A stretch of 64,000 bases of DNA from Actinomycetota bacterium (GTDB lineage Bacteria > Actinomycetota > Acidimicrobiia > Acidimicrobiales > CADCSY01). The stretch covers positions 492 to 64,491 of the forward strand of contig SIRW01000094.1 in NCBI GenBank assembly GCA_004366205.1. Direction: 5' to 3'. Within the stretch, counting starts at the first letter, position 1, and every line of letters starts with the position of its first letter. The translations under genes were made by a program, and so were the position numbers. The notes under the pieces were generated by a model. The model had not been told where the DNA came from. It searched no databases and saw only the letters and a list, made by a program, of their open reading frames with translations. Positions 1-64,000 of this stretch are shown one piece after another.

Positions 1-171
1 GACCACCACCTCGGCGCCGGTCTCGGCGACCAGGTCCGCGACGGCGCGGTGGTCGCGCCGGGTGTCGCCCGTCCGCTCGAGCACGGCGTGGGGCGAGGCG
101 ATCGTGCCGCTCGGGTCGCTCACGGCCACGCCGATGCGGCGGCTGCCGAGGTCGAGGGCGAGCACCCTCAC
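1..171 (-). CDS. ruvX: Holliday-junction resolvase-like nuclease RuvX/YqgF, N-terminal part only (3' end lies left of the window)
   Basis: My reverse-strand translation from GTG at 171 reads VRVLALDLGSRRIGVAVSDPSGTIASPHAVL, a typical YqgF N-terminus. GTGA overlap with the alaS stop (168-171). Missing from the ORF track because it is truncated. Confidence 0.8.
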   Translation of the reverse strand, partial: MRVLALDLGSRRIGVAVSDPSGTIASPHAVLERTGDTRRDHRAVADLVAETGAEVVV

Positions 172-2759
172 GCCCCACCCAGGCCGAGCGTGTGACGTAC
201 CACGGCGATGGCGGCGTCGATGGCGTCGGGGTCGCGGCCCCCGGCGACGGCGAGGTCCTCGGCCTTCGGGTTGCCGCCGCCCCCGACCGCCTTGGCGGCG
301 GCCACCGCGAGCTCGCCGGCGGTGGGCCGGCGTCCCTTGGCGACGGCGCCCACCACCGACACCCGCTCGCCGTCGGGTGAGCCGACGAGCACGACGGTGT
401 GCACGCCCGGCGCGTCGCGGGTGGCGACGGCGAGGTCGCGCAGCTGGTCGGGTCCGAGCCCGTCCCGGCGCGCCACCACCGCGCCGTCGACGGCGGTGGC
501 GGCCAGCAGGCCCGCCTCGTTGCGGGCCTGCGCGCTGCGGAGCGCCTTCAGCTCGTCGTCGAGCTGGCGCTGCCGGGCGAGCAGGCGCTCGACGGCCTCG
601 TAGACCTCGTCGGGACTGGAGCGCAGCAGCTCGGCCACGCGCACGAGCGTGCGCTCCTCGCTGCCGATGCGGGTCAGGCTGGCGGTGCCCGTGACGGCCT
701 CGACCCGGCGCAGGTTGGAGCCGATCGAGCCCTCGCTGACGATCTTCAGCGGGCCGATGCCCCCGAGGGCGTGCTCGTGGGTCCCCCCGCACAGCTCGAG
801 GGACCGGGGCCCGGCCTCGACGACCCGGACGATGTCGCCGTACTTGTCGCCGAAGAACATGAGCGCCCCCATCTCCCGGGCCTCGTCCATCGTGGTCTGG
901 AACGCCCGCACGGGGTGGTTGCTGAGCACCTCGTCGTTGACCAGCTCCTCGACGGCGGCGAGCTCGTCGGGGGTCAGCGGGGCGTGGTGGTTGATGTCGA
1001 AGCGCAGCCGGTCGGGACCCACGTAGGAGCCCTGCTGGCGGACCTGGGTGCCGAGCACCGTGCGCAGGGCGGCGTGCAGCAGGTGGGTGCCGGTGTGGTT
1101 GCGCTGGGTGTGCGCCCGGCGCTCCGCGTCGATCGAGGCCCGCCCGGTGTCGCCGGGCTCGACCTCGCCCTCGACGACCTCGGCGAGGTGCCGGTGCAGC
1201 CCGGCGACGGCGGGGGTGGTGTCGATGATGCGCAGCACGCCCCGGTCGGTGCGCAGGGTGCCGGTGTCGCCGACCTGCCCGCCGCCCTCGGCGTAGAACG
1301 GGGACCGATCGAGGAACACCTCGACCTTGCCGTCGCCCGCGGGGAGCACGGCCAGGACCTCGGCCTCGGCCTCGGCGCGGTCGTAGCCGACGAACTCGGT
1401 CGGCCCGTGGCGGTCGAGCAGCTCGCGGTAGGCGGCGGGATCGGCGGCGACCGGCCCCACCGACCGGCGCGCCGCCTTGGCCCGCCGGCGCTGCTCGGCC
1501 ATGGCGGTCTCGAAGGCCTCGACGTCGACCTCGACGCCGCGCTCGGCCGCGATCTCCTGGGTGACCTCGAGGGGGAAGCCGTAGGTGTCATGCAGCCGGA
1601 ACGCCACGTCACCCCCCAGGCGCCCACCCTCGCCGAGCTCGCCGAGCGCCTCGTCGAGGATCACCGACCCGGTCTTCAGGGTCTCCCGGAAGCGTTCCTC
1701 CTCGCGGCCCACCACCTCGGTGACGAAGCCGGCGCTGGCCGCCAGGTCGGGGTAGGCGTCGCCCATGACCGAGACGGTGGCGGCGACGAGCTCGGGGGTG
1801 ACCGGCTTGTCGACACCGAGGAGGTGGGCGTGGCGCACGGCCCGGCGGATCAGGCGGCGGAGCACGTAGCCCCGGTCCTCGTTGGAGGGGAACACCCCGT
1901 CGCTCACCAGGAACGACACCGCCCGGGCGTGGTCGGTCATGATGCGCAGGCTCACGTCGGTGCGCTCGTCGCGCCCGTAGGGGCAACCGGTGAGCCGCTC
2001 GGCCTCCTCCCGGATGGCCCACATGACGTCGGTGTCGAACACCGAGTCGACGCCCTGGAGCAGCACCAGGTTGCGCTCGAACCCGGCGCCCGTGTCGACG
2101 TTCTTGGTCGGCAGCTCGACGAGCGTGCCGTCGGGCCGGCGCTGGAACTCCATGAACACCAGGTTCCAGAACTCGAGGAACCGCTCCTCGCTGCCGTGGG
2201 CGGGGCCGCCCCCAGCGCCGTGCTCGGCGCCCCGGTCGTAGTAGAGCTCGCTGTTGGGCCCGCACGGGCCCGGCGCGCCCTTCTGCATCTCCCAGAAGTT
2301 GTCCTCGTCGCCCCGGCGCTGCACCCGCTCCGGGGGTAGGCCAACGGCGTCGATCCACAGCTGCTCGGCCTCGTCGTCGTCGTCGTGGACCGTCGCCCAG
2401 ATGCGGTCCCCGTCGTAGCCGAGCACCTCGACGGCGAGCTTCCAGGCCAGGCGGATGGCGCCCTCCTTGAAGTAGTCGCCGAAGCTGAAGTTGCCGAGCA
2501 TCTCGAAGAACGTGCAGTGCCGGGTGGTGGTGCCGACGACGTCGATGTCGGCGGTGCGCACGCACTTCTGCACCGACGCCGCCCGGGGGTAGGGCGCGGG
2601 CTCCTCGCCCAGGAAGTAGGGGACGAACTGGTTCATCCCGGCGTTGGTGAACAGGGGCGCGGTCGGGTGGTGCGGGATCAGGCTCGAGGACGGCACCACG
2701 GTGTGGTCCCGCTCCTCGAAGAAGCCCAGGAAGGCCCGGCGCAGGCGGTCGGCGTCCAT
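168..2759 (-). CDS. alaS: alanine--tRNA ligase
   Basis: 863-aa ORF. N-terminus FLGFFEERDHTVVPSSSLIP...LFTNAGMNQF and the length are classic AlaRS. It sits next to ruvX as in other actinobacteria. Confidence 0.97.
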   Translation of the reverse strand: MDADRLRRAFLGFFEERDHTVVPSSSLIPHHPTAPLFTNAGMNQFVPYFLGEEPAPYPRAASVQKCVRTADIDVVGTTTRHCTFFEMLGNFSFGDYFKEGAIRLAWKLAVEVLGYDGDRIWATVHDDDDEAEQLWIDAVGLPPERVQRRGDEDNFWEMQKGAPGPCGPNSELYYDRGAEHGAGGGPAHGSEERFLEFWNLVFMEFQRRPDGTLVELPTKNVDTGAGFERNLVLLQGVDSVFDTDVMWAIREEAERLTGCPYGRDERTDVSLRIMTDHARAVSFLVSDGVFPSNEDRGYVLRRLIRRAVRHAHLLGVDKPVTPELVAATVSVMGDAYPDLAASAGFVTEVVGREEERFRETLKTGSVILDEALGELGEGGRLGGDVAFRLHDTYGFPLEVTQEIAAERGVEVDVEAFETAMAEQRRRAKAARRSVGPVAADPAAYRELLDRHGPTEFVGYDRAEAEAEVLAVLPAGDGKVEVFLDRSPFYAEGGGQVGDTGTLRTDRGVLRIIDTTPAVAGLHRHLAEVVEGEVEPGDTGRASIDAERRAHTQRNHTGTHLLHAALRTVLGTQVRQQGSYVGPDRLRFDINHHAPLTPDELAAVEELVNDEVLSNHPVRAFQTTMDEAREMGALMFFGDKYGDIVRVVEAGPRSLELCGGTHEHALGGIGPLKIVSEGSIGSNLRRVEAVTGTASLTRIGSEERTLVRVAELLRSSPDEVYEAVERLLARQRQLDDELKALRSAQARNEAGLLAATAVDGAVVARRDGLGPDQLRDLAVATRDAPGVHTVVLVGSPDGERVSVVGAVAKGRRPTAGELAVAAAKAVGGGGNPKAEDLAVAGGRDPDAIDAAIAVVRHTLGLGGA

Positions 2760-2828
2760 CGGACGGCCCAGCCTAGAGGCCCGGGCGTGGTGGGCCGCAG
2801 GCCGGTGCGACCGGCGCGGCGCCCGGGG

Positions 2829-3104
2829 TCACCAGTCGGGGTCGGTCAGGGGGAGCTCGGCGCGGCCACCTCGACGCTCCAGCTCGCCGCGCAGCTCGGC
2901 CTCGCGCTCCCGCATGGCCTCGGCTCCCTCCCGCACCGCCTCTCGGACGTCGCGCCCGAGGTCCCGCAGGGCGCCGGCGAGCTCGGCGCCCACCCGCTCG
3001 GGGGTGTAGCGCTCCACGGTCTCGCGCACGACCCGCATCAGCCAGAACGACACGCCGAACCCGAACCCGGCGCCGATCACCAGCCAGAAGATCCGCTTGA
3101 ACAC
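2829..3104 (-). CDS. small membrane protein with one N-terminal TM helix and a charged coiled tail
   Basis: 91-aa ORF MFKRIFWLVIGAGFGFGVSFWLM... followed by an E/R-rich helix. Sits between alaS and the DUF948 gene. Confidence 0.55.
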   Translation of the reverse strand: MFKRIFWLVIGAGFGFGVSFWLMRVVRETVERYTPERVGAELAGALRDLGRDVREAVREGAEAMREREAELRGELERRGGRAELPLTDPDW

Positions 3105-3118
3105 GGCGGTGCGCTCCC

Positions 3119-3475
3119 CTACCCGCCGCGCCGGAAGCGGCGGACCGCCCGCCCCGTGCCGGCGCTGAAGGCGAGGACCTTGATGACGGGGTTCGACAGG
3201 GCGAGGTAGGCGAGACGGGACGCCGAGTCGACGGTCGCGCCGACCGACTCGGCGGTCACCAGCAGCGCGTCCACGCGCTCGAGCTCGGCGTTGGCCTGGC
3301 GCACGGTGCGGTGCACCTCGGTGACGACGGGCAGGGTCTCGGTGCGCAGCTCGTCGACCGCCTCGCGCAGCGAGCGGAGGGTGCGGCTGAAGCTGAGCAG
3401 GGCGACGACCAGCAGCACCACCGCCACGACGCTGGCGATGGCGACGATGACGGCCGCCAGATCGGTGGCGCTCAC
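3119..3475 (-). CDS. DUF948-like membrane protein
   Basis: 118-aa ORF with an N-terminal TM helix (AAVIVAIASVVAVVLLVVALL) then a long helical region. GTGA overlap with the rarA stop (3472-3475). Confidence 0.6.
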   Translation of the reverse strand: MSATDLAAVIVAIASVVAVVLLVVALLSFSRTLRSLREAVDELRTETLPVVTEVHRTVRQANAELERVDALLVTAESVGATVDSASRLAYLALSNPVIKVLAFSAGTGRAVRRFRRGG

Positions 3476-4851
3476 CGTGGGGACTCCTCGTCTCGGCGTT
3501 CGGTGCGGGCCCGGGTCATGCGCTCGTGCAGCTCCTGCTCGTGGCCGTGGTGCGAGGGCTCGTAGTAGACGCGCCCCTCCACCTCGTCGGGCCGGTGCTG
3601 CTGGTCAACCCAGCCCCTCGGGTCGTCGTGAGGATAGTCGTAGCCCACGCCGTGGCCGAGCGCCGCCGCGCCCTGGTAGTGGGCGTCCCGCAGGTGGGCG
3701 GGCACAGGCCCAGCCGGACGCTCGGCGACGTCGGCCCGGGCCCGCCCGAGCGCGACGGTGACGCGGTTGGACTTCGGGGCGGTCGCCAGGTGCACGACGG
3801 CGTGGGCCAGGTTGAGCTGGGCCTCGGGGAGGCCGACGAGCTCGACGGCCCGGGCGGCGGCGTCGGCGACGAGCAGGCCGGTCGAGTCGGCCATGCCCAC
3901 GTCCTCGGAGGCGAGGATCACGAGGCGGCGGGCGATGAACCGGGCGTCCTCGCCCGCCTCCAGCATGCGGGCGAGCCAGTAGAGCCCGGCGTCGGGGTCC
4001 GAGCCCCGGATCGACTTGATGAACGCCGATACGACGTCGTAGTGCTCGTCACGCCCGTAGCGCAGGGCGCGGGCGTCGAGGGCGGCCTCGGCGTCGGCGA
4101 GGGTGACGTGCGGCGCCTCAGGGTCACCGGGTCCGGTCCCGCCCGCGGCGCGCCGGCCGGCCAGCACCACGGCCACCTCGAGGGCGCCGAGCACGGTGCG
4201 GCCGTCACCGCCCGCCCGGTCCGCCAGGTGGTCGAGGGCGTCGCCCTCGGCCGTGGCCCCCTCGGCCTCCAGACCGCGCTCGAGCAGCGTGCGCACGGCG
4301 CCGCCGTCCAGGGGGTGCAGGCGGAACAGCGTCGAGCGCGACAGCAGCGGCGGGTTCACCTCGAAGTACGGGTTCTCGGTGGTGGCCCCGACCAGCGTGA
4401 TGAGGCCCTCTTCGACCGCGGGCAGCAGGGCGTCCTGCTGGGCCTTGTTGAACCGGTGCACCTCGTCGAGGAACAGGATCGTGCCCTGGCCCCGCTCCCC
4501 CAGGCGCTGACGGGCGCGGGCGATGACCTCCCGCACGTCCCTCACCCCGGCGGTCACGGCCGAGAGCCGCTCGAAGGCCCGGGTCGTAGTGGTGGCGACC
4601 ACCTCGGCCAGGGTCGTCTTGCCCGTCCCGGGAGGCCCCCACAGCACCACCGACGACAGGCGGTCGGCCTCCACCAGCTCCCGCAGCGGCCGGCCCGGGC
4701 CGATCAGGTGCTCCTGGCCGACGATCTCGTCGAGGTTCCGGGGCCGCAGGCGGGCGGCCAGCGGCGCCGTGCGGGCGAGCGCCTCCTCCGCCGCGGCCGC
4801 GAACAGGTCCTCACCCACGCCCGCCGACGCTACCCGTGCACGCCCCGCCAC
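3472..4851 (-). CDS. rarA: replication-associated recombination protein A (AAA+ ATPase)
   Basis: 459 aa with Walker A GPPGTGKTTLA, FLDEVHRFNKAQQD, and a MgsA C-terminal domain (LYWLARMLEAGEDARFIARR). Confidence 0.93.
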   Translation of the reverse strand: MAGRARVASAGVGEDLFAAAAEEALARTAPLAARLRPRNLDEIVGQEHLIGPGRPLRELVEADRLSSVVLWGPPGTGKTTLAEVVATTTTRAFERLSAVTAGVRDVREVIARARQRLGERGQGTILFLDEVHRFNKAQQDALLPAVEEGLITLVGATTENPYFEVNPPLLSRSTLFRLHPLDGGAVRTLLERGLEAEGATAEGDALDHLADRAGGDGRTVLGALEVAVVLAGRRAAGGTGPGDPEAPHVTLADAEAALDARALRYGRDEHYDVVSAFIKSIRGSDPDAGLYWLARMLEAGEDARFIARRLVILASEDVGMADSTGLLVADAAARAVELVGLPEAQLNLAHAVVHLATAPKSNRVTVALGRARADVAERPAGPVPAHLRDAHYQGAAALGHGVGYDYPHDDPRGWVDQQHRPDEVEGRVYYEPSHHGHEQELHERMTRARTERRDEESPR

Positions 4852-4875
4852 CCCCGTTCACCTCGTTGCGGAGGC

Positions 4876-6630
4876 TCAGTCGGGAGGCGGGAGCACCTGG
4901 ATCCAAAGCTCGCGGAGCTGGCGCTCGGTGATGGGCTTGGGCGCCCCGGTGAGGGGGTCGGCGCCGGACTGGGTCTTGGGGAAGGCGATGACCTCGCGGA
5001 TGTTGTCCTCCCCGGCGAGGATCGCCACGAAGCGGTCCAGGCCCACGGCGAAGCCGCCGTGCGGCGGCGCGCCGTAGCGGAAGGCGCCGAGCAGGAACCC
5101 GAAGCGGGTCTCGGCGTCCTCCTCGGAGATGCCCATGGCGCGAAACACCCGGGCCTGCACGTCGGAGCGGTGGATCCGGATGCTGCCGGACCCGAGCTCG
5201 GACCCGTTGAGCACCAGGTCGTACGCCTGCGAGCGCACGGCGAGCGGGTCGGTCTCGAGCAGGTCGAGGTCGTCGGGGTGCACCATCGTGAACGGATGGT
5301 GGGCGGGGATGGGGTTCCCGTCGTCGTCGACGCCGTCGAACATCGGGAAGTCCACGATCCACACGAACCGCAGCGGCCCCTCGCTCACCGGCGGGCGGCC
5401 CAGGTCGAGGCGGAGCTGGCCCAGCACCTCCTGCACCACCCGGCGCTCGTCGGCCACGAGCAGCACCAGGTCGCCGGGCTCGGCCTCGAGGGTGGCGGCG
5501 AGCCGCTGCTGCTCGTCGCCGGACAGGAACTTGGCGACGGGGCTGTCGAACTCGCCTCCTGCACCCACCTTCATCCACACCAGGCCCTTGGCGCCCAGCT
5601 GCTTGGCCCGGTCGGTGAGCCCGTCGAGGCGGTTGCGGCCCCACTCCCCTGCCACGCCCGGCACCCGGATGCCCTTCACGCACGGGGCCTGGAACGCCCG
5701 GAACCCGGTCCCGGCGAACACGTCGGTGAGCTCGACGAGCTCCATGCCGAAGCGCAGGTCGGGCTTGTCGACGCCGAAGCGCTCCATGGCGTCGTGCCAG
5801 GTCAGGCGCTCGATCTCGCCGGGGCGCGCACCGGTGACGGCCTCGGTGGCGTCGAGGACCGCCTCGGTCACGAAGCCGAGCACGTCCTCCTGGCTCACGA
5901 AGCTGGCTTCCAGGTCGAGCTGCATGAACTCGAACTGCCGGTCGGCGCGCAGGTCCTCGTCCCGGAGGCAGCGGGCGATCTGGTAGTAGCGGTCGAAGCC
6001 GCCGACCATCAGGAGCTGCTTGGCCAGCTGCGGGCTCTGGGGCAGCACGTAGAACGACCCGGGCTGCAGTCGGGCGGGGATGACGAACTCCCGGGCGCCT
6101 TCGGGCGTGGGGGTCCACAGCATGGGGGTCTCGATCTCGACGAAGCCCTGCCGGTCCATGGCCCGGCGCAGCGCGGCGTTCACCGTCGCCCGGATCCGGA
6201 GGTTGCGCTGGAGGCGCTCCTGGCGGAGGTCGACGAAGCGGTACCGCAGGCGCAGGGACTCCTCCGCGGCGTCGGCACCCACCTTGTCGACGGGGAACGG
6301 GGGCGGCTCGGCCTCGGCGAGGACCTCCACAGCGCAGTCGCCGACCTCGACCTCACCGGTGGGGAGAGCGGGGTTGGCGGTGCCCTCGGGTCGCTCCCGC
6401 ACGGTGCCGGTGACCCGCACGACGTACTCGCTGCGCAGGTCGGCGGCGCCGTCCACCACGCACTGCACGACGCCGGTGTGGTCGCGCAGGTCGATGAAGG
6501 CGAGGTGCTCGCCGTGCTCTCGGCGCCGGGCGACCCAGCCGCACAGCGCCACCTGCTCGCCCACGTGCTCGGGCCGCAGGTCGCCGCAACGGTGGGTGCG
6601 CATGGCGGTGGTGCCGTCGGGGGGGGTCAT
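4876..6630 (-). CDS. aspS: aspartate--tRNA ligase
   Basis: Real start is the ATG at 6630 (MTPPDGTTAMRTHRCGDLRPEHVGEQVALCGWV...). The upstream ~400 aa of the 984-aa track ORF is out-of-frame read-through of hisS. 584 aa, class II motifs. ATGA overlap with the hisS stop. Confidence 0.93.
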   Translation of the reverse strand: MTPPDGTTAMRTHRCGDLRPEHVGEQVALCGWVARRREHGEHLAFIDLRDHTGVVQCVVDGAADLRSEYVVRVTGTVRERPEGTANPALPTGEVEVGDCAVEVLAEAEPPPFPVDKVGADAAEESLRLRYRFVDLRQERLQRNLRIRATVNAALRRAMDRQGFVEIETPMLWTPTPEGAREFVIPARLQPGSFYVLPQSPQLAKQLLMVGGFDRYYQIARCLRDEDLRADRQFEFMQLDLEASFVSQEDVLGFVTEAVLDATEAVTGARPGEIERLTWHDAMERFGVDKPDLRFGMELVELTDVFAGTGFRAFQAPCVKGIRVPGVAGEWGRNRLDGLTDRAKQLGAKGLVWMKVGAGGEFDSPVAKFLSGDEQQRLAATLEAEPGDLVLLVADERRVVQEVLGQLRLDLGRPPVSEGPLRFVWIVDFPMFDGVDDDGNPIPAHHPFTMVHPDDLDLLETDPLAVRSQAYDLVLNGSELGSGSIRIHRSDVQARVFRAMGISEEDAETRFGFLLGAFRYGAPPHGGFAVGLDRFVAILAGEDNIREVIAFPKTQSGADPLTGAPKPITERQLRELWIQVLPPPD

Positions 6631-7898
6631 CGGGGCTCCTTGTCGAGGGCGGCGCGGACCTCGGCGACCACGTCGGCCCGGGCGATGGTGCGCTGCTCGC
6701 TGGTGGCCAGGTCGCGCAGGGTGACGGTGGAGGAGGCGGCCTCCTGCTCGCCCACGATGAGCGCCACGCGGGCTCCCGAACGGCCGGCGGCCTTCATCTG
6801 GGCCTTCATCGACCGGTCGTCGAAGCCCCGGTCGGCGGCCACGCCGGCCTCCCGCAGCTCGTGGGTCAGGGCGCGGGCGGCGGCCCCCCCGGTGACGTCG
6901 ATCACCCAGGCGTCCACGCGGGCGTCCCCCACGGTGAAGGTCGCCTCGGCGTCGCAGGCGAGCAGGACCCGTTCGATGCCGATCCCGAAGCCGATGCCCG
7001 GCGTGGGCGGGCCGCCGAGGGCCTCGACGAGGCCGTCGTAGCGGCCGCCGCCGCCGAGGGCGTTCTGGGCGGCGTCCAGGGCCGAGGACTGGATCTCGAA
7101 GGTGGTGTGCGTGTAGTAGTCGAGCCCCCGAACGAGCCTGGGCTCGAGCGCGAACGGCACGCCCAGGTCCGAGAGCCCGGCTTGGACCCGGCTGAAGTGC
7201 CCCGTGGCGCTCGGGGTGAGGTGGTCGCTGATGCGGGGCGCCTCGCGGGTGACCGCCCGCGTGGCGGCGCGCTTGCTGTCGAGCACCCGCATGGGGTGGT
7301 CGTCGACCTTCTCGCGATCCTCGGGGGCCAGCTCGGCGCGGCGGCCGCGGAGGAAGGCTCGCAGGTCCTCGACGTAGGCCGCCCGGCTCTCGGGGTCGCC
7401 CATCGAGTTGAGCAGGAGGATCGTGCGCTGCAGGCCCAGGCCGGCGAGGAACCGCCAGGCGAGGGCGACCACCTCGACGTCGACGTCGGGGTCGGCCGAG
7501 CCGATGGCCTCCACGCCGAGCTGGTGGTGCTGGCGGTAGCGGCCCGCCTGGGGGCGCTCGTAGCGGAAGCCGGGCGCGGCGTACCAGACCTTCCACGGCA
7601 CCGGCGGGCGGTGCTGCACGAAGGCCCGCACGACCGGCGCGGTTCCCTCGGGGCGCAGGGCGAGGCGACGGCCGCCTTTGTCCTCGAACTCGTACATCTC
7701 CTTGCGGACGATGTCGGTGCCCTCCCCGACCCGGCGGAACACCTCGACGTCCTCGAACACGGGGTTGACGACCAGCCCGTACCCCGCCCGTCCGGCCGCG
7801 GCGGCGAAGCGGGCGATCAGCGACGCCCACCGCCCCGACTGCGGCGGGAGGACGTCGTGGGTGCCCGTGGGCGCCTTGTACGACGGAGGACCGGCCAT
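6627..7898 (-). CDS. hisS: histidine--tRNA ligase
   Basis: MAGPPSYKAPTGTHDVLPP... from the ATG at 7898, about 423 aa. HisRS motifs present (RPEGTAPVVR, YERPQAGRYRQHHQ). Confidence 0.93.
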   Translation of the reverse strand: MAGPPSYKAPTGTHDVLPPQSGRWASLIARFAAAAGRAGYGLVVNPVFEDVEVFRRVGEGTDIVRKEMYEFEDKGGRRLALRPEGTAPVVRAFVQHRPPVPWKVWYAAPGFRYERPQAGRYRQHHQLGVEAIGSADPDVDVEVVALAWRFLAGLGLQRTILLLNSMGDPESRAAYVEDLRAFLRGRRAELAPEDREKVDDHPMRVLDSKRAATRAVTREAPRISDHLTPSATGHFSRVQAGLSDLGVPFALEPRLVRGLDYYTHTTFEIQSSALDAAQNALGGGGRYDGLVEALGGPPTPGIGFGIGIERVLLACDAEATFTVGDARVDAWVIDVTGGAAARALTHELREAGVAADRGFDDRSMKAQMKAAGRSGARVALIVGEQEAASSTVTLRDLATSEQRTIARADVVAEVRAALDKEPR

Positions 7899-7947
7899 CG
7901 GGCGCAGGCTAGTGGCCGGCCCGCCCGGCTCCCGAAGCGGTATCAGG

Positions 7948-10179
7948 TCACGGGCCGTTGCGGCGGGCGGGCCCGCCACCGGGCAGCACACGATATGCGT
8001 CGTAGACGCTGTCGATCTTGCGGATGGTGGAGATCAGGGCGTCGAGGTGCCCGGGGTCGGCCAGCTCGAAGTCGAACCGCATCCGCGACACCCGGTCGGA
8101 CCCCGTGGCGCTGGCGCACGAGAGGATGTTGACGTGGTGGTCGGCCACCGCGGCGGCCACGTCCCGCAAGAGGCGCGAGCGGTCGAGGGCCTTGACCTCG
8201 ATGGACGCCACGAACACGCCCGCGCCGTTGTCGCGGTCCCACTCGACGTCGATGAGGCGGTCGCCCTGGGCGCCGGCGAGGGACACGGCGTTGGCGCAGT
8301 CCGAGCGGTGCACCGACACGCCCCGGCCCCGGGTGATGAAGCCGATGATCTCGTCGCCGGGCACGGGCGTGCAGCACCGCGACAGCCGCACCATGACGTC
8401 GTCGAGGCCCTCGACGTGCACGCCGATGGCGAGCTTGTCCCGCCGGGACCGCCGGGGCTGGCGCACGGTGACCGGGAGCTGCTCCTCGCTGTCGCCCTCC
8501 TGCAGCTCGCGGGCGATCCGCTGGGCGACGGCCTTGGCCGACACGTGGCCCTCGCCGATGGCGGCGTGCAGGGCGTCGACGTCGACGTAGTTCATGGCCG
8601 CGGCGACGTCCTCGATGGGCTTGGTGCTCAGCTTCTGCACCGGCAGTCCCTCGCGCCGCAACGCCTTGGTGAGCTCCTCGCGGCCCGTCTCCCGGGCGTC
8701 CTCGCGGCGCTCCCGGCTGAACCAGTGGCGGATCTTGTTGCGGGCCCGCGGGGTGGCGACGATCTGCAGCCAGTCCTGGGAGGGACCGGCGCCCTCGACC
8801 TTCGAGGTGAAGATCTCGACGGTGTCCCCCGAGGCGAGCTGCGAGTCGAGCGGCACCAGCCGTCCGTTCACCCGGGCGCCGATGCAGGCGTGACCGACCT
8901 CGGTGTGGATGGCGTAGGCGAAGTCGATCGGCGTGGCGCCCACGGGCAGGGCGATGACCTTGCCCTTGGGGGTGAAGACGAAGACCTCGTCCTGCTCGAG
9001 GTCCGCCTTCAGGGCGGCCATGAACTCGTCGGGGTCGCTGGTCTCGGATTGCCAGTCGACGATCCGCTGCAGCCACCCGACGTCGGAGGAGGACTGCTCC
9101 TTCTCCTTGTAGGACCAGTGGGCGGCGATGCCGAACTCGGCGCGCCGGTGCATCTCTTGGGTGCGGATCTGCACCTCGAGGGGCTTGCCCTGCGGCCCCA
9201 CCACCGTCGTGTGCAACGACTGGTAGTTGTTGAACTTCGGCATCGCCACGTAGTCCTTGAACCGGCCGGGCACGGGCTTCCACATGGCGTGGATCGCCCC
9301 CAGCGCGGCGTAGCAGTCGGCGTCGCGCTCGACGATGACGCGGATGCCGACCAGGTCGAAGATGTCGTCGAACTCGCGGCCCTTGACGACCATCTTCTCG
9401 TAGATGCTCCAGAGGTGCTTGGGCCGGCCCGTCACCTCGGCGGGCACCCGCAGCTGGGCTAGGCGCTCACGGACGGCCTCGATCACCTGGGTGAGGTAGA
9501 TGTCGCGCTCGGGGCTGCGGGCCGACACCATCGTCTCGATCTCGGCGTAGCGCTTGGGGTGCTGCACGGCGAAGGCCAGGTCCTCGAGCTGGCACTTCAT
9601 CTCCTGCATCCCCAGCCGGTGGGCGAGGGGCGCGTAGATCTCGAGCGTCTCGAGGGCGATGCGCCGCTGCTTCCACTCGGGCAGGGCGGCGATGGTGCGC
9701 ATGTTGTGCAGGCGGTCGGCGAGCTTGATCAACAGGACCCGGAGGTCCTTGGCCATGGCGACCAGCATCTTGCGCATGCTGGCGGCCTGCTGGGCCTCCT
9801 TCGACGTGAAGTTGAGCCGGTCGAGCTTGGTGACGCCGTCGACGATGTCGGCGACCTCGGCGCCGAACCGCAGCCGCACCTCGTCGAGGGACAGGCCGGT
9901 GTCCTCCACGGCGTCGTGGAGCAGGGCGGCGGCCAGGGTGACGTCGTCGAGGCCGAGCTCGGCGAGGATCAGGGCGACGGCGATCGGGTGCTCGATGTAG
10001 GGCTCGCCGGAGTTGCGCGCCTGGCCTTCGTGCGCCTCGGCGGCCACGGTGTAGGCGTCGACGATCAGGCTGTGGGGTGCCCGAGGGTGGCGCGCCCGGT
10101 ACAGGGCGAGCAGCGGCGCCAGCTCCTCCGCCGGCGCGCTGTGGCGCCGCCACGGCAGGACGCGGTCGACCGTCGGCAC
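7948..10179 (-). CDS. relA: bifunctional (p)ppGpp synthetase/hydrolase, RelA/SpoT family
   Basis: 743 aa with HD domain (HPIAVALILAEL...LHDAVEDT), synthetase domain, TGS and ACT regions. GTG start at 10179. Confidence 0.95.
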   Translation of the reverse strand: MPTVDRVLPWRRHSAPAEELAPLLALYRARHPRAPHSLIVDAYTVAAEAHEGQARNSGEPYIEHPIAVALILAELGLDDVTLAAALLHDAVEDTGLSLDEVRLRFGAEVADIVDGVTKLDRLNFTSKEAQQAASMRKMLVAMAKDLRVLLIKLADRLHNMRTIAALPEWKQRRIALETLEIYAPLAHRLGMQEMKCQLEDLAFAVQHPKRYAEIETMVSARSPERDIYLTQVIEAVRERLAQLRVPAEVTGRPKHLWSIYEKMVVKGREFDDIFDLVGIRVIVERDADCYAALGAIHAMWKPVPGRFKDYVAMPKFNNYQSLHTTVVGPQGKPLEVQIRTQEMHRRAEFGIAAHWSYKEKEQSSSDVGWLQRIVDWQSETSDPDEFMAALKADLEQDEVFVFTPKGKVIALPVGATPIDFAYAIHTEVGHACIGARVNGRLVPLDSQLASGDTVEIFTSKVEGAGPSQDWLQIVATPRARNKIRHWFSRERREDARETGREELTKALRREGLPVQKLSTKPIEDVAAAMNYVDVDALHAAIGEGHVSAKAVAQRIARELQEGDSEEQLPVTVRQPRRSRRDKLAIGVHVEGLDDVMVRLSRCCTPVPGDEIIGFITRGRGVSVHRSDCANAVSLAGAQGDRLIDVEWDRDNGAGVFVASIEVKALDRSRLLRDVAAAVADHHVNILSCASATGSDRVSRMRFDFELADPGHLDALISTIRKIDSVYDAYRVLPGGGPARRNGP

Positions 10180-10222
10180 GCTCTCACGCTACCGGTGCGG
10201 GAGACCGCCCGCGGGGCCGGGC

Positions 10223-10513
10223 TCAGGCAGAGGGCGGTGCGTCCGGGCCGCTGACGGCGCTGGTCGGCTCGATCTTCCGGCTGATCGAGCCCCGCACCAT
10301 CCGCAGCTTCACACCCGTGTCGACCTCGAGCGTGAGCGCCTCGTCGTCGATCTCGGTGATCCGACCCAGGATCCCCCCGGCCGTGACCACCCGGTCACCG
10401 GCCTGGAGCGACGCGAGGAGGTCCTGGTGCTGGCGGACGCGTCGTTGCTGCGGGCGGATGAGCAGGGCCCACATGAGCAGGAACAGCAGACCGAGCAGGA
10501 TGAGTGTCTCCAT
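10223..10513 (-). CDS. yajC: preprotein translocase subunit YajC
   Basis: METLILLGLLFLLMWALLIRPQQRR...GDRVVTAGGILGRI from the ATG at 10513. The track ORF extends further upstream without homology. Confidence 0.88.
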   Translation of the reverse strand: METLILLGLLFLLMWALLIRPQQRRVRQHQDLLASLQAGDRVVTAGGILGRITEIDDEALTLEVDTGVKLRMVRGSISRKIEPTSAVSGPDAPPSA

Positions 10514-10526
10514 GGCCCGGCCGACA

Positions 10527-11639
10527 CTACCGGGACGGGCTCGCGGCGGACCACACGGCCGCGACCTCCGCGGCCAGCGCGGCGATCCGCCCCTCGGTGA
10601 CGGCCGCGCGGGCCTGATCGACCAGCGCCAGCGTCCAGGTGAGGTTGTGCAGCGTGAGCAGGCGCGGGGCGGTGGGCTCATTCACGTTGAACAGGTGCCG
10701 CAGGTAGGCGCGGGACCAGCGGGCGCACACCTCGCAGCCGCAGGCCGGGTCGACGGGCCCGTCGTCCGCGGCGTGGGTGGCGTTGCGGAGGTTGAGGCGA
10801 CCCTCGGAGGTGAGGGCCGTGCCGTGGCGGCCGAGCCGGGTGGGCAGCACGCAGTCGAACAGGTCGACACCCAGGGCGACGGCCTCGACCAGGCCGACCG
10901 GGTCGCCCACGCCCATCAGGTAGCGGGGCTGGTCGACCGGCAGCTCGGCGAGGGCGGCGGCCAGCGCCGGGGTGGCCTCCTCTCGGCGCTCCCCCACGGA
11001 GAACCCGCCGATGCCGTAGCCGTCGAAGCCGACCTCGACGGTCCGCCGGGCGCTCTCGGCGCGCAGCGCCTCGTCGGTGCCGCCCTGGACGATCCCGAAC
11101 AGCGCCTGGCCGTCGCGCCGGTGCGCGGCGCGAGCGCGCGCCGCCCAGGCGGCGGTGCGGTCGACGGCCAGCTGGAGCACGTCGCGGGGTGCGGGCAGGG
11201 CCGGGCAGACGTCGAGCACCATCTGGATGTCGGCGCCCAGCGCCTCCTGCACGGCCACCGCGCCCTCGGGGGTGAGGCGGTGCTCGCTGCCGTCGTAGGT
11301 CGAGCGGAACACGACGCCGCCGTCGTCGACCTTCGGCTGCAGCGAGAACACCTGGTAGCCGCCGGAGTCCGTGAGCACGTGGCCGGACCAGCCCATAAAG
11401 CCGTGGAGGCCGCCCCGCTGGGCGACCGCCTCGGCCCCCGGCCGCAGCATCAGGTGGTAGGTGTTCGCCAGGACGACCTGCACCCCGAGCGCCTCCAGGT
11501 CCGACGACGCCAGCGTGCGCACCGCGCCCCGGGTCGCGACGGGCATGAAGCAGGGGGTGCGGACCACGCCTCGGGACGTGTGCAGCTCGCCGGCGCGGGC
11601 GGGCCCGTCCCTCGCCGTGACGCGCAGCGCGACGGTCAC
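10527..11639 (-). CDS. tgt: tRNA-guanine transglycosylase (queuine tRNA-ribosyltransferase)
   Basis: GTG at 11639 overlaps the queA stop (GTGA). Motifs TPCFMPVATRGAV, VLANTYHL, TDSGGYQVFS, and the zinc site CxCxxC...H (CGCEVCARWSRAYLRH). The rest of the 1165-aa track ORF is artefact. Confidence 0.93.
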   Translation of the reverse strand: MTVALRVTARDGPARAGELHTSRGVVRTPCFMPVATRGAVRTLASSDLEALGVQVVLANTYHLMLRPGAEAVAQRGGLHGFMGWSGHVLTDSGGYQVFSLQPKVDDGGVVFRSTYDGSEHRLTPEGAVAVQEALGADIQMVLDVCPALPAPRDVLQLAVDRTAAWAARARAAHRRDGQALFGIVQGGTDEALRAESARRTVEVGFDGYGIGGFSVGERREEATPALAAALAELPVDQPRYLMGVGDPVGLVEAVALGVDLFDCVLPTRLGRHGTALTSEGRLNLRNATHAADDGPVDPACGCEVCARWSRAYLRHLFNVNEPTAPRLLTLHNLTWTLALVDQARAAVTEGRIAALAAEVAAVWSAASPSR

Positions 11640-12748
11640 GGCCGGGCCTCCCGGGGCGTCGCGGGCGACGCCGGCGGCCCCGGTGGGCGCTCGAGCAGCA
11701 TGGCGTCGCCGAACGAGAGGAACCGGTACCCGGCCCGCAGCGCCTCCTCGTAGAGGGTGCGCCAGCGGGGGCCGACGAAGGCGTCGATCAAGAGCAGCAG
11801 CGTCGAGCGCGGCAGGTGGAAGTTCGTGAGGAGGGCGTCGACCACGAGGAACTCGAAGTCGCCGTGGATGAACAGGTCGGTGCGACCGGCGACCGCATCG
11901 ACGCCGGCCGGCGGCCGGGGCGCCCGGGCGGCGCTCTCGAGGGCGCGCACGACCGTCGTGCCCACGGCGACCACCCGCTGGGCGGCCGCGCAGGCGTCCA
12001 GGGTCGCGACCGGCACCCGGTAGCGCTCCTCGTGGATCGGGTGCCGGGTGGGGTCCTCCACCTCGACGGGCCGGAAGGTGTCGAGCCCGACGGCCAGGTC
12101 GACCCGGGCGAGGGCGGCCCCGGCCTCGACGCAGGCCGCCAGCACCTCGGTCGTGAGGTGCAGTCCCGCGGTCGGCGCCGCGACCGAACCGGGGGCCCTG
12201 GCGTACACGGTCTGGTAGCGCTCCGGGTCGTCGAGGGGGCGGTGCACGTACGGCGGCAGGGGCACGGTGCCGTGGGTGGCGAGCACGCCGGCGGGATCGT
12301 CCGAGAACCGCACCCGGCGCCGCCCGTCGCCGAGCACCTCCCCCACCACCACGACCGGCGGCTGGCCGGGCACCGGTGACAACGGCGTGCCCGGCGGGAC
12401 CCGCCGGCCGGGGCGCACCAGGGCGATCCACGACGCCCATCCCGACAGTGACGGACCCCGCGCCACCTCGTCGGGGTCGGGCTCGAGGAGCAGCACCTCG
12501 ACGGCGCCTCCCGTGGGCTTCACCAGCCCCAGCCGCGCGGGCAGCACCCGCGTCTCGTTCACGACCAGGAGGTCGCCGGGGCCGACGAGCTCGGGCAGGT
12601 CGGCGACGGTCCGGTGCTCCACGGGCCGGCCGGGTCCCCGATCGACGAGGAGCCGGGCGGCGTCGCGCCGCTCGACCGGCTCCTGGGCGATCGCCTGCTC
12701 GGGCAGGTCGTAGTCGATGTCGGCCAGTCGCAGGGGTCGGCCGGGCAC
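11636..12748 (-). CDS. queA: S-adenosylmethionine:tRNA ribosyltransferase-isomerase
   Basis: Homology starts at ...LADIDYDLPEQAIAQEPVERRDAARLL. I place the start at the in-frame GTG at 12748. The track start (12922) adds a P/G/R-rich stretch that does not look like protein, so the start is uncertain. Confidence 0.85.
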   Translation of the reverse strand: MPGRPLRLADIDYDLPEQAIAQEPVERRDAARLLVDRGPGRPVEHRTVADLPELVGPGDLLVVNETRVLPARLGLVKPTGGAVEVLLLEPDPDEVARGPSLSGWASWIALVRPGRRVPPGTPLSPVPGQPPVVVVGEVLGDGRRRVRFSDDPAGVLATHGTVPLPPYVHRPLDDPERYQTVYARAPGSVAAPTAGLHLTTEVLAACVEAGAALARVDLAVGLDTFRPVEVEDPTRHPIHEERYRVPVATLDACAAAQRVVAVGTTVVRALESAARAPRPPAGVDAVAGRTDLFIHGDFEFLVVDALLTNFHLPRSTLLLLIDAFVGPRWRTLYEEALRAGYRFLSFGDAMLLERPPGPPASPATPREARP

Positions 12749-13016
12749 GAACGCCGAGCGTAGGCGGCACCGACCGCAGGATCCGACCGCAAGATGCCGG
12801 GTCCGGGCCCGTTCTACCCGTAGAGCAGGCCCGCCGCCGTCGACGACCCCCGGCGGCGGCGGGCTGCGACCTCCGGACATCCCACCCTTGTCGGCAGGGA
12901 TCGCTCGATCCGTGTCGAACACCTACGAAGGGTGCGGCCGCAGGATCGGGACGAGCCGGGAGGTCGGTGTGGCGGTACGGGCGAGCGACATCACCGGGAC
13001 GCTGCCCCCGACGGGC

Positions 13017-14072
13017 ATGGTCGACATCGACGGCGACCGCGAGCTCGTCGAGCGCTTCCAGCGCGGCGACCAGGCGGCGTTCGACGAGCTCTACCGCCGG
13101 CACTACGAGCGCCTCCGCGGGTTCTGCCGCCGGCGGGTCGGTGACCCGCACACCGCCGAGGAGATCGCCCAAGAGGCGTTCGCCCGGGCGTACGTCACGC
13201 TCCCGAACCTCACCGGCGAGCGCCGGTTCTACCCCTGGCTGACCGTCGTCGCCGGCCGGTTGTGCATCGACCACCACCGGCGCCAGGCCCGCCTCCGCCC
13301 GACGAGCGACCTCGACCCCGGCACCGTCGACTACGGGGACCACGACGACCGGCTGGTGCGCGCCACCGAGCACGCCGACCTCGACCGGGCCCTGACGCGG
13401 ATCACCGACCGTCACCGTCAGGTCCTCGACCTCCGCGAGCGGCGGGGCCTCACCTACGACGAGATCGCGGATGAGCTCGAGGTCACCCACTCCACCGTCG
13501 AGACCCTCCTGCACCGGGCCCGCCGGGCGCTGCGCCGGGAGTACCTGGCCGTGTCGGGTGAGCGGCGCCTGGCCGGGCTCGGGGCGCTCGCGTGGCTGAG
13601 CCGGCGCACGGCCGACCTGCGCGCCCGGCTCGGTGACCGCCTTCCCGAGCTCGCCGCCGTGACCACACCCGTGGGCGCGGGCGCCGTGAGCGCCATGATC
13701 GCCCTCCTCCCAGGGGTGGGCGCCGAACCGCCCCACCCCGCACCGCCACCGCCCGTCGTCGTCCCGGCGGCCGCGCTGGTCCCGGAGGCCGGTTCGGTCG
13801 AACCTCCCGCCCCTGCTCCCCCACCCGGTCCCGCCCGGTCGGGCACGCCCGCCACCGCCGCCCCGGCGCACCGGGGCGGCTCCGCTCCCACCGTGGAGGC
13901 GGCCGGCACCGGCGTGTACCTCGACGGCGCCACCGAGCGCGCCGAGCAGCAGCCCGAGCGCTCCCGGCTGGGCCCCGCCGTCATCGGGCGGGACGGCTCG
14001 GGCTTCCTCGCCGACGTCGCCCACGGCGTCGACACCACCGTCCGCAAGCTCCTCGACGGAGACAAGGAGTGA
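13017..14072 (+). CDS. ECF (sigma-70 group IV) sigma factor with a ~165-aa C-terminal extension (hydrophobic segment plus Pro-rich region)
   Basis: Sigma-2 region ELVERFQRGDQAAFDELYRRHYERLRGFCRRRVGDPHTAEEIAQEAF. Sigma-4 region DRHRQVLDLRERRGLTYDEIADELEVTHSTVETLLHRARRAL. These are followed by AAVTTPVGAGAVSAMIALLPGV and PPHPAPPPPVVVP.... Start is ATG 13017 or GTG 12969. Confidence 0.8.
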   Translation: MVDIDGDRELVERFQRGDQAAFDELYRRHYERLRGFCRRRVGDPHTAEEIAQEAFARAYVTLPNLTGERRFYPWLTVVAGRLCIDHHRRQARLRPTSDLDPGTVDYGDHDDRLVRATEHADLDRALTRITDRHRQVLDLRERRGLTYDEIADELEVTHSTVETLLHRARRALRREYLAVSGERRLAGLGALAWLSRRTADLRARLGDRLPELAAVTTPVGAGAVSAMIALLPGVGAEPPHPAPPPPVVVPAAALVPEAGSVEPPAPAPPPGPARSGTPATAAPAHRGGSAPTVEAAGTGVYLDGATERAEQQPERSRLGPAVIGRDGSGFLADVAHGVDTTVRKLLDGDKE

Positions 14073-14278
14073 CCATGCGCCGCCTCCTGCTCGCCCTCCT
14101 CGCCGTCACCGCCTTGCTGGCCGGCCCGCGCGCCGGTGCCGCCGAGCTCTCGGTGCCCGCGTCCGAGCGCCACACCAACCCGTGGGTCTGTGTGGCCGTT
14201 GATCCACCCGTGGACGCCGGTGCCTGCGTGGGGAGCCCGTTCCCCACGATCTGGAGCGTCATGGACCTCGTGCTGTAG
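14069..14278 (+). CDS. small secreted protein (signal peptide, two Cys), coupled to the sigma gene
   Basis: 69 aa: MTMRRLLLALLAVTALLAGPRAGAAE then a ~45-aa mature part with WVCVAVDPPVDAGACVG. ATGA overlap with the sigma stop. No homology recognised. Confidence 0.5.
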   Translation: MTMRRLLLALLAVTALLAGPRAGAAELSVPASERHTNPWVCVAVDPPVDAGACVGSPFPTIWSVMDLVL

Positions 14279-14293
14279 CCGGGCCTCCGCCGG

Positions 14294-15337
14294 CTAGGGA
14301 CCGTCGAAGAGCCCGGGCGGCGGCACGGGACGGGCCGGCTCGACCAGGCCCAGGTGCTCCCACGCCCGGGAGGTCGCCATCCGACCGCGGGGTGTGCGCT
14401 GGAGCAGCCCGAGGCGGATCAGGTACGGCTCGTAGACGTCCTCGACGGTCTCGGGCTGCTCGGCGACGCTGATGGCGAGGGTGGTGAGGCCCACGGGCCC
14501 GCCGCCGAAGTGGCCGCAAAGCGCCGCCAGGATGGCGCGGTCGACCTTGTCCAGGCCGAGCTCGTCCACGCCGAACAGGGCGAGGCCCTCGGCGGCGATG
14601 GCGGTGGTGACGGTGCCGTCACCCCGGACCTCGGCGAAGTCGCGCACCCGCCGCAGCAGGCGGTTGGCGATGCGGGGGGTGCCGCGGGCCCGGCGGGCGA
14701 TCTCGCCGGCCCCCCCGGCGAGCGGCACCCCAAGGATGCCGGCGGCCCGCACGACGATGGCCTCGAGGTCGACGGGCTCGTAGTAGTCGAGGCGGGCGAC
14801 GAGGCCGAACCGGTCGCGCAGCGGGCCGGTGATGAGCCCGGTGCGGGTGGTGGCGCCGACGAGCGTGAACCGGGGCAGGTCGAGGCGGATCGAGCGGGCG
14901 GCCGGCCCCTTGCCGATGACGATGTCGAGCTGGAAGTCCTCCATGGCGGGGTAGAGGACCTCCTCCACGGCCCGCGAGAGCCGGTGGATCTCGTCGATGA
15001 ACAGCACGTCGCCGTCCTCGAGGTTCGTGAGGATGGCGGCCAGGTCGCCGGCGCGCTCGAGGGCCGGTCCCGACGTGACCCGCAGGCCCACCGCCAGCTC
15101 GTTGGCCACGATCCCGGCCAGGCTGGTCTTGCCGACGCCCGGCGGCCCGGCGAACAGCAGGTGATCGGCGGCCTGCCCCCGGCGGCGGGCGGCCTCGAGC
15201 ACGATCGCCAGGTGCTCCTTCAGCTCGGCCTGGCCGACGAACTCGTCCAGCGATCGGGGCCGCAGGCCGGCCTCGGCGGCCCGGTCGTCGACCTCGGCGT
15301 CGGGAGCGAGCAGCTCGTCGCGCACGGCGGTCCTCAA
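14294..15337 (-). CDS. ruvB: Holliday junction branch-migration helicase RuvB
   Basis: 347 aa with [11 protein letters not shown] and FIDEIHRL. The start codon at 15337 is TTG and overlaps the ruvA stop (TTGA). Confidence 0.95.
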
Positions 15338-15912
15338 CGGGTGCCGAGGCGCTGGAGCGCCTCGCGCAGAGCGGTCTGGGGGTCGGCGCCGTCGGGCAGC
15401 CCGCGTAGCGCCTCTCGCACCTCGTCGGGTTCGTAGCCGAGCTGGGCGAGGGCCTCGCGGACCTCGGCGCGGACCCCGCCGGCCGCGCCGGCGACGTCGA
15501 GCTCGGGGAGGTCGAGCCGGGCCTGGAGCTCGATGAGCAGGCGGGCGGCGGTCTTCTTGCCGACACCGGGAACCATGCAGAGCGCGTCGGCGTCGCCGTC
15601 GGCGAGGACCCGCCGCAGCGCGTCGGGTCGGTGCACGGCGAGGATCGCCATGGCGAGCGCCGGACCGACGCCGTGGGCGCCGAGCATGGCCTCGAAGCAG
15701 AGGCGCTCGTCGTGGGTGAGGAACCCGTAGAGCGTGAGGGCGTCCTCCCGCACGTGCAGGTGGGTGTGCAGCAGCACCTCGGCGCCGGGGTCGCCGGCGG
15801 CCACGAACGTCGTGGGGGTGACGACCGTGCGGTACCCGACCCCGCCCACCTCCACGACGAGCTCAGCGGGCGGCACCCGGGCGAGCACGGTGCCCCGGAC
15901 GGAGCCGATCAC
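15334..15912 (-). CDS. ruvA: Holliday junction DNA-binding protein RuvA
   Basis: [31 protein letters not shown]... from the GTG at 15912 (GTGA overlap with the ruvC stop). HhH motifs ([12 protein letters not shown]). Confidence 0.92.
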
Positions 15913-16409
15913 CGCGCCACCCCGGCGAGCCGCTCGCGCACCGGCGCGGTCGCGTGGTGGCACAGGGCCAGGGCGAGGGCGTCGGCGGCGTCGGCGGGCT
16001 CGGGCCGGTCGGCCAGGCCGAGGACCGTCTGCACCATGCGCTGCACCTGCTGCTTGGGGGCGGCGCCGTAGCCCGCCACCGCCTGCTTCACCTCGTTGGG
16101 GGTGTACTCCACCACCGTGCACCCCGCAGCCGCCGCCGCCGCCAGGATCACGCCGCTGGCCTGGCCGACCGACATGGCCGTGCGCACGTTGACCTGGAAG
16201 AACACCCGCTCGACCGCCACCGCCACCGGCCGGAGCTCGTCGAGGAGGGCGGCGATCTCACCCTGCAGCTCGGCGAGCCGCTCGGCGAGCGGGAGTGCGG
16301 GGTCGGTGCGCACCACCCCGGCGGCGACGGCCCGCAGCTCGCCGCCGCGCCGGGCGACGCAGCCGTACCCACAGCGGGAGAGGCCGGGATCGACACCGAG
16401 CACGAACAC
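15909..16409 (-). CDS. ruvC: crossover junction endodeoxyribonuclease RuvC
   Basis: 166 aa, MFVLGVDPGLSRCGYG..., typical RuvC. Confidence 0.93.
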   Translation of the reverse strand: MFVLGVDPGLSRCGYGCVARRGGELRAVAAGVVRTDPALPLAERLAELQGEIAALLDELRPVAVAVERVFFQVNVRTAMSVGQASGVILAAAAAAGCTVVEYTPNEVKQAVAGYGAAPKQQVQRMVQTVLGLADRPEPADAADALALALCHHATAPVRERLAGVAR

Positions 16410-16486
16410 GGGTTCGGATGATAGGGCGTCGGCGCGCCGCCGCGGTGGATCCCCCGGAACGGCACCGGAGCGCCGGGCCGCTACCG

Positions 16487-17449
16487 TTGCCGCCCGTGGG
16501 CGGACCGGTCGTCGAGCTGCGCGCCGTCCGGCGCCGCTTCGGGGACGTCGTCGCCCTCGACGGCTTCGACCTCTCGGCCCCGGCCGGCTCGGTCACCGTG
16601 CTCGTCGGCCCCAACGGCGCGGGCAAGACGACCGCCCTCAGGATCGTCACCGGCGCCTTGGCGCCCGACGCCGGGGAGGTGCGCACCTTCGGGTTGGATC
16701 CCGCCGTGGATGGTGAGGAGATCCGCCGCCGGTGCGGGGTGGTGTCGGCCAAGCCCGCCCTGTACGACCGCCTCTCGGGCCGCGACAACCTCCGGTACTC
16801 GGCCCGCCTCCACGGGCTCGACCGCCACGCCGACGTCGGGTGGGCGGCTGCCCGCTTCGGCATCGAGCACGCCTTGGATCAGCTCGTGGGGGGCTACTCG
16901 ACCGGCATGAAGACCCGCCTGGCGCTCGCCCGGGCTGTGCTCCACCGGCCCGACCTGCTGCTCCTCGACGAGCCCACGTCGGGTCTCGACCCCGAGTCGG
17001 CCCACGCCGTGCTCGCGCTCATCCGCTCCATGGCGGCCGAGGGATCGACCGTCGTGCTCTGCACGCACCTGCTGCTCGAGGCCGACGGCCTCGCCGACAA
17101 CGTCGTGGTGCTGGAGGACGGCGCCGCCGCCGTGGCCGGGTCGCCCGGCGACCTGGCCCGGGCGTGGCTGCCGGACACGGTCCTGCGGGTCGACGCCGAG
17201 GACCGCGCCGTGCTCGACACGCTCGCCACCGCGCCCGGGGTGCTGGCCTACGAGCGCGACGGCGGCCCGGCCACGCTCAGCCTGGACGGCCCCGAGCGCG
17301 TGCCTGACGTCGTGGCGGCGCTCGTGGCCGCCGGGGCCCGGGTGACGCGCCTGGAACCCCGGACCCCCTCGCTCGAGGACGTCTACCTGGCCATCCGTCG
17401 CCGTCCCCGGCCGGGAGGCGATGGGACCGGCGCGGGAGCCGGGTCGTGA
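16487..17449 (+). CDS. ABC transporter ATP-binding protein (ABC-2 exporter type)
   Basis: Walker A GPNGAGKTTAL, signature YSTGMKTRLALA, Walker B LLLLDEPTSGLD. Possible in-frame starts are ATG 16418, TTG 16487 and GTG 16496. I chose 16487 to leave promoter room for the divergent ruvC. Confidence 0.85.
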   Translation: MPPVGGPVVELRAVRRRFGDVVALDGFDLSAPAGSVTVLVGPNGAGKTTALRIVTGALAPDAGEVRTFGLDPAVDGEEIRRRCGVVSAKPALYDRLSGRDNLRYSARLHGLDRHADVGWAAARFGIEHALDQLVGGYSTGMKTRLALARAVLHRPDLLLLDEPTSGLDPESAHAVLALIRSMAAEGSTVVLCTHLLLEADGLADNVVVLEDGAAAVAGSPGDLARAWLPDTVLRVDAEDRAVLDTLATAPGVLAYERDGGPATLSLDGPERVPDVVAALVAAGARVTRLEPRTPSLEDVYLAIRRRPRPGGDGTGAGAGS

Positions 17450-18297
17450 AGACCGCGCCCGCCGAGCGCAGCCTCCGGCTGGACCGGATCGTCGCCATCG
17501 CCGGCACCGACCTGCGCCAGTTGCGCCAGGCCCGGGACTTCTGGATGCCGATGGTGCTCCTGGGCGGCATCTTCTTCGTGTTCGTCCCCGCCCTGCTGCT
17601 CGGGGTGATCAGCGCCGCCGGCGAGATCGAGGCCGTCCGCCAGTTCAGCCAGACCCTCGAGGTGCTGCCCCAGGCCGCCCAGGAGCAGATCCGCGGCGAC
17701 ACCGACGCGGGCCGCACCTCCTACGCGCTCGCCGTCTACCTGTTCGCGCCGCTGGCGGTGGTGGTCCCCCTCACCATCTCGACCGCGGTGGGCGCCAGCA
17801 CGATCGTCGGCGAGCGCGAACGGGGGACCGGCGAGTTCCTGGCGCACGCCCCCGTCTCGGTGCGCGAGATCTACCTCGGCAAGCTCGCCGCCAGCCTCCT
17901 GCCGGGCTACGTCACCACGCTGGTCGGGTTCGCCGTCTACAGCGTGATCGTCAACACGATCGTGGGGCCCGAGGTCGGCGGCTGGTTCTTCCCCACCCCC
18001 GACTGGTGGCTGCTCATGTTCTGGGTCGTTCCGCCCTTCCTGGCCATCACCCTGTCGGTGGTGCTGCGGCTGTCGGCCCGGGTGCGGTCCACCGCCGCGG
18101 CCCAGCAGGCCTCGGGCCTGGTCAGCCTGCCCCTCATCCTCCTCGCCTACGGCCAGGCCACCGGCGCCCTGTTCGGCACCGGGGCCAGCGCCGTGGTCGT
18201 CGGCGCCGTCGCCTGGCTCCTCGCCGTCCTCGGCCTGGTGCGGGGCGCCTCCTCCGTCGCCCGGGCCCGCCTCCTCGGCGTCGCCGACGAGTCGTGA
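17446..18297 (+). CDS. ABC-2 family transporter permease
   Basis: 283 aa, multi-TM. The GTG start overlaps the ATPase stop (GTGA). Confidence 0.75.
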   Translation: MKTAPAERSLRLDRIVAIAGTDLRQLRQARDFWMPMVLLGGIFFVFVPALLLGVISAAGEIEAVRQFSQTLEVLPQAAQEQIRGDTDAGRTSYALAVYLFAPLAVVVPLTISTAVGASTIVGERERGTGEFLAHAPVSVREIYLGKLAASLLPGYVTTLVGFAVYSVIVNTIVGPEVGGWFFPTPDWWLLMFWVVPPFLAITLSVVLRLSARVRSTAAAQQASGLVSLPLILLAYGQATGALFGTGASAVVVGAVAWLLAVLGLVRGASSVARARLLGVADES

Positions 18298-18351
18298 CGC
18301 CGCGCCGGACCCCGGCCCTGCCACCGCCCACCTTCCCCCCGCCCCGCTTCC

Positions 18352-18401
18352 GTTCTGGGTGGCCCACGTCTCACGACAGTGAGACCACACCCACCCAGAA
18401 C
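18352..18401. repeat. 50-nt nested-hairpin repeat, copy A (REP-like)
   Basis: GTTCTGGGTGG-CCCAC-GTCTCAC-GACA-GTGAGAC-CACAC-CCACCCAGAAC. 11-bp outer stem and 7-bp inner stem. 46/50 identical to copy B at 55355 and 42/50 to copy C at 55417. Lies between convergent genes. Confidence 0.9.
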
Positions 18402-18413
18402 CGGGAATGGGGG

Positions 18414-18872
18414 TCAGCGAGCGGTGGTGGCCTCGATGGCGGCGACGAGCTCGTCGGTGCGCTTGAACGACAGGCCGGCGGTGGCGCGGTGGGCGTAGCG
18501 CACGATCCCGGCGGCGTCGACGACGAACACCGAGCGGCGGTAGAACCCGATGGGGCCGAGCACCCCGTAGGCCTCGCCCACCGCCTTGTCGGTGTCGGCC
18601 AGGAGCGGGAACGCGAAGCCCTGGGCGGCGGCGAAGGCCTCCTTGGCGGCGACGTCACCCGGCGCGATGCCCAGCACCTGGGCGCCGAGCCCGTCGAACT
18701 GGCCGATCTCCTCGGTGTAGTGCCGCAGCTGGCGGGTGCAGACCGGTGTGTCGTCGCCCGGGTAGAAGACCAGCACCACGGGCCGGCCGGCGTAGTCGGC
18801 CAGCGAGTAGTCCCGGCCACCCGTGCCGGGCAGCGTGAAGTCGGGGGCGCGCTCGCCCACCTGGACGGCCAC
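18414..18872 (-). CDS. bcp: peroxiredoxin, Bcp/AhpC-TSA family
   Basis: [16 protein letters not shown]...[18 protein letters not shown]. The GTG at 18872 lies 1 nt after the yebC stop. The longer track ORF would overlap yebC. Confidence 0.88.
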
Positions 18873-18873
18873 G

Positions 18874-19623
18874 TCAGCTGGCGACGGCCTGGAGGACGGC
18901 GTCGGGGATGTCGAAGTTGGCGTACACGCCCTGGACGTCGTCGTGCTCGTCGAGGGCGTCAATGAGGTTCAGGACGCGCTTGGCGTCCTCGGCGGTCTTG
19001 AGGGGCACGATGTTGGTGGGGAGCATGGTGACCTCGGCCGAGTCGAACGGGATGCCCGACGACTCGAGCGCGGCCCGCACAGCGGAGAGGTCCGACGGCT
19101 CGCACGTGACCCGCCACGTGTCCCCCTCGTCGACGAGGTCGTCGGCGCCCGCCTCGAGGGCGGCCGCCATGAGGTCGTCCTCGGCGACCGTGCGGGGAGC
19201 GATCACCACGCCCTTGCGCTCGAACTGCCAGGCGACGGCGCCGGGCTCAGCCATCGAACCGCCGTTCTTCGCAAAGATCGAGCGCACGTCCGCGCTCGTG
19301 CGGTTGCGGTTGTCGGTGAGCACCTCGACGAACACCGCCACGCCGCACGGCGCGTAGCCCTCGTAGCTCGCCGCCTCGTAGCGCACCCCCTCGAGCTCGC
19401 CGGTGCCCCGCTTGATCGCCCGCTCGATGGTGTCCAGCGGCACCGAGGCGTCGCGCGCCTTCTGGTACATGGTGCGCAGGGTGGGGTTGGCGTCGAGGTC
19501 ACCGCCGCCCTCCCGGGCGGCGACCTCGACCTGGCGGATGAGCTTGGCGAACAGCTTGCCCCGCGCCTTGTCGGCCGCCCCCTTCTTGTGCTTGATCGTC
19601 GCCCACTTGGAATGGCCCGACAT
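18874..19623 (-). CDS. yebC: YebC/PmpR family DNA-binding transcriptional regulator
   Basis: [30 protein letters not shown]..., 249 aa. Confidence 0.93.
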
Positions 19624-19626
19624 GGC

Positions 19627-20211
19627 TCACCAACCTCCGAGGGATCGCTCGTGGATTCTGTGGTCGCCGGTCAGCTCCGGGTGGAACGCCGCGACCGTGA
19701 TGCTGCCCTGGCGGCACAGGACGGGACGACCGTCGAGCGTCGCCAGCACGTCGACGCCGGGCCCGGCCCGCTCGACGACCGGTGCCCGGATGAACACGGC
19801 GGGGAACGGTCCGCCCTCGAGTCCGGCCACGTCGAGATCGGCCTCGAAGGAGTCGCGCTGGCGGCCGAAGGCGTTGCGCCGCACGGTGACGTCGATGCCG
19901 CCCAGGCCCTGCTGGTCGGCGCGGCCGTCGAGGACCTCGGCGGCGAGCAGGATCATCCCCGCGCACGTGCCGAGCACCGGGATGCCCGAGGCCACGGCCT
20001 CGACGAGCGGGTCCCGCAGCCCAGCCGAGTCGAGCAGCATCGACATCGTGGTCGACTCGCCGCCGGGCAGGATGAGGGCGTCGACCCCCGACAGGGCACC
20101 CGGGGTGCGGACCTCGACGGGCTGCGCGCCGAGCTCAGCGACGGCCTGGGCGTGCTCCCGGACGTCGCCCTGGACGGCGACGATGCCGACCTTGCGACCG
20201 GGCGCGCCCAC
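19627..20211 (-). CDS. pdxT: pyridoxal 5'-phosphate synthase glutaminase subunit PdxT
   Basis: 194 aa with VGIVAVQGDVREH and LILPGGESTTM. Adjacent to pdxS. Confidence 0.92.
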   Translation of the reverse strand: MGAPGRKVGIVAVQGDVREHAQAVAELGAQPVEVRTPGALSGVDALILPGGESTTMSMLLDSAGLRDPLVEAVASGIPVLGTCAGMILLAAEVLDGRADQQGLGGIDVTVRRNAFGRQRDSFEADLDVAGLEGGPFPAVFIRAPVVERAGPGVDVLATLDGRPVLCRQGSITVAAFHPELTGDHRIHERSLGGW

Positions 20212-20232
20212 CTGGAGGCACCGCCTGCACGC

Positions 20233-21144
20233 TCACCAGCCCCGCTCGGCCAGGCGGGTGTCGAGCTGGCCCACCTCGAGACCGGGCATGGCCTCCCCGA
20301 GGCCCCGGCTGACCTTGACGAGGATCTCGGGGTCGCGGTAGTGGGTCGTGGCCTCGACGATGGCCCGGGCCCGCTGGGCGGGGTTCTCGCTCTTGAAGAT
20401 GCCCGAGCCCACGAACACGGCCTCGGCGCCGAGCTGCATGACGAGCGAGGCGTCGGCGGGGGTGGCGATGCCACCGGCGCAGAACAGCGGCACCGGCAGG
20501 CGCCCGGTCTCGCCGATCTCCTGCACGAGCGGCAGGGGCGCCTGGAGCCGCTTCGCCCAGTCGAACCGCTCGGCCTCGTCGGCGACGCCGATCTTGCGCA
20601 GGTCCCCGAGGATCGAGCGCAGGTGGCGGACGGCCTCGACGATGTTGCCGGTGCCCGCCTCGCCCTTGGAGCGGATCATCGCCGCGCCCTCGGCGATGCG
20701 GCGGAGGGCCTCGCCCAGGTTGGTGGCGCCGCACACGAACGGGACCGTGAAGGCCCACTTGTCGATGTGGTGCGCTTCGTCGGCGGGGGTGAGCACCTCG
20801 CTCTCGTCGACGAAGTCGACGCCCATCGCCTCCAGCATCTGGGCCTCGGCGAAGTGGCCGATGCGGGCCTTGGCCATGACCGGGATCGTGACCGCGCCCT
20901 TGATGCCCTCGATCATCGCGGGGTCGCTCATGCGGGCCACGCCACCGTCGCGGCGGATGTCGGCGGGCACCCGCTCGAGCGCCATGACGGCAACGGCGCC
21001 GGCGTCCTCGGCGATGCGGGCCTGCTCGGGGGTGACGACGTCCATGATCACGCCGCCGCGGAGCATCTCGGCGAGCCCCCGCTTCACGCGGGTGGTGCCG
21101 GTGGACCGCTCGGGCGACGGGCTGGTGGTGGGCTGGTCGGCCAT
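20233..21144 (-). CDS. pdxS: pyridoxal 5'-phosphate synthase lyase subunit PdxS
   Basis: 303 aa with [35 protein letters not shown]. Confidence 0.95.
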
Positions 21145-21167
21145 GGCGCCAGTCTACGACCGGCTGC

Positions 21168-22226
21168 TCAGGACGGGTCCGGGGTTGCGCCCAGGACCGT
21201 CGCCGAGCCCGGCCGGGGCAGGGCGATCCAGGTGCGCCCGGGGGTGAGGCTGACGGGGCGGCCGTCGGCGTCGAGGTAGCGGGTGACCTCCGACGCCGCG
21301 CCCCGCTGCCAGCGACCCCGGATGAGCCGGCCGTCGGTGAAGATCCACGCCTCGCCCTCGCCGACGAGGACGGCCTCGGGGACGGGGGCTCCGGCCGAGT
21401 CGACGATGGCGGTGTTCACGTAGTCCACGAACTGCACGATCACGTTCTGGGGCGCGACCCGCTCGCCCGACTCGTCGACGTGCGGGGTGCCCGCCTGGGT
21501 GCGGGCCCACCCCCGTTCGCCGCGGTCCCAGGCGTACTCGACCACGAGCCCCACGGAGCCGCCGTAGTTGATGCGCACGCCCGCCACCGGCTCGGCGTCG
21601 AGGGGTGGCAGGGCGTCCTCGGAGCGGAAGTGGAACAGGCGGGGCGGCGGGGCGGCGTCGTCGGGCGTGTGGCGCCGGAGGGCGTCGGTGGTGCTGTAGA
21701 GGTTGTTGGGCGCCCGCCGGCCCGGCCGGCGCTGGTACTCGCCCGAGCGGGCGTCGAAGCCGACGTCGACCAGCGGGGCCCGGCGCACCTCGGCGGCGGT
21801 CTGGGCGTTGGAGCCCGACCAGGCGAACAGCGGCCGGTTCAGCGGGGCGAGGATGCTGATGTCGGTCCCCCGGGCCGAGCGGATCGGACCGACGGGGTCG
21901 GCGTCGGCGGCGTGGAACAGGGCGACGAACCGGGTGGCGCCGCCCTCGACGATCTCCTCGTAGACGACGTCGGCGACGGCGATGCCGGACTGCGGGCGGG
22001 CGTCGCGGTTGTGGTTGTCGATCTTGACCGCGAGCACCGGTCGGTCCCGCCGTTCCGGGTCGTCGACGGCGAGGTTGGTGAGCGTCGCCCGGGGTGGCTC
22101 GGTCGTGGTCGTGGGCGGGTCCCAGGCCGGCAGCTCGGGGCCGGAGGCGTCAGCCCCGTCATCGCCCCCGCAGGCGGCGGCGACGAGCAGCACGGCGAGC
22201 GCGAGTGCGGTGAGGCGGTGCGTCAT
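21168..22226 (-). CDS. DUF3048-family lipoprotein (YerB-like)
   Basis: Lipobox LVAAAC after MTHRLTALALAVL (ATG 22226). VLAVKIDNHNRDARPQSGIAVADVVYEEIVEGGATRF matches my memory of DUF3048. Confidence 0.75.
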   Translation of the reverse strand: MTHRLTALALAVLLVAAACGGDDGADASGPELPAWDPPTTTTEPPRATLTNLAVDDPERRDRPVLAVKIDNHNRDARPQSGIAVADVVYEEIVEGGATRFVALFHAADADPVGPIRSARGTDISILAPLNRPLFAWSGSNAQTAAEVRRAPLVDVGFDARSGEYQRRPGRRAPNNLYSTTDALRRHTPDDAAPPPRLFHFRSEDALPPLDAEPVAGVRINYGGSVGLVVEYAWDRGERGWARTQAGTPHVDESGERVAPQNVIVQFVDYVNTAIVDSAGAPVPEAVLVGEGEAWIFTDGRLIRGRWQRGAASEVTRYLDADGRPVSLTPGRTWIALPRPGSATVLGATPDPS

Positions 22227-22236
22227 GGTGGTCCGA

Positions 22237-23085
22237 TCAGAGCTCACGGAGCGCGGCGATGCGCTCCTCGAGGGGGGGATGGGTGTCGAAGAGGCGTTCG
22301 AGCCGCTCCGCGCCGACCTGCCGCCGGCGGAGCTGCGCTGCCGGTGACTCGAGCCACAGGTGGGCCGTCGCCGGCGTGGTCGATCGTACCACCGCGGGGT
22401 CGTCCCGCAGCTTCTCCAACGCGGCGATCAGGCCCGGCGGGTACCGGGTGAGCGAGACCGCCGTGACGTCGGCGAGCGACTCCCGGCGCCGGCTGACGGC
22501 GGCCTGCATGGCCCGACCGGCGAGCGGGGCCAGCACCATCACCAGCAGCCCGACCACGAGGAGCACGGCCCCGGCCGGCCCGCTCTGGCGGCCACCGCCC
22601 CGGCGACCGCCGCCCCACCACAGGGCCCGCCGGCTCATGTCGGCGAGCAGCACGACGGAGCCGACCAGGGTCACGGCGAGCGTCGAGACGAGGATGTCGT
22701 AGTTCTTCACGTGGGCCAGCTCGTGGGCGAGCACGCCCTCGAGCTCGACCCGGTTCATCTTCTCGAGCAGCCCGGTCGTGACCGCGACCGCCGCGTGGCG
22801 CGGGTTGCGGCCGGTCGCGAAGGCGTTCGGCGCCGGGTCGTCGATGACGTAGAGCCGGGGTTTGGGCAGGCCGCTGGCGATGCAGAGACCCTCGACCAGG
22901 TTGTGCAGCCGGGCGTGCTCCCGGGGGTCCGCGGGGCGGGCCCGGCTCACCCGCAGGGCGACGGCGTCGCTCTTCCAGTAGCCGGCGAAGGCCATGGCCC
23001 CGGCGACCAGGAGCGCGACCACGAGACCGAACGGGCCGCCGCCGAGCAGCAGGCCGAAGGCCCAGCCGACGAGCGTGACGAGCAC
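22237..23085 (-). CDS. htpX: M48-family zinc metalloprotease HtpX
   Basis: HELAHVKNYD zinc motif and TM helices. The nearest canonical start is GTG 23085, but HtpX-like residues (LYDQISTNKRRSALLLAGFV) continue upstream in frame (see findings). Confidence 0.88.
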   Translation of the reverse strand: MLVTLVGWAFGLLLGGGPFGLVVALLVAGAMAFAGYWKSDAVALRVSRARPADPREHARLHNLVEGLCIASGLPKPRLYVIDDPAPNAFATGRNPRHAAVAVTTGLLEKMNRVELEGVLAHELAHVKNYDILVSTLAVTLVGSVVLLADMSRRALWWGGGRRGGGRQSGPAGAVLLVVGLLVMVLAPLAGRAMQAAVSRRRESLADVTAVSLTRYPPGLIAALEKLRDDPAVVRSTTPATAHLWLESPAAQLRRRQVGAERLERLFDTHPPLEERIAALREL

Positions 23086-23179
23086 GACGAACCCGGCGAG
23101 CAGCAGGGCGGAGCGGCGCTTGTTGGTGCTGATCTGGTCGTACAGGGCGGGCTCGGTGGGACGCGGTGGGCGGACGGGC

Positions 23180-23731
23180 TCAGAACTGGACCTGCACGGG
23201 ACCCCGTGAGGTGTCGTCGGTCTCGAAGTACTCCCGCGGCCCGAAGCCGAGGGCGCCGGCGAGGAGCACGGCCGGGAACGACTGGATGGCGGTGTTGTAG
23301 CGGAAGACGCTGTCGTTGTAGAACTGCCGGGCGTAGGCGATGCGACCCTCGGTGGCCGACAGCTCCTCCTGCAGGGAGACGAAGCTCGTGTTGGCCTTGA
23401 GGTCGGGGTACGACTCGCTCAGGGCGAACAGCCCCCGCAGGGCCTGGGTGATCATGTTCTCGGCCCTGGCCTGCTCGGCGACGCCCTGAGCCTGGATGCC
23501 GGCGTTGCGGGCCTGGATCACCTGCTCGAGCGTGGTCTGCTCGTGGGTGGCGTAGCCCTTCACGGTCTCGACCAGGTTGGGGATCAGGTCGTAGCGACGG
23601 CGCAGCTGCACGTCGATCTGGGCCCAGGCGTTCTCGATGCGGTTCCGCAGCTTGACCAGGCGGTTGTAGAGCGCCACCAGCGAGACGGCGAGCAGCGCGA
23701 CGACGCCGAGCAGGATCCAGAGTGCGGTCAC
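23180..23731 (-). CDS. lemA: LemA family protein
   Basis: 183 aa, N-terminal TM helix then YNRLVKLRNRIENAWAQIDVQLRRRYDLIPNLVETVKGYATHE. Classic lemA-htpX pairing. Confidence 0.92.
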   Translation of the reverse strand: MTALWILLGVVALLAVSLVALYNRLVKLRNRIENAWAQIDVQLRRRYDLIPNLVETVKGYATHEQTTLEQVIQARNAGIQAQGVAEQARAENMITQALRGLFALSESYPDLKANTSFVSLQEELSATEGRIAYARQFYNDSVFRYNTAIQSFPAVLLAGALGFGPREYFETDDTSRGPVQVQF

Positions 23732-23830
23732 CGAGAGCTCCGGGAGCGGGGGCGGACAACAGGAGTGTACCGGCCGCCCCCGCCGCGTCGGTCCATGGTC
23801 ACATCTCGCACCCGACGCCGCCGTCCACAG

Positions 23831-23844
23831 GATGACTAGTCATC
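23831..23844. promoter_or_regulatory. perfect 14-nt palindrome GATGACTAGTCATC in the divergent lemA / LPXTG-gene intergenic region (candidate operator)
   Basis: Read directly. It sits in a locally AT-richer 210-nt divergent intergenic region. Confidence 0.3.
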
Positions 23845-23942
23845 GGTACCCGCCCAAATGGTCGGAACGGGCCATGGCGCCAGGTCCCTTCGGTGCCCAA
23901 AGTACGCAATGAACCACAGTTGAACCCTTGGGGAGTGCACAC

Positions 23943-25661
23943 ATGCGTAGGACCCGGTTGCTGGGGGTCGTTGCGGCGCTCGCGCTCGTAGCGGCACCTC
24001 TCGGACTCACCGCCTCGGCCGACGAGCCCGAGGACGGCATGGGGACGGCGAACGTCTCCCTCACCACCCTCGGCGCACAGGTGGGCGACCTGCTGTCGCT
24101 GCGCCTGCTCGGTGACGACCTGGTGTCGACGATCGACCCCGCCGTGAGCGCGCCCCGCGCCCTGGCGTCGGTCAGCCCGCTCGAGATCTCCTCGGTGCTC
24201 GAGGCCCTGAACGCCCTGGCCGTGCCACCGGTGGAGGTCTCCAGCACCGGCGGGGAGTCGGCCGAGACCACCGACGCCGTGAACCTGACCTCGCCGCTCA
24301 GCACCGGCCAGATCCTCCCCGCCGGCCTGACCGCGGTCGTGGACGACCTGGGCGCCCGGGGCGGCCTCACCGCCGGGCTGGCGAACCTCGGCCTGGTCGC
24401 CGGCCTCCTCTCGGTCGACAGCGTCTCGCTGAACGGCGCCACCGACGCCGCCAGCGCCGCCACCGAGGCCGTGCAGGGCGTGACCGTCGACGCCGTCACC
24501 GTGCTCGACCTGAGCGCCCTGCTCTCCATGCTCGGCATCTCGCTCACCGACCTGCCCCTCGACGTGGTGACCGACCTGCTCGGCGAGCTCGGCATCGACC
24601 TCGACGGCGTCGTCGGCGACCTCAGCTCGACGGTCGAGGCGCTGCAGGCCACCCTCGACGAGCTCGTGGGTGTCACCGGCACGATCACCGCCGAGCTGTG
24701 CCAGACCCTCGACGGCGTCGTCGGCGGGATCCTCGACCCGATCGTCAACCCCGGTGGCGGCGGCACGCTCCCCGGCCTCGACGACATCATCGGCGGCCTC
24801 GGCGGCACCCTCGGCTTCAGCGCCGCCCAGACCGTGAGCTGCACCGAGCTCGTCGGCCAGACGGTGGACACGCTCCGTCAGCTGATCCGGACCGACCTGC
24901 TCGGCCTGTTGCAGGACGCCCTGGCCGTCCTCAACGGCGCCGCCCTGCTGGCGGTCGACGGGGTCACCGCCGAGCTGGTCGCCACCGCCACCGACTCGGT
25001 CGACACCTCCGTCGCCGGCATCACCGCCGCCATCGGCGACATCCACGTGGGCGAGCTGACCCTCGCCGGTCTCGACCTCGGCGCCACGCTGGGCCAGGTC
25101 AACGCCCTGGTGAACGACGTGGTCGGTCTGGTGGACGGCGTGCTCGGCACGATCTCCCCGGCGCTGCAGGGCGTCGTCGACGTCGACGTCCTCGACCAGG
25201 TCACCTCGGTCACCGAGGCCGACGGCTACGTGAACGCCTCGGCGGTGCTGACGGCGCTGCGGGCGACGGTGACCCCGCCCGACCTCGACGCCCTCCTGGG
25301 TGGCCTGGGCATCGCCTCGGCCCACGACACCATCGGCGGGCTGATCGGCGAGCTCGGCGGCACCGTGCCGGTGCTCGACCCGCTCGTGGCCCAGCTGACC
25401 AGCCTGCTCGGCGTCGACCTCCTCGGCGCCCTCGGCCCGGTGGTGCTCGAGGTGGCCAGCGTGTCGACCTCGGCGAACCACACCACGGTCGCCGCCCAGG
25501 CGCCCGGCGGGCCGGGCGCCCCCGGTTCACCTACGCCGGTCACCGAGCTGCCCCGCACGGGCACGCCGGCCGCGGCCGCCATGCTCCTCGGCTTCGTCCT
25601 CCTCGCCGGGGCGCTCGGCACCCGTCGCTGGCTCCGCACCGGAAGCAGCCCCAGCGCGTAG
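23943..25661 (+). CDS. LPXTG-anchored cell-surface protein, acidic, low complexity (L/G/D/V/T/A-rich)
   Basis: Signal peptide MRRTRLLGVVAALALVAAPLGLTASA, with GGGGAG about 8 nt upstream of ATG 23943. C-terminal sorting signal LPRTG + hydrophobic helix + RRWLR tail. Confidence 0.85.
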   Translation: MRRTRLLGVVAALALVAAPLGLTASADEPEDGMGTANVSLTTLGAQVGDLLSLRLLGDDLVSTIDPAVSAPRALASVSPLEISSVLEALNALAVPPVEVSSTGGESAETTDAVNLTSPLSTGQILPAGLTAVVDDLGARGGLTAGLANLGLVAGLLSVDSVSLNGATDAASAATEAVQGVTVDAVTVLDLSALLSMLGISLTDLPLDVVTDLLGELGIDLDGVVGDLSSTVEALQATLDELVGVTGTITAELCQTLDGVVGGILDPIVNPGGGGTLPGLDDIIGGLGGTLGFSAAQTVSCTELVGQTVDTLRQLIRTDLLGLLQDALAVLNGAALLAVDGVTAELVATATDSVDTSVAGITAAIGDIHVGELTLAGLDLGATLGQVNALVNDVVGLVDGVLGTISPALQGVVDVDVLDQVTSVTEADGYVNASAVLTALRATVTPPDLDALLGGLGIASAHDTIGGLIGELGGTVPVLDPLVAQLTSLLGVDLLGALGPVVLEVASVSTSANHTTVAAQAPGGPGAPGSPTPVTELPRTGTPAAAAMLLGFVLLAGALGTRRWLRTGSSPSA

Positions 25662-25699
25662 CGACCCGTCGCTGCGTCGACACAGCACGCGGACCAGCA

Positions 25700-25729
25700 G
25701 GGAGGGCCCCCACCGGAGGGGGCCCTCCC
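25700..25729. terminator. bidirectional intrinsic-terminator-like hairpin between convergent genes
   Basis: GGGAGGGCCCCC-accgga-GGGGGCCCTCCC: perfect 12-bp GC stem with a 6-nt loop and no U-tract, which is common in high-GC actinobacteria. Confidence 0.6.
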
Positions 25730-25760
25730 TCGCGTCCGGGGTCCGATCCGGGCGGCGCTG

Positions 25761-26828
25761 TCAGACGAGCCGGGCGTAGAGCTCGACGTAGCGCTCGGCG
25801 AGCCGGTCCATCGACAGCTCCTGGGCCCGGGCGCGGCCCGCCTCGACCAGGCGCTCCGCGAGCGACGCCGACTCGAGCACCCGGCGGATGGCGGCGGCGA
25901 GGGCGGTGTCGTCACCGGGCGGGACCAGCAGGGCGTCGTGGTCGTTCGTCGCCACGTTGCGGTACCCGGCGAGGTCGCTGGCGACCACCGGCGTGCCGGC
26001 GGCCATCGCCTCGAGGAGGATCACCCCGAAGGACTCCCCGTGCAGCGACGGCGCGCAGAACACGTCGGCGCCCCGCATGCGGGCGGCCCGCTCGTCGTCG
26101 CTGACGCGTCCCAGCCACTCGATGCGGGGGTCCCCGTCGGTGGTGGCCCGCAGCTCGGGCGTCTGGGGGCCGTCGCCCGCCACCCACAGCCGCACATCCG
26201 GCGGCAGCCGCCGCACGGCGGCGATGAGCACATCGAGGCCCTTGCGGGGCTCGTGCCGGCCCAGGAAGAAGATCGTGGGCGCCTCGGTGGGGTGCGGGGT
26301 CGCCTTGGAGAACGGCTCGACGTCGATCCCGTTGAACAGCAGCTCGTAGTCGCCGCCGAGGTGCTCGTGCGCGAGGTCCCGGGCGTCCGGCGACACGGCG
26401 ACCCGCACGTCGATGCGCCGGGCGAGCCGGCGGGCGATCGGTGCCACGTAGCGGTACGGCGTGGCCGTCCCGGCGGCGTGGAACGTGCCGACGACCGGTG
26501 CGGGCGCGAGCAGGAGGCTGGTGAGCGTCGGGCCCGGCACCAACGGCTCGTGGAGGTGCAGCACGTCGAAGCCCTCGTCGTGCAGCGCCCGGATCGTGCG
26601 CAGCGCGCAGGACGGGTCGGGCGCGATGGGCGCCACCGAGCCGTTGGACGCGAGGGGGATGCTGGCGCCCAGGGGGGTCACGGCGGCATCGGGGGGCGGC
26701 CCGTCGGCGGGGGCGAGCACCCGCGCCTCGAGCCCGAGCGCCCGCAGCGACCGGGCGAGGCCGAGGACCTGGCCCTGCACGCCACCGGGGACGGTGACGC
26801 TGTACGGGCACACGATGCCGATGCGCAC
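25761..26828 (-). CDS. pimA: GDP-mannose-dependent phosphatidylinositol alpha-mannosyltransferase (GT4)
   Basis: VRIGIVCPYSVTVPGGVQGQVLGLA... aligns by eye along its length with M. tuberculosis PimA (MRIGMVCPYSFDVPGGVQSHV...). It lies in the conserved pgsA1-acyltransferase-pimA order. Start is GTG 26828 or TTG 26843. Confidence 0.88.
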   Translation of the reverse strand: MRIGIVCPYSVTVPGGVQGQVLGLARSLRALGLEARVLAPADGPPPDAAVTPLGASIPLASNGSVAPIAPDPSCALRTIRALHDEGFDVLHLHEPLVPGPTLTSLLLAPAPVVGTFHAAGTATPYRYVAPIARRLARRIDVRVAVSPDARDLAHEHLGGDYELLFNGIDVEPFSKATPHPTEAPTIFFLGRHEPRKGLDVLIAAVRRLPPDVRLWVAGDGPQTPELRATTDGDPRIEWLGRVSDDERAARMRGADVFCAPSLHGESFGVILLEAMAAGTPVVASDLAGYRNVATNDHDALLVPPGDDTALAAAIRRVLESASLAERLVEAGRARAQELSMDRLAERYVELYARLV

Positions 26829-26901
26829 GACCTCACCGTACAACCGCGTCCCCTCGCCCCGAGGACCCGCACGGGGACCGGGCCAGATGGGCGGGTGGCC
26901 G

Positions 26902-27810
26902 CTACCCGGCGTCGAGGTCCGAGGGCCAGTTGGGCTGCAGCAGGTGCCACTGCTCGGGAGCGGCCCGGATCAGGGACTCGAGCTCGTGGGCGAGCAGCTG
27001 GGTGATGCGGGCGATGTCGTCGCGCAGCCGGCCATGGCGCTCGACCGGCACCGGGGGGCGCACGACGCCGTGATGGCCGCCACCGGGCCGGAAGTACACG
27101 GCCGTGGGGAGCAGCGGGGCACCGGTCCGCAGCGCGAGGGTCGCGGGGCCGGGGGGCAAGGTCGTGCGCTCGCCGAACAGCTCGACCTCCACCCCCCCGC
27201 CCTGGATGTCGCGATCCGAGAGCAGGCCGACGACCTCGTTCGCCCGCAGGGCACGCAGCACCGCCGACCCGGCCTCGGGACCGAGCGGGACGACGGTCAT
27301 GCCGAGCGCGCGCCGGAACTCGGCGAACCACTCGAACAGCGCTCGGGGCTCGAGGGGCTCGACGACGACGGTGATCGGGTAGCCCCGGCGGGCGAGCCAC
27401 ACGCCGCCGAAGTCCCACCCGCCGAGGTGGGGCAGGGCGCAGATGGCGCCGTTGCCTGCGGCGAGGGCGGCGTCGAGCACGTCCAGGCCCTCGGTGGTCA
27501 TGGCGGCGTCGATCGCCTCGGGCGCCAGCGCGGGCAGCCGGAACGACTCGACCCAGTAGCGTCCGTAGGACTCGAGCGAGGCTCGCACGGCCTGCCGCAG
27601 CGCCCGACCCGAGAGACCAGGGCCGTGCACCCGCCGCAGGTGCCGTTCGAGCATGCGCCGGCGGCCCGGTGACACCCGGCCCAGCGCGGCGCCCAGGGCG
27701 CGCCCCGTGGGGGCCACGGCGCGCCGGGGTAGGGCCTGCACCGCCCGGGCGCCGCCCTTGTAGGCGGCCACGACGGCACGGTCCGCGACCCTCCGCCGGC
27801 GCGACGTCAT
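26902..27810 (-). CDS. phosphatidylinositol mannoside acyltransferase (HtrB/LpxL-like, Rv2611c-type)
   Basis: MTSRRRRVADRAVVAAYKGG... from ATG 27810, with the lysophospholipid acyltransferase HX4D region (ALPHLGGWD). Sits between pgsA1 and pimA. Confidence 0.8.
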   Translation of the reverse strand: MTSRRRRVADRAVVAAYKGGARAVQALPRRAVAPTGRALGAALGRVSPGRRRMLERHLRRVHGPGLSGRALRQAVRASLESYGRYWVESFRLPALAPEAIDAAMTTEGLDVLDAALAAGNGAICALPHLGGWDFGGVWLARRGYPITVVVEPLEPRALFEWFAEFRRALGMTVVPLGPEAGSAVLRALRANEVVGLLSDRDIQGGGVEVELFGERTTLPPGPATLALRTGAPLLPTAVYFRPGGGHHGVVRPPVPVERHGRLRDDIARITQLLAHELESLIRAAPEQWHLLQPNWPSDLDAG

Positions 27811-27821
27811 CGGCGGTGCGG

Positions 27822-28496
27822 TCAGCGGCGACGGGAGCGGACGCGACGACGGCGGGCGCGCTCGGTGACCCGGGCCACCCGGCGTGCCCGCCAGCGACCG
27901 GTGCCCATGACGGGGCCGGGCGCCGAAGCCTGCCGCCACACACCGGCGAAGCGCTGCACGGCGGTCACACACGTGAGGGCGAGCATCAGCCAGAGGATCG
28001 GGACCAGCAGCGTCTCGAACAGCAGGCCGAGCCCGAGCATGACGAGGCGCTCGGCCCGCTCCATGAGCCCGCCCCGGGCCGAGAACCCGAGCGACTCGGC
28101 CTTGGCCCGCTCGTAGGAGATCAGCATGCTGGCGGCCAGGACCACCAGCGGCAGGACCGCCACCCGGCCCCCGTCGCCCGCGAGGTACCACGCCACCCCG
28201 CCCAGCAGGAGGGCGTCGGTGACCCGGTCGACGACCGAGTCGAAGAACGCGCCCCGGGGCGAGGCCGTGCCCGACGCCTTGGCCACGGCCCCGTCGAGCA
28301 GGTCGGGCAGGGCGGTCAGGGCGAGGAGCAGCAGGCCGAGCTGGAACGCGCCGTTGGCGATGGCCACGGCAGCGGCGACCGCCATGACGAGGCCCGCGAG
28401 CGTGAGGTGGTCAGCGGTGATGCCGGTGCGCCGGATGCTCGAGCCGACGGGTCGCAGACCCCGCTCGACGCTCGCGCGCAGACGTCGATCGAGCAC
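27822..28496 (-). CDS. pgsA: CDP-alcohol phosphatidyltransferase (phosphatidylinositol-phosphate synthase type)
   Basis: 224 aa, multi-TM, with the motif DLLDGAVAKASGTASPRGAFFDSVVDRVTD (D-G-x2-A-x8-G-x3-D-x3-D). Confidence 0.88.
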   Translation of the reverse strand: MLDRRLRASVERGLRPVGSSIRRTGITADHLTLAGLVMAVAAAVAIANGAFQLGLLLLALTALPDLLDGAVAKASGTASPRGAFFDSVVDRVTDALLLGGVAWYLAGDGGRVAVLPLVVLAASMLISYERAKAESLGFSARGGLMERAERLVMLGLGLLFETLLVPILWLMLALTCVTAVQRFAGVWRQASAPGPVMGTGRWRARRVARVTERARRRRVRSRRR

Positions 28497-28606
28497 GGGC
28501 GAAGGGTACCAGCGGCCACCCCGGACGAGCGCGTTGGGGCCCCCGGCGGGGCGCGGCCCGTCCCGTTAGTCTCGCGTCGAGCACCCGAGACACGAGCGAG
28601 GCGCCC

Positions 28607-30661
28607 GTGAAGAGCTTCCCTCCCGCCAAGATCCGCAACGTCGCCCTGGTGGGCCACGGCGGCTCCGGCAAGACGTCCCTCACCGAGGCGCTGCTGTACC
28701 GGGCCGGCGTGCTGAACCGGCTGGGGCGGGTCGAGGACGGCAACACCGTGTCGGACTTCGACCCCGAGGAGATCAAGCGCCAGATCAGCCTGGGGCTGTC
28801 CCTCGCGCCCTTCGAGTGGGAGGGGCACAAGATCAACGTCATCGACACCCCGGGGTACGCCGACTTCATGGGCGACGCCCACGCCGCGCTGCGGGTGGCC
28901 GACCTGGCCGTCATCGTCGTGAGCGCCGTGGAGGGCGTCGAGGTCCAGACCGAGGAGGTCTGGCGCATCGCCGCCGACCTCGGGGTGCCCCGCATGTTCT
29001 TCGTGAACAAGCTCGACCGGGAGCGGGCGTCCTTCGAGCGCACGCTCGAGCAGCTCCGCGAGGTGTTCGGGGCGGGCGTGGCGCCGCTGGAGCTGCCGAT
29101 CGGCGCCGAGGCCCAGTTCCACGGCATCGCCGACCTGCTGACCGACACCGCCTACCTCTACGACAGCGGCAGGGCCGAGACCGCCGAGATCCCCGAGGAC
29201 ATGGAGGAGCTCGAGCACCAGGTCCACGACAACCTCGTCGAGGGCATCGTCGTGGCCGACGACGCGCTGCTCGAGCGCTACCTCGACGGTGACGTGCCCT
29301 CGCCCAAGGAGCTCGAGGAGACGCTGGCGCGCGGCGTGGCCGCCGGCCAGGTGTTCCCGGTGGTGTGCGGCTCGGCGACGGTGCCCATCGGCGTCGACCG
29401 CCTCGCCAGCTTCATCTGCGAGATCGGGCCGGCGCCCACCGACCGCCCCCCCGTCGAGGTCAAGGCCGGCGAGTCCACCGCCGAGGTCGCCTGCAACCCG
29501 GCCGGCGACCCGCTCGCCTTCGTGTTCAAGACCATCGCCGATCCCTACGTCGGGCAGATCTCGCTGTTCAAGGTGCTGTCGGGCACGATCCGCCCCGACG
29601 ACCACCTGCTGAACACCCGCAGCGGGTCCGACGAGCGCCTGCACGGCATCTTCACCGTGCGGGGCAAGGAGCAGGTCGACGTGCCCGAGGTGCCCGCCGG
29701 GGACATCGCGGCGGTCGCCAAGCTGAGCGACACGCTCACCGGCGACACCCTCGCTCCCAAGGGCACGCCTGTGGTGGTGCCGCCGGTGGAGCTGCCCGAG
29801 CCGGTCCTGGCGGTGGCCATCCGGGCCCGCACCCAGTCCGACGAGGACAAGCTGGCCAACGCCCTGCGACGCATCCAGGACGAGGACCCGACCCTGCGGG
29901 TCGAGCGCAACGACGAGACCCACCAGACCCTTCTGCACGGGCACGGCGACACCCACCTGACGATCACGCTCGAGCGGCTGGCCCGGAAGTTCGGAGTCGA
30001 GGTCGACACCGAGGAGGTGCTCGTCCCCTACCGGGAGACGATCACCGGCACCGCTGAGGCCGAGGGCAAGTACAAGAAGCAGACCGGGGGCCACGGCCAG
30101 TTCGGCATCGCCCACCTGCGGGTCGAACCCCTGCCGCGGGGCGCCGGCTTCGAGTTCGTCGACGAGATCGTGGGCGGCGCCATCCCCCGCCAGCTGATCC
30201 CCGCGGTTGAGAAGGGCATCATCGAGTCGATGGAGAGCGGCGGCGTCCACGGGTTCCCGGTCGTCGACGTGAAGGTCACCTGCTTCGACGGCAAGTACCA
30301 CCCCGTGGACTCGTCGGAGATGAGCTTCAAGATGGCGGGCTCGCTCGGGTTCAAGGAGGCGATGGCCAAGGCCAACCCCGTCGTCCTCGAACCCATCTCC
30401 CTGCTCGAGGTCACCGTCCCCACCGACCTGCAGGGCGACGTCATGGGCGACCTCAACGCCCGGCGGGGCCGCGTCCAGGGCACCGAGCCGGTCGGCGCCG
30501 GCGAGCAGAAGATCACCGCCCTGGTGCCGACGTCGGAGATCATGCGGTACGCCATCGACCTGCGGTCCATGACCGGCGGCCGGGGGCGGTTCCGGGCCAC
30601 GCACGATCACTACGACGTGCTTCCCCCCAACCTCGTGCCCGCGACCGGGTCCCGGGAGTGA
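28607..30661 (+). CDS. elongation factor G-like GTPase (EF-G2 paralog type)
   Basis: 684 aa with G1 GHGGSGKTSLTEAL, DTPGYADF, NKLD, and EF-G domains III-V. Shorter than canonical FusA and located outside the str operon. Confidence 0.88.
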   Translation: MKSFPPAKIRNVALVGHGGSGKTSLTEALLYRAGVLNRLGRVEDGNTVSDFDPEEIKRQISLGLSLAPFEWEGHKINVIDTPGYADFMGDAHAALRVADLAVIVVSAVEGVEVQTEEVWRIAADLGVPRMFFVNKLDRERASFERTLEQLREVFGAGVAPLELPIGAEAQFHGIADLLTDTAYLYDSGRAETAEIPEDMEELEHQVHDNLVEGIVVADDALLERYLDGDVPSPKELEETLARGVAAGQVFPVVCGSATVPIGVDRLASFICEIGPAPTDRPPVEVKAGESTAEVACNPAGDPLAFVFKTIADPYVGQISLFKVLSGTIRPDDHLLNTRSGSDERLHGIFTVRGKEQVDVPEVPAGDIAAVAKLSDTLTGDTLAPKGTPVVVPPVELPEPVLAVAIRARTQSDEDKLANALRRIQDEDPTLRVERNDETHQTLLHGHGDTHLTITLERLARKFGVEVDTEEVLVPYRETITGTAEAEGKYKKQTGGHGQFGIAHLRVEPLPRGAGFEFVDEIVGGAIPRQLIPAVEKGIIESMESGGVHGFPVVDVKVTCFDGKYHPVDSSEMSFKMAGSLGFKEAMAKANPVVLEPISLLEVTVPTDLQGDVMGDLNARRGRVQGTEPVGAGEQKITALVPTSEIMRYAIDLRSMTGGRGRFRATHDHYDVLPPNLVPATGSRE

Positions 30662-31206
30662 GCCCCACCACCGGCTCAGCGGGGGCGTGCCCCCGCTGCG
30701 GCATCGACCAGGCCGGCATGCTGCCCGCCGACGCCGTCGCCACGATCCGCTCCCTCCCCCGCCGGTGGCGGGCCGCCCTGGCGGTGCTGCAGGAGGACAG
30801 CGAGGCCGGCGACGGGATCGATGGTGGCGCCGACACCGACGCAGTCCTCGACGACGACGCCGTCCGGGACGTGCTGACCCGGGCGGACGGCGTGCGGGCG
30901 CGGCTGGCCTGCCTGGCCGAGGCGGCTCGGCGCATCCGCATCAGCGAGCGCCCCGAGGTGCCCGTCCCCGACGAACCGGCCCTGGAGCCCGGCACCGACC
31001 CGGACCGCCTGCTCGACGCCCTGGAGCGCGCCGGCGGGGAGGCCGGTGAGGCGCTCGACCGGCTCGACGGCGCCGACTGGGAGCGCCGCGGCCGCCGGGG
31101 CGACGCCGAGGTCACCGTGCTCGACCTCGCCCGGGAGGTCGCCCACCACGGCGTGCACGAGCTGCGCGTCGTCGAGGCCGACCTGCGCGCCGCCCGCAAC
31201 CCCTGA
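30658..31206 (+). CDS. hypothetical protein with N-terminal CPRCG motif, acidic
   Basis: 182-aa ORF. Its GTG start overlaps the EF-G2 stop (GTGA). No confident family assignment. Confidence 0.5.
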   Translation: MSPTTGSAGACPRCGIDQAGMLPADAVATIRSLPRRWRAALAVLQEDSEAGDGIDGGADTDAVLDDDAVRDVLTRADGVRARLACLAEAARRIRISERPEVPVPDEPALEPGTDPDRLLDALERAGGEAGEALDRLDGADWERRGRRGDAEVTVLDLAREVAHHGVHELRVVEADLRAARNP

Positions 31207-31222
31207 CCGGCCCCGACCCTCT

Positions 31223-31273
31223 CGTTCTGTGAGGATCTTCTGACCCACAGCGGTAGGAGATCCTCAAAGAACG
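31223..31273. terminator. 51-nt hairpin between convergent genes, sharing the CGTTCT...AGAACG ends of the 50-nt repeat family
   Basis: CGTTCT-g-TGAGGATCT-(19-nt loop)-AGATCCTCA-a-AGAACG. Locally AT-richer than its surroundings. Confidence 0.45.
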
Positions 31274-31292
31274 GACGGGGAGGGCACCGGCG

Positions 31293-31808
31293 TCAGGTCC
31301 GGTCGGTGTACTCCGACCAGTCCTCGGGGTTCACCTCCACGATCTGGTCGAGGATCTCGCCGTCGACGCCGTCGACGAGGACCATGCCCCGCATGCTGGG
31401 CGGCTCGTCGGCGGAGTAGAGCAGGATGCGCCACGTGGGCCGGCTGCGCAGGCCCCGCCACCCGAGCTGGGCGGAGGCGTGCCCGACCGGGAAGCCGACA
31501 GCGCGGGTCGCCTCCACCAGGGCGTCGGTCTCGCGCACCCGGAGCCGCCAGCCCGACAGGAAGCAGTAGGCGCCGAAGGCGGCGAGGCCGGCGCCGGCGA
31601 CGAGCATGCCGTCGTTCACCAGGGCGCTCTGGTCGCGCTGGGTGACCCAGAGGGCGACGCAGGCGCCGGCGATGAGCAGGTACAGCACGCCGGGGATGCG
31701 GCGGCGGGCGATGTCGGGGAACGTGTAGGGCCCGACGAAGGCGGTGACGTCGAGGTCCTCGGGGAGCTCGTCGAGGGGCTCGTCCGCGAAGCGGTCCTCG
31801 TCGCTCAC
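31293..31808 (-). CDS. membrane protein, two predicted TM helices
   Basis: The GTG at 31808 overlaps the HIT gene stop (GTGA). VSDEDRFADEPLDELPEDLD... then GVLYLLIAGACVALWV and GMLVAGAGLAAFGAYCFL. Confidence 0.6.
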   Translation of the reverse strand: MSDEDRFADEPLDELPEDLDVTAFVGPYTFPDIARRRIPGVLYLLIAGACVALWVTQRDQSALVNDGMLVAGAGLAAFGAYCFLSGWRLRVRETDALVEATRAVGFPVGHASAQLGWRGLRSRPTWRILLYSADEPPSMRGMVLVDGVDGEILDQIVEVNPEDWSEYTDRT

Positions 31809-32323
31809 CGCACGCTCTCCGGCCAGGCGGCTCGCAGCTTCTCCCACGTGGCCGGCATGGCCTCGGGGATCACCCGGGCCTCGGCGACGGTGGTCATGAA
31901 GTTCGAGTCCGCGTTCCAGCGGGGCAGGCAGTGCACGTGGAAGTGGCCGGGCACCCCGGCCCCCGCGGCGGCACCCAGGTTCGCCCCCAGGTTGATGCCG
32001 TCAGGACGGTACGTGGCCTTCAGGGCCCGGACGGCGGCGGTCACCGCCGCCCACACCTCGGCGGCCTCGTCGGGCTCGAGGTCCTCGAGCTCACCCACGT
32101 GCCGCACCGGCATGACCATCAGGTGGCCGGAGGTGTACGGGTAGAGGTTGAGCAGCGCCAGGGTGCGCTCACCCCGCCAGAGGACGTAGGTGACGTCGTC
32201 GGGCTCGTCGCTCTCGATGATGCGGCAGAACACGCACGCCTCGGCCTCCGAGGCGGTCGAGGCATCGGCCACCCCGGCCACGTACTCACCCCGCCAGCCG
32301 GCCCACAGCCGCTCGAGCGCCAT
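31805..32323 (-). CDS. HIT-family nucleotide phosphorylase/hydrolase (Rv2613c-like Ap4A phosphorylase type)
   Basis: 172 aa with the histidine triad GHFHVHCLPR. Immediately downstream of thrS, as in mycobacteria. Confidence 0.85.
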   Translation of the reverse strand: MALERLWAGWRGEYVAGVADASTASEAEACVFCRIIESDEPDDVTYVLWRGERTLALLNLYPYTSGHLMVMPVRHVGELEDLEPDEAAEVWAAVTAAVRALKATYRPDGINLGANLGAAAGAGVPGHFHVHCLPRWNADSNFMTTVAEARVIPEAMPATWEKLRAAWPESVR

Positions 32324-32324
32324 G

Positions 32325-34283
32325 TCAACGACGCTCGGCGACCTCGGCGCGCAAGCGGGCGGCGAAGTCGTCGAAGGGGATGTCGCGCTCGGGTCGCTCT
32401 GCGCCCCGGGCGTTGTCGGCCACGGTGCCGGCGGCCACGTCGTCGTCGCCGACGACGAGCACGTGCGGGAGCTTCTCGAGCTTGGCCCTGCGGATGCGGG
32501 CGCCGAGCGGTTCGTCGGCCTCGACCCAGTCGGCCCGGAACCCCGCGGCCCGCAGGCGGGCGGCGACGGCCGCGGCGTAGTCGTCGTGGTCGCCGCGCAC
32601 GCCCAGCACCCGCACCTGCACGGGCGCCAGCCACGTCGGGAACGCGCCGGCGTAGTGCTCGGTGAGGACGCCGAAGAACCGCTCGACGGAGCCGAACAGG
32701 GCCCGGTGGATCATGATCGGCGTGTGGCGCTGCCCGTCGCGGCCCACGTACTCGAGACCGAAGCGCTGGGGCTCCTGGAAGTCGAGCTGCAGCGTCGACA
32801 TCTGCCAGGTGCGGCCGATGGCGTCACGGGCCTGCACCGAGATCTTGGGTCCGTAGAAGGCCCCGCCGCCCTCGTCGAGCACGAGGTCGAGGTCGCGCTT
32901 GGCCGCCGCCTGCCGCAGCGCCTCGGTGGCCTCGTCCCAGTCCTCGTGGCTGCCGATGGCCTTCTCCTCGGGCCTGGTCGACAGCTCGAGGTAGAAGTCG
33001 TCGAGGCCGTAGTCGGCGAGCAGGTCGAGCACGAAGGTGAGCAGCGAGTCCAGCTCGTCGCCCATCTGCTCCTTCGTCGTGAAGATGTGGGCGTCGTCCT
33101 GGGTCATGCCCCGGACCCGGGTGAGCCCGTGTACGACACCGGACTTCTCGTAGCGGTACACCGAGCCGAACTCGAACATGCGCAGCGGCAGCTCACGGTA
33201 GCTGCGCGTGCGGTGCCGGAAGATCAGGCAGTGGAACGGGCAGTTCATCGGCTTCAGGTAGTACTCGGTGCCCCCGTCGAGCTCCATCGGGGGGAACATG
33301 CCCTCCGCGAACCACTCGAGGTGGCCCGACGTCTCGAACAGGCCGGCCTTGGTGATGTGCGGGGAGTACACGAACTCGTAGCCCGCTTCCTCGTGGCGCC
33401 GGCGGGAGTAGTCCTCCATGATCCGCCGCACGATCCCGCCCTTGGGGTGGAAGACCGCCAGGCCCGAGCCGATCTCGTCGGGGAACGAGAACAGGTCGAG
33501 CTCGTTGCCCAGCTTGCGGTGGTCGCGCTTGGCGGCCTCCTCCAGCCGGTGCAGGTGCTCCTCGAGCGCCGCCTTCGAGTGCCACGCGGTGCCGTAGATG
33601 CGCTGCAGCATCGGGTTGCGCTCGTCACCCCGCCAGTAGGCGCCCGCGACCCGCATGAGCTTGAAGTGCCCGAGGTGATGGCCGGTGTCCCGGACGTGGG
33701 GTCCGCGGCACAGATCGATGAAGTTCGGCGGGTTCTCGTAGGTCCGCACGACCCCGGCCTCGGTCACCGAGGTGGGGTCCTCGGCGGCGCCGGCGATGAT
33801 CTCGAGCTTGTAGGGATGGGCGGCGAAGACCTCGCGGGCCCGGTCGCTCGGGATCTCGTCGCGGACGAACGGCTGGGCCTCGGCGATGATCTCGCGCATC
33901 CGGGCGTCGATCCGCTCGAGGTCGTCGGGGCTGAAGGTGGCGCCGCCGGGCAGCTCGAAGTCGTAGTAGAAGCCGTCCTCGACGGGCGGGCCGATGCCGA
34001 AGGTGGCGCCGGGGAACAGGTCGAGCACCGCCTGGGCGAGCACGTGCGCCGTGGAGTGGCGGATCGTGAACAGGCCCCGCTCGGAGGCGGCGGTGACGAT
34101 CTCGACCGTCGCGCCGTCGGGAAGCGGGTCGCCGAGGTCGCGCTCGGTGCCGTTCACGACGGCGATCACAGCGTCGCGGGCGAGGCGCGTACCGATCGCC
34201 GCCGCCAGGTCGGCGCCGGTGCTCCCCGCGGGCAGCTCCCGGGCCAAGCCGTCGGGCAGCGTGATCGAGATCGTGTCGGGCAT
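32325..34283 (-). CDS. thrS: threonine--tRNA ligase
   Basis: [12 protein letters not shown]... (TGS domain) from ATG 34283, 652 aa, class II core. The upstream part of the 723-aa track ORF is not homologous. Confidence 0.94.
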
Positions 34284-34353
34284 GCGCGGCCGAGGATACC
34301 GGCGCCCCTCCCCCGGTCCCGAACCGGTAACCGCCCGCCTGTCGGGGTCCCGG

Positions 34354-35472
34354 TCAGGTGCCCAGGTCGACGCCGAGCAGGGCGGCGGCGGCGCTGGCGC
34401 CCCGACCGCCGGCGACGGCGGCGTCGATGGCGGCGACGGCCGCGGGCGTGTCGAGGTCGTCGTCGAGGGCGGCCCGCACGTCGTCGAGCGCTGCATCCCC
34501 CGGGCCCGCCGCCCGCCACGCCTCGAGCCGTTCGGCGGCGGCGGGCATGAGCCCGTCGTGCCACTCCCACGACTCCCGGTAGTGGTGGGCGGAGATGGCG
34601 AGCCGGATGGTGGCGGGCTCCCACTCCTTGAGCAGCTCGGACACGAACACGAGGTTCCCCAGCGACTTGGACATCTTCTCGCCGTCCTTGCGGACCATGG
34701 CGACGTGCATCCAGTGGCGCACGAACCGCTCGCCGGTGGCGGCCTCGGACTGGGCGGCCTCGCACTCGTGGTGCGGGAAGATCAGGTCGGCGCCCCCGCC
34801 GTGCAGGTCGATGGTGGTGTCGAGCTCGCGCATGGCCAGCGCCGAGCACTCGATGTGCCAGCCGGGCCGCCCGGCGCCCCAGAGCGACTCCCACCACGGC
34901 TCGCCCTCGCGCGCCGCCTGCCACAGCACGAAGTCGAGCGGGTGGCGCTTGTTGGGGTCGTCGGGGTTGCCGCCGCGCTCGGCGGCCAGCTCGAGCATGG
35001 TCGCCTCGTCGAGGTGGCTGACCTGGCCGAAGCGCTCGAAGCTGCCGACGTCGAAGTAGACCGATCCGCCGGCCTCGTAGGCGTGGCCGCGGTCGAGGAC
35101 CATCCCGATGAACCCGCGGATGTCGGCGATGGCCGAGGTGGCCCGGGGCTCGCTGAAGCACGGCAGCATGCCCAGGGCCGCCATGTCGGCCTGGAACCGG
35201 GCAGTCTCCGACGCCGCCAGGTCCAGGTAGTGCACCCCGAGCTCGCCCGCCTTGCGCAGGATGTCGTCGTCGACGTCGGTGATGTTGCGAACGCAGCGGG
35301 TCTCGTGGCCGAGGTCCCGTAGGCGCCGCTGGAGCACGTCGTAGTGGACGTAGGTGGTGGCGTGACCGAGGTGGGTGGCGTCGTAGGGGGTGATCCCGCA
35401 CACGTACATGCTGACGACGGGTCCCGGCTCGAAGGGGACGACCTCTCGCCGGGCGGTGTCGTACAGCCTCAT
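34354..35472 (-). CDS. mshC: cysteine:1D-myo-inosityl 2-amino-2-deoxy-alpha-D-glucopyranoside ligase (mycothiol ligase)
   Basis: 372 aa, CysRS-like catalytic core ([25 protein letters not shown]) with no anticodon-binding domain. It aligns by eye to M. tuberculosis MshC through to the C-terminal ...LLGVDL. Confidence 0.85.
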
Positions 35473-35488
35473 CCGAGGTGGCGAACGC

Positions 35489-36151
35489 TCAGCCGGCGTC
35501 GTCGATTCCCGTGAGCCGGACCGCCACCCGGGTCTTGTACCGGGTGTTGAGCTGGAGCAGCACGGCGGTGAACGCCTCGATGGGTGCGGCGTTGGTCAGC
35601 TCGCCGGCGTCGAGCGGTCGCAGGCCCGGGATGCGCCCGACCACGTCGGCCACCCACTTCGTGGCCGGCGGGTGGTCCGAGCAGATCAGCACGTCGCTCT
35701 CGACGGGGTGGTCGAGCTCGCCGAGCTCCTTCGCCGGGACGTGGTGCAGCGCGGCGGCCACGGAGGACTCGGGCAGCGCGGCCTGCAGAGCCGCCGCCAC
35801 CGACCCGCGGGGCGGCACCAGGGCCTGGAACTCGCCGCCGACCCGGGCCAGGGCGTTGGCCATGGAGACCACCGTCTTGCCCCGGAGCTGGTCGCTGACC
35901 CCTCGAGCGGTGCTGACGGCGCCGTCCCAGGGCGTGGCCACCACGATGGCGTCGGCGGCGGCCGCGCCCGCGTTGTCGGCGGCGTCGAGCGCGAGCTCGC
36001 GGCCCTGCCAGCGCTCCAGCAGGGCGTCGCGGGTCTCGATCGCCCGCTCGAGGGACCGCGAGCCGATCACCACCTCGAAGCCGACCGACGCCAGGCGCGC
36101 CGCCAGGGACCTGCCGGCCGGACCGGTTCCACCGAGCACTCCGATGCGCAT
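35489..36151 (-). CDS. npdG: NADPH-dependent F420 reductase (NpdG/Fno family)
   Basis: MRIGVLGGTGPAGRSLAARLA... Rossmann N-terminus from ATG 36151, 220 aa. Confidence 0.75.
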   Translation of the reverse strand: MRIGVLGGTGPAGRSLAARLASVGFEVVIGSRSLERAIETRDALLERWQGRELALDAADNAGAAAADAIVVATPWDGAVSTARGVSDQLRGKTVVSMANALARVGGEFQALVPPRGSVAAALQAALPESSVAAALHHVPAKELGELDHPVESDVLICSDHPPATKWVADVVGRIPGLRPLDAGELTNAAPIEAFTAVLLQLNTRYKTRVAVRLTGIDDAG

Positions 36152-36210
36152 GGCAGGCCACTGTACGCCCGGCGGTAACGTCGCCCCGAACCCACCGGTC
36201 GGAGGCAACC

Positions 36211-36978
36211 ATGGGACTGCTCGACGGCAAGCGCATCCTCGTCACCGGGGTGCTCAACGACGACTCGATCGCCTTCTCGGTCGCCCGGCTCGCCCAGGAG
36301 GAGGGCGCCGAGGTCGTGCTCACCTCGTTCGGGCGGGTCCGGCGCATCACCGACCGGGTCGCGAAGAAGCTGCCGGTGACGCCCGAGGTGCTGGACTTCG
36401 ACGCCACCGACCCGGACCACGTGCCCGCTCTCACTGAGGCGCTGCGGGGCGGCGGGCCCGTCCACGGGGCCCTCCACGCCATCGCCAACGCCAACCCCGA
36501 GACCTGCCTGGGCGGCGACGTGCTGCGGGCGGGCTGGGACGACGTCGGCATGGCGTTGCACGTCTCGGCGTACTCGCTGAAGGCGCTGGCCGAGGCGGTG
36601 CGCCCGGCGATGGAGGGGGGCGGTTCGCTGGTGGGGCTCGACTTCGACGCCCGCCAGGCGTGGCCCGTGTACGACTGGATGGGGGTGGCCAAGGCGGCGC
36701 TCGAGTCGCTCACCCGCTACCTGGCCCGCGACCTCGGCGGCGACCGCATCCGCGTCAACCTGGTCGCCGCCGGCCCCCTGCGCACGATGTCGGCCAAGTC
36801 GATCCCCGGCTTCGAGCAGTTCGAGGCGACGTGGGGCGCCCGGGCGCCGCTCGGTTGGGACATCCGCGACCCCGAGCCCGTCGCCCGCGCGTGCGTGGCG
36901 CTGCTCTCGGACTGGTTCCCGGCGACGACCGGCGAGATCGTCCACGTCGACGGGGGCTTCCACGCGGTCGGCGCCTGA
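36211..36978 (+). CDS. fabI: NADH-dependent enoyl-ACP reductase, InhA/FabI type
   Basis: MGLLDGKRILVTGVLNDDSIAFSVARLAQEEGAEVVLT... collinear with M. tuberculosis InhA, including YDWMGVAKAALES and LLSDWFPATTGEIVHVDGG. Confidence 0.9.
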   Translation: MGLLDGKRILVTGVLNDDSIAFSVARLAQEEGAEVVLTSFGRVRRITDRVAKKLPVTPEVLDFDATDPDHVPALTEALRGGGPVHGALHAIANANPETCLGGDVLRAGWDDVGMALHVSAYSLKALAEAVRPAMEGGGSLVGLDFDARQAWPVYDWMGVAKAALESLTRYLARDLGGDRIRVNLVAAGPLRTMSAKSIPGFEQFEATWGARAPLGWDIRDPEPVARACVALLSDWFPATTGEIVHVDGGFHAVGA

Positions 36979-37005
36979 CCCCCGCTCAGACCGGAGGCGC
37001 GAGGG

Positions 37006-37359
37006 TCACGGTCCGGGTTGCTCCAGGTACTTCGGGTTGGCCACCGCGAGCTTGTCCCGCACGGCCTCGTGCACGCAGGCGATCACCTCGGCCCACCGGT
37101 CGTCGAGGTCGCCCCGGCGGATGGCGGCGGCCAGCTCGGCGTCGTCGGCGAAGCCCAAGCTCGCGAGCCGCTCGGCGTGGGCGGCGACCTGGGCCGGGCC
37201 CTGCTCGAGCTCGCGCTGGACGATGGCCAGGACGTTGACGGCGACGCGCGTGTGGAAGCGCACCCGGCCCTCGGTGGCCTCCATGACGTCGCGCTCGAGG
37301 AACTCGCGCACGGCCTCGACCAGCTGGGCCGCCGTCGGCGGGTCGTGCAGCTCGGCCAG
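37006..37359 (-). CDS. DUF6285-like small protein partnered with the phosphotransferase
   Basis: ...HDPPTAAQLVEAVREFLERDVMEATEGRVRFHTRVAVNVLAIVQREL.... There is no ATG/GTG/TTG before GTG 37311. I tentatively start at CTG 37359, which follows GGAGGAGG by 5 nt (see findings). Confidence 0.55.
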   Translation of the reverse strand: MAELHDPPTAAQLVEAVREFLERDVMEATEGRVRFHTRVAVNVLAIVQRELEQGPAQVAAHAERLASLGFADDAELAAAIRRGDLDDRWAEVIACVHEAVRDKLAVANPKYLEQPGP

Positions 37360-37360
37360 C

Positions 37361-38347
37361 TCAGCCCTCCTCCAACAGGAGCAGGAGGTCGTGCTCCTGC
37401 TCGCAGACGCGCCGGCCGATGGCGGCGAGCTCGACCGAGCGGACGGCACCGGACAGGTGCGTGGCGGCCTGGATGATGCACATGATCCCCCACTTGAGCG
37501 TGCCGAGGGTCTGCCACCAGCGGACCACCTGCGGGTCGACGGGGGTGCCGGCGTGCTCCTCGTAGGCGGCGAACAGCTCCTCGAAGGGCCCGAAGCCCCC
37601 GACGGGGTGCGGGGAGCCGAACCGCCACGCCTTGGTGCACAGCCAGCCCAGGTCCTCCATGGGGTCGCCGAGGTGGGCGATCTCCCAGTCGAGCACGGCA
37701 CGCAGGCCTTCGGGCCCGACGATGAAGTTGCCGGTGCGGAAGTCGCCGTGCACGACCGCGGTCGCCGTCGACGGCGGCCGGTGGGCCTCGAGCCAGCGGA
37801 ACCCCAGCTCGAAGGCGGGGTGGGGCTGGCCGAACCCGTCGAGCAGCTCGCGGAACTGGACCACCTGGTCCTGCTCCTCCAGGCCGGGGACGGCGTCGGT
37901 CGGGATGCGGTGGATGCGGGCCAGCACCTCGCCGAGCTGCCGGGCGAGCACGGGACGGGCTTCGGCGAACTCCTCGTCGCGCAACAGCTTGCGGGGGATC
38001 GTCTCGCCCTCGACGTGACGCACCACCATGAACGGCCGGCCCAGCGCCTCGCCGGCCGGGTCGGCGTCGGTGACCAGCACCTCGGGCACGGGCACGCCCT
38101 GGTCGGCAGCGGCGCGCAACAGCGCCGCCTCGGACGCCATGCCGCTGCCGGTCCGGGCGCCGCCGGGGCGCTCGCGCTGGAGGATGAGCGGCACCGTCGG
38201 CCCTTCGGCGGGCCGGGCCCGGAACGCCCAGGTCTCGCGCGAGGCGCCACCCGACAACCGGCGCAGCCCCTCGACCGTGACGGCGTCGCCGAGCGCCGGG
38301 GCCAGCACCGCCGCGAGCGACGTCCCCAGGTCCTCCTCGGCGGCCAT
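37361..38347 (-). CDS. phosphotransferase (APH/choline-kinase fold) family protein
   Basis: 328 aa with the catalytic region VVHGDFRTGNFIV and DWEIAHLGDPMEDL. Confidence 0.85.
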   Translation of the reverse strand: MAAEEDLGTSLAAVLAPALGDAVTVEGLRRLSGGASRETWAFRARPAEGPTVPLILQRERPGGARTGSGMASEAALLRAAADQGVPVPEVLVTDADPAGEALGRPFMVVRHVEGETIPRKLLRDEEFAEARPVLARQLGEVLARIHRIPTDAVPGLEEQDQVVQFRELLDGFGQPHPAFELGFRWLEAHRPPSTATAVVHGDFRTGNFIVGPEGLRAVLDWEIAHLGDPMEDLGWLCTKAWRFGSPHPVGGFGPFEELFAAYEEHAGTPVDPQVVRWWQTLGTLKWGIMCIIQAATHLSGAVRSVELAAIGRRVCEQEHDLLLLLEEG

Positions 38348-38357
38348 GCCGCCTGTC

Positions 38358-39377
38358 TTAGCAGTACTGGCGCAGGGTGGGGTACGGGTTGACCGGGGAA
38401 CCCCCGCCCGGGTGCATCTCGAAGTGCAGGTGCGGGGTGCCCCGGGCGTTGCCGGTGTCGCCGACGTAGCCGATGACGGTGCCGGCGCTGACCCGACCTC
38501 CGGCGCCGTAGGCCGACAGGTGCGTGCCGAAGTAGGTGATGCCGTCGTCGCCCCGCAGGTAGAAGGACAGGCCGCCGAGGCGGACGTTGCGGTGCGTGAC
38601 CGTGCCGCTCACGGGCGCCACGACGGGCGTGCCCCGGGGGGACAGGATGTCGTTGCCCATGTGCCGGCGGCCGCCCGAGCGGGGCGCCCCCCAGTCGTTG
38701 GTGAAGGCGCGGGGGCCCTGCACGGGGCAGATCCAGCGGCCGCTGCCGAGCACCTGGGGCGTGGCGCGCGCCGGTGTGGCCCGGACGGGGGCACGCGCGG
38801 TGCGGTTGGCGGCCGCCCGGCGGGCCTCCTCCGCCGCCCGCCGGCGACGCTCCTCCTCCTCACGCCGGCGCTGGAGCTCGACCTGGCGGGCGAGCTCGGC
38901 TTGCGCCGCCTGGTGGCGCTGGCGGACCACGGCCAGGGCCGCCGCCGCCTCCTGGCGGCGGGCGCGCAGCTCGTTCCGGGCGATCTCGAGGTCTTCGCGG
39001 ACCATGCGGTACTCGTCGATGGCGTCCTCGGTGCCGCCGGTGACCATCCTCGCCAGGGCGGCCGCCCGGGCCGACCTGTTGAGGTCGTGCTCGAAGAGCA
39101 CCGCCGAGTCGCCGGCGCCGCCGGCGACGTAGCTGTTCACGGCCTGCTGGCGCACCAGGTCCTCGAGCCCGGCGAGCCGCTCCTGGGTCGCCGCGGTGCG
39201 GCGCTCCAGCTCGGCGACCTCACCCTCGAGCTCGGCGAGGCGCGACTGGGCCTGGGCCAGCTGCTGGGCGACCTCGTTGGCGCGCGTGCGTGCGGCGTCC
39301 ACGGCGCTCTGGGCCGCGGCCGGACCACCGGTCAGGACGAGGGCGAGCGCGAGGATCGACGCGGTGAACCTCCGCAC
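38358..39377 (-). CDS. secreted M23 metallopeptidase with N-terminal coiled coil
   Basis: Signal-like VRRFTASILALALVLTGGPAAAQS (GTG 39377; the track start is 39446), a long coiled coil, then RHMGNDI...TPHLHFEMH (M23 HxxxD/HxH). Confidence 0.85.
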   Translation of the reverse strand: MRRFTASILALALVLTGGPAAAQSAVDAARTRANEVAQQLAQAQSRLAELEGEVAELERRTAATQERLAGLEDLVRQQAVNSYVAGGAGDSAVLFEHDLNRSARAAALARMVTGGTEDAIDEYRMVREDLEIARNELRARRQEAAAALAVVRQRHQAAQAELARQVELQRRREEEERRRRAAEEARRAAANRTARAPVRATPARATPQVLGSGRWICPVQGPRAFTNDWGAPRSGGRRHMGNDILSPRGTPVVAPVSGTVTHRNVRLGGLSFYLRGDDGITYFGTHLSAYGAGGRVSAGTVIGYVGDTGNARGTPHLHFEMHPGGGSPVNPYPTLRQYC

Positions 39378-39461
39378 GGGTACGGCAATGTACCTGTAAC
39401 CATTCCGTAAAGCGAATCGGCGGGGCGCTGCCACGGCCTGACGCATGCGGTGGTCGTCGGC

Positions 39462-40517
39462 TCAGAACCGGGTCGGGAGGCTCGTGCGGGGCCGGGCGAA
39501 GCGGCCCACGCCGCCCACCACCGGCTCGACCCGGCGCGTGGGCCGGGCGGCGACCGCGCCGCCGCCGGCCGACGCCAACCCGCCGATGAGCCGCGGCGCC
39601 GGGGCCTCGACGCCCGACAGGCGCCACAACCCGGCGGCGATCAGGCCGATGACCAGCACGGCGATGATGCGCTCGGTGGTGGTTCGGGCGACCGGCGCCG
39701 TCCGGGGGCCGCGGGGCGCGCTGCCCGGGGGGGCGGCCGCAACCGGGTCGTCGCCGTCACCGACCTCGCCGGCGCCGCCCGGAGCCGGTGCCGGCGCCCC
39801 CGGTGCGTCGAACGGCGGGGGCGCGTCGAACGCGAACCCGTCGTCGAGGAACGCCTGGCCGGGGTCGAAGCCCCCCAGGTCGTCGAAGCCGAGGTCGCCG
39901 TCGTCGAACCCGTCGCCGGGCTCGGACCCGAAGCTCGGCGCCGGCGTGAACGACTGGTCGGTCGGCTGCTCGAACGACGTCTGGAACGGCGCGGGCAGGC
40001 CCGGCGCGGGCGTGAGCACCACGTCGAAGGCGTCGCCCTGCTTGTGGCCCTCGCCGAGCTCCCAGGAGATCTGCATGCCGTCGTCGGAGAGCGCGCCCTC
40101 TACTCCCGCGGCGTCGCAGTCGGCCTCGGGCCGGCTCTCCCAGGTGCCGCCGTCGGCCGCGCCCCACTGCGTGGGCGTGGCGCAGGCCAGGATCAGCTCG
40201 GCCACCGGGCTCGAGCCCGGCGCGACGTTCAGGGTGAGGGTGCCGCCGCCGGCGTCGGGGGCGTGGAAGCGCACGGCCGCGACGGCGATCGGGCCGCTGG
40301 GGTCGTTGGCCACGTAGAGCCCGCCCTCGGGAACCGTGGGCGGAGCGGGGACCGGCGCCGGGAGCAGGCCGCTCACTGGCTGCTGGCGGGCCTTGTACCA
40401 CCAGCCGTGCCGGTCGAGCTGGGCCTCGGCGCCGGCGGGCACAGCCAGCGTGAGCGGCGCGCCGACCGTCACCAGGCCGGCGGCCAGGGCTCGCAGGAAT
40501 CGGCGCCGGCCGGGCAT
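39462..40517 (-). CDS. Tat-signal exported protein with acidic F/D/G-rich linker and C-terminal TM anchor
   Basis: MPGRRRFLRALAAGLVTVGAPLTLAVPAGAEA (twin-arginine motif), ...GDGFDDGDLGFDDLGGFDPGQAFLDDGFAFD..., ...RIIAVLVIGLIAAGLW. The ATG overlaps the stop of the MFS-NBD-NBD gene (TGATG). Confidence 0.7.
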   Translation of the reverse strand: MPGRRRFLRALAAGLVTVGAPLTLAVPAGAEAQLDRHGWWYKARQQPVSGLLPAPVPAPPTVPEGGLYVANDPSGPIAVAAVRFHAPDAGGGTLTLNVAPGSSPVAELILACATPTQWGAADGGTWESRPEADCDAAGVEGALSDDGMQISWELGEGHKQGDAFDVVLTPAPGLPAPFQTSFEQPTDQSFTPAPSFGSEPGDGFDDGDLGFDDLGGFDPGQAFLDDGFAFDAPPPFDAPGAPAPAPGGAGEVGDGDDPVAAAPPGSAPRGPRTAPVARTTTERIIAVLVIGLIAAGLWRLSGVEAPAPRLIGGLASAGGGAVAARPTRRVEPVVGGVGRFARPRTSLPTRF

Positions 40518-43500
40518 CAGCCGCCCCTCGCCCGCAGCGGCTCGCGCCGGCGCCGGCCCCGCCCGCCGCCGTCACCGCCGGCGGGGTGGGGCCGGCGGGC
40601 TGATCGGCTGGCCATGGCCTTGCTCTCGCCCGAGCGGTGGATGACGTCGAGGTCACCGCCGAGGTAGGCGGACACGACGCGCTCGTCGGCCAGCACCGCC
40701 TCGGGTTCGCCGCGGGTCACGACGGCGCCGAGCTCGAGCGCGATGATCTCGTCGGAGACGGACGTGATCAGCGGCATGTCGTGCTCGATCACGAGCAGCG
40801 AGCAGTTGGCCTCGCGCTGGATGCGCTTCAGCAGGGGCCCGAGGGCCTCGGTCTCGCGCTGGGCGATGCCCGAGGACGGCTCGTCGAGGAGCAGCACGTC
40901 GGGGTCGTGGGCGATCGCCATGGCCAGGTCGACGACGCGGCGCGAGCCGGTGGACAGCTCGGAGACGAACTTGTTGCGGAACGCCCCGAGGTGCATGAGC
41001 TCGATCAGGTCGTCCACCGTCCAGGCGACGTCGAGCTCGGACTGCTGCATGGCGGGCAGGCCGAGCAGCGCGGCCACGTGGTCGCGGGTCTCGATGTGGC
41101 GCTCGAGGCCGAGGGCGATGTTCTCGGCGACGGTGAGCGACGGGAAGATGCGGGCGTCCTGGAACGAGCGGCCGAGGCCGATGGCGGCCCGGCGGTCGGC
41201 GCCCCAGCGGGTGATGTCGACGCCCTTGAAGCGGATGCGGCCGGCATCGAGGGCGAGGTGGCCCGACAGCAGGTCGAAGATCGTGGTCTTGCCGGCGCCG
41301 TTCGGGCCGATGAGCCCGAGGATCTCGCCCTCGGCGAGCGTGAAGCTCACGTCGTTCACGGCCGTGATGCCGCCGAAGCGCTTGGTGAGGCCCTCCACCT
41401 CGAGGATCGGGGCGTGCCCGGTGGTGCCGGGCAGGGCCTTGCGGGCGCTGGCCGGGACCTTCCCGCGACCGTTCGCCGACTCGCCGTTCACCGAGCCCGC
41501 GCCCTCGAGGAAGACGGCCCGCAGGATGTCCCCGCGCTCGAGCAGCTCCTCGGTGGGTCCCGAGAACCGCACCTCGCCCTTCTCCATGAAGTAGGCGCGC
41601 TCGGCGATCGTGAGGGCCACGTTCACCGACTGCTCGACGAGGATGACGGTGCAGCCCTGGGCGTGGATGGCCCGCACCATGTCGAGGAGGAGCTCGACGA
41701 CGGTGGGGGCGAGCCCGAGCGAGAGCTCGTCGATGATCAGAAGGCGCGGGCGGGCGACGAACGCCATGCCCAGGGCGAGCTGCTGCTGCTCGCCACCGGA
41801 GAGGTTGCCGGCCATCTGGTCCCACCGCTCGCGCAGGCGGGGGAAGCGGTCGAGGACCTCCTCCACCCGGCGGTCGATCTCGGCGGGGTCCTCCTGGGTG
41901 TAGAGCCACGTGCCGGCCTTGAAGTGCTCGGCGACGGTGAGCGTGGGGAACACCGCCTTGCCGCCGGGCACCTGGATGATCCCCAGCTTGGCCGTCTGCA
42001 CGGCATCGGCGTGGGTGATGTCCCGGCCGTCGTAGAAGATGGCGCCGCCGATGGGGTCGACGGTGCCGGAGATGGCCTTCAGCAGCGTGGACTTGCCGGC
42101 GCCGTTGGTGCCGAGCAGGGCGATGATGTCGCCCTCGTAGACGTCGAGGTCGACGCCGAACAGCACCTGGACCTGGTCGTAGGCGACGTCGACGCCCTTG
42201 CAGACGAGCAGGGGCCGGCGGCCGTCGCCCCGCTCGAACTCCTCCCGCACGCGGATGGCGGTGGAGAGCGTGTTGCGGGCCTGCTCGACGTCACGGCGGA
42301 CGAAGCGGCTGGCCGAGGCCCCGATCAGGCCGGCGAGGGCCACGATGGCGGCCAGCACGGCGATGGCCCACCGGTAGCCCTGCGCCTCGCCCAGCTCGAA
42401 CAGCGGGATCGAGGCGAAGCCGCCGAGGCCGACGAAGAGGATGGCGTAGGCGTAGGCCTGGGAGCGCACCCGGGGCGGCGCGACGATCCCGACGAGCGAG
42501 AAGTAGGCGGGCTGGTAGGCGCCCACGCCCATCGACAGGAAGAACGCCATGGCCAGCGACAGCAGCGCCCAGGGGGCGATGGCCATGAGGATGAGGCCCG
42601 CGGCGAACTGCACGAACGACAGCCCGGTGATCGTGGCCAGGCGGGGGGTGCGGCCGTCCCGGGCGGCCCGGGAGGCGAGCGTGCCGCCGACGAGCAGCCC
42701 GGCGACGGTGCCGGCGCCGAAGACGAACTGCACGACGCCGCGCTCGAAGGCGCCGTAGTCGTAGACGTCCTCGAAGAACAGCGACAGGAACTGGTTGATC
42801 GCCAGGTAGCCGACGCCGAGGAAGAAGGCGCCCACCCACAGGCGGCGCAGCGTGCGCACCGAGTAGAGCTGCCGGCGGGCCTCGGCGAAGGGCACCTTGC
42901 CTTCCACCTCCTCGGCCTTGGCGGCGAGGTCGGCGTCGATGCTCTCCCCCCGCTTGGGTTCGCGCAGCTTGGCGACCAGCAGCGCCAGGAACACATACGT
43001 GGGGATGGCCAGCAGGATGAACGCGGCGCGCCAGCCGAGCGCGGCGCCGATGGCGCCGGCGACGATGCCGGACACGGCGGCGACGGGGTTGGCGAGCCGG
43101 TGGATCTGGAAGACCCGGGGGTGGACCTCGGGCTTGTAGTAGTCGCCCAGGAGGCTGGGGTGGACGACCTCGTTGATGATGCGGCCGATGCCGGCGAGGA
43201 GGCGGACGGCGAACAGCAGCAGCACCGTGGGAACCACGCCCGTGAGGATGCTCATCGTGCTCCAGAGCACGGCGGCGAACGCCGCCACCCGCACCCGGTT
43301 GGAGCGGTCGGCGATGTAGCCGACAGGCAGGGCGGCGAGCAGGATGAACACGCTGCTGATCACGCCGATGGCGCCGATGCCGGCGTCGGTCAGGTCGAAG
43401 GCGTCGCGGATCTCGGGGGTGAGCGCGGCGAAGGCGATGACGTCGAACTGGTCGACGAAGTTGAGTCCCAGCAGGATCCCGAGCGGCAGCACCGAGGCGC

Positions 43501-43597
43501 CACCGGTGAGGGCGGCGAACCGGCCGCCCCGGCCGGTGGACGGCGGGACGAGGTCGGTCGGGCCGGCAGGCGGCGGCTGCGGGGTGGTGGTGCTCAT
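40517..43597 (-). CDS. fusion protein: MFS transporter domain + LivF-like ABC ATPase + LivG-like ABC ATPase
   Basis: Continuous frame of 1026 codons from ATG 43597, which overlaps the permease stop (ATGA). MFS motif A PVGYIADRSNRVRV. NBD1: GTNGAGKSTL / LSGGEQQQLALG / LLIIDELSLGLAP. NBD2: GPNGAGKTTIFD / LSTGSRRVVDLA / VLLLDEPSSGIAQ. The track ORF 40517-45889 continues upstream only as out-of-frame overlap with the permease. Confidence 0.85.
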   Translation of the reverse strand: MSTTTPQPPPAGPTDLVPPSTGRGGRFAALTGGASVLPLGILLGLNFVDQFDVIAFAALTPEIRDAFDLTDAGIGAIGVISSVFILLAALPVGYIADRSNRVRVAAFAAVLWSTMSILTGVVPTVLLLFAVRLLAGIGRIINEVVHPSLLGDYYKPEVHPRVFQIHRLANPVAAVSGIVAGAIGAALGWRAAFILLAIPTYVFLALLVAKLREPKRGESIDADLAAKAEEVEGKVPFAEARRQLYSVRTLRRLWVGAFFLGVGYLAINQFLSLFFEDVYDYGAFERGVVQFVFGAGTVAGLLVGGTLASRAARDGRTPRLATITGLSFVQFAAGLILMAIAPWALLSLAMAFFLSMGVGAYQPAYFSLVGIVAPPRVRSQAYAYAILFVGLGGFASIPLFELGEAQGYRWAIAVLAAIVALAGLIGASASRFVRRDVEQARNTLSTAIRVREEFERGDGRRPLLVCKGVDVAYDQVQVLFGVDLDVYEGDIIALLGTNGAGKSTLLKAISGTVDPIGGAIFYDGRDITHADAVQTAKLGIIQVPGGKAVFPTLTVAEHFKAGTWLYTQEDPAEIDRRVEEVLDRFPRLRERWDQMAGNLSGGEQQQLALGMAFVARPRLLIIDELSLGLAPTVVELLLDMVRAIHAQGCTVILVEQSVNVALTIAERAYFMEKGEVRFSGPTEELLERGDILRAVFLEGAGSVNGESANGRGKVPASARKALPGTTGHAPILEVEGLTKRFGGITAVNDVSFTLAEGEILGLIGPNGAGKTTIFDLLSGHLALDAGRIRFKGVDITRWGADRRAAIGLGRSFQDARIFPSLTVAENIALGLERHIETRDHVAALLGLPAMQQSELDVAWTVDDLIELMHLGAFRNKFVSELSTGSRRVVDLAMAIAHDPDVLLLDEPSSGIAQRETEALGPLLKRIQREANCSLLVIEHDMPLITSVSDEIIALELGAVVTRGEPEAVLADERVVSAYLGGDLDVIHRSGESKAMASRSARRPHPAGGDGGGRGRRRREPLRARGG

Positions 43598-46011
43598 GCG
43601 CCCTCCTCGCGGGCGCCGGCGGTGCGGCGCAGGTGGTCGTGGTCGGCCGCGTCCTCGAGGGTCAGCTCGGCCTCGCAGACGGGGCACCAGATCGTGCGGT
43701 CGGCGAGCACGTCGAAGCTCGCGACGGTGTCGACGCTGTGCTCGGCTTCGGTGAGCACGTCCTGCTGGTCCTCGCCGGTCTCGACCCGCCGGTCCGCCAC
43801 GAGGGACGGGACGTGGATGCCGTTGCGGTTGGCGACCCAGCGCAGGGCGGCGTCGCGCACGCGCCAGATGCCCTCGGCCAGCCCACCGGGCAGGAACATG
43901 AGGATCACGATCAGGCCCGGCCCGGTGACGAGGAGCGTGAGCTCGTTGATGTTCAGCCGGTTGGCGGCGATGGTGACGCCCTGGCTGAACACCCCGCCGA
44001 GCACGGCGCCGGCGAGCGAGCTGATGCCGCCCACCACGGTGTAGGCGAACACGGCGAGGCTGTTGCCGGTGCCGTAGGTGCCGGCGTCGACCGAGCCCAG
44101 GTGGTAGGCGTTGAGCACGCCGGCGGCGGCGGCGATGAACCCGGCCACGGCGAAGGCGGCCAGCTTGGTGCGGGCGAGGTTGATGCTGTAGCTGGCCGCC
44201 GCCCGCGAGTTGTCGCGCACGGCGATGAGCACCCGGCCGCTGCGGTGGCGCCGGAACGACACGGCAGCCGCGAGGGTGAGCACCAGGAAGGCCAGGCAGA
44301 ACCAGTACCAGTTGCGGGGCTCGGCCAGGTCGATGCGCTCGAAGAGGAAGGGGCGGGTCACCCGGGCGCCGTCCTCGGGCAGCATGTGCCGGCCGAAGAA
44401 GTAGCCGCGGTTGAGCAGCCAGAACTGGGTGAAGGCGGCGAAGGCGAGGGTCGTGACCGCCAGGAACAGGCCCTGGATGCGCAGCGCCGGGATGCCCACG
44501 ATGATCGCCACGAAGGCCCCGGCGAGGCCACCGGCGACGAGCACCACGAAGAAGTCCTGGTTGTGGTTGGCGACCAGGTGCCCGGCGACGAGCGCGCCGA
44601 CGCCCACGAAGGCGAACTGCCCCAGGCTGATCTGGCCGGCCCAGCCGGTCAGCACCACGAGCGACACGCCCACCATCGCCCAGATGAGGGCGCTGGTGGC
44701 GGCGCTGACGTTCTGGACGCCGACGTAGAACGGCGCGAGCAGGAAGAGGGCGGCGACAGCGGCGACCACGGTGGTGCGCCCGGCGCGCACCTCGCGGACG
44801 TCGCGCAGCTCGGGCGGGACGGCACGCAGCTCCTTCACGGCCTGCCACGTGGCCACCCCGGTGTCCATCGCCCGGGACATCGAGCCGCGCTGGAACAGCA
44901 GGGCCAGCAGGATGACGAGCAGCATGATGGCCGCGCCCTCGGAGCTGCGGCCCGTGGCGAACACCGAGGACTGGTCGATCACCCCGATGATCATCCCGGC
45001 GCCGATGGCCACGGGCAGCCGCTCCATCCGGGCGATGACGGCTGCGGCCAGCGCGAACAGCAGGACCTCCGCGCCGGCCAGGCCCCCGAGGGGCAGGCCC
45101 ACGATGGGGCCCCGGAGGAACACCGTGATGGCGGAGAACGTGCCGGCGAGCATCCAGGCCACGGTGCCGACCCGCCGGACGGGGATGCCGAGCAGCGAGG
45201 CCCGGTCGGCGTTCTCGGCCGATGCCCGCACGGCGATGCCGAGGCGCGTGTACTTGAAGAACAGGCCGAGCAGGACGGCGCAGAGGATGACGCCGCCCAG
45301 GGCCACGAACTGGTCGCCGGTGATGGGCTGGCGGCCGAAGAAGAACCCGAAGCGGGTGAAGGGGGTGCGGATGACGTCGGGCAGCCGGTCGGCGCCGAGC
45401 CACCCGGGTGTGAGCAGCGTGAAGAACGCCAGCAGCTGGGCGATGCCGATCGTCACGACGGTGAGGATCAGGCGGGGGGCGTTCGCGAACCGCCGGACGA
45501 TGACCACGTCGATGAGCCCGCCGGCGACGGCGCCGCCGGCGATGGCGATGGGCAGGGCGAGGAAGTAGTGCACCCCGTGCACGACCATGAGGGTCATGGC
45601 GAACACCGCGGGCAGGGCGCCCATGCTGCCGGCGGCGAAGTTGATGATGCGGTTCGCCCGGTAGATGAGGATGATGCCGACCGCCATCAGCCCGTAGAGG
45701 GCGCCGAGGCACGCGCCCCAGAACATGAGCCCGTCGGGCGTGCCCCAGATCTGCTTCACGAGCCAGTAGGCGCCGAGGGCGGCCCACGCCGTGGTGACCA
45801 CCGCCCGGGTGGCGGCGCGGCTGCGGAGCTGGTCCCACGCCAGCGCCGTGAGCAGCCCGGCGACGAGCACGGGTGGGATCGACCACCACGGCGCGCTCCA
45901 GACGGTGAGGACGAGGGCGAGGAACGAGAGGCCGAGGGCCACGAAGGCGCTGAGCGCCTTGCGCTGGGGGGTGGCGGTGGCTTCGCGGGTGAGCTCCTGG
46001 AGGGCGGTCAC
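43594..46011 (-). CDS. fused LivH-LivM branched-chain-amino-acid-type (HAAT) ABC permease
   Basis: 805 aa. First half LivH-like (IILIYRANRIINFAAGSMGAL), second half LivM-like (VLTGWAGQISLGQFAFVGVGA), plus a ~70-aa acidic C-terminal tail with CPVCE. GTG start at 46011. Confidence 0.85.
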   Translation of the reverse strand: MTALQELTREATATPQRKALSAFVALGLSFLALVLTVWSAPWWSIPPVLVAGLLTALAWDQLRSRAATRAVVTTAWAALGAYWLVKQIWGTPDGLMFWGACLGALYGLMAVGIILIYRANRIINFAAGSMGALPAVFAMTLMVVHGVHYFLALPIAIAGGAVAGGLIDVVIVRRFANAPRLILTVVTIGIAQLLAFFTLLTPGWLGADRLPDVIRTPFTRFGFFFGRQPITGDQFVALGGVILCAVLLGLFFKYTRLGIAVRASAENADRASLLGIPVRRVGTVAWMLAGTFSAITVFLRGPIVGLPLGGLAGAEVLLFALAAAVIARMERLPVAIGAGMIIGVIDQSSVFATGRSSEGAAIMLLVILLALLFQRGSMSRAMDTGVATWQAVKELRAVPPELRDVREVRAGRTTVVAAVAALFLLAPFYVGVQNVSAATSALIWAMVGVSLVVLTGWAGQISLGQFAFVGVGALVAGHLVANHNQDFFVVLVAGGLAGAFVAIIVGIPALRIQGLFLAVTTLAFAAFTQFWLLNRGYFFGRHMLPEDGARVTRPFLFERIDLAEPRNWYWFCLAFLVLTLAAAVSFRRHRSGRVLIAVRDNSRAAASYSINLARTKLAAFAVAGFIAAAAGVLNAYHLGSVDAGTYGTGNSLAVFAYTVVGGISSLAGAVLGGVFSQGVTIAANRLNINELTLLVTGPGLIVILMFLPGGLAEGIWRVRDAALRWVANRNGIHVPSLVADRRVETGEDQQDVLTEAEHSVDTVASFDVLADRTIWCPVCEAELTLEDAADHDHLRRTAGAREEGA

Positions 46012-46017
46012 GACGTC

Positions 46018-47745
46018 CTACCGGGGCTTGTTGGGGAGCTGGGGCTCACCCTGGGGCCACTGCCCGAGGTCGTAGCGGCGCCCCTCGTTGAGGGCGACGT
46101 AGGAGCCCGGGCGGCCGTCGAGGCGGGACGGCGTGGTGTGGCTCCAGTAGACCTCGCGCATGTCGCTGATCCAGGTGTAGTCCCCCTCGCCGAACCGCCG
46201 GGTCTCGTGCTGGCCGCCACCGAGCGTGCCCAGGCGGCGGGCGCCCTGCTCGAAGGTGCCGGGGTTCAGGTTCGGACCGGCCATCTGGATGATGCCGCCG
46301 AGCATCTCGTAGTAGTGCCAGGCGAACAGGGCGGTGTTGTAGGGCTGGCCCGAGCGCCCGGTGGCCCGCCAGACGCGGGCGGCGTCGTTGTCCGAGAAGG
46401 GCTGGGGAGCGCCGAGCATGCTCAGGCCCCACGCCTGCTGCCACTGCGTGCCGGCCGAGCCGTAGATGCGGCCGAAGGCGTCGTGGTCCATGAGCCCGGA
46501 CCCGGCGAGGATGTACTCGGGCCGGTACTGGCGCTCCTCGGACGTGATGACCATGAAGTGGGGTGCGATGCCGTCGCAGATGCAAGAGATCGTCGTCACG
46601 TTGTTCTCCTGCATCCGGTCGATGCCGGCGTTGCGCTGCTCGTTGGCCCGGTCGATGTCCTGGGCGTACTGGTACTCGGCGACGACCCCGCTCCCGCAGT
46701 TGCGGACCATCTGCTTCAGCTCGTTCAGGACCTGCACGTTCGCCGGGTCGTCGGGCGTGATGATCCCCAGGCGCCGCTCCTGGAGGGTGAGCCGCGGGTC
46801 ACCGGCCTGCACGGCGTTGCCACCGGCGAGGCGCTTGCACCAGTACTCGGCGAGGTGCCGGGCGATCACCGAGCCGCTGATGCGGGTGTCCCACACGAAG
46901 GGGCGGCGGTTCTGCCGGAAGCTGTCGGGGAAGTGGTGGCCGCCGAGCGCGATCACCCGGTGGGCGGCCACCTCGTCGAAGAACGCGGAACCGAGCGGGG
47001 TGTTCCACAGCACGGCGAAGGGGCGGGTCTCGGCGATCAGCCGCCGGGCCTCGTCCCGCAGGCACTGGGGCTCGGGCGGCAGCAGCGGGCAGCTGCCGGT
47101 GAACTTCACCACCTCGATCTCACGCCCGTAGAACTCGTAGCGGCTGTTGAGGAACTCCAAGGCCGCCCGCTCGAACTCGTCGACCTCCTCGGCGTTCGCC
47201 GCCAGGTCCTGGCTCGCGAGGATGGCGTCGACCGCGGCGTTGGGGGCCGGCGCGTAGCGGGTGATGCGGATCTTGTCGGCGGTGACGCCCTGGTAGGTCG
47301 CGCCGCCGTTGTTGGCGCCCTCGGGGAACTTGCCGACACACGGCGGGGCGAAGGGGGTCACGTCGTGCTGGCGCCCGTCGCGGCAGTGGCTGGTGTCGCC
47401 CCCGCCGGCGGCGGCGCCGCCGCCGTCGCCGCGAGGTCCACCGCCCGCCTGGCCGCCGCTGCCCCCGGTCCCCTGCTGACGCCCCGGGGCGGCCCGCCGC
47501 TCACCGGTCTCGGGGTTCACGAACTCGCCAGTGGCCTCGTCGAGGACGAAGCCCTCGGCCTCGAGCTCGTCGTCGAAGCCGTTGGGGTCACCGGCGGCGA
47601 GCTCGTCGTCGAAGAAGCCGCCGTCGCCGCCGAAGGTCAGATCCGTCGCCTCGGGCGCCCGGGACGGGGCGATGGCGATGATCAGGAGCTGGACGACCAC
47701 GAGCGCGGCCAACGGCGCGTACCGCCTGGCCAACGACCGATTCAT
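46018..47745 (-). CDS. putative substrate-binding protein of the HAAT-type transporter, membrane-anchored, long, Cys-rich
   Basis: MNRSLARRYAPLAALVVVQLLIIAIAP (uncleaved anchor-like) from ATG 47745, preceded by GAGGGGG. An acidic/Gly-rich ~100-aa linker precedes a ~450-aa domain with 9 Cys. The family assignment rests mainly on operon position. Confidence 0.55.
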   Translation of the reverse strand: MNRSLARRYAPLAALVVVQLLIIAIAPSRAPEATDLTFGGDGGFFDDELAAGDPNGFDDELEAEGFVLDEATGEFVNPETGERRAAPGRQQGTGGSGGQAGGGPRGDGGGAAAGGGDTSHCRDGRQHDVTPFAPPCVGKFPEGANNGGATYQGVTADKIRITRYAPAPNAAVDAILASQDLAANAEEVDEFERAALEFLNSRYEFYGREIEVVKFTGSCPLLPPEPQCLRDEARRLIAETRPFAVLWNTPLGSAFFDEVAAHRVIALGGHHFPDSFRQNRRPFVWDTRISGSVIARHLAEYWCKRLAGGNAVQAGDPRLTLQERRLGIITPDDPANVQVLNELKQMVRNCGSGVVAEYQYAQDIDRANEQRNAGIDRMQENNVTTISCICDGIAPHFMVITSEERQYRPEYILAGSGLMDHDAFGRIYGSAGTQWQQAWGLSMLGAPQPFSDNDAARVWRATGRSGQPYNTALFAWHYYEMLGGIIQMAGPNLNPGTFEQGARRLGTLGGGQHETRRFGEGDYTWISDMREVYWSHTTPSRLDGRPGSYVALNEGRRYDLGQWPQGEPQLPNKPR

Positions 47746-47867
47746 GTGCACGACCCCCTCGGACGATGGTCCTGAGCTGTGTTGCGGTGGCACGGCGGGT
47801 GACGGCGGTCACGAGCCGTTCACGTCATCTATTCGCCGGACCCCGCCTGACTTCCTGCGTCCCAGGG

Positions 47868-48926
47868 TCAGGAACGGGCGCGGCCCGTGGGGCGGTCGTG
47901 CTCGTCGCGGATGTCGCCGACGAGCTCCTCCAGCAGGTCCTCGAGCGTCACGAGGCCGGCGGCCGTGCCGTCCTCGCCGGTCACCACGGCGACGTGCAGG
48001 CGGGCCCGCCGCATCGCCACGATCACCTCCCCCAGCGACCGTTCGGCGCCCACCACGAGCATCCGCCGCACCAGCCGGGGCGGGATGGCCCGGACCCGGG
48101 CGCGGTCGTCGAGGGCCAGCAGGTCCTTGGCGTGGACGTAGCCGAGCAGGTCGGCCCGGTCCCGACCCCACACGGGGATGCGGGAGTGGCCGCTCTCGAC
48201 CACGACGCGCTCGAAGCGGTCGGGCGCGGCGGTCGCCGGCAGCGACACCACCCGGTCGAGCGGCACCATCAGCGTGCCCACCGAGCGGTCGCGGAACCGC
48301 AGGGCGCCAGAAAGAAGGCGGTGCTCGACCTCTTCGAGCAGCCCTTCGCGCCGGGACGCCGCCAGCATCCGCGCGATCTCGTCGGCGGTGTGGGCGTCGA
48401 CCAGCTCCTGGCGGGGCTCGACCCCGCCGAGGCGGAGCACGCCGTTGGCCGTGGCGTTGAGCGCGCGGACCAGCGGGCGGAACACGGCCACGAACGCGGC
48501 CATGGGGAGGGCCAGCCACAGCGCCGAGCGCTCCGGCTCGGTGATGGCGATGTTCTTGGGGACCATCTCGCCGATCACCATGTGCAGGAACACCACGATC
48601 GACAGGGCCAGCACGAACGCGACCGTGTGGGTGGCGCCCGCGGGCAGGCCGAGCACGCCGAGCGGGCCCTCCAGCAGGCGGGCGACGGCGGGCTCGGCGA
48701 CGAACCCCAGGCCGAGCGACATCATGGTGATGCCGAGCTGCGACGCGGACAGCATGAGCGTCAGCTCGCGCATCGACCGCGCCGCCAACCGGGCGCGGAA
48801 GCTGCCCTCGCTCGCAGCCTGCTCGATGCGGGTGCGACGGGCGGCGACGAGCGCGAACTCGGCGGCCACGAAGAAGGCGTTCGCCAGCAGGAGCACGACG
48901 GCGGCGCCGAGGGCCAGCGCCGTCAC
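47868..48926 (-). CDS. CNNM/HlyC-CorC family transporter (DUF21 + CBS pair)
   Basis: VTALALGAAVVLLLANAFFVAAEFALVAARRTRIEQ... from GTG 48926 (GTGA overlap with the upstream paralog), with a CBS pair. The 638-aa track ORF is an out-of-frame extension. Confidence 0.85.
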   Translation of the reverse strand: MTALALGAAVVLLLANAFFVAAEFALVAARRTRIEQAASEGSFRARLAARSMRELTLMLSASQLGITMMSLGLGFVAEPAVARLLEGPLGVLGLPAGATHTVAFVLALSIVVFLHMVIGEMVPKNIAITEPERSALWLALPMAAFVAVFRPLVRALNATANGVLRLGGVEPRQELVDAHTADEIARMLAASRREGLLEEVEHRLLSGALRFRDRSVGTLMVPLDRVVSLPATAAPDRFERVVVESGHSRIPVWGRDRADLLGYVHAKDLLALDDRARVRAIPPRLVRRMLVVGAERSLGEVIVAMRRARLHVAVVTGEDGTAAGLVTLEDLLEELVGDIRDEHDRPTGRARS

Positions 48927-50218
48927 CGCTCGTCGCCGCCCCGACGTCGGTGCCCGTCCGGCGGGCCGGCGGCTGTCGCCGGCGGCGCCGTCACGCGGAC
49001 CGTCGCGATCCGCAGCCGGTCCCGGGCGAGCACCTCGAGGGTCCAGCCCTGCCAGGCCGCCTGCTCCCCTTCCTCGGGGATCCGCCCGAGGAGCGCGAGG
49101 ACGAACCCGGCGAGGGTCTCGTAGTCGCCGTCGGGGATCTCCAGCCCCGTGAGGTCGAGCACCTCGTCGAGGTGGAGCGTCCCGTCGAGCACCCAGGTGC
49201 CCGCCGGGAGGGCGGCCGTGAGCCCCGCCTCGGGCACCGGGTCGTGCTCGTCGTGGATCTCGCCGACGATCTCTTCGAGCACGTCCTCCAGGGTGATGAT
49301 GCCGGCCGTCCCCCCGTACTCGTCGACCACGACGGCGAGCTGCGTGCCCCGGCTGCGCATGTCGACGAGCAGCGACTCGAGGTCGCGCGTCTCGGGGATG
49401 GCCAGGGCGTCCTTCATGATCCGCGCCACCGGCGTCGACGACCGCTCGGCGGCGGGCACCCGGAACACGTCCTTGGCGAGCACCACGCCCACGATGTCGT
49501 CGAGCTCGTCCCGGTAGACCGGGAAGCGCGAGTACCCCGTCTCCACGGCGAGCGCCGCCAGCTCGGCGACGCTCTGCTCCGGACGGATCGCCGTGACCGA
49601 GACCCGCGGGACCATCGCCTCGTCGGCGGTCTTGTGGGCGAAGCGGAAGGTCCGGGTCAGCAGCGCCAGGGACTCGGGGTCGAGCGTGCCCTCCCGACCG
49701 GAGGACTGCACGAGCAGCTCGAGCTCCTGGAGCGTCCGCACCGACGTCAGCTCCTCGCGGGGCTCGATGCCCAGGCGCCGGCACGTGGCGTTGGCGGCGG
49801 CGTTGAAGAGGGCGATGAGCGGCCCCGCCACGAGCGTGTAGGCCCGCAGCGGCGCGGCCACGAGCAGCGACGCCCCCAGCGGGCGGGCGATCGCCCAGTT
49901 CTTGGGGACGAGCTCGCCGAGCACCATCTGCACGACCGTCGCCAGCCCCAGCGCCAGGGCGATCGACACGCCCAGGCTCGCCTGCTCGGGCACGAACGGC
50001 AGCGCCCCGATCAGCGGGTCGAGCAGCACGGCCACGGCCGGCTCGGCCACGAACCCCAGCACGAGGGAGCTGGCGGTGATGCCGAGCTGGGCGCCTGAGA
50101 GGTTGAACGAGAGGCGCTCCAGGCCCCGCAGCGCGAGGCGCGCTCGACGGTTGCCCTGGGCGGCGAGCACCTCGATGCGGTCGCGGTCGACGGCCACGAG
50201 GGCGAACTCGGCCGCCAC
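48923..50218 (-). CDS. CNNM/HlyC-CorC family transporter (DUF21 + CBS pair + CorC_HlyC)
   Basis: 431 aa from the first canonical start (GTG 50218). The DUF21 first TM helix (TIDTALGLGLVGALILANAFF) continues in frame upstream to about 50278, where the only candidate start is ATC (see findings). Confidence 0.85.
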   Translation of the reverse strand: MAAEFALVAVDRDRIEVLAAQGNRRARLALRGLERLSFNLSGAQLGITASSLVLGFVAEPAVAVLLDPLIGALPFVPEQASLGVSIALALGLATVVQMVLGELVPKNWAIARPLGASLLVAAPLRAYTLVAGPLIALFNAAANATCRRLGIEPREELTSVRTLQELELLVQSSGREGTLDPESLALLTRTFRFAHKTADEAMVPRVSVTAIRPEQSVAELAALAVETGYSRFPVYRDELDDIVGVVLAKDVFRVPAAERSSTPVARIMKDALAIPETRDLESLLVDMRSRGTQLAVVVDEYGGTAGIITLEDVLEEIVGEIHDEHDPVPEAGLTAALPAGTWVLDGTLHLDEVLDLTGLEIPDGDYETLAGFVLALLGRIPEEGEQAAWQGWTLEVLARDRLRIATVRVTAPPATAAGPPDGHRRRGGDER

Positions 50219-50489
50219 GAAGAAGGCGTTGGCCAGGATCAGGGCGCCGACCAGACCGAGTCCGAGTGCGGTGTCGATGGTGACCTCCGGCCGGGATCGT
50301 ACCGGGGGGCCGGGCCGGCGGGATTCTTCACCCGGATCTCGGCGCGAAGCGTGCGAAAACCGTACGAACCCGTCCAGGGGGTGATCGACAGGGGGGTCGC
50401 GGCGCGGGCTAGTCTCGACCCGCCGTGACGGGGGTCACTGACCTACCGTCCGGGGGACGAGCAGCGGACGAGGAAGGACCACGACATAC

Positions 50490-51431
50490 ATGCGGCTGTT
50501 CCTACGCAAGCTGCCAGCACTCATCGGCACCCTGCTCGCCGTCTCGTTCCTCACCTTCATGCTCACGAGCCTCCTGCCGGGCGATCCCGCCGTGATGATC
50601 CTCGGCCCCGACGCCACCGAGGCGTCGATCGAGCGGGTGCGCGCCGACCTCGAGCTCGACCGGCCCTTGCCGGTCCGCTACGTCAACTGGCTCGGCCGCG
50701 CCGTCACGGGCGACCTGGGACGGTCGTACCGGACCCGCCAGCCCGTGATGGAGGCGATCACCGAGCGATTGCCCGTCACCATCCAGATCGGGGTGATGGC
50801 CGTGACCATCGCCCTGCTCGGAGCGATACCGCTCGGGATGCTGTCGGCCTACAAGCAGGGCAGCGCCATCGACCGGACGATCACCGGCGCCGCCTTCGGC
50901 TTCCTCTCGGTGCCGAACTTCGTGATGGCGACGCTGCTGATCTTCGTCGTGGCGGTGCAGTTCGGGCTCTTACCGGCGACGGGGTGGACCAGGCTCACCG
51001 ACAACCCGATCGAGAACCTGCGAAGAGCCCTGTTGCCGGCGCTGTCGCTGGCGATCGGTGAGATGGCCGTCTACACGCGCCTGCTGCGCACCGACCTCAT
51101 CACCACCCTGCAGCAGGACTACGTGACGATGGCCCGGGCCAAGGGCATGTCCACGAACCGCATCATGCTGCGCCACGCGCTGCGACCGTCGTCGTTCTCG
51201 CTGATGACCGTCGTCGGCCTCCAGGTCGGCTCGATCATCGGCGGGTCGGTCATCGTCGAGACGATCTTCGCTCTGCCGGGCGTCGGGCGCCTGCTGTTCG
51301 AGTCGATCACCCAGCGCGACCTGATCATCGTGCAGGGGGTGGTGCTGTTCATCGCCACCGCCTACGTGCTGATCAACTTCATCGTCGACCTCCTCTACTC
51401 CTATCTCGACCCGAGGATCCGTCATGGCTGA
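50490..51431 (+). CDS. peptide/nickel (Dpp/Opp-type) ABC transporter permease
   Basis: 313 aa, MRLFLRKLPALIGTLLAVSFLTFML...LPGDP, typical DppB/OppB. Confidence 0.9.
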   Translation: MRLFLRKLPALIGTLLAVSFLTFMLTSLLPGDPAVMILGPDATEASIERVRADLELDRPLPVRYVNWLGRAVTGDLGRSYRTRQPVMEAITERLPVTIQIGVMAVTIALLGAIPLGMLSAYKQGSAIDRTITGAAFGFLSVPNFVMATLLIFVVAVQFGLLPATGWTRLTDNPIENLRRALLPALSLAIGEMAVYTRLLRTDLITTLQQDYVTMARAKGMSTNRIMLRHALRPSSFSLMTVVGLQVGSIIGGSVIVETIFALPGVGRLLFESITQRDLIIVQGVVLFIATAYVLINFIVDLLYSYLDPRIRHG

Positions 51432-52389
51432 GCACCAGCGCGCCGCCGACGCCGTCGCCACCGACACCGCCGCGGGGACCGTCGACGCCGACGGGGTCGG
51501 CACCGACGTCCCCACCGAAGCCGGCGAGCGGGCCGACGGCGCCGGATCCCGCCAGAAGAAGCGCCGAAGGAAGTTCGGCGTCGCCTTCTGGGCCGCCGTG
51601 GTGTGGCTGTCGATCGTGCTGTTCTGCGCGCTGTTCGCCACGTTCATCCCCGGCCTGCAAGACCCCATCCAGATCAACATCGCCAACAAGCTCAACCCTC
51701 CCTTCTCGGCCGAGAACCCCCTCGGCGGCGACGGCCTGGGCCGCGACATCCTCGCCCGCATCGTGCACGGCTCCCGGGTGTCGGTCACGATCGCCTTCTC
51801 GGCCGTAGGCATCGGCATGACCGTCGGCGGGATCCTGGGCATGTGCGTCGGCTACTTCCGGGGCCGCTTCGAGCGCTGGACGATGTCGGTGATCGACGTG
51901 ATCCTCGCCTTCCCCGGTCTCGTGCTGCTGCTCGCCCTCGTCGCCTACGTGGGCCAGAACCTGACCGCCATCGCCCTGGTCATCGGCCTGCTCTCCATCC
52001 CCGTCTACACCCGCGTGGCGCGGGCCAACACCCTCTCGGTGGCCCAGCGCGAGTTCGTGCTGGCCGCCAAGGCCATGGGCGCCAAGCACCTGCGCATCCT
52101 CGTGCGGGAGATCTTCCCCAACGTCGTGCTGCCGGTCATGGCCTTCGCCCTCATCGCCATGGGCGTGGTCATCGTCCTCGAGGGCGCGCTGGCCTTCCTC
52201 GGCCTCAGCGTGCAGCCCCCGACGCCGACCTGGGGGTCGATGATCAACGAGGGCCGCCGGCACTTCCGCGACGACGCCGCCCACGTGGCGCTGATCCCCT
52301 CCGCCGTCATGTTCCTCACGGTGCTGTCCCTCAACTTCGTGGGCGACACGCTCCGCAGCCGCTTCGACGTCCGGGAGGCCAACCTGTGA
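51424..52389 (+). CDS. peptide/nickel (Dpp/Opp-type) ABC transporter permease
   Basis: 321 aa, DppC/OppC-like (PLGGDGLGRDILARIVHGSRVS). Overlaps the upstream gene by 8 nt. Confidence 0.9.
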   Translation: MAEHQRAADAVATDTAAGTVDADGVGTDVPTEAGERADGAGSRQKKRRRKFGVAFWAAVVWLSIVLFCALFATFIPGLQDPIQINIANKLNPPFSAENPLGGDGLGRDILARIVHGSRVSVTIAFSAVGIGMTVGGILGMCVGYFRGRFERWTMSVIDVILAFPGLVLLLALVAYVGQNLTAIALVIGLLSIPVYTRVARANTLSVAQREFVLAAKAMGAKHLRILVREIFPNVVLPVMAFALIAMGVVIVLEGALAFLGLSVQPPTPTWGSMINEGRRHFRDDAAHVALIPSAVMFLTVLSLNFVGDTLRSRFDVREANL

Positions 52390-53503
52390 GCCCAGTCCGC
52401 CGGCGCCGCCCGCTGCTCGAGGGCAGCGAGTACGCCGGGCCCCTCCTCGAGGTCCAGGACCTCAAGACCTACTTCCACTCCCCCCGCGGGATCGTCAAGG
52501 CGGTCGACGGCGTCTCGTTCACGCTCGAGCGGGGCCGCACGATCGGCATCGTGGGCGAGTCCGGCTCGGGCAAGACTGTGCTCTCCCGGTCGGTGATGAA
52601 CATCCTGCCCCGCCAGGCCGCCATCCTGGCCGGCGGCAAGGTGCTGTTCGAAGGGCGCGACCTGCGGGCGCTGTCCCGGCGCAAGATGCGCGACATCTGG
52701 GGCGTCGAGATCGCCATGGTCTTCCAGGACCCCATGACCTCCCTGAACCCGGTCATGAAGATCGGCCCCCAGATCACCGAGTCGCTGCGGGTCCACCTGG
52801 GGATGTCCCGCAAAGAGGCGAACGAGACCGCCGTCGAGCTGCTGCGCTCCGTGGGCATCCCCGCCGCCGAGCGCCGGCTGAACGAGTACCCCCACCAGCT
52901 CTCGGGGGGCATGCGCCAGCGGGTGACCATCGCCATCGCCCTGGCGTGCGGACCCAAGCTGCTGATCGCCGACGAGCCCACCACCGCCCTCGACGTGACC
53001 GTGCAGAAGCAGATCCTCGACCTGCTCGGCCGCCAGCAGGAGGAGCGGAACATGGGCATGATGCTCATCACCCACGACCTCGGCGTGGTGGCCGGCCGCA
53101 CCGACCAGATCATGGTCATGTACGCCGCCAAGGCCGCCGAGATCGCCCCGACCCCCGTGCTGTTCCGCCACATGCGCCACCCCTACACCGAGGCCTTGCT
53201 CAACTCGATCCCCAAGCTCGAGAACCCGAGCCACACCCGGCTCCAGGCGATCCCGGGCCGGCCACCCGACCTGGTCAACCCACCGACCGGCTGCCGGTTC
53301 GCCCCCCGCTGCCGCTACGCCCAGCCCCGCTGCATCGAGGAGGAGCCGCCGTTGTTCCCGGGCGAGGTGGCGGGCCACGAGTACCGCTGCTTCTTCCCGG
53401 TCGGAAGCGACGAGAGCCGGGAGGCGCTCGAGCGCAACCTGGCCGCCGGCCACACCGCCGCGGGCACCCCGGTCGACATCGCCGGCGCGGAGATGGCGGT
53501 CTG

Positions 53504-53504
<1 letters not shown>
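52386..53504 (+). CDS. peptide ABC transporter ATP-binding protein (DppD/OppD-like)
   Basis: The GTG at 52386 overlaps the permease stop. GESGSGKTVL, LSGGMRQRVTIA, and a C-terminal oligopeptide-transporter Cys motif (CRFAPRCRYAQPRC). Confidence 0.9.
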
Positions 53505-54553
<1,049 letters not shown>

Positions 54554-54578
54554 GCCGGCCGGCTCGGGCAGGGGCGCC

Positions 54579-55298
54579 GTGATGGGTCCGGTGGAGATCG
54601 CCGTCGTCGCCGCCGTGGTGCTGGTGGGGGCGCTGCTGCAGGGGACGGTGGGCTTCGGCCTCAACCTGGTCGCCGCGCCCGTGCTGGTGCTCCTCGAGCC
54701 CCGGCTCGTGCCCGGCCCGCTGCTCTTGTGCGCCCTGGTGCTGACGCTCGCCATGACCTGGCGGGAGCGCCGCGCCGCCGACCTGTCGGGGCTCGGTTGG
54801 GCCATGGTCGGTCGGCTCCCCGGGACCGCGGCGGGCGCGGGTGCCGTCGCCCTCCTCCCCGCCCGGGGCCTGGCGCTCGCCTTGGGCGGGACCGTCCTGG
54901 CCGGGGTGGCCATGAGCGCCGCCGGTCGGCGCTTCCCGCCCTCTCGCCCCACGCTGGTGACCGCCGGCGCCGTGTCCGGGCTGATGGGCACGGCGACCTC
55001 GATCGGGGGCCCGCCGATGGCGCTGGTCTACCAGGACTCCCCCGGCGCCACGCTACGGGCGACCCTGTCGGCGTTCTTCGTCGTCGGTTCGGTGGTCTCG
55101 CTCGCCGCCCTGGCGGTCGTGGGCCGCTTCGGCGCCTGGGAGGCCACGGCCGGCCTGCTGCTGATGCCGCCCCTGCTCGCCGGCTTCGCCGTGTCCGCCC
55201 GTACCGGCGCCGCCGTCGACCGCGGCCGCACCCGCGTCGCCGTGCTGGCCGTCTCCGCGCTCGCCGGCCTCACCGTCGTCCTCGCCAACCTCCCCTGA
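54579..55298 (+). CDS. TauE/SafE family sulfite/anion exporter-like membrane protein
   Basis: 239 aa, multi-TM, with LLQGTVGFGLNLVAAPVL. Confidence 0.75.
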   Translation: MMGPVEIAVVAAVVLVGALLQGTVGFGLNLVAAPVLVLLEPRLVPGPLLLCALVLTLAMTWRERRAADLSGLGWAMVGRLPGTAAGAGAVALLPARGLALALGGTVLAGVAMSAAGRRFPPSRPTLVTAGAVSGLMGTATSIGGPPMALVYQDSPGATLRATLSAFFVVGSVVSLAALAVVGRFGAWEATAGLLLMPPLLAGFAVSARTGAAVDRGRTRVAVLAVSALAGLTVVLANLP

Positions 55299-55303
55299 AC
55301 CAG

Positions 55304-55354
55304 CACCCCAACCCCCACCCCCACCCCCAACCCCAAACCCCCAACCCCCAACCC
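55304..55354. repeat. 51-nt tract made only of C and A (CCCCA/CCCCAA-like units); its complement has eight G-runs
   Basis: Read directly: caccccaacccccacccccacccccaaccccaaacccccaacccccaaccc. Starts 6 nt after the TauE stop and abuts repeat copy B. Confidence 0.9.
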
Positions 55355-55404
55355 GTTCTGGGTGGCCCACCTCTCACGAGCGTGAGACCAGACCCACCCA
55401 GAAC
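55355..55404. repeat. 50-nt nested-hairpin repeat, copy B
   Basis: GTTCTGGGTGG-CCCAC-CTCTCAC-GAGC-GTGAGAC-CAGAC-CCACCCAGAAC. Confidence 0.9.
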
Positions 55405-55416
55405 CCGCCCCCACCC

Positions 55417-55466
55417 GTTCTGGGTGGCTCACGTCTCATCAGGGTGAGACCCGAGCCACCCAGAAC
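55417..55466. repeat. 50-nt nested-hairpin repeat, copy C
   Basis: GTTCTGGGTGG-CTCAC-GTCTCAT-CAGG-GTGAGAC-CCGAG-CCACCCAGAAC. Here GGCTC/GAGCC pair, which extends the outer stem. Confidence 0.9.
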
Positions 55467-55502
55467 CAAGACGGCGTGGGGGGCGCGGGTAGGTTGGCGG
55501 GC

Positions 55503-57172
55503 ATGGCGAAGGGCCGGGACGTCCTGCTCGAGGTGCTCCGCACGGAGGGCGTGCGCCACGTGTTCGGCAACCCCGGCACCACTGAGCTGCCGCTCATCGA
55601 CGCCCTGGCCGGGGTCGACGACATCCGCTACGTGCTCGCCCTGCAGAAAGCGACGGCGGTGGCCAGGAGGCGACGGCGGTGGCCATGGCCGACGGCTACG
55701 CCCAGGCCACGGGCCGGCCCGCCGTGCTCAACCTGCACACCTCGGCGGGCCTCGGCAACGCCATCGGCAACCTCACCAACGCCCGGGCCAACGGCACACC
55801 TTTGGTCGTCACCGCGGGCCAGCAGGACCGCCGCCACCTCCACACCGACCCGCTGCTCGGCGGGGACCTGGTGGGTCTCGCCCGCCCGGTGTCGAAGTGG
55901 GCCCACGAGGTCCACCACCTCGAGGAGCTGGCCACCGTGACGCGCCGGGCGTTCCACGACGCCGCCTCGCCGCCCACGGGGCCCGTGTTCCTCTCGCTGC
56001 CGATGGACCTGCTGGACGAGGAGGGCGACGCGCCCCTGCCTGCGCCGTCGCGCATCGAGCGCGGCGCCGTCGCCGGCGGGCTCGACGAGCTCGTTCGGCT
56101 GCTGACCGGGTGCGCGCCCGGGGAGCTGGCCATCGTGGCCGGCGACGAGGTGAGCGCGTCCGGCGGGGTGGACGCCCTGGCCGCCCTGGCCGAGGCGCTC
56201 GGCTGCCCCGTGCACGGCTCGCCGCTGCACTCCACCACCGTGTTCCCACCCGAGCACCCGCTGTGGGCGGGACCGCTCGCCCCCGCCGCCGCCACGATCC
56301 GCGCCACGCTCGAGCGCTACCGCCGGGTGCTGCTCGTCGGCGGGCTGGCCTTCATGGTGTACCCCTACACCGAGGGGCCGGCTGTCCCCGAGGGCGTCGA
56401 GCTCCTGCACCTGTCCCCCGACCCCCACCAGCTCGGGCGCACCTGGCCCGTTCGGCTGGGCCTCGCCGGGGACCCCAGGGCGACGCTCGAGGCGCTCCTC
56501 CCCCTCGTCGTGTCCGCCGCCGACGCCGGAGCGGCCGCCGAGGCGCTCGCCGCCGCCCGCGCCCGCCGCGCGGACGAGCTCGCCCGGTTCGAGGAGACCG
56601 CGCTCGACCGCTACGACCGGGCGCCCATGGACCCGATGGCCGCCGCCCACGCCCTGGTGCGGGCCCTCCCGCCCGACACGGCGGTCGTCGACGAGGCCAT
56701 CACCACGGGCGTCTACGTGCGCGGGTTCCACCGACCCTCGGGGACCGGCCGGTACTTCTTCTGCCGGGGCGGAGGCCTGGGCTGGGGGATGCCCGCGGCG
56801 CTCGGTGTGTCGCTCGGGCACGACGCCGCGCCCGTGCTCTGCGTCGTGGGTGACGGCTCGGCCATGTACTCGCCGCAAGCGCTGTGGACCGCGGCGGCCG
56901 AGGACCTGCCGGTGGTGTTCGCCGTCGTCAACAACCGGCAGTACCTGATCCTGAAGAACGCCCTGCGGGGCCGGGCCGACGAGGCCGCCCGCCGCGAGCG
57001 GTTCATCGGCATGGACCTGGACGCGCCGCCGGTCGACTTCGTGGGCCTCGCCCGCTCCATGGGCGTCGAGGCCACCCTGGTCGAGAAGGCGGCCGATGTG
57101 GCCGACGCCGTGCGGGACGCGCTCGACGCCGGCGGACCGCACCTGCTCGAGCTGCCGATTGCCGCCCGCTGA
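55503..57172 (+). pseudogene. thiamine-diphosphate enzyme, benzoylformate decarboxylase/acetolactate synthase-like, frameshifted by a 20-nt direct repeat
   Basis: N-terminus MAKGRDVLLEVLRTEGVRHVFGNPGTTELPLIDALAGVDDIRYVLALQ is in the frame of ORF 55476-55940. The rest (ATAVAMADGYAQATGRPAV ... GDGSAMYSPQALWTAAAEDLPVVFAVVNNRQY) is in the frame of ORF 55679-57172. Removing 20 nt gives one 549-codon frame. Confidence 0.8.
55647..55686 (+). repeat. imperfect 20-nt tandem direct repeat (16-nt identical core GCGACGGCGGTGGCCA)
   Basis: aaaGCGACGGCGGTGGCCAg | gagGCGACGGCGGTGGCCAt, 17/20 identical. Lies exactly at the frame break of the ThDP enzyme. Confidence 0.9.
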
Positions 57173-57959
57173 CCTGCCGGTCCTCGCGCTCCGGGACGTC
57201 ACGGTCCGGCGCGCCGGCCGGCCGGTCCTCGACCGGGTCGACTGGGAGGTGCGACCCGGTGAGCGGTGGGTGGTCCTCGGTCCCAACGGCTCGGGCAAGA
57301 CCACGCTCCTCCACCTGGCCGCCGCCCTGGCCCACCCCTCAGCGGGCAGCGTGGACGTGCTCGGGCAGCGCCTGGGCCGGGTCGACGTGCGCACGCTGCG
57401 GCCGAGGGTCGGCCTCACCAGCGCCGCCCTCGCCGATGCGCTCCGGCCCGAGCTCACCGCCGTCGAGGCCGTCATGACCGCCCGGCACGGCGCCCTCGAG
57501 CCGTGGTGGCACACCTACTCCGAGGCCGACCGCGCCGCGGCGCTCGAACGCCTCGCGGGCGTCGGTGCCGGCGCTATCGGGGAGCGCCGGATCGGCACGC
57601 TGTCGAGCGGCGAGCGCCAGCGGGTGCTGCTGGCTCGCGCCCTCGCCGGCGGCGCCGAGCTGCTCCTGCTCGACGAACCCGCCGCCGGCCTCGACCTCGG
57701 CGGGCGCGAGGAGCTCGTCGACCGGCTCGCCCGGCTCGCGGCCGACACCACGGTGCCGCCGATCGTGTTCGTCACCCATCACGTCGAGGAGATCCCACCC
57801 GGCTTCGGTCACGTGCTGCTGTTGCGGGACGGCCGGGTGCACGCGGCCGGGCCGATCGGGGCCACGCTCACCGGCGGGTCCCTCAGCGCCTGCTTCGGCG
57901 TGCCGGTCCGCGTCGTGCGCGACGGGGCTCGCTGGGCGGCGCGCCACACCGGGGCCTGA
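57159..57959 (+). CDS. stand-alone ABC ATP-binding protein (no adjacent permease)
   Basis: GPNGSGKTTLL, LSSGERQRVLLARAL, LLLLDEP. The TTG at 57159 overlaps the end of the ThDP gene by 14 nt, so the start is uncertain. Confidence 0.8.
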   Translation: MPPADLPVLALRDVTVRRAGRPVLDRVDWEVRPGERWVVLGPNGSGKTTLLHLAAALAHPSAGSVDVLGQRLGRVDVRTLRPRVGLTSAALADALRPELTAVEAVMTARHGALEPWWHTYSEADRAAALERLAGVGAGAIGERRIGTLSSGERQRVLLARALAGGAELLLLDEPAAGLDLGGREELVDRLARLAADTTVPPIVFVTHHVEEIPPGFGHVLLLRDGRVHAAGPIGATLTGGSLSACFGVPVRVVRDGARWAARHTGA

Positions 57960-57975
57960 GCGGAGCCCGGCTGGC

Positions 57976-58419
57976 TCAGGTCCGGTCGAGGCAGGCGAGC
58001 AGCCGGGACCGGGAGGCTTCGATCTCGTCGCCCAGGATGCGGTCGAGCAGCGGTCCGAAGAGCCCGCCCCCGTAGTGGAGGTGGACCTCCAGGCGGCTGC
58101 CGCCGTCACGCTCGTGGACGTGCGCGGTCAGCACCCAGGGCGAGTGCTGCCGGCGGTCGAGCTCGCGCCGCTCGAAGCGCACCGTCCGGTCGGGCACGTG
58201 CTCGGTGCGGACCATCCGCAGCCGCTTGGACCGGGCGAAGGGACCGATCCGGCCCCGCAGGTCGACGTGCCAGGCAGGCCCGGCGTCACCCTCGGCTGGC
58301 GCTGCCGGCCGGGCCCGCTGCACGATGTCGAGCCACTCGACGTAGCGGGCGAGGTCGTCGACCCACGCGTACACCGCGGCGGGCGGGTGCGGCGCGTCGA
58401 GGACGGCGGTGCGGTCCAT
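57976..58419 (-). CDS. SRPBCC (START/polyketide-cyclase-like) family protein
   Basis: MDRTAVLDAPHPPAAVYAWVDDLARYVEWLDIV... from ATG 58419, 147 aa. Confidence 0.65.
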   Translation of the reverse strand: MDRTAVLDAPHPPAAVYAWVDDLARYVEWLDIVQRARPAAPAEGDAGPAWHVDLRGRIGPFARSKRLRMVRTEHVPDRTVRFERRELDRRQHSPWVLTAHVHERDGGSRLEVHLHYGGGLFGPLLDRILGDEIEASRSRLLACLDRT

Positions 58420-58421
58420 GG

Positions 58422-59720
58422 TCAGGTGGTCCGGGCCCGGGTCGCGTCGCTCACGACCCTGAGGAGCGGGTAGGGGTTGACGGCGCCCGAGCCCGGGGGG
58501 TGGATCTCGAAGTGCAGGTGCGGGGGCGTGCCCCGGGCGTTGCCGGTGTCGCCCACGTACCCGACGACCTGACCGGGCTCGACGACGAGGCCGTCGCGCA
58601 CGTCCTCGGCGTAGCCGATCAGGTGCGCGTAGTAGTAGCGGTTGCCGCTCACGCCCACGATCCACAGCTTGATGCCGCCGAGCACGTCGGTGCCCACCCG
58701 GGTGACCACGCCCCGCTCGACGGCGAGCAGCGGCGTGCCCGACGGGGCGAAGATGTCGGTGCCCTGGTGGAGGTGCTCGTACTCGGTGCCGGGCATGCGG
58801 GGGGCACCGAAGGTGTCCACGAAGCTGTAGGGCTCGGCGACGGGGAACACGAACCCGGTGACGGCGACGAGGCTGCCCGCCTCGAGCGACGCCACCCGGC
58901 CGAGGGCCCGCTCGGCTTCGGCGTGCGCCTCCTCGGCGGCGAGCCGGGCGTCGGCGGTCATCGCCTCCAGCCAGCGGATCTCGGCCAGGACGTGGCGGGC
59001 GTGCTCGGACACCGCCCGGCGGGCGGCCCGGTACTCGCTGACGCTGCGGTGGTCGGCGTCGAGCACGGTCTTCACCATCTCCACCCGGCGGAGGAAGTCG
59101 TTCACGTCCTGGGACTGCAGCACGGCGTCGAGCTCAGCCATCGGCCCCCGCATGTAGGCGGTTGCCGCCCGCTCCTTCATCATGCTCTGGGCGGACTCCA
59201 GGCGGGCCAGGGCGCGCCGCTCGGCGCCGCGCAGCTCCTCGAGCCGCTGCCGGGACCGGCCCAGGAGGACCTCGGAGCGCAGCAGGTGGTTGGCGGCGTC
59301 GAGGCGGGCCACCTCGGCGTCGGTGGCGAGCCGGCGCGCGGCCAGCATCTGGGCCGTGACCGCCTGGCGGATCGGTGCGACCAGCGCCTGGTCGGGCTCG
59401 TCCTGCAGGGGCGGGAGGTCGACCACCACGTCGTCGGGCGCCTCCTCGGTCGGGGCGTCGGCGTCGCCCAGGTCCTCGGGCGGCGGCACCGGGGGCGGCG
59501 GCGGAGGCGGCGGAGGCGGCGGCGGCTCGGCCTCTTCGCAGCCCTCCGGAAGCTCGACGGCCTGGTCGCCGGCGGGGCAGTCGACCCCGGCTGGCGGCGG
59601 CTCCCCGTGGCCACCCGGTGCCGGCTCGGCCGCCACCGGGCCGGCCAGCGCGACGAGCACGGCGACGAGCACCGCCGTCGTGGTGCGGGCCCGCGGAAGG
59701 GTGCTGCGTCGGAGTGGCAT
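58422..59720 (-). CDS. secreted M23 metallopeptidase with poly-proline tract and coiled coil (paralog of 38358-39377)
   Basis: MPLRRSTLPRARTTTAVLVAVLVALAGPVAA (ATG 59720; alternative ATG 59765), a P12-V-P3 tract, a coiled coil, then HLHQGTDI...PPHLHFEIH. Confidence 0.85.
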   Translation of the reverse strand: MPLRRSTLPRARTTTAVLVAVLVALAGPVAAEPAPGGHGEPPPAGVDCPAGDQAVELPEGCEEAEPPPPPPPPPPPPVPPPEDLGDADAPTEEAPDDVVVDLPPLQDEPDQALVAPIRQAVTAQMLAARRLATDAEVARLDAANHLLRSEVLLGRSRQRLEELRGAERRALARLESAQSMMKERAATAYMRGPMAELDAVLQSQDVNDFLRRVEMVKTVLDADHRSVSEYRAARRAVSEHARHVLAEIRWLEAMTADARLAAEEAHAEAERALGRVASLEAGSLVAVTGFVFPVAEPYSFVDTFGAPRMPGTEYEHLHQGTDIFAPSGTPLLAVERGVVTRVGTDVLGGIKLWIVGVSGNRYYYAHLIGYAEDVRDGLVVEPGQVVGYVGDTGNARGTPPHLHFEIHPPGSGAVNPYPLLRVVSDATRARTT

Positions 59721-59808
59721 CGGAACGTCCGCCGTCGGGGGTGCGCGGGGCGCGCCCGTTCTCATCGGCCCGCCGAGGGGACGGTTTAGCACGGCGGCGG
59801 GCGCGGGA

Positions 59809-60318
59809 TCAGGCTGGACGGCCGGCCACGTGGTACTCGGCGGGGGTCCCCTCGACCACCAGCACCCCCAGCGGCCGCATGCCGAGGCGCTGCAGGACGC
59901 GGCGCGACGCGTCGTTCGGGGCGTCGATGCCGCCGGCGATGTGGTCGAGGCCGGTGGACCACCCCTGTTCGAGCACCGCCCTGGCGGCCTCGGTGGCCAG
60001 GCCCGCCCCCCAGTGCTCGGGCTCGAGGCTGTAGAGGACCTCGACGAGCTCGTGGCCCGGCACCGTACGCAGCCCCGCGAACCCAACCGGCTGGCCGCTC
60101 TCGCGGCGCACCACCAGCCACAGCCCCCAGCCGTGCTCGGCGAAGTCGGCGTCGCTCTGGGCGATGGCACCCTCGACGGTGTCCTGCCCGACCGCCTCGC
60201 CGTCCCAGAGGTAGCGGCCCACCTCGGGACGGTTCCAGTGACGGTGCAGCCATGCCCCGTCAGCGCGGCCGACCGGCCGGAGCGTCAGGCGGTCGGTGTG
60301 CAGCGTCACCCGGCTCAC
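59809..60318 (-). CDS. GNAT family N-acetyltransferase (RimJ/RimL-like)
   Basis: VSRVTLHTDRLTLRPVGRADGAWLHRHWNRPEVGRYL... from GTG 60318. The upstream part of the track ORF is R/G/A-rich junk. Confidence 0.8.
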   Translation of the reverse strand: MSRVTLHTDRLTLRPVGRADGAWLHRHWNRPEVGRYLWDGEAVGQDTVEGAIAQSDADFAEHGWGLWLVVRRESGQPVGFAGLRTVPGHELVEVLYSLEPEHWGAGLATEAARAVLEQGWSTGLDHIAGGIDAPNDASRRVLQRLGMRPLGVLVVEGTPAEYHVAGRPA

Positions 60319-60401
60319 GCCCGGCACGGTACGGCACGGCGGCGCAGGAGGTGGCGGCGCTTCGCGCACCGGGCCGGGCAGCCGCGCGAAGGTGGAGCGC
60401 C

Positions 60402-61331
60402 ATGGACGACCACGCGACCGTGCGCGTCGGCCTGCGGGCGCCCGACCGCGCGTTCCACGGGCCGCTCGAGCAGCGCCGGGCCGCGCTCGACGCCGTCGCC
60501 GGCGCCGGTCTCGACCACCTCGTGGTGCACGACCACGTGTCGTTCCGGGTCGGCACCGGGTTCGACGGGCTCCTGCGGGCGACGGCGCTGGCGATGCTCC
60601 ACCCGACCCTGCCGGTCCGCATCGGTGTGTACCTGCTCGCCCTCCGCCACCCAATGCCCGTCGCCCGCCAGCTCGCCGAGCTGTCCGCGATGGCGCCGGG
60701 GCGGATCGTGTTCGGCGTCGGGATCGGCGGCGAGGACCGGCGCGAGGTCGAGAACTGCGGCGTCGACCCCGCCACCCGGGGGGCCCGCACGGACGAGGCG
60801 CTCGGCGTCGTGCGCCGGCTGCTCACCGGCGAGGCGGTGACCCACGAGGGACGCCACTTCCGCCTCGACGGGGCGAGCATCCGGCCCGCCCCGGACATGC
60901 CGCCGCCGATCGTGGTCGGCGGGCGCTCGAACGCCGCCCTCCGGCGCGCCGGCCGCCTGGGCGACGGGTGGGTCGGTTTGTGGACGTCCCCCCGCCGCTA
61001 CGCCGAGGCCGTCGAGCTCATCGCCGAGGAGGCCGCGGCCGGCGGACGCCGGAACGTGGCGTGGGACCACGCCATGCAGGTGTGGTGCGGGTTCGGCGAG
61101 ACCCCCGAAGCGGGCCGCAAGCACGTGGCCAGCGCCATGGAGGCGCTCTACCGGCTCCCGTTCGAGCCCTTCGAGCGGTACACGCCCTGTGGGACCCCGG
61201 AGGACGTGGCGGCGTTCCTGCAGCCCTACGTCGACGCCGGGTGCCGGCGGATCAGCCTGCTCGCGGAGGGCTCGTCCGACGAGGAGGTGACGCACGCCGC
61301 CGGCGAGGTGGCCCGCCTCCTCGCCGCCTGA
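60402..61331 (+). CDS. luciferase-like monooxygenase (LLM) family oxidoreductase, possibly F420-dependent
   Basis: MDDHATVRVGLRAP... from ATG 60402 (GGTGGAG upstream), 309 aa, TIM-barrel LLM-like sequence (IVFGVGIGG, VVGGRSNAALRRAGRLGDGW). Confidence 0.7.
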   Translation: MDDHATVRVGLRAPDRAFHGPLEQRRAALDAVAGAGLDHLVVHDHVSFRVGTGFDGLLRATALAMLHPTLPVRIGVYLLALRHPMPVARQLAELSAMAPGRIVFGVGIGGEDRREVENCGVDPATRGARTDEALGVVRRLLTGEAVTHEGRHFRLDGASIRPAPDMPPPIVVGGRSNAALRRAGRLGDGWVGLWTSPRRYAEAVELIAEEAAAGGRRNVAWDHAMQVWCGFGETPEAGRKHVASAMEALYRLPFEPFERYTPCGTPEDVAAFLQPYVDAGCRRISLLAEGSSDEEVTHAAGEVARLLAA

Positions 61332-61342
61332 GCGCCGGGCGG

Positions 61343-61843
61343 TCAGCCCAGCTCGTCGGCGACGACCTGCTGGAGGGCCGCGTCCTTGCCGGCGACCATG
61401 TCCTCGAGCTCCCGCTGGTGCTGCTCGACCCGGACCCGCAGCTCGGCGTCACCGGCGGCGAGGATGCGCACGGCGAGGAACCCGGCGTTGCGGGCACCGT
61501 CGACCGCCACGGTCGCCACGGGGACCCCGGCGGGCATCTGCACGATCGACAGCAGCGAGTCGAGGCCGTCCAGCCGGGCGAGCGCGACGGGGACCCCGAT
61601 GACCGGCAGCGGCGTGACCGACGCCAGCATCCCGGGCAGGTGGGCGGCGCCGCCAGCCCCGGCGATGAGCACCCGCAGGCCTCGCCCGGCCGCCTCCTTG
61701 CCGTAGCGCAGCATCCCCTCGGGGGTTCGGTGCGCCGACACCACGTGGACCTCGGTGGGCACGGAGAACTGGCGGAGCACCTCGACGGCCCCGCGCATGA
61801 CCGGCCAGTCCGAGTCGCTGCCCATCACCACGCCGACGGTCAT
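61343..61843 (-). CDS. purE: 5-(carboxyamino)imidazole ribonucleotide mutase
   Basis: [23 protein letters not shown]...[11 protein letters not shown], 166 aa. ATGA overlap with the purK stop. Confidence 0.95.
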
Positions 61844-63133
61844 CCCGGCACCTCCCCCGTCAGGGCGGCCGCCGCGGCCCGGGCCCGGCGCCCGGCGTCG
61901 TCGAGGTCGGGGCCCAGGGCGGTCACGTGGCCGACCTTGCGCTCGCGCCGGGGACGCTTGCCGTAGACGTGGACGTGCGCTCCCGGCACGGCGAGGGCGC
62001 AGTCGACGAAGCGTGCCGGGTCGTGGTCGTCGTCGACCGCCACGACGTTCACCATCACCGCGGCGGGCGCACGCGGGTCGGTGGCGCCGAGCGGCCAGTC
62101 GAGGACCGCCCGCAGGTGGTTCTCGAACTGCGAGGTGGTGCACATCTCGATCGAGTGGTGACCGCTGTTGTGCGTGCGGCAGGCCAGCTCGTTGATCACG
62201 ATCCGGTCGTCGACGACGAAGAGCTCGACGGCCATGACGCCGGCGAGCTCGACCAGCTCGGCGATGCGCCCGGCGATGGCGGCCGCCTCGGCGGCCAGCT
62301 CGGGGGCCACCGGCGCGGGCACCAGCACCTCGCGGCACATGCCGTCGCGCTGGACGCTCTCCACCACCGGATAGGTCACGCGCTCCCCTGACGGGCGGCG
62401 GGCGACCATCACCGCCAGCTCCCGCTCGAGCGGGAGCCGGGGCTCGGCGAGCCAGCGCCCCGAGGCGCCCGCCAGGACCGCCTGGGCGGCGTCGGGCCCG
62501 TCGGCGAAGACCACGCCCCGCCCGTCGTAGCCACCGCTGGCGGCCTTGAGGACGAGCGGCCAGCCGTGCTCGGCGGCGAAGCCGTCCACGTCCTCGGGTG
62601 CCGCCACCTCGGCGAAGGGCGGCACGGGCAGGCCGGCGTCCCGCAGGGCTCGCCGCTGGGCGAGCTTGTCGGCGGCCAGCTCGAGGGCCCGGACCCCGGG
62701 GCGCACGACGACGCCCGCGTCGATGAGGGCCTGGGGCACCGAGGGGTCGGCGGGGTCGTGGTCGAAGGTCACCACGTCGACGTCGCCGGCCGCCTCGAGG
62801 ATCCCGTCGAGCCCGCCGTCCCAGGGGATCGCCCGGGCGATCTCCGAGCTCGAGTCGTCGGTCGGGCGGGCGAGCACGGTCGGCGGGGTCGTGGTCGAAG
62901 GTCACCACGTCGACGTCGCCGGCCGCCTCGAGGATCCCCTCGAGCCCGCCGTCCCAGGGGATCGCCCGGGCGATCTCCGAGCTCGAGTCGTCGGTCGGGC
63001 GGGCGAGCACCCGCAGCTCCACGCCCAGCGCCAGCGCCGGCGCCACGGTCATGCGGGCCAGCTGCCCGCCGCCGCACACGAGCACCCGCGGCGGCCGGTC
63101 CCGGGGCGCGGGCGTGGCGGCGGACGGGGTCAC
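61840..63133 (-). pseudogene. purK: 5-(carboxyamino)imidazole ribonucleotide synthase (PurK) interrupted by a 133-bp tandem duplication
   Basis: The N-terminus ([33 protein letters not shown]...FDHDPAD) starts at GTG 63133. The rest of PurK (ATP-grasp, 345 aa) is in another frame from 62877. The peptide [22 protein letters not shown](E/D)[20 protein letters not shown] is encoded twice. Deleting one copy gives a 386-aa PurK. Confidence 0.85.
62745..63010. repeat. 2 x 133-bp tandem direct duplication (62745-62877 and 62878-63010), one mismatch found by eye
   Basis: Aligned by eye base by base. The only difference I found is 62806 G versus 62939 C. 133 is not divisible by 3. Confidence 0.93.
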
Positions 63134-63168
63134 CCGCCCACTCTAGGGTCCACGGCGCACCGAGCCGG

Positions 63169-64000
63169 TCAGGCGCCGCCGGCCACCACCCGCCGGTAGA
63201 GATCGACGTGGCCGGCGACCATGCGGTCGACCGAGAAGCGCTCCTTGGCGGACCGCCGGCAGGCAGCCCGGTCGAGTCCCGGCGCCCGGCGCAGGGCGTC
63301 GACGAGGGCGTCCTCCCCGGACGCGAGGAACCCGGTCACGCCGTCCTCCACGATCTCGGGAGCGGCGCCGCAGGGGGTGGCCACCACCGGCGTGCCGGCG
63401 GCCAGCGCCTCGATCATCACCATCCCGAACGGCTCGGGCCAGGCGATCGGGTTGAGCAGGCAGGCGGCGCCGGCGAGCAGCTCGTGCTTGGCTGCGCCCC
63501 CGACCTCGCCCACGTACTCGACGGACCCGCCCAGCAGCGGTGCGACGGCCTGCTCGAAGTACGCGCGCTCGGCCGGTTCGCGCATCTTGGCGGCGATCCG
63601 CAGCGGCATGCCCGCGCGCTGAGCGACCCGGGCGGCCACGTGCACGCCCTTGTCCGGGCTCATGCGGCCGAGGAACAGCGCGTACCCGCCCTCGCCGGCG
63701 CCCGGCCGGTGCTCAGCCACGTCGATCCCGTGGTGGATGACGGCCGCCACGGGCACCGGCGCGGTGGAGGCCTGGTGGTGCGAGATGCAGATGAGCGGAA
63801 CCCGACCGGCGAGCGCTGCGTAGAAGGCGCTCAGGTCATCGTCGAAGGGTCCGTGGTTCGTGGTGACCACGGGCAGGTCGGGGAAGCGTGCGGCGTACAG
63901 CGGGCCGACGAGCGTGTGGTCGTGGACGACCTCGGCCCCCCACGCCCGTGCGGCGTCGTAGGCGCCGAGGACGTGGCGGATCTCGCCCAGCGCCGCGCCC
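63169..64000 (-). CDS. GT4-family glycosyltransferase, C-terminal ~275 aa (5' end lies right of the window)
   Basis: ...EPFGMVMIEALAAGTPVVATPCGAAPEIVEDGVTGFL (GT4 E-x7-E region). The frame stays open upstream of the track start to the window edge (GAEVVHDHTLVGPLYAARFPDLPVV). Confidence 0.8.
   Translation of the reverse strand, partial: GAALGEIRHVLGAYDAARAWGAEVVHDHTLVGPLYAARFPDLPVVTTNHGPFDDDLSAFYAALAGRVPLICISHHQASTAPVPVAAVIHHGIDVAEHRPGAGEGGYALFLGRMSPDKGVHVAARVAQRAGMPLRIAAKMREPAERAYFEQAVAPLLGGSVEYVGEVGGAAKHELLAGAACLLNPIAWPEPFGMVMIEALAAGTPVVATPCGAAPEIVEDGVTGFLASGEDALVDALRRAPGLDRAACRRSAKERFSVDRMVAGHVDLYRRVVAGGA

What the first reader, a model, noticed from the sequence alone, without database searches (positions are those of the whole stretch)
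40517..43597. One polypeptide combining an MFS transporter fold with both ATPase subunits of a Liv-type ABC importer
A single uninterrupted frame of 1026 codons runs from ATG 43597 to the stop at 40517.
- Residues ~1-450 look like a complete 12-helix major-facilitator domain. Evidence: motif-A-like PVGYIADRSNRVRV after predicted TM2, LGWRAAFILLAIP, a charged central loop, and a second six-helix half.
- This runs directly into a LivF-like NBD (GTNGAGKSTL, LSGGEQQQLALG, LLIIDELSLGLAP).
- That is followed by a LivG-like NBD with a degenerate signature (GPNGAGKTTIFD, LSTGSRRVVDLA, VLLLDEPSSGIAQ).

The gene occupies the livG/livF position of a HAAT operon and overlaps the fused LivHM permease gene by ATGA. 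In textbook ABC importers the NBDs are soluble or fused to ABC-type TMDs. A secondary-transporter fold covalently tied to both NBDs suggests either a hybrid or regulated transporter (a transceptor-like gate, or a second permeation path powered or controlled by the same ATPases) or a membrane tether. I know of no characterised example.
Basis: partly seen in the sequence, partly recalled or inferred. Interest (0 to 1): 0.85.

Follow-up and report, generated by a model that had tools for sequence, protein, structure and literature searches.

The report
MFS permease fused to ABC ATPases
A real gene, conserved across many actinobacterial genomes, encodes one protein that joins a complete secondary-transporter (MFS) membrane domain to both ATP-hydrolysing subunits of a Liv-type ABC importer; I found no published description of this architecture, and it could show how two kinds of transporter are coupled.

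Summary
ORF 40517-43597(-) is one continuous coding frame of 1026 codons. It encodes a 12-helix MFS domain (aa 37-428), a helical connector of nearly fixed length, a LivF-type NBD, a disordered linker and a LivG-type NBD.

It is not a frameshift or assembly artefact:
- At least 120 protein clusters have the same architecture.
- 53 of 80 scanned genome loci carry the same fusion, mostly in Acidimicrobiia. One is a cultured strain, Actinospongiicola halichondriae.
- The usual operon is anchored LivJ-like binding protein, fused LivHM permease, MFS-LivF-LivG, then an unknown secreted and anchored protein.
- Variants exist with LivG as a separate gene, and the MFS also occurs as a stand-alone paralogue.

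The MFS module is closest to Spinster-type carriers (SPNS1/2, HnSpns). It keeps motif A and the charged intramembrane residues that its stand-alone paralogues keep. That argues against a dead membrane tether.

Both NBDs carry typical LivF/LivG motifs. NBD2's "degenerate" signature is normal for LivG. NBD1 has a family-specific Gly at the Q-loop position.

Seven literature searches found no description of this architecture. The function of the MFS module and the substrate remain inferred. Verdict: a new variant of the HAAT ABC importer, worth experimental follow-up.

The parts
40517..43597 (-). Whole gene: MFS-LivF-LivG fusion protein, 1026 aa plus stop
   Evidence: Translation. Continuous GC3 of 0.92-1.00 in this frame. 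Pfam MFS_1 plus two ABC_tran. 120 full-length homologues.
43601..43608 (-). Shine-Dalgarno-like GAGGAGGG, 3 nt upstream of ATG 43597. The ATG overlaps the permease stop (ATGA).
   Evidence: Read directly from the sequence.
42314..43489 (-). MFS domain, aa 37-428, 12 transmembrane helices. Carries motif A (G93, D97, R98, R101), TM1 N46/D49/D52, TM4 R132/R139/E143/H146 and a post-TM6 REPKRG.
   Evidence: Pfam MFS_1 E = 7.8e-41. AF2 models: full-length pLDDT 86.8, domain-only pLDDT 92.7 and pTM 0.89. Foldseek top hits SPNS1 9boi (TMt 0.81) and SPNS2 8ex5 (TMt 0.86). Residue conservation.
42233..42310 (-). Connector helix, aa 430-455, between TM12 and NBD1. Contains the invariant D436.
   Evidence: Helix 430-455 in both AF2 models. 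The D436-to-Y473 distance is 35-37 residues in 81 of 85 homologues. D436 is also invariant in stand-alone paralogues.
41510..42214 (-). NBD1, LivF/UrtE-type, aa 462-696. Walker A GTNGAGKST, Q-loop position VPGGK (Gly), signature LSGGEQQQ, Walker B LLIIDE, switch VEQS.
   Evidence: NCBIfam UrtE 193.7 bits and LivF 185 bits, both below cut-off. Alignment to E. coli LivF, 39% identity. Motif conservation 120/120.
41426..41509 (-). Disordered inter-NBD linker, aa 697-724
   Evidence: pLDDT below 50. Length varies from 39 to 77 residues among homologues.
40658..41410 (-). NBD2, LivG/UrtD-type, aa 730-980. Walker A GPNGAGKTT, Q-loop SFQDAR, signature LSTGSRR, Walker B LLLDEP, H-switch IEHDM, weak BCA_ABC_TP_C tail.
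   Evidence: NCBIfam LivG 208.2 bits and UrtD 203.1 bits, both below cut-off. Alignment to E. coli LivG. Pfam.
40520..40657 (-). Arg/Gly-rich disordered C-terminal tail, aa 981-1026
   Evidence: pLDDT below 50. Variable length.
43594..46011 (-). Partner permease: fused LivH+LivM, 805 aa, two BPD_transp_2 domains
   Evidence: Pfam E = 1.9e-54. NCBIfam places LivH-like at aa 96-377 and LivM-like at aa 364-712. Found directly upstream of the fusion gene in all 56 loci where permease, MFS and both NBDs were detected.
46018..47793 (-). Membrane-anchored divergent LivJ-type binding protein. The probable start is Met16 at 47748. It has a TM anchor, a Gly/Asp-rich spacer and a domain of about 430 aa.
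   Evidence: Translation. Peripla_BP_6 is weak in this copy (E = 0.0018), but 6 of 29 family members match it, best E = 3.5e-13. Conserved position upstream of the permease.
39462..40517 (-). Conserved downstream gene 'X351'. Signal peptide with RRRF, a domain of about 150 aa with invariant Cys112/Cys134, an acidic/Pro-rich spacer, a C-terminal TM helix and a conserved GIGRFARxR tail. Its start overlaps the fusion gene's stop (TGATG).
   Evidence: Translation. Alignment of 23 homologues. A homologue was detected directly downstream of the fusion gene in about 40 loci. No Pfam or PDB match.

Best explanation
The gene encodes a genuine single polypeptide that supplies both ATPase subunits of a binding-protein-dependent HAAT-family ABC importer. 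NBD1 is LivF-type and NBD2 is LivG-type.

**Shown**
- The partners are the fused LivHM permease encoded immediately upstream (translationally coupled) and a membrane-anchored, divergent LivJ-like binding protein.
- Ahead of NBD1, and joined to it by a helical connector of nearly fixed length, sits a complete 12-helix MFS permease module.
- Its closest relatives with solved structures are Spinster carriers (SPNS1/2, HnSpns), followed by ACS/SLC17-type carriers.

**Inferred**
- The two NBDs form the usual head-to-tail dimer under LivHM and power import of a still-unknown solute delivered by the binding protein.
- ATP is probably hydrolysed mainly at the consensus site (NBD2 Walker A, Q813 and H939 with the NBD1 LSGGE signature). 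The other site is degenerate in three elements: Gly at the NBD1 Q-loop position, Gln at the NBD1 switch, and LSTGS in NBD2.
- The MFS module is still a ligand-binding, alternating-access carrier. It works as an integral lateral subunit of the same complex, either as a second permeation path or as a substrate-sensing gate whose conformational cycle is linked to the LivF-type NBD. It is not a passive membrane tether.
- Neither the substrate nor the transport direction of the MFS module can be deduced from the sequence.
For: **The fusion is real and under selection**
- Continuous coding statistics across the junction.
- 120 of the 120 best homologues are full length with MFS_1 plus ABC_tran.
- 53 of 80 genome loci have MFS, NBD1 and NBD2 in one ORF, down to 32-35% MFS identity.

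**The NBDs must serve LivHM**
- No other NBD gene lies in the operon.
- The permease gene ends in ATGA on the fusion gene's start.
- The order is the same in L001, L002, L004 and L087.

**The NBDs look competent**
- Walker A/B, signature and switch match E. coli LivF/LivG position by position and are invariant in the family.
- The modelled NBD pair superposes on the tandem-NBD chain DppD of the ATP-bound M. tuberculosis DppABCD (8wdb_D, TMt 0.64).

**The MFS looks like a working carrier**
- It covers the whole Pfam model.
- The domain-only model has pLDDT 92.7 and matches SPNS2 with TMt 0.86 at 2.9 A rmsd, and SPNS1 with TMt 0.81.
- Motif A residues G93/D97/R98/R101 and the intramembrane residues N46, D49, D52, R132, R139, N142, E143, H146, D152, H166 and R167 are conserved at 92-100%.
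- The same residues are conserved in 13 verified stand-alone paralogues, which must function without NBDs.
- Across 56 loci the MFS diverges as slowly as the LivHM permease: 48.7% versus 49.1% mean identity to the window.

**Coupling rather than a loose tether**
- The connector from TM12 to NBD1 is 35-37 residues in 81 of 85 sequences. The NBD1-NBD2 linker ranges from 39 to 77 residues.
- When LivG is a separate gene, the MFS stays on LivF.
- pTM is 0.74 for the whole three-domain chain. By my own rough estimate this is higher than independent domains would give.
Against: - There are no experimental data of any kind. Substrate, direction, and even the existence of the full-length protein in cells are unverified.
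- Model coordinates and PAE were not available, so an MFS-NBD or MFS-LivHM interface was not seen. The pTM argument is indirect.
- The window's own protein, and its 91%-identical relative, have lost two otherwise conserved TM1 charges, E50Q and R53V/A. R53 corresponds to SPNS2 R119, which is important for transport. This particular copy could therefore be impaired or altered.
- The proton-coupling Glu of Spinster carriers (HnSpns E129, SPNS2 E207) is Arg139 here, so the coupling chemistry differs from the closest known family.
- Stand-alone paralogues show that the module needs no ATPase, which also fits a merely co-expressed second transporter.
- The Gly at the NBD1 Q-loop position could weaken NBD1-to-TMD communication.
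- The matching divergence rates of MFS and LivHM may reflect phylogeny alone.
Confidence: 0.5

Rival explanations
1. Passive tether or scaffold. The MFS domain no longer transports anything. It only anchors the two NBDs at the membrane, or helps assemble and stabilise the LivHM complex.
For: - The fusion places the NBDs permanently at the membrane.
- The window copy lacks E50 and R53.
- The family lacks the Spinster TM4 Glu.
- The gene context of stand-alone relatives is heterogeneous, so no substrate can be assigned.
Against: - A 12-helix domain is an expensive anchor.
- Motif A and about 25 polar or charged positions are kept at 92-100%, and they are identical to those of stand-alone paralogues. 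Motif A has no known role other than conformational cycling (established MFS knowledge).
- The MFS diverges no faster than the true translocating permease.
- Ordinary LivG/LivF need no anchor (E. coli operon).
Confidence: 0.2
2. Two independent transporters on one chain. The MFS carrier and the ABC importer act on metabolically linked solutes, for example uptake and overflow or product efflux, without mechanical coupling. The fusion only guarantees 1:1 co-expression and co-localisation.
For: - Stand-alone paralogues exist, sometimes in the same genome as a fused copy (L030+L047, L032+L048).
- MFS domains work without ATPases.
- The operon has a complete set of ABC importer parts without the MFS.
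Against: - A connector with nearly fixed length and conserved sequence is not expected for a mere co-expression fusion. The NBD1-NBD2 linker, by contrast, is free to vary.
- The MFS always attaches to LivF, never to LivG, the permease or the SBP.
- The fusion has persisted over deep divergence, down to 32% MFS identity.
Confidence: 0.17
3. ATP-driven or ATP-gated MFS. The NBD dimer directly drives or gates alternating access of the MFS carrier. A secondary-carrier fold becomes a primary pump, or shares the ATPase with LivHM. This is functionally analogous to ArsA-ArsB (own knowledge).
For: - Rigid connector of nearly fixed length from TM12 to NBD1.
- pTM of 0.74 for the whole chain.
- Three degenerate elements in the NBD1-centred ATP site, which could serve a regulatory role.
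- The family-specific Gly at the NBD1 Q-loop position, the element that normally talks to an ABC coupling helix.
Against: - MFS domains have no ABC-type coupling helix.
- LivHM is present and needs the same NBD grooves.
- No interface could be inspected.
- No precedent in the literature searched.
Confidence: 0.12
4. Artefact. A sequencing frameshift, a missed stop or a chimeric assembly joins a separate MFS gene to livF/livG.
For: - The contig comes from a high-GC genome (74% G+C) where long spurious ORFs are common.
- A few related MAG loci do show broken frames: L012, L017, L020, L035, L060 and L069.
Against: - GC3 is 0.98-1.00 straight through the junction, with no frame change.
- The junction region is conserved as protein.
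- The same fusion appears in more than 120 independent protein clusters and 53 independent genome loci, including a finished chromosome, NZ_CP171622.1.
Confidence: 0.01

Closest known systems
HAAT-family ABC importers (TC 3.A.1.4), e.g. E. coli LivJ/K-LivH-LivM-LivG-LivF and the urea system UrtABCDE
   Same: - Two BPD_transp_2 permease domains, LivF-type and LivG-type NBDs, and a Peripla_BP_6-related binding protein in one operon.
- The NBD motifs align position by position. This includes the LivF Gln switch and the non-canonical LivG signature.
   Different: - LivH and LivM are fused.
- The NBD order is F then G, and the two are fused.
- A 12-TM MFS domain precedes LivF.
- The binding protein is TM-anchored, about 590 aa and very divergent.
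- The NBD1 Q-loop residue is Gly, not Glu.
- Single NBDs score far below the LivF, LivG, UrtD and UrtE equivalog cut-offs, so substrate specificity cannot be transferred.
Spinster-type MFS carriers (TC 2.A.1.49): human SPNS1/SPNS2 and Hyphomonas HnSpns
   Same: - Best PDB sequence hits: HnSpns 3.7e-17, SPNS1 1.1e-16, SPNS2 about 5e-11.
- Best fold hits: SPNS1 TMt 0.81, SPNS2 TMt 0.86.
- Shared TM1 D-R, motif A DRxNR, TM4 Arg, and REPxRG after TM6.
   Different: - The TM4 Glu (HnSpns E129, SPNS2 E207), proposed as the proton-coupling residue, is Arg139 here.
- There are extra acidic residues D49/E50 in TM1 and E143 in TM4.
- The window copy lacks the TM1 Arg.
- Sequence similarity is confined mostly to the N-terminal half.
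- NCBIfam instead ranks ACS-type models (D-galactonate transporter) first, far below cut-off.
- No Spinster protein is known to be fused to NBDs.
Actinobacterial ABC importers with tandem-NBD chains: M. tuberculosis DppABCD (DppD) and OppABCD (OppD)
   Same: Two NBDs on one chain serve a heterodimeric importer permease. These are the top structural matches to the NBD pair of the full-length model: 8wdb_D E = 8.1e-25, TMt 0.64.
   Different: They belong to a different ABC family (PepT, BPD_transp_1 permeases) and have no membrane domain on the ATPase chain.
ArsA-ArsB arsenite pump (functional analogy only; own knowledge, not tested here)
   Same: A secondary-carrier-type membrane protein that can work alone is physically associated with an ATPase made of two nucleotide-binding halves.
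   Different: There is no homology: ArsB is not an MFS protein and ArsA is not an ABC ATPase. The partners are non-covalent, and no second (ABC-type) permease shares the ATPase.
MFS proteins fused to non-transport domains, e.g. the Sensor Kinase-MFS fusion family TC 2.A.1.34 (listed in PMC3924187) and LplT-Aas (own knowledge)
   Same: An MFS module is covalently joined to a cytoplasmic catalytic or signalling module.
   Different: In those cases the fusion partner is a kinase or an acyltransferase, not the motor subunits of another transporter.

Membership tests
Major facilitator superfamily (Pfam MFS_1, PF07690) | Sequence match above the curated threshold, covering both six-helix halves | tested here: met
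   140.6 bits against a cut-off of 33.4. aa 44-395 cover model positions 3-345 of 347.
Major facilitator superfamily (Pfam MFS_1, PF07690) | 12-TM MFS fold | tested here: met
   AF2 domain-only model: pLDDT 92.7, pTM 0.89, 12 long helices. Foldseek TMt 0.81-0.86 to SPNS1/SPNS2 and 0.7-0.86 to many other MFS structures.
Major facilitator superfamily (Pfam MFS_1, PF07690) | Motif A (GxxxDRxGRR-like) in the TM2-TM3 loop | tested here: met
   The motif reads G93-Y-I-A-D97-R98-S-N-R101. G93 is conserved in 119/120; D97, R98 and R101 in 120/120.
Spinster family (TC 2.A.1.49) | Closest relatives by sequence and by fold are Spinster proteins | tested here: met
   PDB hmmsearch puts HnSpns, SPNS1 and SPNS2 on top. 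Foldseek ranks SPNS1 first, with SPNS2 and HnSpns in the top 5.
Spinster family (TC 2.A.1.49) | TM1 Asp-Arg pair (SPNS2 D118/R119) | tested here: inconclusive
   In the family, D52 is 120/120 and R53 is 113/120. The window protein has D52-V53 and its nearest relative has D52-A53.
Spinster family (TC 2.A.1.49) | TM4 Arg...Glu pair (SPNS2 R200/E207; HnSpns R122/E129, with the Glu as proton-coupling residue) | tested here: not met
   R132 is present in 120/120. The Glu position is Arg139 in 118/120.
Spinster family (TC 2.A.1.49) | Transport of lysolipid or sphingolipid-type amphiphiles | not testable with these tools
   No ligand information. The neighbours of stand-alone paralogues are heterogeneous.
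HAAT-family ABC importer ATPases (LivF/LivG, UrtE/UrtD) | Two ABC NBDs whose best models are LivF/UrtE and LivG/UrtD, with intact Walker A/B, signature and switch | tested here: met
   Best NCBIfam models: NBD1 to UrtE 193.7 bits and LivF 185 bits; NBD2 to LivG 208.2 bits and UrtD 203.1 bits. Motif-by-motif alignment to E. coli LivF/LivG.
HAAT-family ABC importer ATPases (LivF/LivG, UrtE/UrtD) | Equivalog-level membership (same substrate) in LivF, LivG, UrtD or UrtE | tested here: not met
   Single-domain scores are well below the cut-offs of 441, 362, 304.1 and 285.8. The full-length protein exceeds the UrtE and UrtD cut-offs only because two NBDs add up.
HAAT-family ABC importer ATPases (LivF/LivG, UrtE/UrtD) | Adjacent BPD_transp_2 (LivH/LivM-type) permease | tested here: met
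   805-aa fused LivHM, E = 1.9e-54, stop overlapping the fusion gene's start. Conserved in 56 loci.
HAAT-family ABC importer ATPases (LivF/LivG, UrtE/UrtD) | Cognate Peripla_BP_6-type solute-binding protein | tested here: inconclusive
   The window copy scores 18.5 bits, below the 31.7 cut-off. 6 of 29 family members match, best E = 3.5e-13. No PDB hit by sequence.
HAAT-family ABC importer ATPases (LivF/LivG, UrtE/UrtD) | ATP-dependent, SBP-dependent uptake | not testable with these tools
   Requires biochemistry.

The most novel reading that the evidence does not exclude
The LivF/LivG ATPase dimer does more than power LivHM. It is mechanically coupled, through the connector helix of nearly fixed length, to the Spinster-like MFS domain. 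ATP binding or hydrolysis would then drive or gate alternating access of a secondary-carrier fold. That would be an ATP-energised or ATP-gated MFS sharing one motor with an ABC importer: a two-pathway hybrid transporter with no described precedent.
Probability: 0.13. Interest if true: 0.92.

Novelty: new variant of a known kind. Interest (0 to 1): 0.68.

Why it matters
ABC transporters and MFS carriers are the two largest transporter superfamilies. They are taught as mechanistically separate: primary versus secondary active transport.

This family covalently links a complete MFS module that still looks like a working carrier to both motor subunits of a complete ABC importer. The link is a conserved connector, and the fusion has persisted over deep divergence in dozens of actinobacterial species.

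- If the modules are coupled, this would be a natural example of cross-talk or energy sharing between the two transport paradigms. It would also be a new regulatory or translocation principle for ABC importers.
- If they are not coupled, the family still defines an unannotated HAAT subfamily, with an anchored divergent binding protein and an unknown conserved extracytoplasmic partner. This subfamily recurs across Acidimicrobiia MAGs from many independent environmental samples.
- Current annotations hide the architecture. They read either "MFS transporter" or "branched-chain amino acid transport ATP-binding protein".
- A cultured strain, Actinospongiicola halichondriae Hal317, carries two copies, so the question can be tested experimentally.

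Tried and rejected
1. **Frameshift or chimera.** Rejected by the GC3 frame plot and by conservation of the fusion.
2. **Internal start that would yield separate NBDs.** No in-frame ATG or GTG follows the SD-like GGGAGGAG at the MFS/NBD1 junction.
3. **Urea transporter (UrtD/UrtE).** The full-length scores exceed the curated cut-offs, but only because two NBDs sum. Single domains fail, and the permease and SBP are far below the Urt cut-offs.
4. **Genome scan with broad MFS alignments (A1, A2).** A closer alignment, A3, worked.
5. **Substrate clues from neighbours of stand-alone MFS paralogues.** The neighbours are heterogeneous: ArgJ twice, peptidase S15, amidohydrolase, HAD, helicases. An aldehyde dehydrogenase lies upstream in L001, L002 and L003 but not in the window, which has two CNNM/CorC genes there.
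6. **Solved structures for the partners.** None found by sequence for LivHM, the SBP or X351.
8. **MFS-domain tree to date the fusion.** Stand-alone, MFS-F and MFS-F-G labels interleave. Many "stand-alone" metagenomic representatives are probably fragments, so I drew no conclusion on the number of fusion or fission events. Only the 13 loci with a verified stop were used.
9. **Interdomain geometry.** Model coordinates and PAE are not exposed, so only pTM (0.74) could be used.
10. **Literature.** Seven searches found nothing on an MFS+LivF/LivG or MFS+ABC-NBD fusion. The Saier-lab Streptomyces/Myxococcus survey lists a sensor-kinase-MFS fusion family but not this one.

Full report
**1. The observation**

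The minus-strand frame from ATG 43597 to the stop at 40517-40519 translates into 1026 residues without interruption. The window has 74% G+C, so long open frames are cheap. The same frame stays open upstream to 45889. I therefore checked codon-position composition.

- Third-position GC is 0.92-1.00 in this frame from 43597 down to about 40600, including the proposed MFS/NBD1 junction.
- Upstream of 43597 the coding signal sits in the frame of the 805-aa permease gene. Downstream of 40517 it moves to the frame of a 351-aa gene.
- The ATG is preceded by GAGGAGGG and overlaps the permease stop as ATGA.
- No in-frame start follows the SD-like motif at the junction.

Pfam gives MFS_1 (E = 7.8e-41; aa 44-395 cover positions 3-345 of the 347-position model), two ABC_tran domains (E = 2.2e-60), and a weak BCA_ABC_TP_C tail.

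**2. Not an artefact: a conserved family**

- A search of 5.8 billion proteins returned 1216 hits. The best 120 are all 961-1068 aa, 61-100% identical over 92-100% of the query, and all carry MFS_1 plus ABC_tran. The sources call them "MFS transporter" (NCBI) or [quoted passage not shown] (JGI). The taxa are Acidimicrobiales, Microthrixaceae and other Actinomycetota MAGs.
- A scan of one genome per species with an MFS-domain alignment gave 80 loci. I tabulated them with tblastn:

| Loci | State |
|---|---|
| 53 | MFS, NBD1 and NBD2 in one ORF, down to 32-35% MFS identity |
| 3 | Fused to NBD1, then cut by a contig end |
| 6 | Broken frames, mostly nanopore MAGs |
| 12 | Truly stand-alone MFS gene |
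| 6 | Incomplete or ambiguous |

- One host is cultured and finished: Actinospongiicola halichondriae Hal317 (Iamiaceae, Acidimicrobiales). It has two complete copies (L031, L036).
- Searching 1.84 billion representatives with the MFS part alone gave 172 clusters at E <= 1e-30. Three architectures appear: MFS alone, MFS-LivF (about 700 aa, followed by a separate LivG gene) and MFS-LivF-LivG (about 1000 aa).

**3. Operon**

In the window and its relatives the order is:

1. A protein of about 590 aa with an N-terminal TM anchor.
2. The fused LivH+LivM permease.
3. The fusion protein.
4. A 320-460-aa protein I call X351.

The first protein is a very divergent LivJ-type binding protein. In the window it scores below the Peripla_BP_6 threshold, but 6 of 29 family members match that model, with a best E of 3.5e-13.

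X351 has an RRRF signal peptide, a small domain with two invariant cysteines, an acidic/proline-rich spacer, a C-terminal TM helix and a conserved GIGRFARxR tail. It has no Pfam or PDB relative.

No other NBD gene is in the operon, so LivHM must use the NBDs of the fusion protein. This is an inference from gene content and translational coupling.

**4. The NBDs**

| Motif | E. coli LivF | NBD1 | E. coli LivG | NBD2 |
|---|---|---|---|---|
| Walker A | GANGAGKTT | GTNGAGKST | GPNGAGKTT | GPNGAGKTT |
| Q-loop | VPEGRR | VPGGKA | TFQHVR | SFQDAR |
| Signature | MSGGEQQ | LSGGEQQ | LAYGDQ | LSTGSR |
| Walker B | LLLLDEP | LLIIDEL | ILMLDEP | VLLLDEP |
| Switch | VEQN | VEQS | IEHDM | IEHDM |

All rows come from the alignment. 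NBD1 is 39% identical to E. coli LivF.

- The "degenerate" NBD2 signature is therefore a LivG trait.
- The one family-specific change is Gly at the NBD1 Q-loop position, where LivF has Glu. It is Gly in 120 of 120 homologues.
- One ATP site is consensus: NBD2 Walker A, Q813 and H939 with the NBD1 signature. The other is degenerate in three elements. This is an inference from motif positions.
- On their own, NBD1 and NBD2 score far below the LivF, LivG, UrtE and UrtD equivalog cut-offs. The apparent pass of the full-length protein for UrtE and UrtD is a summing artefact. Substrate cannot be transferred.
- In the full-length AlphaFold2 model (pLDDT 86.8, pTM 0.74), the NBD pair matches the tandem-NBD chain DppD of ATP-bound M. 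tuberculosis DppABCD (TMt 0.64). No chain combining an MFS fold with NBDs is among the 50 listed PDB hits.

**5. The MFS module**

- Both models show 12 long helices (aa 37-428) followed by a helix at aa 430-455.
- The domain-only model (pLDDT 92.7, pTM 0.89) is closest to human SPNS1 with LPC (E = 2.4e-12, TMt 0.81), outward-facing SPNS2 (TMt 0.86, rmsd 2.9 A) and HnSpns. Next come SV2A, MCT1, DgoT, VGLUT2 and G6PT.
- Sequence searches of the PDB agree: HnSpns 3.7e-17, SPNS1 1.1e-16, SPNS2 about 5e-11, EfpA about 1e-9.
- Shared features are the TM1 D-R pair, motif A DRxNR, the TM4 Arg, and REPxRG after TM6.
- In SPNS2, D118, R119, R200 and E207 form a functional network. HnSpns D41 and E129 are proposed as the proton-coupling residues (PMC10837133).
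- Here D52/R53 and R132 correspond to that network, but the Glu position is Arg139 in 118 of 120 sequences. Extra acidic residues sit at D49/E50 and E143.
- The module is therefore Spinster-like but fails one defining feature of that family.

**6. Is the MFS alive?**

- Motif A (G93, D97, R98, R101) and about 25 polar or charged positions are conserved at 92-100% among 120 fused homologues.
- Thirteen paralogues are verified as stand-alone, with a stop 1-37 codons after the domain and no HAAT genes nearby. They conserve the same residues, including D436 in the post-TM12 helix.
- Some genomes carry both a fused and a stand-alone copy (L030+L047, L032+L048). The stand-alone form is therefore a paralogue, not a split version of the same system.
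- Across 56 complete loci the MFS domain is on average 48.7% identical to the window's. LivHM is 49.1%, the NBDs 73% and 67%, the SBP 36% and X351 32%. The MFS is thus as constrained as the genuine translocating permease.
- The distance from D436 to the first NBD1 strand is 35-37 residues in 81 of 85 sequences (SD 1.5). The NBD1-NBD2 linker ranges from 39 to 77 residues, and both termini vary freely.
- A connector of nearly fixed length that is predicted to be helical points to a defined geometry between TM12 and NBD1.

**7. Caveats**

- The window's protein, and its 91% relative, carry E50Q and R53V/A where 116 and 113 of 120 relatives have E and R. R53 aligns with SPNS2 R119, whose mutation strongly reduces transport. 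This copy may have altered or reduced carrier activity.
- I could not inspect model coordinates or PAE, so no interface was seen.
- Neighbours of the stand-alone paralogues give no consistent substrate clue.
- The window's flanks are two CNNM/CorC genes upstream and M23 peptidase and APH genes downstream. They are not informative.

**8. Interpretation**

Best supported (confidence 0.5): the protein is the ATPase component of a complete SBP-dependent HAAT importer. It carries a still-functional Spinster-like MFS module as an integral, geometrically constrained extra membrane subunit. That subunit is either a second pathway or a ligand-sensing gate linked to the LivF-type NBD.

Rivals:
- Passive tether or scaffold (0.2).
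- Two independent transporters merely co-expressed (0.17).
- ATP-driven or ATP-gated MFS (0.12), which is the most novel reading.
- Artefact (0.01).

**9. Novelty**

All the parts are known families. The architecture is present in public databases but hidden by its labels. Seven full-text searches found no description of it, and a transporter-fusion-aware survey does not list it. I rate it a new variant of a known kind: a HAAT ABC importer with a covalently attached MFS module. Interest is 0.68. It would surprise transport specialists, and it can be tested in a cultured strain. Function and substrate are still inferred.

Noticed in passing
window 39462-40517 (-): A 351-aa gene whose ATG overlaps the fusion gene's stop (TGATG). 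It has an RRRF signal peptide, a domain of about 150 aa with invariant Cys112/Cys134, an acidic/Pro-rich spacer, a C-terminal TM helix and a conserved GIGRFARxR tail. A homologue was detected directly downstream of the fusion gene in about 40 related loci. There is no Pfam or PDB match, so it may be an unrecognised accessory subunit.
   Followed up: partly
window 46018-47793 (-): The binding-protein gene probably starts at Met16 (47748). The product is TM-anchored, has a Gly/Asp-rich low-complexity spacer, and is so divergent that only 6 of 29 family members reach Peripla_BP_6. No solved structure is detectable by sequence.
   Followed up: partly
window 43438-43449 (-), aa 50-53 of the fusion protein: This copy has Q50 and V53, and its 91%-identical relative has Q50 and A53. 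In the other relatives 116/120 have E50 and 113/120 have R53. This looks like a paired loss of a TM1 acid/base couple. R53 aligns with SPNS2 R119.
   Followed up: partly
window 41960-41974 (-), aa 542-546: The Q-loop position of NBD1 reads VPGGK, with an invariant Gly (120/120), where E. coli LivF has VPEGR. The functional consequence is unknown.
   Followed up: partly
window 40517-45889 (-): A mechanical ORF of 1790 aa shares the fusion gene's frame and runs through the permease gene. The GC3 profile shows it is non-coding upstream of 43597. This is a high-GC artefact that could mislead gene callers.
   Followed up: yes
window 47868-50218 (-): Two consecutive CNNM/CBS/CorC_HlyC-type genes (Mg/Co efflux-like) lie upstream of the operon on the same strand. 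Relatives have an aldehyde dehydrogenase at this position.
   Followed up: no
window 38358-39446 (-) and 37361-38347 (-): M23 peptidase and APH phosphotransferase genes follow X351 with gaps of 15 and 10 nt. The M23-APH pair also lies downstream in L001, and M23 is within 10 kb in L021, L024 and L026, but it is not generally conserved.
   Followed up: partly
L031 and L036 (NZ_CP171622.1); also L010+L054, L024+L055, L013+L077: Several genomes carry two complete paralogous copies of the whole SBP-LivHM-(MFS-LivF-LivG) operon. This suggests diversification of substrate specificity.
   Followed up: no
L052:11294-12454 and L056:11239-12426: In two unrelated MAGs the stand-alone MFS paralogue lies immediately upstream of argJ. 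Other stand-alone loci have unrelated neighbours.
   Followed up: no
L012, L017, L020, L035, L060, L069: The fusion gene's frame is broken in these MAG loci, mostly long-read 'MFD' assemblies. These are likely homopolymer or indel errors rather than pseudogenes, but this was not checked.
   Followed up: no
window 43594-43830 (-), C-terminal ~80 aa of the LivHM permease: The permease has a hydrophilic C-terminal tail containing a single CPVC motif and an acidic/His-rich end. It also has an N-terminal extension of about 90 aa with two extra hydrophobic segments. Neither is part of the BPD_transp_2 domains.
   Followed up: no

What the first reader, a model, noticed from the sequence alone, without database searches (positions are those of the whole stretch)
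55355..55466. Tandem pair of a 50-nt nested-hairpin repeat (REP/MITE-like family)
Two 50-nt elements separated by 12 nt share the layout: outer arm GTTCTGGGTGG, 5 nt, inner arm (G/C)TCTCA(C/T), 4-nt loop, GTGAGAC, 5 nt, outer arm CCACCCAGAAC. A third copy lies 37 kb away (18352-18401). Identities to copy A are 46/50 (B) and 42/50 (C).
- Differences cluster in the loop and the internal 5x5 bulge, while both stems are preserved.
- In copy C the bulge has changed to pair (GGCTC/GAGCC).

Conservation of structure with variation in unpaired positions is what REP/BIME-type elements, small MITEs or a structured RNA family would show. All copies are intergenic. I do not recognise the sequence as a described family.
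Basis: seen in the sequence. Interest (0 to 1): 0.6.

Follow-up and report, generated by a model that had tools for sequence, protein, structure and literature searches.

The report
New hairpin repeat family at gene ends
The two 50-base hairpins belong to a previously undescribed, class-wide group of small palindromic repeats in Acidimicrobiia that sit just after genes, resemble the REP elements of E. coli but lack their known transposase, and probably act as transcript-end hairpins.

Summary
Three 50-nt nested hairpins lie at 18352, 55355 and 55417, and the quoted identities are right.

They are not a local duplication. The 3.44-Mb, 74% GC genome holds 64 copies at 47 loci, each exactly 50 nt. 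Fourteen loci are tandem arrays, 13 of them with an 11-13-nt spacer. A minor 49-nt family (about 16 copies) has the same ends.

Across the class (Acidimicrobiia, judging by the named carriers), 54 of 251 genomes carry their own 48-52-nt hairpin family. The termini GTTCTGG...CCAGAAC are invariant and the interiors are unrelated but fully compensated.

Copies sit about 26 nt past stop codons. 49% lie between convergent genes, against 15.5% of all gaps. Each is flanked by a C-rich 5' tract and a G-rich 3' tract.

Positions are not conserved between genera. No RAYT, TnpB or parent insertion sequence was found, and Rfam, plasmid and literature searches found nothing.

My reading is a REP-like, RAYT-independent repeat superfamily. 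I infer, without transcript data, that it works as a bidirectional, probably Rho-assisted terminator and mRNA-end stabiliser. How it spreads is unknown. Earlier first-reader notes had flagged copies elsewhere in this genome.

The parts
55355..55404 (.). Major-family copy (first of the tandem pair), a 50-nt nested hairpin
   Evidence: Exact arm match. nhmmer score 48.7. Fold -27.6 kcal/mol, z -6.2. Closest relative is the 18352 copy at 46/50.
55405..55416 (.). 12-nt spacer CCGCCCCCACCC between the two copies
   Evidence: 13 of 14 arrays in the genome have an 11-13-nt spacer of unrelated sequence, giving a 61-63-nt period.
55417..55466 (.). Major-family copy (second of the pair), with the best-paired stem of the three
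   Evidence: Fold -37.2 kcal/mol, z -8.5. Closest relatives are copies on contigs C7 and C50 at 44/50, not its neighbour at 43/50.
18352..18401 (.). Major-family copy between convergent genes
   Evidence: Fold -31.5 kcal/mol, z -6.6. It lies 54 nt after the ABC-2 permease stop and 12 nt from the bcp stop. No element lies downstream of bcp in the 11 relatives with usable flank.
55299..55354 (.). C-rich 5' flank, including the C/A-only tract 55304-55354
   Evidence: Genome-wide, stop-to-element segments are 60% C and 23% G, against 41-46% C after other stops. C-G skew is +0.43 next to the element and decays over about 100 nt. Median C/G is 1.95 against 1.07.
55467..55503 (.). G-rich 3' flank running up to the TPP-enzyme start codon
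   Evidence: The mirror-image skew is -0.37. The flank is G-rich even in co-directional contexts, at 57% G. A G-quadruplex motif lies within 60 nt in 22 of 93 flanks, against 44 of 2444 background stretches.
18298..18351 (.). C-rich 5' flank of the 18352 copy
18402..18413 (.). Short G-rich 3' flank of the 18352 copy, up to the bcp stop
31224..31272 (.). Minor-family copy (49 nt, AT-richer interior, same GTTCTG...AGAAC ends) between convergent genes
   Evidence: About 16 copies genome-wide show the same placement and the same flank skew.
54579..55298 (+). Upstream gene (TauE/SafE-family permease), whose stop lies 56 nt before the pair
   Evidence: Pfam PF01925, E = 7e-22.
55504..57172 (+). Downstream TPP-dependent enzyme gene, with its first ~55 codons in a different frame from the rest
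   Evidence: Pfam TPP_enzyme_N/M/C match 55679-57172 only from profile position 53 onward. The N-terminal motif VFGNPGTTE is read from 55504 in another frame.
17446..18297 (+). ABC-2 permease gene ending before copy 18352
   Evidence: Pfam PF12679.
18414..18872 (-). AhpC/TSA (bcp) gene converging on copy 18352
   Evidence: Pfam PF00578, E = 1e-36.

Best explanation
The pair belongs to a genome-specific family of non-autonomous, REP-like hairpin repeats. That family is one branch of a superfamily spread through the class Acidimicrobiia. The superfamily is defined by an invariant 7-bp stem base (GTTCTGG/CCAGAAC), a fixed length of about 50 nt, a hairpin whose interior is free to change, and a C-rich 5' / G-rich 3' setting. 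These points are shown. Two further steps are inferred. First, the copies were scattered in the past by a mechanism that reads the stem base and hairpin shape and does not use a RAYT, and some later grew into arrays by tandem duplication of a ~62-nt unit. Second, because copies survive almost only just after stop codons, each is transcribed into the 3' end of the neighbouring mRNA in either direction. The RNA then reads as a C-rich, G-poor tract (like a Rho loading site), then a very stable hairpin, then a G-rich tract. This would pause RNA polymerase, let Rho terminate, and block 3' exonucleases. That is a two-way terminator and mRNA stabiliser, as shown for E. coli REPs.
For: Family size and uniform length. 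Superfamily: 33 of 41 relatives and 54 of 251 class genomes match, with 0-5 hits to the reversed control pattern. Outside the class there are only 0-2 hits per genome, mostly coding coincidences. Across 20 hand-picked family representatives, 93.7% of cells pair against 62% in shuffles, and 145 cells change on both sides against 46, with 0 of 500 shuffles reaching either value; only the 7-nt termini are invariant. Placement: 21 convergent, 20 co-directional (always next to the upstream stop) and 2 divergent loci, against a background of 15.5% / 69% / 15.3%; the median stop-to-element distance is 26 nt. Runs of 3-10 co-directional genes are bracketed by elements. Relatives show the same placement and flanks. 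Rut-like flanks: median C/G 1.95 against 1.07, and 82% against 11% exceed 1.5. The skew is specific to element loci and is absent from other gene-end hairpins. A rho gene is present. Hairpins are equally stable on both strands. Turnover: only 1 of 22 relatives' element-flanking genes lies near an element here, and none of 11 bcp orthologs has one downstream. E. coli REP325 is a partly Rho-dependent terminator and a stabiliser of the upstream mRNA (bioRxiv 10.64898/2026.03.23.713779).
Against: Placement after genes could simply reflect where insertions are tolerated. Within this genome there is no compensatory signal above shuffles and no excess of G.U over A.C pairs on the sense strand, so selection on an RNA helix is not demonstrated. 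The G-rich 3' flank is also present where a co-directional gene follows, which terminating the sense transcript does not need. The patchy distribution, from 0 to 49 copies within single genera, argues against an essential host role. No mobilising enzyme was identified. The 20 representatives were chosen by eye from the match lists.
Confidence: 0.6

Rival explanations
1. Purely selfish miniature mobile DNA with no host function. A still unidentified enzyme, possibly lost from this genome, recognises the GTTCTGG stem base on folded single-stranded or cruciform DNA and copies the hairpin to new sites. Copies survive only where they do no harm, that is, just after genes.
For: Invariant termini with free interiors, and two or more families with the same ends inside one genome. 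Copy number is patchy within genera. Positions are not conserved between genera. In this genome the copies are old and diverged: mean identity between loci is 73.5%, and only 6 of 47 loci have a twin at 48/50 or better elsewhere. This fits a dead family. A persistent unpaired internal block and two arm types recall the bulges that hairpin-reading recombinases use.
Against: No Y1 (RAYT/IS200) or TnpB gene was found in this genome, and the one IS110 gene is not adjacent to any copy. The Y2 search was uninformative because its control found nothing anywhere. Y1 genes occur only in element-poor relatives. No gene is bracketed by elements other than housekeeping genes, there are no orphan ends and no target-site duplication. 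Arm polarity shows no bias with GC skew. Tolerance alone does not predict the strong, element-specific C-rich/G-rich flanks.
Confidence: 0.25
2. A DNA-level binding or structural site. A conserved host protein (a nucleoid-associated protein, a topoisomerase or a recombinase) would bind the GTTCTGG/CCAGAAC pair or the extruded cruciform. The G-rich flanks would form quadruplexes on opposite strands, marking domain or transcription-unit boundaries.
For: The element is symmetric and strand-independent. The termini are conserved across the class. The fixed 61-63-nt array period is about six helical turns (the number of turns is my inference). Quadruplex motifs are enriched 13-fold in the flanks, 24% against 1.8%. 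E. coli BIMEs bind gyrase and IHF (established knowledge, restated in PMC2817692 as listed).
Against: No candidate protein is known. A host factor's sites would be expected in all members of the class, yet many genomes have none. Sites are not positionally conserved. For E. coli REP325, a chromosome-compaction role was tested and not found.
Confidence: 0.1
3. A family of small structured RNA genes or cis-regulatory RNA motifs with a defined coding strand.
For: Very stable hairpins with z down to -8.5 in intergenic positions.
Against: No Rfam match apart from chance microRNA-hairpin hits with E above 0.2. There is no sigma-70-like promoter. Sense-strand G.U and A.C counts are 28 and 33. Arm polarity runs 6 with and 6 against transcription. 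Both strands fold equally well. The interior sequence is replaced completely between genomes.
Confidence: 0.03

Closest known systems
REP elements of the GTAG- and CGTC-tagged superfamilies (Di Nocera et al. 2013, PMC3733652), including E. coli REP325 as a 3'UTR terminator/stabiliser (bioRxiv 10.64898/2026.03.23.713779)
   Same: Short GC-rich extragenic palindromes in tens of copies. They lie mostly downstream of genes, between convergent or co-directional genes. Families are species-specific within a superfamily defined by a short conserved tag, and several families can share a genome. CGTC REPs likewise lack a dedicated transposase.
   Different: Here the tag is a 7-nt sequence that is base-paired and present at both ends (GTTCTGG/CCAGAAC), not an unpaired tetranucleotide at one end. 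The unit is a single 50-nt hairpin of fixed length, not a 20-40-bp REP or an inverted REP dimer. No RAYT is present. The host is Acidimicrobiia, a group not mentioned in that survey. The strongly skewed C-rich/G-rich flanks are, as far as I know, not described for REPs.
BIMEs (bacterial interspersed mosaic elements) of enterobacteria
   Same: Regularly spaced clusters of palindromic units with fixed-length linkers, amplified by tandem duplication.
   Different: BIMEs alternate REPs of opposite orientation and two types. Here whole hairpins repeat head-to-tail with a 12-nt spacer of no conserved sequence, and with at most 4 units.
MITEs and the palindrome-associated elements derived from IS200/IS605
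   Same: Small, non-autonomous, made entirely of inverted repeats, and lineage-specific in their bursts.
   Different: No target-site duplication, no parent insertion sequence with matching ends, and no Y1 transposase or TnpB in the genome.
Rho-dependent terminators (C-rich, G-poor rut region followed by a pause site) and bidirectional terminators between convergent genes
   Same: A C/G ratio of about 2 over the 80 nt that precede the hairpin from either direction, a stable hairpin as a possible pause site, a rho gene in the genome, and enrichment between convergent genes.
   Different: Ordinary terminators are not repeated sequence families with conserved ends. Function has not been tested here.
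Integron attC sites
   Same: Recognised by folded structure more than by sequence, with only short conserved GTT/AAC-containing boxes at the stem base and unpaired internal bases.
   Different: The order of the boxes is reversed (GTT... at the 5' end and ...AAC at the 3' end, not RYYYAAC...GTTRRRY). There are no gene cassettes between units, and copies are dispersed at gene ends. This comparison is from memory and was checked only against the sequence.

Membership tests
REP (GTAG / CGTC superfamilies) | Unpaired GTAG or CGTC tetranucleotide tag at one end of a 20-40-bp palindrome | tested here: not met
   The consensus starts GTTCTGG and ends CCAGAAC, and both ends are paired. There is no GTAG or CGTC tag. 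Definition taken from PMC3733652.
REP (GTAG / CGTC superfamilies) | Multi-copy, extragenic, mostly downstream of ORFs between convergent or co-directional genes | tested here: met
   64 copies at 47 loci. 41 of 43 classifiable loci face at least one stop codon, and 49% are convergent against 15.5% background.
REP/RAYT system | A RAYT (Y1 HUH transposase, PF01797) in the same genome, typically flanked by REPs | tested here: not met
   No PF01797 match in this genome. Among 40 relatives it occurs only in G015, G022 and G027, which have 1, 0 and 6 elements.
BIME | Clusters of REPs in alternating orientation with defined linker motifs | tested here: not met
   Arrays are head-to-tail repeats of the whole hairpin, with 11-13-nt spacers of unrelated sequence.
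MITE | Terminal inverted repeats plus target-site duplication, and a parent insertion sequence with the same ends | tested here: not met
   The flanks are C-rich on the 5' side and G-rich on the 3' side, not direct repeats. Orphan arms are chance in-gene matches. No transposase gene lies between close pairs.
Intrinsic (Rho-independent) terminator | GC-rich hairpin immediately followed by a U-tract | tested here: not met
   The hairpin is present but no T-run follows. The consensus scan found 0 sites.
Rho-dependent terminator | C-rich, G-poor upstream region, a downstream pause element and a rho gene | tested here: met
   Median C/G is 1.95 against 1.07 background. Stable hairpin. Rho_RNA_bind match at C61:16871-17086.
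Rho-dependent terminator | Transcript 3' ends or read-through that depend on Rho | not testable with these tools
Any Rfam RNA family | Covariance-model match at or near the gathering score | tested here: not met
   Best hits are microRNA hairpin models at 13-22 bits against gathering scores of 66-200.
Integron attC | R'' RYYYAAC ... R' GTTRRRY box order, adjacent to gene cassettes | tested here: not met
   The sequence reads GTTCTGG...CCAGAAC, which is the reverse order. The units are 50 nt and 12 nt apart, with no cassettes.

The most novel reading that the evidence does not exclude
The GTTCTGG...CCAGAAC hairpins are substrates of a so far unrecognised, RAYT-independent machinery specific to Acidimicrobiia. 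This could be a new kind of hairpin-reading mobilising enzyme, or a dedicated host factor that uses a sequence-tagged hairpin with C-rich/G-rich (quadruplex-prone) flanks as a portable two-way transcription-unit boundary. In either case it reads the 7-bp stem base and measures a ~23-bp stem.
Probability: 0.3. Interest if true: 0.75.

Novelty: new variant of a known kind. Interest (0 to 1): 0.5.

Why it matters
Small palindromic repeats have been catalogued mainly in Proteobacteria and are explained by one transposase family, the RAYTs. This is a third tagged superfamily, in a poorly studied and mostly uncultivated actinobacterial class. Its paired tag is invariant across the class, its length is fixed, its flanks are markedly skewed and no RAYT is present.

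It gives a clean natural experiment on what keeps such elements alive. The ends and the shape are conserved while everything between is replaced.

If the termination reading holds, it also offers a ready-made set of portable, bidirectional, U-tract-free terminators for high-GC bacteria, in which intrinsic terminators are hard to recognise. Practically, the repeats sit at several contig ends and so appear to break assemblies. They could also serve as strain-typing markers.

Tried and rejected
- **Local duplication or chance:** rejected. Copies lie on more than 30 contigs and 0 are expected by chance.
- **RAYT/IS200 mobilisation:** no gene in this genome, and across relatives the gene occurs only in element-poor genomes.
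- **IS91-type Y2 transposase:** this idea came from the GTTC/GAAC ends, recalled from memory. There was no match, but the control also found nothing, so the test is uninformative.
- **TnpB:** none.
- **IS110:** one copy at a contig end beside a masked stretch, not adjacent to any element.
- **Parent element with the same ends:** orphan arms are coding-sequence coincidences.
- **Genes bracketed by close element pairs:** only housekeeping genes, both here (ClpP, TetR, enolase, aminotransferase) and in G035 (aroK, aroB).
- **Flanks as a locus-specific extension of the stem:** rejected. Own-flank and cross-locus duplex energies are equal.
- **Flank skew as a general feature of gene ends or terminator hairpins in this genome:** rejected.
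- **Raw fold energies of 3' regions:** uninformative at 74% GC.
- **RNA-strand signal (G.U against A.C) and arm polarity against transcription or GC skew:** no signal.
- **Filled-versus-empty site comparisons:**
  - Exact-protein look-ups found nothing.
  - The one syntenic site in G003 has an extra gene in this genome.
  - The bcp orthologs are not syntenic.
- **Sequence-string literature search:** returned only primers. No paper combines Acidimicrobiia with palindromic intergenic repeats.
- **Plasmid database:** no match.

Full report
**1. Observation**

The pattern GTTCTGGGTGG-N28-CCACCCAGAAC matches at 18352-18401, 55355-55404 and 55417-55466, with none expected in 100 shuffles. So is the remark that the internal bulge pairs in the 55417 copy.

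Each copy folds as an 11-14-bp outer stem, an internal loop, a 6-7-bp inner stem and a 4-nt loop. Free energy is -27.6 to -37.2 kcal/mol and z is -6.2 to -8.5. The opposite strand folds equally well.

**2. A dispersed family, not a local duplication**

The window lies on contig C89 of a 3.44-Mb, 73.9% GC draft genome of 119 contigs that is marker-complete.

- A profile search finds 64 copies at 47 loci, every one exactly 50 nt.
- Fourteen loci are tandem arrays of 2-4 units. In 13 of them the spacer is 11-13 nt, giving a 61-63-nt period, although the spacers are unrelated in sequence.
- In six arrays the units are 49-50/50 identical, so these are recent tandem duplications.
- The window's pair is different. 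Its two units share 43/50, and each is closer to a copy elsewhere (46/50 to the 18352 copy; 44/50 to copies on C7 and C50). It is an old or independently formed pair.
- Between loci the family is diverged. Mean identity is 73.5%, and only 6 of 47 loci have a twin at 48/50 or better elsewhere.
- Several copies sit at contig ends, so the count is a lower bound.

**3. Anatomy**

The consensus is GTTCTGGGTGGCCCnGGTCTCACGnnGGTGAGACCnGnGCCACCCAGAAC. Positions 1-8 and 43-50 are nearly invariant.

The element is not a true palindrome. About 24 of 58 distinct units have one CGCTG-type arm, always partnered with a different arm type. As a result, positions 12-13 and 15-16 are unpaired in 60-82% of copies.

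Within the family, pairing (77%) does not exceed that of partner-shuffled controls (79%). Real double changes are seen only at 19/32 (C-G 21, U-A 15) and 9/42 (U-A 27, G-C 6).

**4. A class-wide superfamily**

The genome's own interior is found in none of 40 relatives. When only the ends are required (GTTCTG-N34-40-CAGAAC), 33 of 41 genomes match with 0-49 copies. The reversed control pattern gives 0-5 hits.

- Each genome has its own interior, and often two to four sub-families. Examples are GTTCTGGCCTGCAGAACG..., GTTCTGGCACCAGAA... and GTTCTGGGACCGATCGGG....
- Across the class, 54 of 251 genomes and 45 of 128 genera match, with lengths always 48-52 nt.
- In about 100 genomes of other classes of the phylum there are only 0-2 hits each, mostly coding coincidences.
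- The named carriers are Acidimicrobiia: Salinilacustrithrix flava and MAGs labelled Microthrixaceae, Acidimicrobiaceae and Acidimicrobiia. The scan also hit a pond MAG labelled only Actinomycetes and one contig of an Anaerolineae (Chloroflexota) MAG.
- On 20 representatives from different genomes, which I picked by eye from the match lists, 93.7% of cells pair against 62% in shuffles. 145 cells change on both sides against 46, and 0 of 500 shuffles reach either value. Only the seven terminal positions on each side are invariant.
- This genome also holds a minor 49-nt family of about 16 copies (GTTCTGTGAGGATCTTCT...AGAAGATCCTCACAGAAC), including 31224-31272 in the window. Three of its copies have swapped but still pairing ends, GAACTG...CAGTTC.

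**5. Placement**

I built a codon-usage gene map of 3226 genes covering 91.5% of the genome. Against it, 21 loci lie between convergent genes, 20 between co-directional genes (always next to the upstream gene's stop), 2 between divergent genes, 2 overlap a call and 2 are at contig edges. The background is 15.5% convergent, 69% co-directional and 15.3% divergent. The median distance from stop codon to element is 26 nt.

Runs of 3-10 co-directional genes are bracketed by elements at both ends.

In the window, the pair lies between the stop of a TauE/SafE permease gene and the start of a TPP-enzyme gene. The 18352 copy lies between convergent ABC-2 permease and bcp genes. Relatives' families sit 5-25 nt from stops in the same way.

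**6. Flanks**

The 20 nt on the 5' side of a locus are about 61% C and 19% G, and the 3' side is the mirror image.

- The skew is +0.43 next to the element and decays over about 100 nt, so it reaches into the ends of neighbouring coding regions. Background at gene ends is 0.02-0.06.
- It is specific to element loci. Other stop-proximal regions have 41-46% C, and other gene-end hairpins show no arm polarity.
- It is present even on the downstream side in co-directional contexts.
- It recurs in relatives' families.
- The two flanks of a locus are not specifically complementary; own and cross-locus values are equal.
- Read as RNA from either direction, the 80 nt before the hairpin have a median C/G of 1.95 against 1.07 background.
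- A G-quadruplex motif follows the hairpin in 22 of 93 cases, against 44 of 2444 background stretches. The C/A-only tract at 55304-55354 is an extreme instance.

**7. Mobility**

Positions are not inherited between genera. Only 1 of 22 relatives' element-flanking genes lies near an element here. None of the 11 bcp orthologs with usable flank has an element downstream, even in genomes rich in their own family. This points to gain and loss.

No mobiliser was found.

- PF01797 is absent here. Among relatives it is present only in three genomes with 0-6 elements.
- There is no TnpB.
- The Y2 search was uninformative.
- The single IS110 gene is not adjacent to any copy.
- There are no orphan ends and no target-site duplications.
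- There is no orientation bias with transcription or GC skew.

**8. Function (inferred)**

There is no U-tract and no promoter-like site, and no Rfam match. There is no strand-specific wobble signal: G.U 28 against A.C 33. A rho gene is present.

Four features match what is now shown for E. coli REP325, a partly Rho-dependent terminator and stabiliser of the upstream mRNA:

- the post-stop position;
- the enrichment between convergent genes;
- the C-rich, G-poor approach from both sides;
- the very stable hairpin.

I therefore favour a two-way, Rho-assisted terminator and 3'-end protector.

**9. Comparison and novelty**

The closest described kind is the tagged REP. The published catalogue recognises GTAG and CGTC tags, does not mention Actinobacteria or GTTC, and notes that CGTC REPs also lack a transposase.

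This superfamily differs in several ways:

- a paired 7-nt tag at both ends;
- a single hairpin of fixed ~50-nt length;
- skewed flanks;
- head-to-tail arrays with a ~62-nt period;
- a different host class.

It fails the defining tests for REP/RAYT, BIME, MITE, intrinsic terminator and attC. It works like a REP without belonging to a described family. I rate it a new variant of a known kind, of moderate interest.

**10. Unexplained**

- The origin of the flank skew is open: target preference, part of the mobile unit, or selection.
- The constant 12-nt spacing across independent arrays is unexplained.
- So is the identity of whatever reads GTTCTGG.

Noticed in passing
window 55504-57172: The TPP-dependent enzyme gene downstream of the pair appears frameshifted. 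The N-terminal ~55 codons (MAKGRDVLLEVLRTEGVRHVFGNPGTTE...) are in one frame, and Pfam TPP_enzyme_N/M/C continue from profile position 53 in another frame (55679-57172). This is either a real pseudogene or an assembly error.
   Followed up: partly
window 55304-55354: A 51-nt C/A-only tract (TTGGGG-like on the other strand) directly abuts the first copy. It is the extreme case of a genome-wide rule: G-quadruplex motifs follow the hairpins, in either reading direction, in 24% of flanks against 1.8% of other intergenic stretches.
   Followed up: partly
window 31224-31272: A copy of a second, AT-richer 49-nt hairpin family (about 16 copies in the genome) with the same GTTCTG...AGAAC ends, the same post-stop placement and the same flank skew. 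Three members elsewhere have swapped ends, GAACTG...CAGTTC.
   Followed up: yes
G000 arrays, e.g. C21:28855-29090, C87:30548-30721, C19:59995-60106: Thirteen independent arrays share a 61-63-nt period although their 11-13-nt spacers are unrelated. In some, the spacer matches the right flank (C33); in others it is a mix of right and left flank (C9, C19). A fixed period with variable breakpoints is not what random tandem duplication predicts.
   Followed up: partly
G000 major-family inner stem (e.g. GTTCCAC-N4-GCGAAAC, GTTTCGC-N4-GTGGAAC): The inner stem resembles the two half-sites of a ParB parS site (GTTTCAC/GTGAAAC, recalled from memory) split by the 4-nt loop. This is probably coincidence, because other genomes' families have unrelated interiors.
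   Followed up: no
G000 C76:9848-9897 and C86:106-155; also C36:120, C25:1084, C88:713: Copies sit at contig ends. C76 and C86 carry the same locus with one base difference. The repeats therefore probably break the assembly or mark strain heterogeneity, so copy number is underestimated.
   Followed up: no
G000 C101:1050-1511 (L084): A single IS110-family (DEDD) transposase gene lies at a contig end next to a withheld (N) stretch. No repeat copy adjoins it.
   Followed up: partly
L093 (G005:C88), downstream of bcp: At least four tandem copies of a ~27-nt unit (gcggcccgggaggccgtcggtcagggg) run to the contig end. This is a different minisatellite-like repeat at the site equivalent to copy 18352.
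   Followed up: no
G003 family (L064-L079): The stems are almost identical among copies, yet every copy has a different 6-8-nt loop. An internal mismatched block (AGAAxC against AGGATC arms) persists, echoing the two-arm-type asymmetry seen in this genome.
   Followed up: no

Follow-up and report, generated by a model that had tools for sequence, protein, structure and literature searches.

A frameshifting 133-bp tandem duplication in purK on a contig of an uncultured Acidimicrobiales-like actinobacterium

The window analysed here, a 64,000-nucleotide stretch of one contig, carries a purK gene into which a 133-bp direct tandem duplication is written, placing the N-terminal codons and the ATP-grasp body in different reading frames. 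As written, the locus is a disrupted member of the PurK family, predicted to be a pseudogene or null allele. With moderate confidence, it is interpreted as a real and young loss-of-function allele of an uncultured Acidimicrobiales-like bacterium, tolerated since PurK is dispensable at high CO2. The duplication represents an ordinary, self-reversible type of mutation, or possibly an assembly error, and is not a new mechanism. The features of the locus are as follows.

61343-61843, minus strand: purE, intact, encoding a class I N5-CAIR mutase with the SAHRTP motif (TIGR01162)
61840-62877, minus strand: purK body, encoding ATP-grasp and PurK_C in 345 codons, +1 out of frame relative to the N-terminal part
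62745-62877, minus strand: downstream 133-bp copy, in the purK body frame, encoding the same 44 residues as the upstream copy with Asp (GAC; G at 62806)
62878-63010, minus strand: upstream (gene-5') 133-bp copy, in the purK start frame, encoding residues 42-85 with Glu65 (GAG; plus-strand C at 62939)
62878-63133, minus strand: N-terminal 85 codons of purK from GTG 63133 plus one extra base, with the invariant GGGQLARM loop and a Pfam RS_preATP-grasp-like match at residues 18-80
61343-63133, minus strand: composite 596-aa ORF resulting from the frameshift, comprising PurK residues 1-85, about 345 out-of-frame codons, and PurE in frame

The first-pass annotation had described two direct copies with a single mismatch (62806 G versus 62939 C), and this was reproduced by four comparisons, including direct comparison of the copies, a repeat finder, and reading of positions 61200-64000. 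The copies lie head to tail and are identical at 132 of 133 positions, G at 62806 versus C at 62939 on the plus strand being the sole difference; Tandem Repeats Finder reports a period of 133, 2.0 copies, 99% matches and a score of 525. The chance of at least 132 matches in 133 positions is about 2e-66, given a base-match probability of 0.307 (the GC content of the window is 73.9%). The left flank of the repeat ends in ...CACCGAGG, the unit itself in ...GCGAGCAC, while the right flank starts with CCGCAG... and the unit with GGTCGG.... Thus, not a single further base can be aligned beyond either edge, and the junction at 62877/62878 is without microhomology (0 nt shared on comparison of the unit edges). 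Hairpin and quasi-palindrome searches at the duplication breakpoints returned weak, GC-driven matches only, and Rfam and tRNA scans of the window returned nothing relevant.

The mismatch occupies position 62 of the unit, near its middle, leaving arms of 61 and 71 nt, and 71 bp is accordingly the longest exact repeat shared by the copies. It is a G/C exchange at a third codon position, changing Asp to Glu. Translation bears out the earlier statement that one peptide is encoded twice, with D in one copy and E in the other: 22 residues, then Glu (GAG) in the upstream copy or Asp (GAC) in the downstream copy, then 20 residues. Homologues carry D (9), A (7), E (5) or G (4) in this column, a variable one in which both residues are found, so that the question of which allele is ancestral receives no answer from it.

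Recounting of the unit confirmed a length of 133 = 3x44+1, disposing of the earlier concern that a miscounted unit divisible by three would abolish the frameshift. As had been claimed, the 85 codons that begin at GTG 63133 and the body at 61840-62877 therefore lie in different frames, and in the sequence as written no single uninterrupted frame spans preATP-grasp, ATP-grasp and PurK_C. Removal of either copy in silico yields an ORF of 1161 nt, encoding 386 residues plus a stop, again in agreement with the first-pass annotation. The minus-strand order is purK followed by purE, and the reported overlap of the purK stop with the purE start was found as ATGA at 61840-61843. Once one 133-bp copy is removed, and only then, the product passes the curated cut-offs of two NCBIfam PurK models over residues 12-381, with 384.4 bits for NF004680 (cut-off 327) and 323.6 bits for TIGR01161 (cut-off 318.4). 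This 386-aa protein can be aligned along its entire length with 28 homologues (367-400 aa), retains 64 of the 64 invariant columns of the resulting 29-sequence alignment, and aligns with the solved PurK structures 3aw8, 3ax6 and 3q2o from residue 17-19 onwards. None of the 28 homologues has an insertion or length variation at the duplication site. The longer database PurKs, P0077 (457 aa) and P0020 (412 aa), were considered as signs of a recurrent hotspot and rejected, their extra length consisting of terminal extensions only, with no internal duplication.

The frame starting at GTG 63133 is stop-free through the body and continues in frame into purE. This 345-codon stop-free, out-of-frame run was considered as a possible signal and discarded (P of about 0.32): stops in the shifted frame occur at 3.3 per 1000 codons in this genome, and none is present in 13 of the 34 long genes.

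The gene caller of the source instead annotated a 345-aa ORF starting at GTG 62877, to which the database entry P0001 is identical. This ORF lacks residues 1-41, whose counterpart in 3aw8 is residues 4-26, and with them the first beta-strand, the Gly-rich loop and the helix. Eight invariant columns (G21, G23, Q24, L25, A26, M28, A33 and L36) lie before residue 42 and are thus lost, and the preATP-grasp Pfam match, present in all full-length homologues among those listed, is absent. Since no frame links the start to the body and the body ORF misses these N-terminal elements, the purK allele as written is predicted to be null. That the gene still works, through an active 345-aa product or through its complementation by the 85-residue N-terminal fragment, is hardly credible. 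Both fragments are open, jointly contain all PurK residues with a 44-residue overlap, and the shorter ORF was after all called as a gene. Against this, the ORF begins in the middle of the Rossmann-like N-domain, without the GGGQLARM loop; no Shine-Dalgarno sequence precedes GTG 62877; the N-terminal fragment would not be released, being fused to about 345 out-of-frame residues and PurE; and a split PurK occurs in none of the top 120 homologues. The source-annotated 345-aa 'PurK', whose annotation omits the N-terminal part, is thus almost certainly non-functional, and metabolic reconstruction of this genome would wrongly count purK as present.

When the whole window was scanned for tandem duplications with a period of 16-200 and at least 90% identity, exactly two were returned, the purK repeat and a 20-bp repeat at 55644, while the same scan of 20 triplet-shuffled controls returned none. 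The second duplication is new here, beyond the earlier annotation of this DNA, and lies about 7 kb from the first.

55644-55683, plus strand: frameshifting tandem duplication of 20 bp x 2, CAGAAAGCGACGGCGGTGGC followed by CAGGAGGCGACGGCGGTGGC, preceded by CTG and followed by CATGG, with mismatches at 55647 and 55649

Its host gene, which it splits by frameshift, extends from ATG 55503 to 57172 and encodes a benzoylformate-decarboxylase-like thiamine diphosphate (ThDP) enzyme, the N-terminal domain of which is matched by Pfam only from profile position 53 because of the duplication. Removal of either 20-bp copy gives a 549-aa protein with full-length similarity to benzoylformate decarboxylases (1e-88 for 4q9d); its score of 399 bits against NF005485 falls under the 493-bit cut-off, and the name 'BFDC-like' is therefore used. 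The unit shares 2 nt (CA) at its boundary. The conserved ALQE motif has its Glu codon changed from GAG to AAA in the upstream copy, and AAA is rare in this genome, where third-position GC is about 95%; this Glu we take to be the cofactor-activating glutamate of ThDP enzymes. The likeliest collapse, between two perfect 16-nt repeats, would retain the Lys, so the 20-bp lesion would not be cleanly reversible. Most simply, it belongs to the same mutational class as the purK duplication and affects an accessory gene under relaxed selection. That a second, unrelated gene is broken in like manner suggests a general process, mutational or technical, and not regulation of purK.

The remainder of the window appears sound. 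Its 59 ORFs tile at a coding density of 94% with operon-style 4-bp overlaps, and it contains no Ns. The gene content is that of a core actinobacterial chromosome (alaS, aspS, hisS, relA, yajC, tgt, queA, ruvCAB, pdxST, thrS and an EF-G-like gene). Pfam was run on the 58 complete ORFs, excluding a 56-aa fragment at the window edge, and the matches examined outside the two lesions, including those of AlaRS, AspRS, HisRS, ThrRS, RelA, RuvABC, PdxST and EF-G, looked complete as judged from their best-matching stretches. By ORF tiling and Pfam, no other broken gene was seen among the 57 ORFs remaining besides purK and the ThDP-enzyme gene. The two duplications are thus the sole gene-breaking lesions found in the 64 kb, and both fall inside its last 8.4 kb.

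Close relatives are absent from the collections searched. A single database protein has the PurK body sequence, and a single one that of the window's AlaRS, both recorded from this 66,550-bp contig; neither the 345-aa ORF nor PurE gave a match in exact look-ups. In a protein search of 5.8 billion sequences, the nearest non-self PurK is 56% identical, and no full-length PurK exceeds this value in any collection. The best match is 54% among GTDB genome contigs, and in JGI metagenome contigs at best 54% at full length and 61% for partial C-terminal fragments. AlaRS has its best match, at 67%, in Acidimicrobiales, and the named neighbours of both proteins are Acidimicrobiales MAGs.

Under the favoured interpretation, the purK gene of an uncultured Acidimicrobiales-like actinobacterium with high GC would have acquired a direct tandem duplication of 133 bp, probably by template switching during replication or by unequal sister-strand exchange. 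The 3x44+1 bases added after codon 85 would prevent the start frame from fitting the ATP-grasp body, and ribosomes initiating at GTG 63133 would translate 85 native residues, about 345 Arg/Pro/Gly-rich out-of-frame residues, and then purE in frame. Downstream, purE has a ribosome-binding site of its own (GGAGG, 7 nt 5' of the ATG), and PurE matches TIGR01162 over residues 3-157 with 208.7 bits (cut-off 149.6). PurK is known to be dispensable under high CO2 or upon PurE overexpression, and lineages of CO2-rich niches lack purK (PMC3261824 and references therein). At high CO2 or bicarbonate, N5-CAIR forms non-enzymatically, which enables class I PurE to function without PurK; the loss of purK may thus be tolerated because of non-enzymatic N5-CAIR formation together with an intact class I PurE that has its own ribosome-binding site. 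The situation resembles that of the CO2-rich niches in that a class I PurE is kept, PurK is absent or inactive, and N5-CAIR arises non-enzymatically. There, however, whole lineages (methanogens and others) lack purK (PMC3261824), whereas the gene described here is nearly intact and carries one disabling lesion. Tolerance rather than regulation of purK is a plausible account of the biology, and the lesion, if real, gives a modest hint of a niche with high CO2 or bicarbonate, or with purines available.

Between direct repeats such as these, slippage or in-register recombination would remove precisely 133 bp, and the gene, with Asp or with Glu, would work again. The lesion would thus be intrinsically revertible, a general property of tandem duplications and not a dedicated switch. 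In Mycobacterium smegmatis, direct repeats lead to precise, RecA-independent deletion at about 1000-fold over background (PMC3519483). In Schizosaccharomyces pombe, frameshifting microhomology-mediated tandem duplications (MTDs) revert precisely at about 1e-4, and mostly remain subclonal for this reason; they are 20-fold rarer in E. coli (Dan et al., 10.1101/2020.03.03.972455). The S. pombe duplications likewise cause frameshifts, but their units are bounded by a microhomology pair, whereas the 133-bp unit shares no boundary nucleotide and the 20-bp unit only the CA. A closer likeness is offered by genes in which an intragenic tandem duplication causes reversible inactivation, namely cap3A, cap8E and tts of Streptococcus pneumoniae (Waite et al. 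2001, 2003, as cited in PMC4022640) and phcA of Ralstonia solanacearum (Poussier et al. 2003, as cited in 10.1101/2023.04.27.538605). According to these citing accounts, direct duplications of tens to hundreds of bp frameshift the ORF and the precise loss of one copy restores the wild type, as the precise loss of one copy restores the purK ORF in silico. Switching of those genes was seen in cultured cells, and their copies were fresh and identical, whereas the purK copies differ by one base; moreover, the genes as cited there are surface or virulence determinants, while purK is a housekeeping biosynthetic gene on a single metagenomic contig. If real, the purK duplication adds a further example to this well-known class, a revertible null caused by intragenic tandem duplication, here with a conditionally tolerated loss.

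These precedents, the restoration of a functional ORF by collapse in any register, and the conditional dispensability of PurK could be taken to indicate adaptive phase variation, in which duplication and collapse of the segment turn purK off and on in a population where cells with one and with two copies coexist, ATP being spared, for instance, whenever CO2 is abundant. Such a switch, one of the readings first offered for this locus, is improbable. Neither a repeat present beforehand nor microhomology is there to raise the frequency of the forward event: a built-in hypermutable repeat tract conserved among relatives is missing, the one-copy form of the gene containing no simple repeat at the site, and the insert is absent from all 28 homologues. 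The copies have diverged, which would lower the rate of collapse and is unexpected for rapid cycling, and purK is not a contingency-type surface gene. The unrelated ThDP-enzyme gene has been hit alike, and its likeliest collapse leaves Lys in place of a conserved Glu. Of the original interpretation, then, the intragenic frameshift and the restoration of PurK beside purE upon collapse stand, while the switch does not, nor does the use of the mismatch as an argument against an artefact (see below). A broader proposal, in which imperfect tandem duplications act genome-wide as semi-stable reversible silencers of conditionally dispensable genes and provide population-level bet-hedging, is considered quite improbable; its examples would be purK at high CO2 and the benzoylformate-decarboxylase-like enzyme, two lesions per 64 kb.

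Several observations count against a real duplication. The sequence rests on a single contig, and the nearest PurK is only 56% identical. A 133-bp repeat should collapse much faster than a substitution arises, so that a post-duplication mismatch is unexpected; its probable origin is thus the event itself or recombination with another allele, or else it reflects mixed strains. It also fits poorly with a clonal event of very recent date. Both broken genes among the 59 ORFs owe their damage to imperfect tandem duplications, a pattern that could be technical. A possible, if less probable, origin is an assembly or consensus artefact, in which a single 133-bp copy exists in the organism and the assembly has joined, end to end, either two pieces that overlap or the haplotypes of two strains with different bases at the G/C site. 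The source could be a long-read or overlap-based assembler, a scaffolder, a gap-closer or a polisher, with the 20-bp duplication as a second product of the same pipeline. The mismatch had earlier been held to argue weakly against an assembler stutter, but as a third-position Asp/Glu change in a variable column it looks like standing allelic variation, a typical strain SNP of the kind expected in an unmerged overlap, and the end-to-end joining of alleles is a known haplotype-concatenation error. Its location near the middle of the unit, the clustering of both lesions toward one end of the window, and the size of both duplications, which exceeds that of typical natural insertions, also fit an artefact.

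The geometry of the repeats is less accommodating. In de Bruijn assembly, a junction k-mer absent from all reads cannot enter the contig, and the repeats that would be needed at the boundaries are missing: with just 0 nt and 2 nt shared there, no false de Bruijn loop arises at either duplication. As the longest exact repeat is 71 bp, a k-mer assembler using k of at least 73 could have produced this sequence only from reads that cross the junction. If both arms of a SNP bubble had been written one after the other, the unit length would be 2k-1 or 2k+1 and the SNP would lie in its centre (position 67, as against the observed 62); no common k fits both the 20-bp and the 133-bp units. The bubble geometry and the missing boundary repeats rule out de Bruijn artefacts of the simplest kind, and do not bear on overlap-based, scaffolding or polishing errors. 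The GAG to AAA change in the 20-bp repeat, which puts a rare codon at a conserved Glu, is unlike a functional second allele. The coding density and the complete-looking Pfam matches make a noisy consensus or noisy-read error unlikely, and the freedom from Ns likewise speaks against an artefact.

Long-read metagenome assemblers are reported to make false duplications, including concatenated sub-population variants (10.1101/2025.04.22.649783). The purK locus resembles these in its direct repeat within a contig, its strain-SNP-like difference and its broken ORF. The published examples are, by contrast, long direct repeats flagged by clipped reads, and the window analysed here shows no other assembly trouble. 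For a real duplication, a natural counterpart is found in the pseudogenes of GC-rich Burkholderia (Danneels et al. 2018, PMC6054270), in which about half of the insertions duplicate flanking sequence, creating direct repeats; most such insertions are at most 15 nt and longer ones are rare, placing the 20 and 133 nt observed here in the tail of the size distribution. Either way, both duplications are relevant as a flag for the quality control of annotation and assembly. The count itself, two broken genes in 59 ORFs, is within the usual pseudogene range of free-living bacteria.

Two overlapping reading frames cover the purK-purE pair with its tandem duplication in purK:

61343-63133, minus strand: composite 596-aa ORF of purK and purE, product of the purK frameshift
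61840-62877, minus strand: 345-aa ORF from GTG 62877, the gene called here in the source annotation (database protein P0001)

The composite ORF arises because the shifted frame contains no stop and is the same as the purE frame, and purE could thus be made as a long fusion besides being made from its own start. The stop-free shifted frame is statistically unremarkable (P about 0.32). The annotated 345-aa ORF lacks the N-terminal 41 residues of PurK, despite which a metabolic reconstruction would score purK as present.

Within the window, only one other tandem duplication was found (period 16-200, at least 90% identity), and it splits a benzoylformate-decarboxylase-like ThDP enzyme gene (55503-57172):

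55644-55683, plus strand: two 20-bp copies in tandem, which shift the reading frame

Its copies differ at 55647 and 55649, and deletion of either one regains a 549-aa ORF. In the upstream copy, the Glu codon of the conserved ALQE motif is changed from GAG to AAA.

A REP-like palindromic element of 50 nt is present in three copies in the window, all intergenic:

18352-18401: copy 1
55355-55404: copy 2
55417-55466: copy 3

The element, which has no match in Rfam, is built of two stems, the outer one GTTCTGGGTGG/CCACCCAGAAC and the inner one around TCTCA/TGAGA. Its folding energy ranges from -29 to -38 kcal/mol, with z scores from -6 to -7.7. About seven copies of CCCCAAC (55306-55354) lie ahead of the pair at 55355-55466.

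The window also contains unusual fused transporter genes (the first two below) and neighboring CNNM/CBS paralogues (the last two):

40517-43492, minus strand: 991-aa ORF, MFS_1 and two Liv/Urt-type ABC ATPase domains
43594-46011, minus strand: 805-aa ORF preceding it, two BPD_transp_2 permease units (LivH and LivM-like)
46018-47751: 577-aa ORF preceding the 805-aa ORF
47868-48926, minus strand: CNNM/CBS (CorC-type) transporter gene
48923-50218, minus strand: CNNM/CBS (CorC-type) transporter gene

In the 991-aa ORF, an N-terminal MFS_1 domain is followed by UrtE-like and then UrtD-like ATPases. The 577-aa ORF, which occupies the position expected of a binding protein, has no family match. The CNNM/CBS paralogues overlap by 4 bp and share 71-73% DNA identity over stretches of 109-132 nt.
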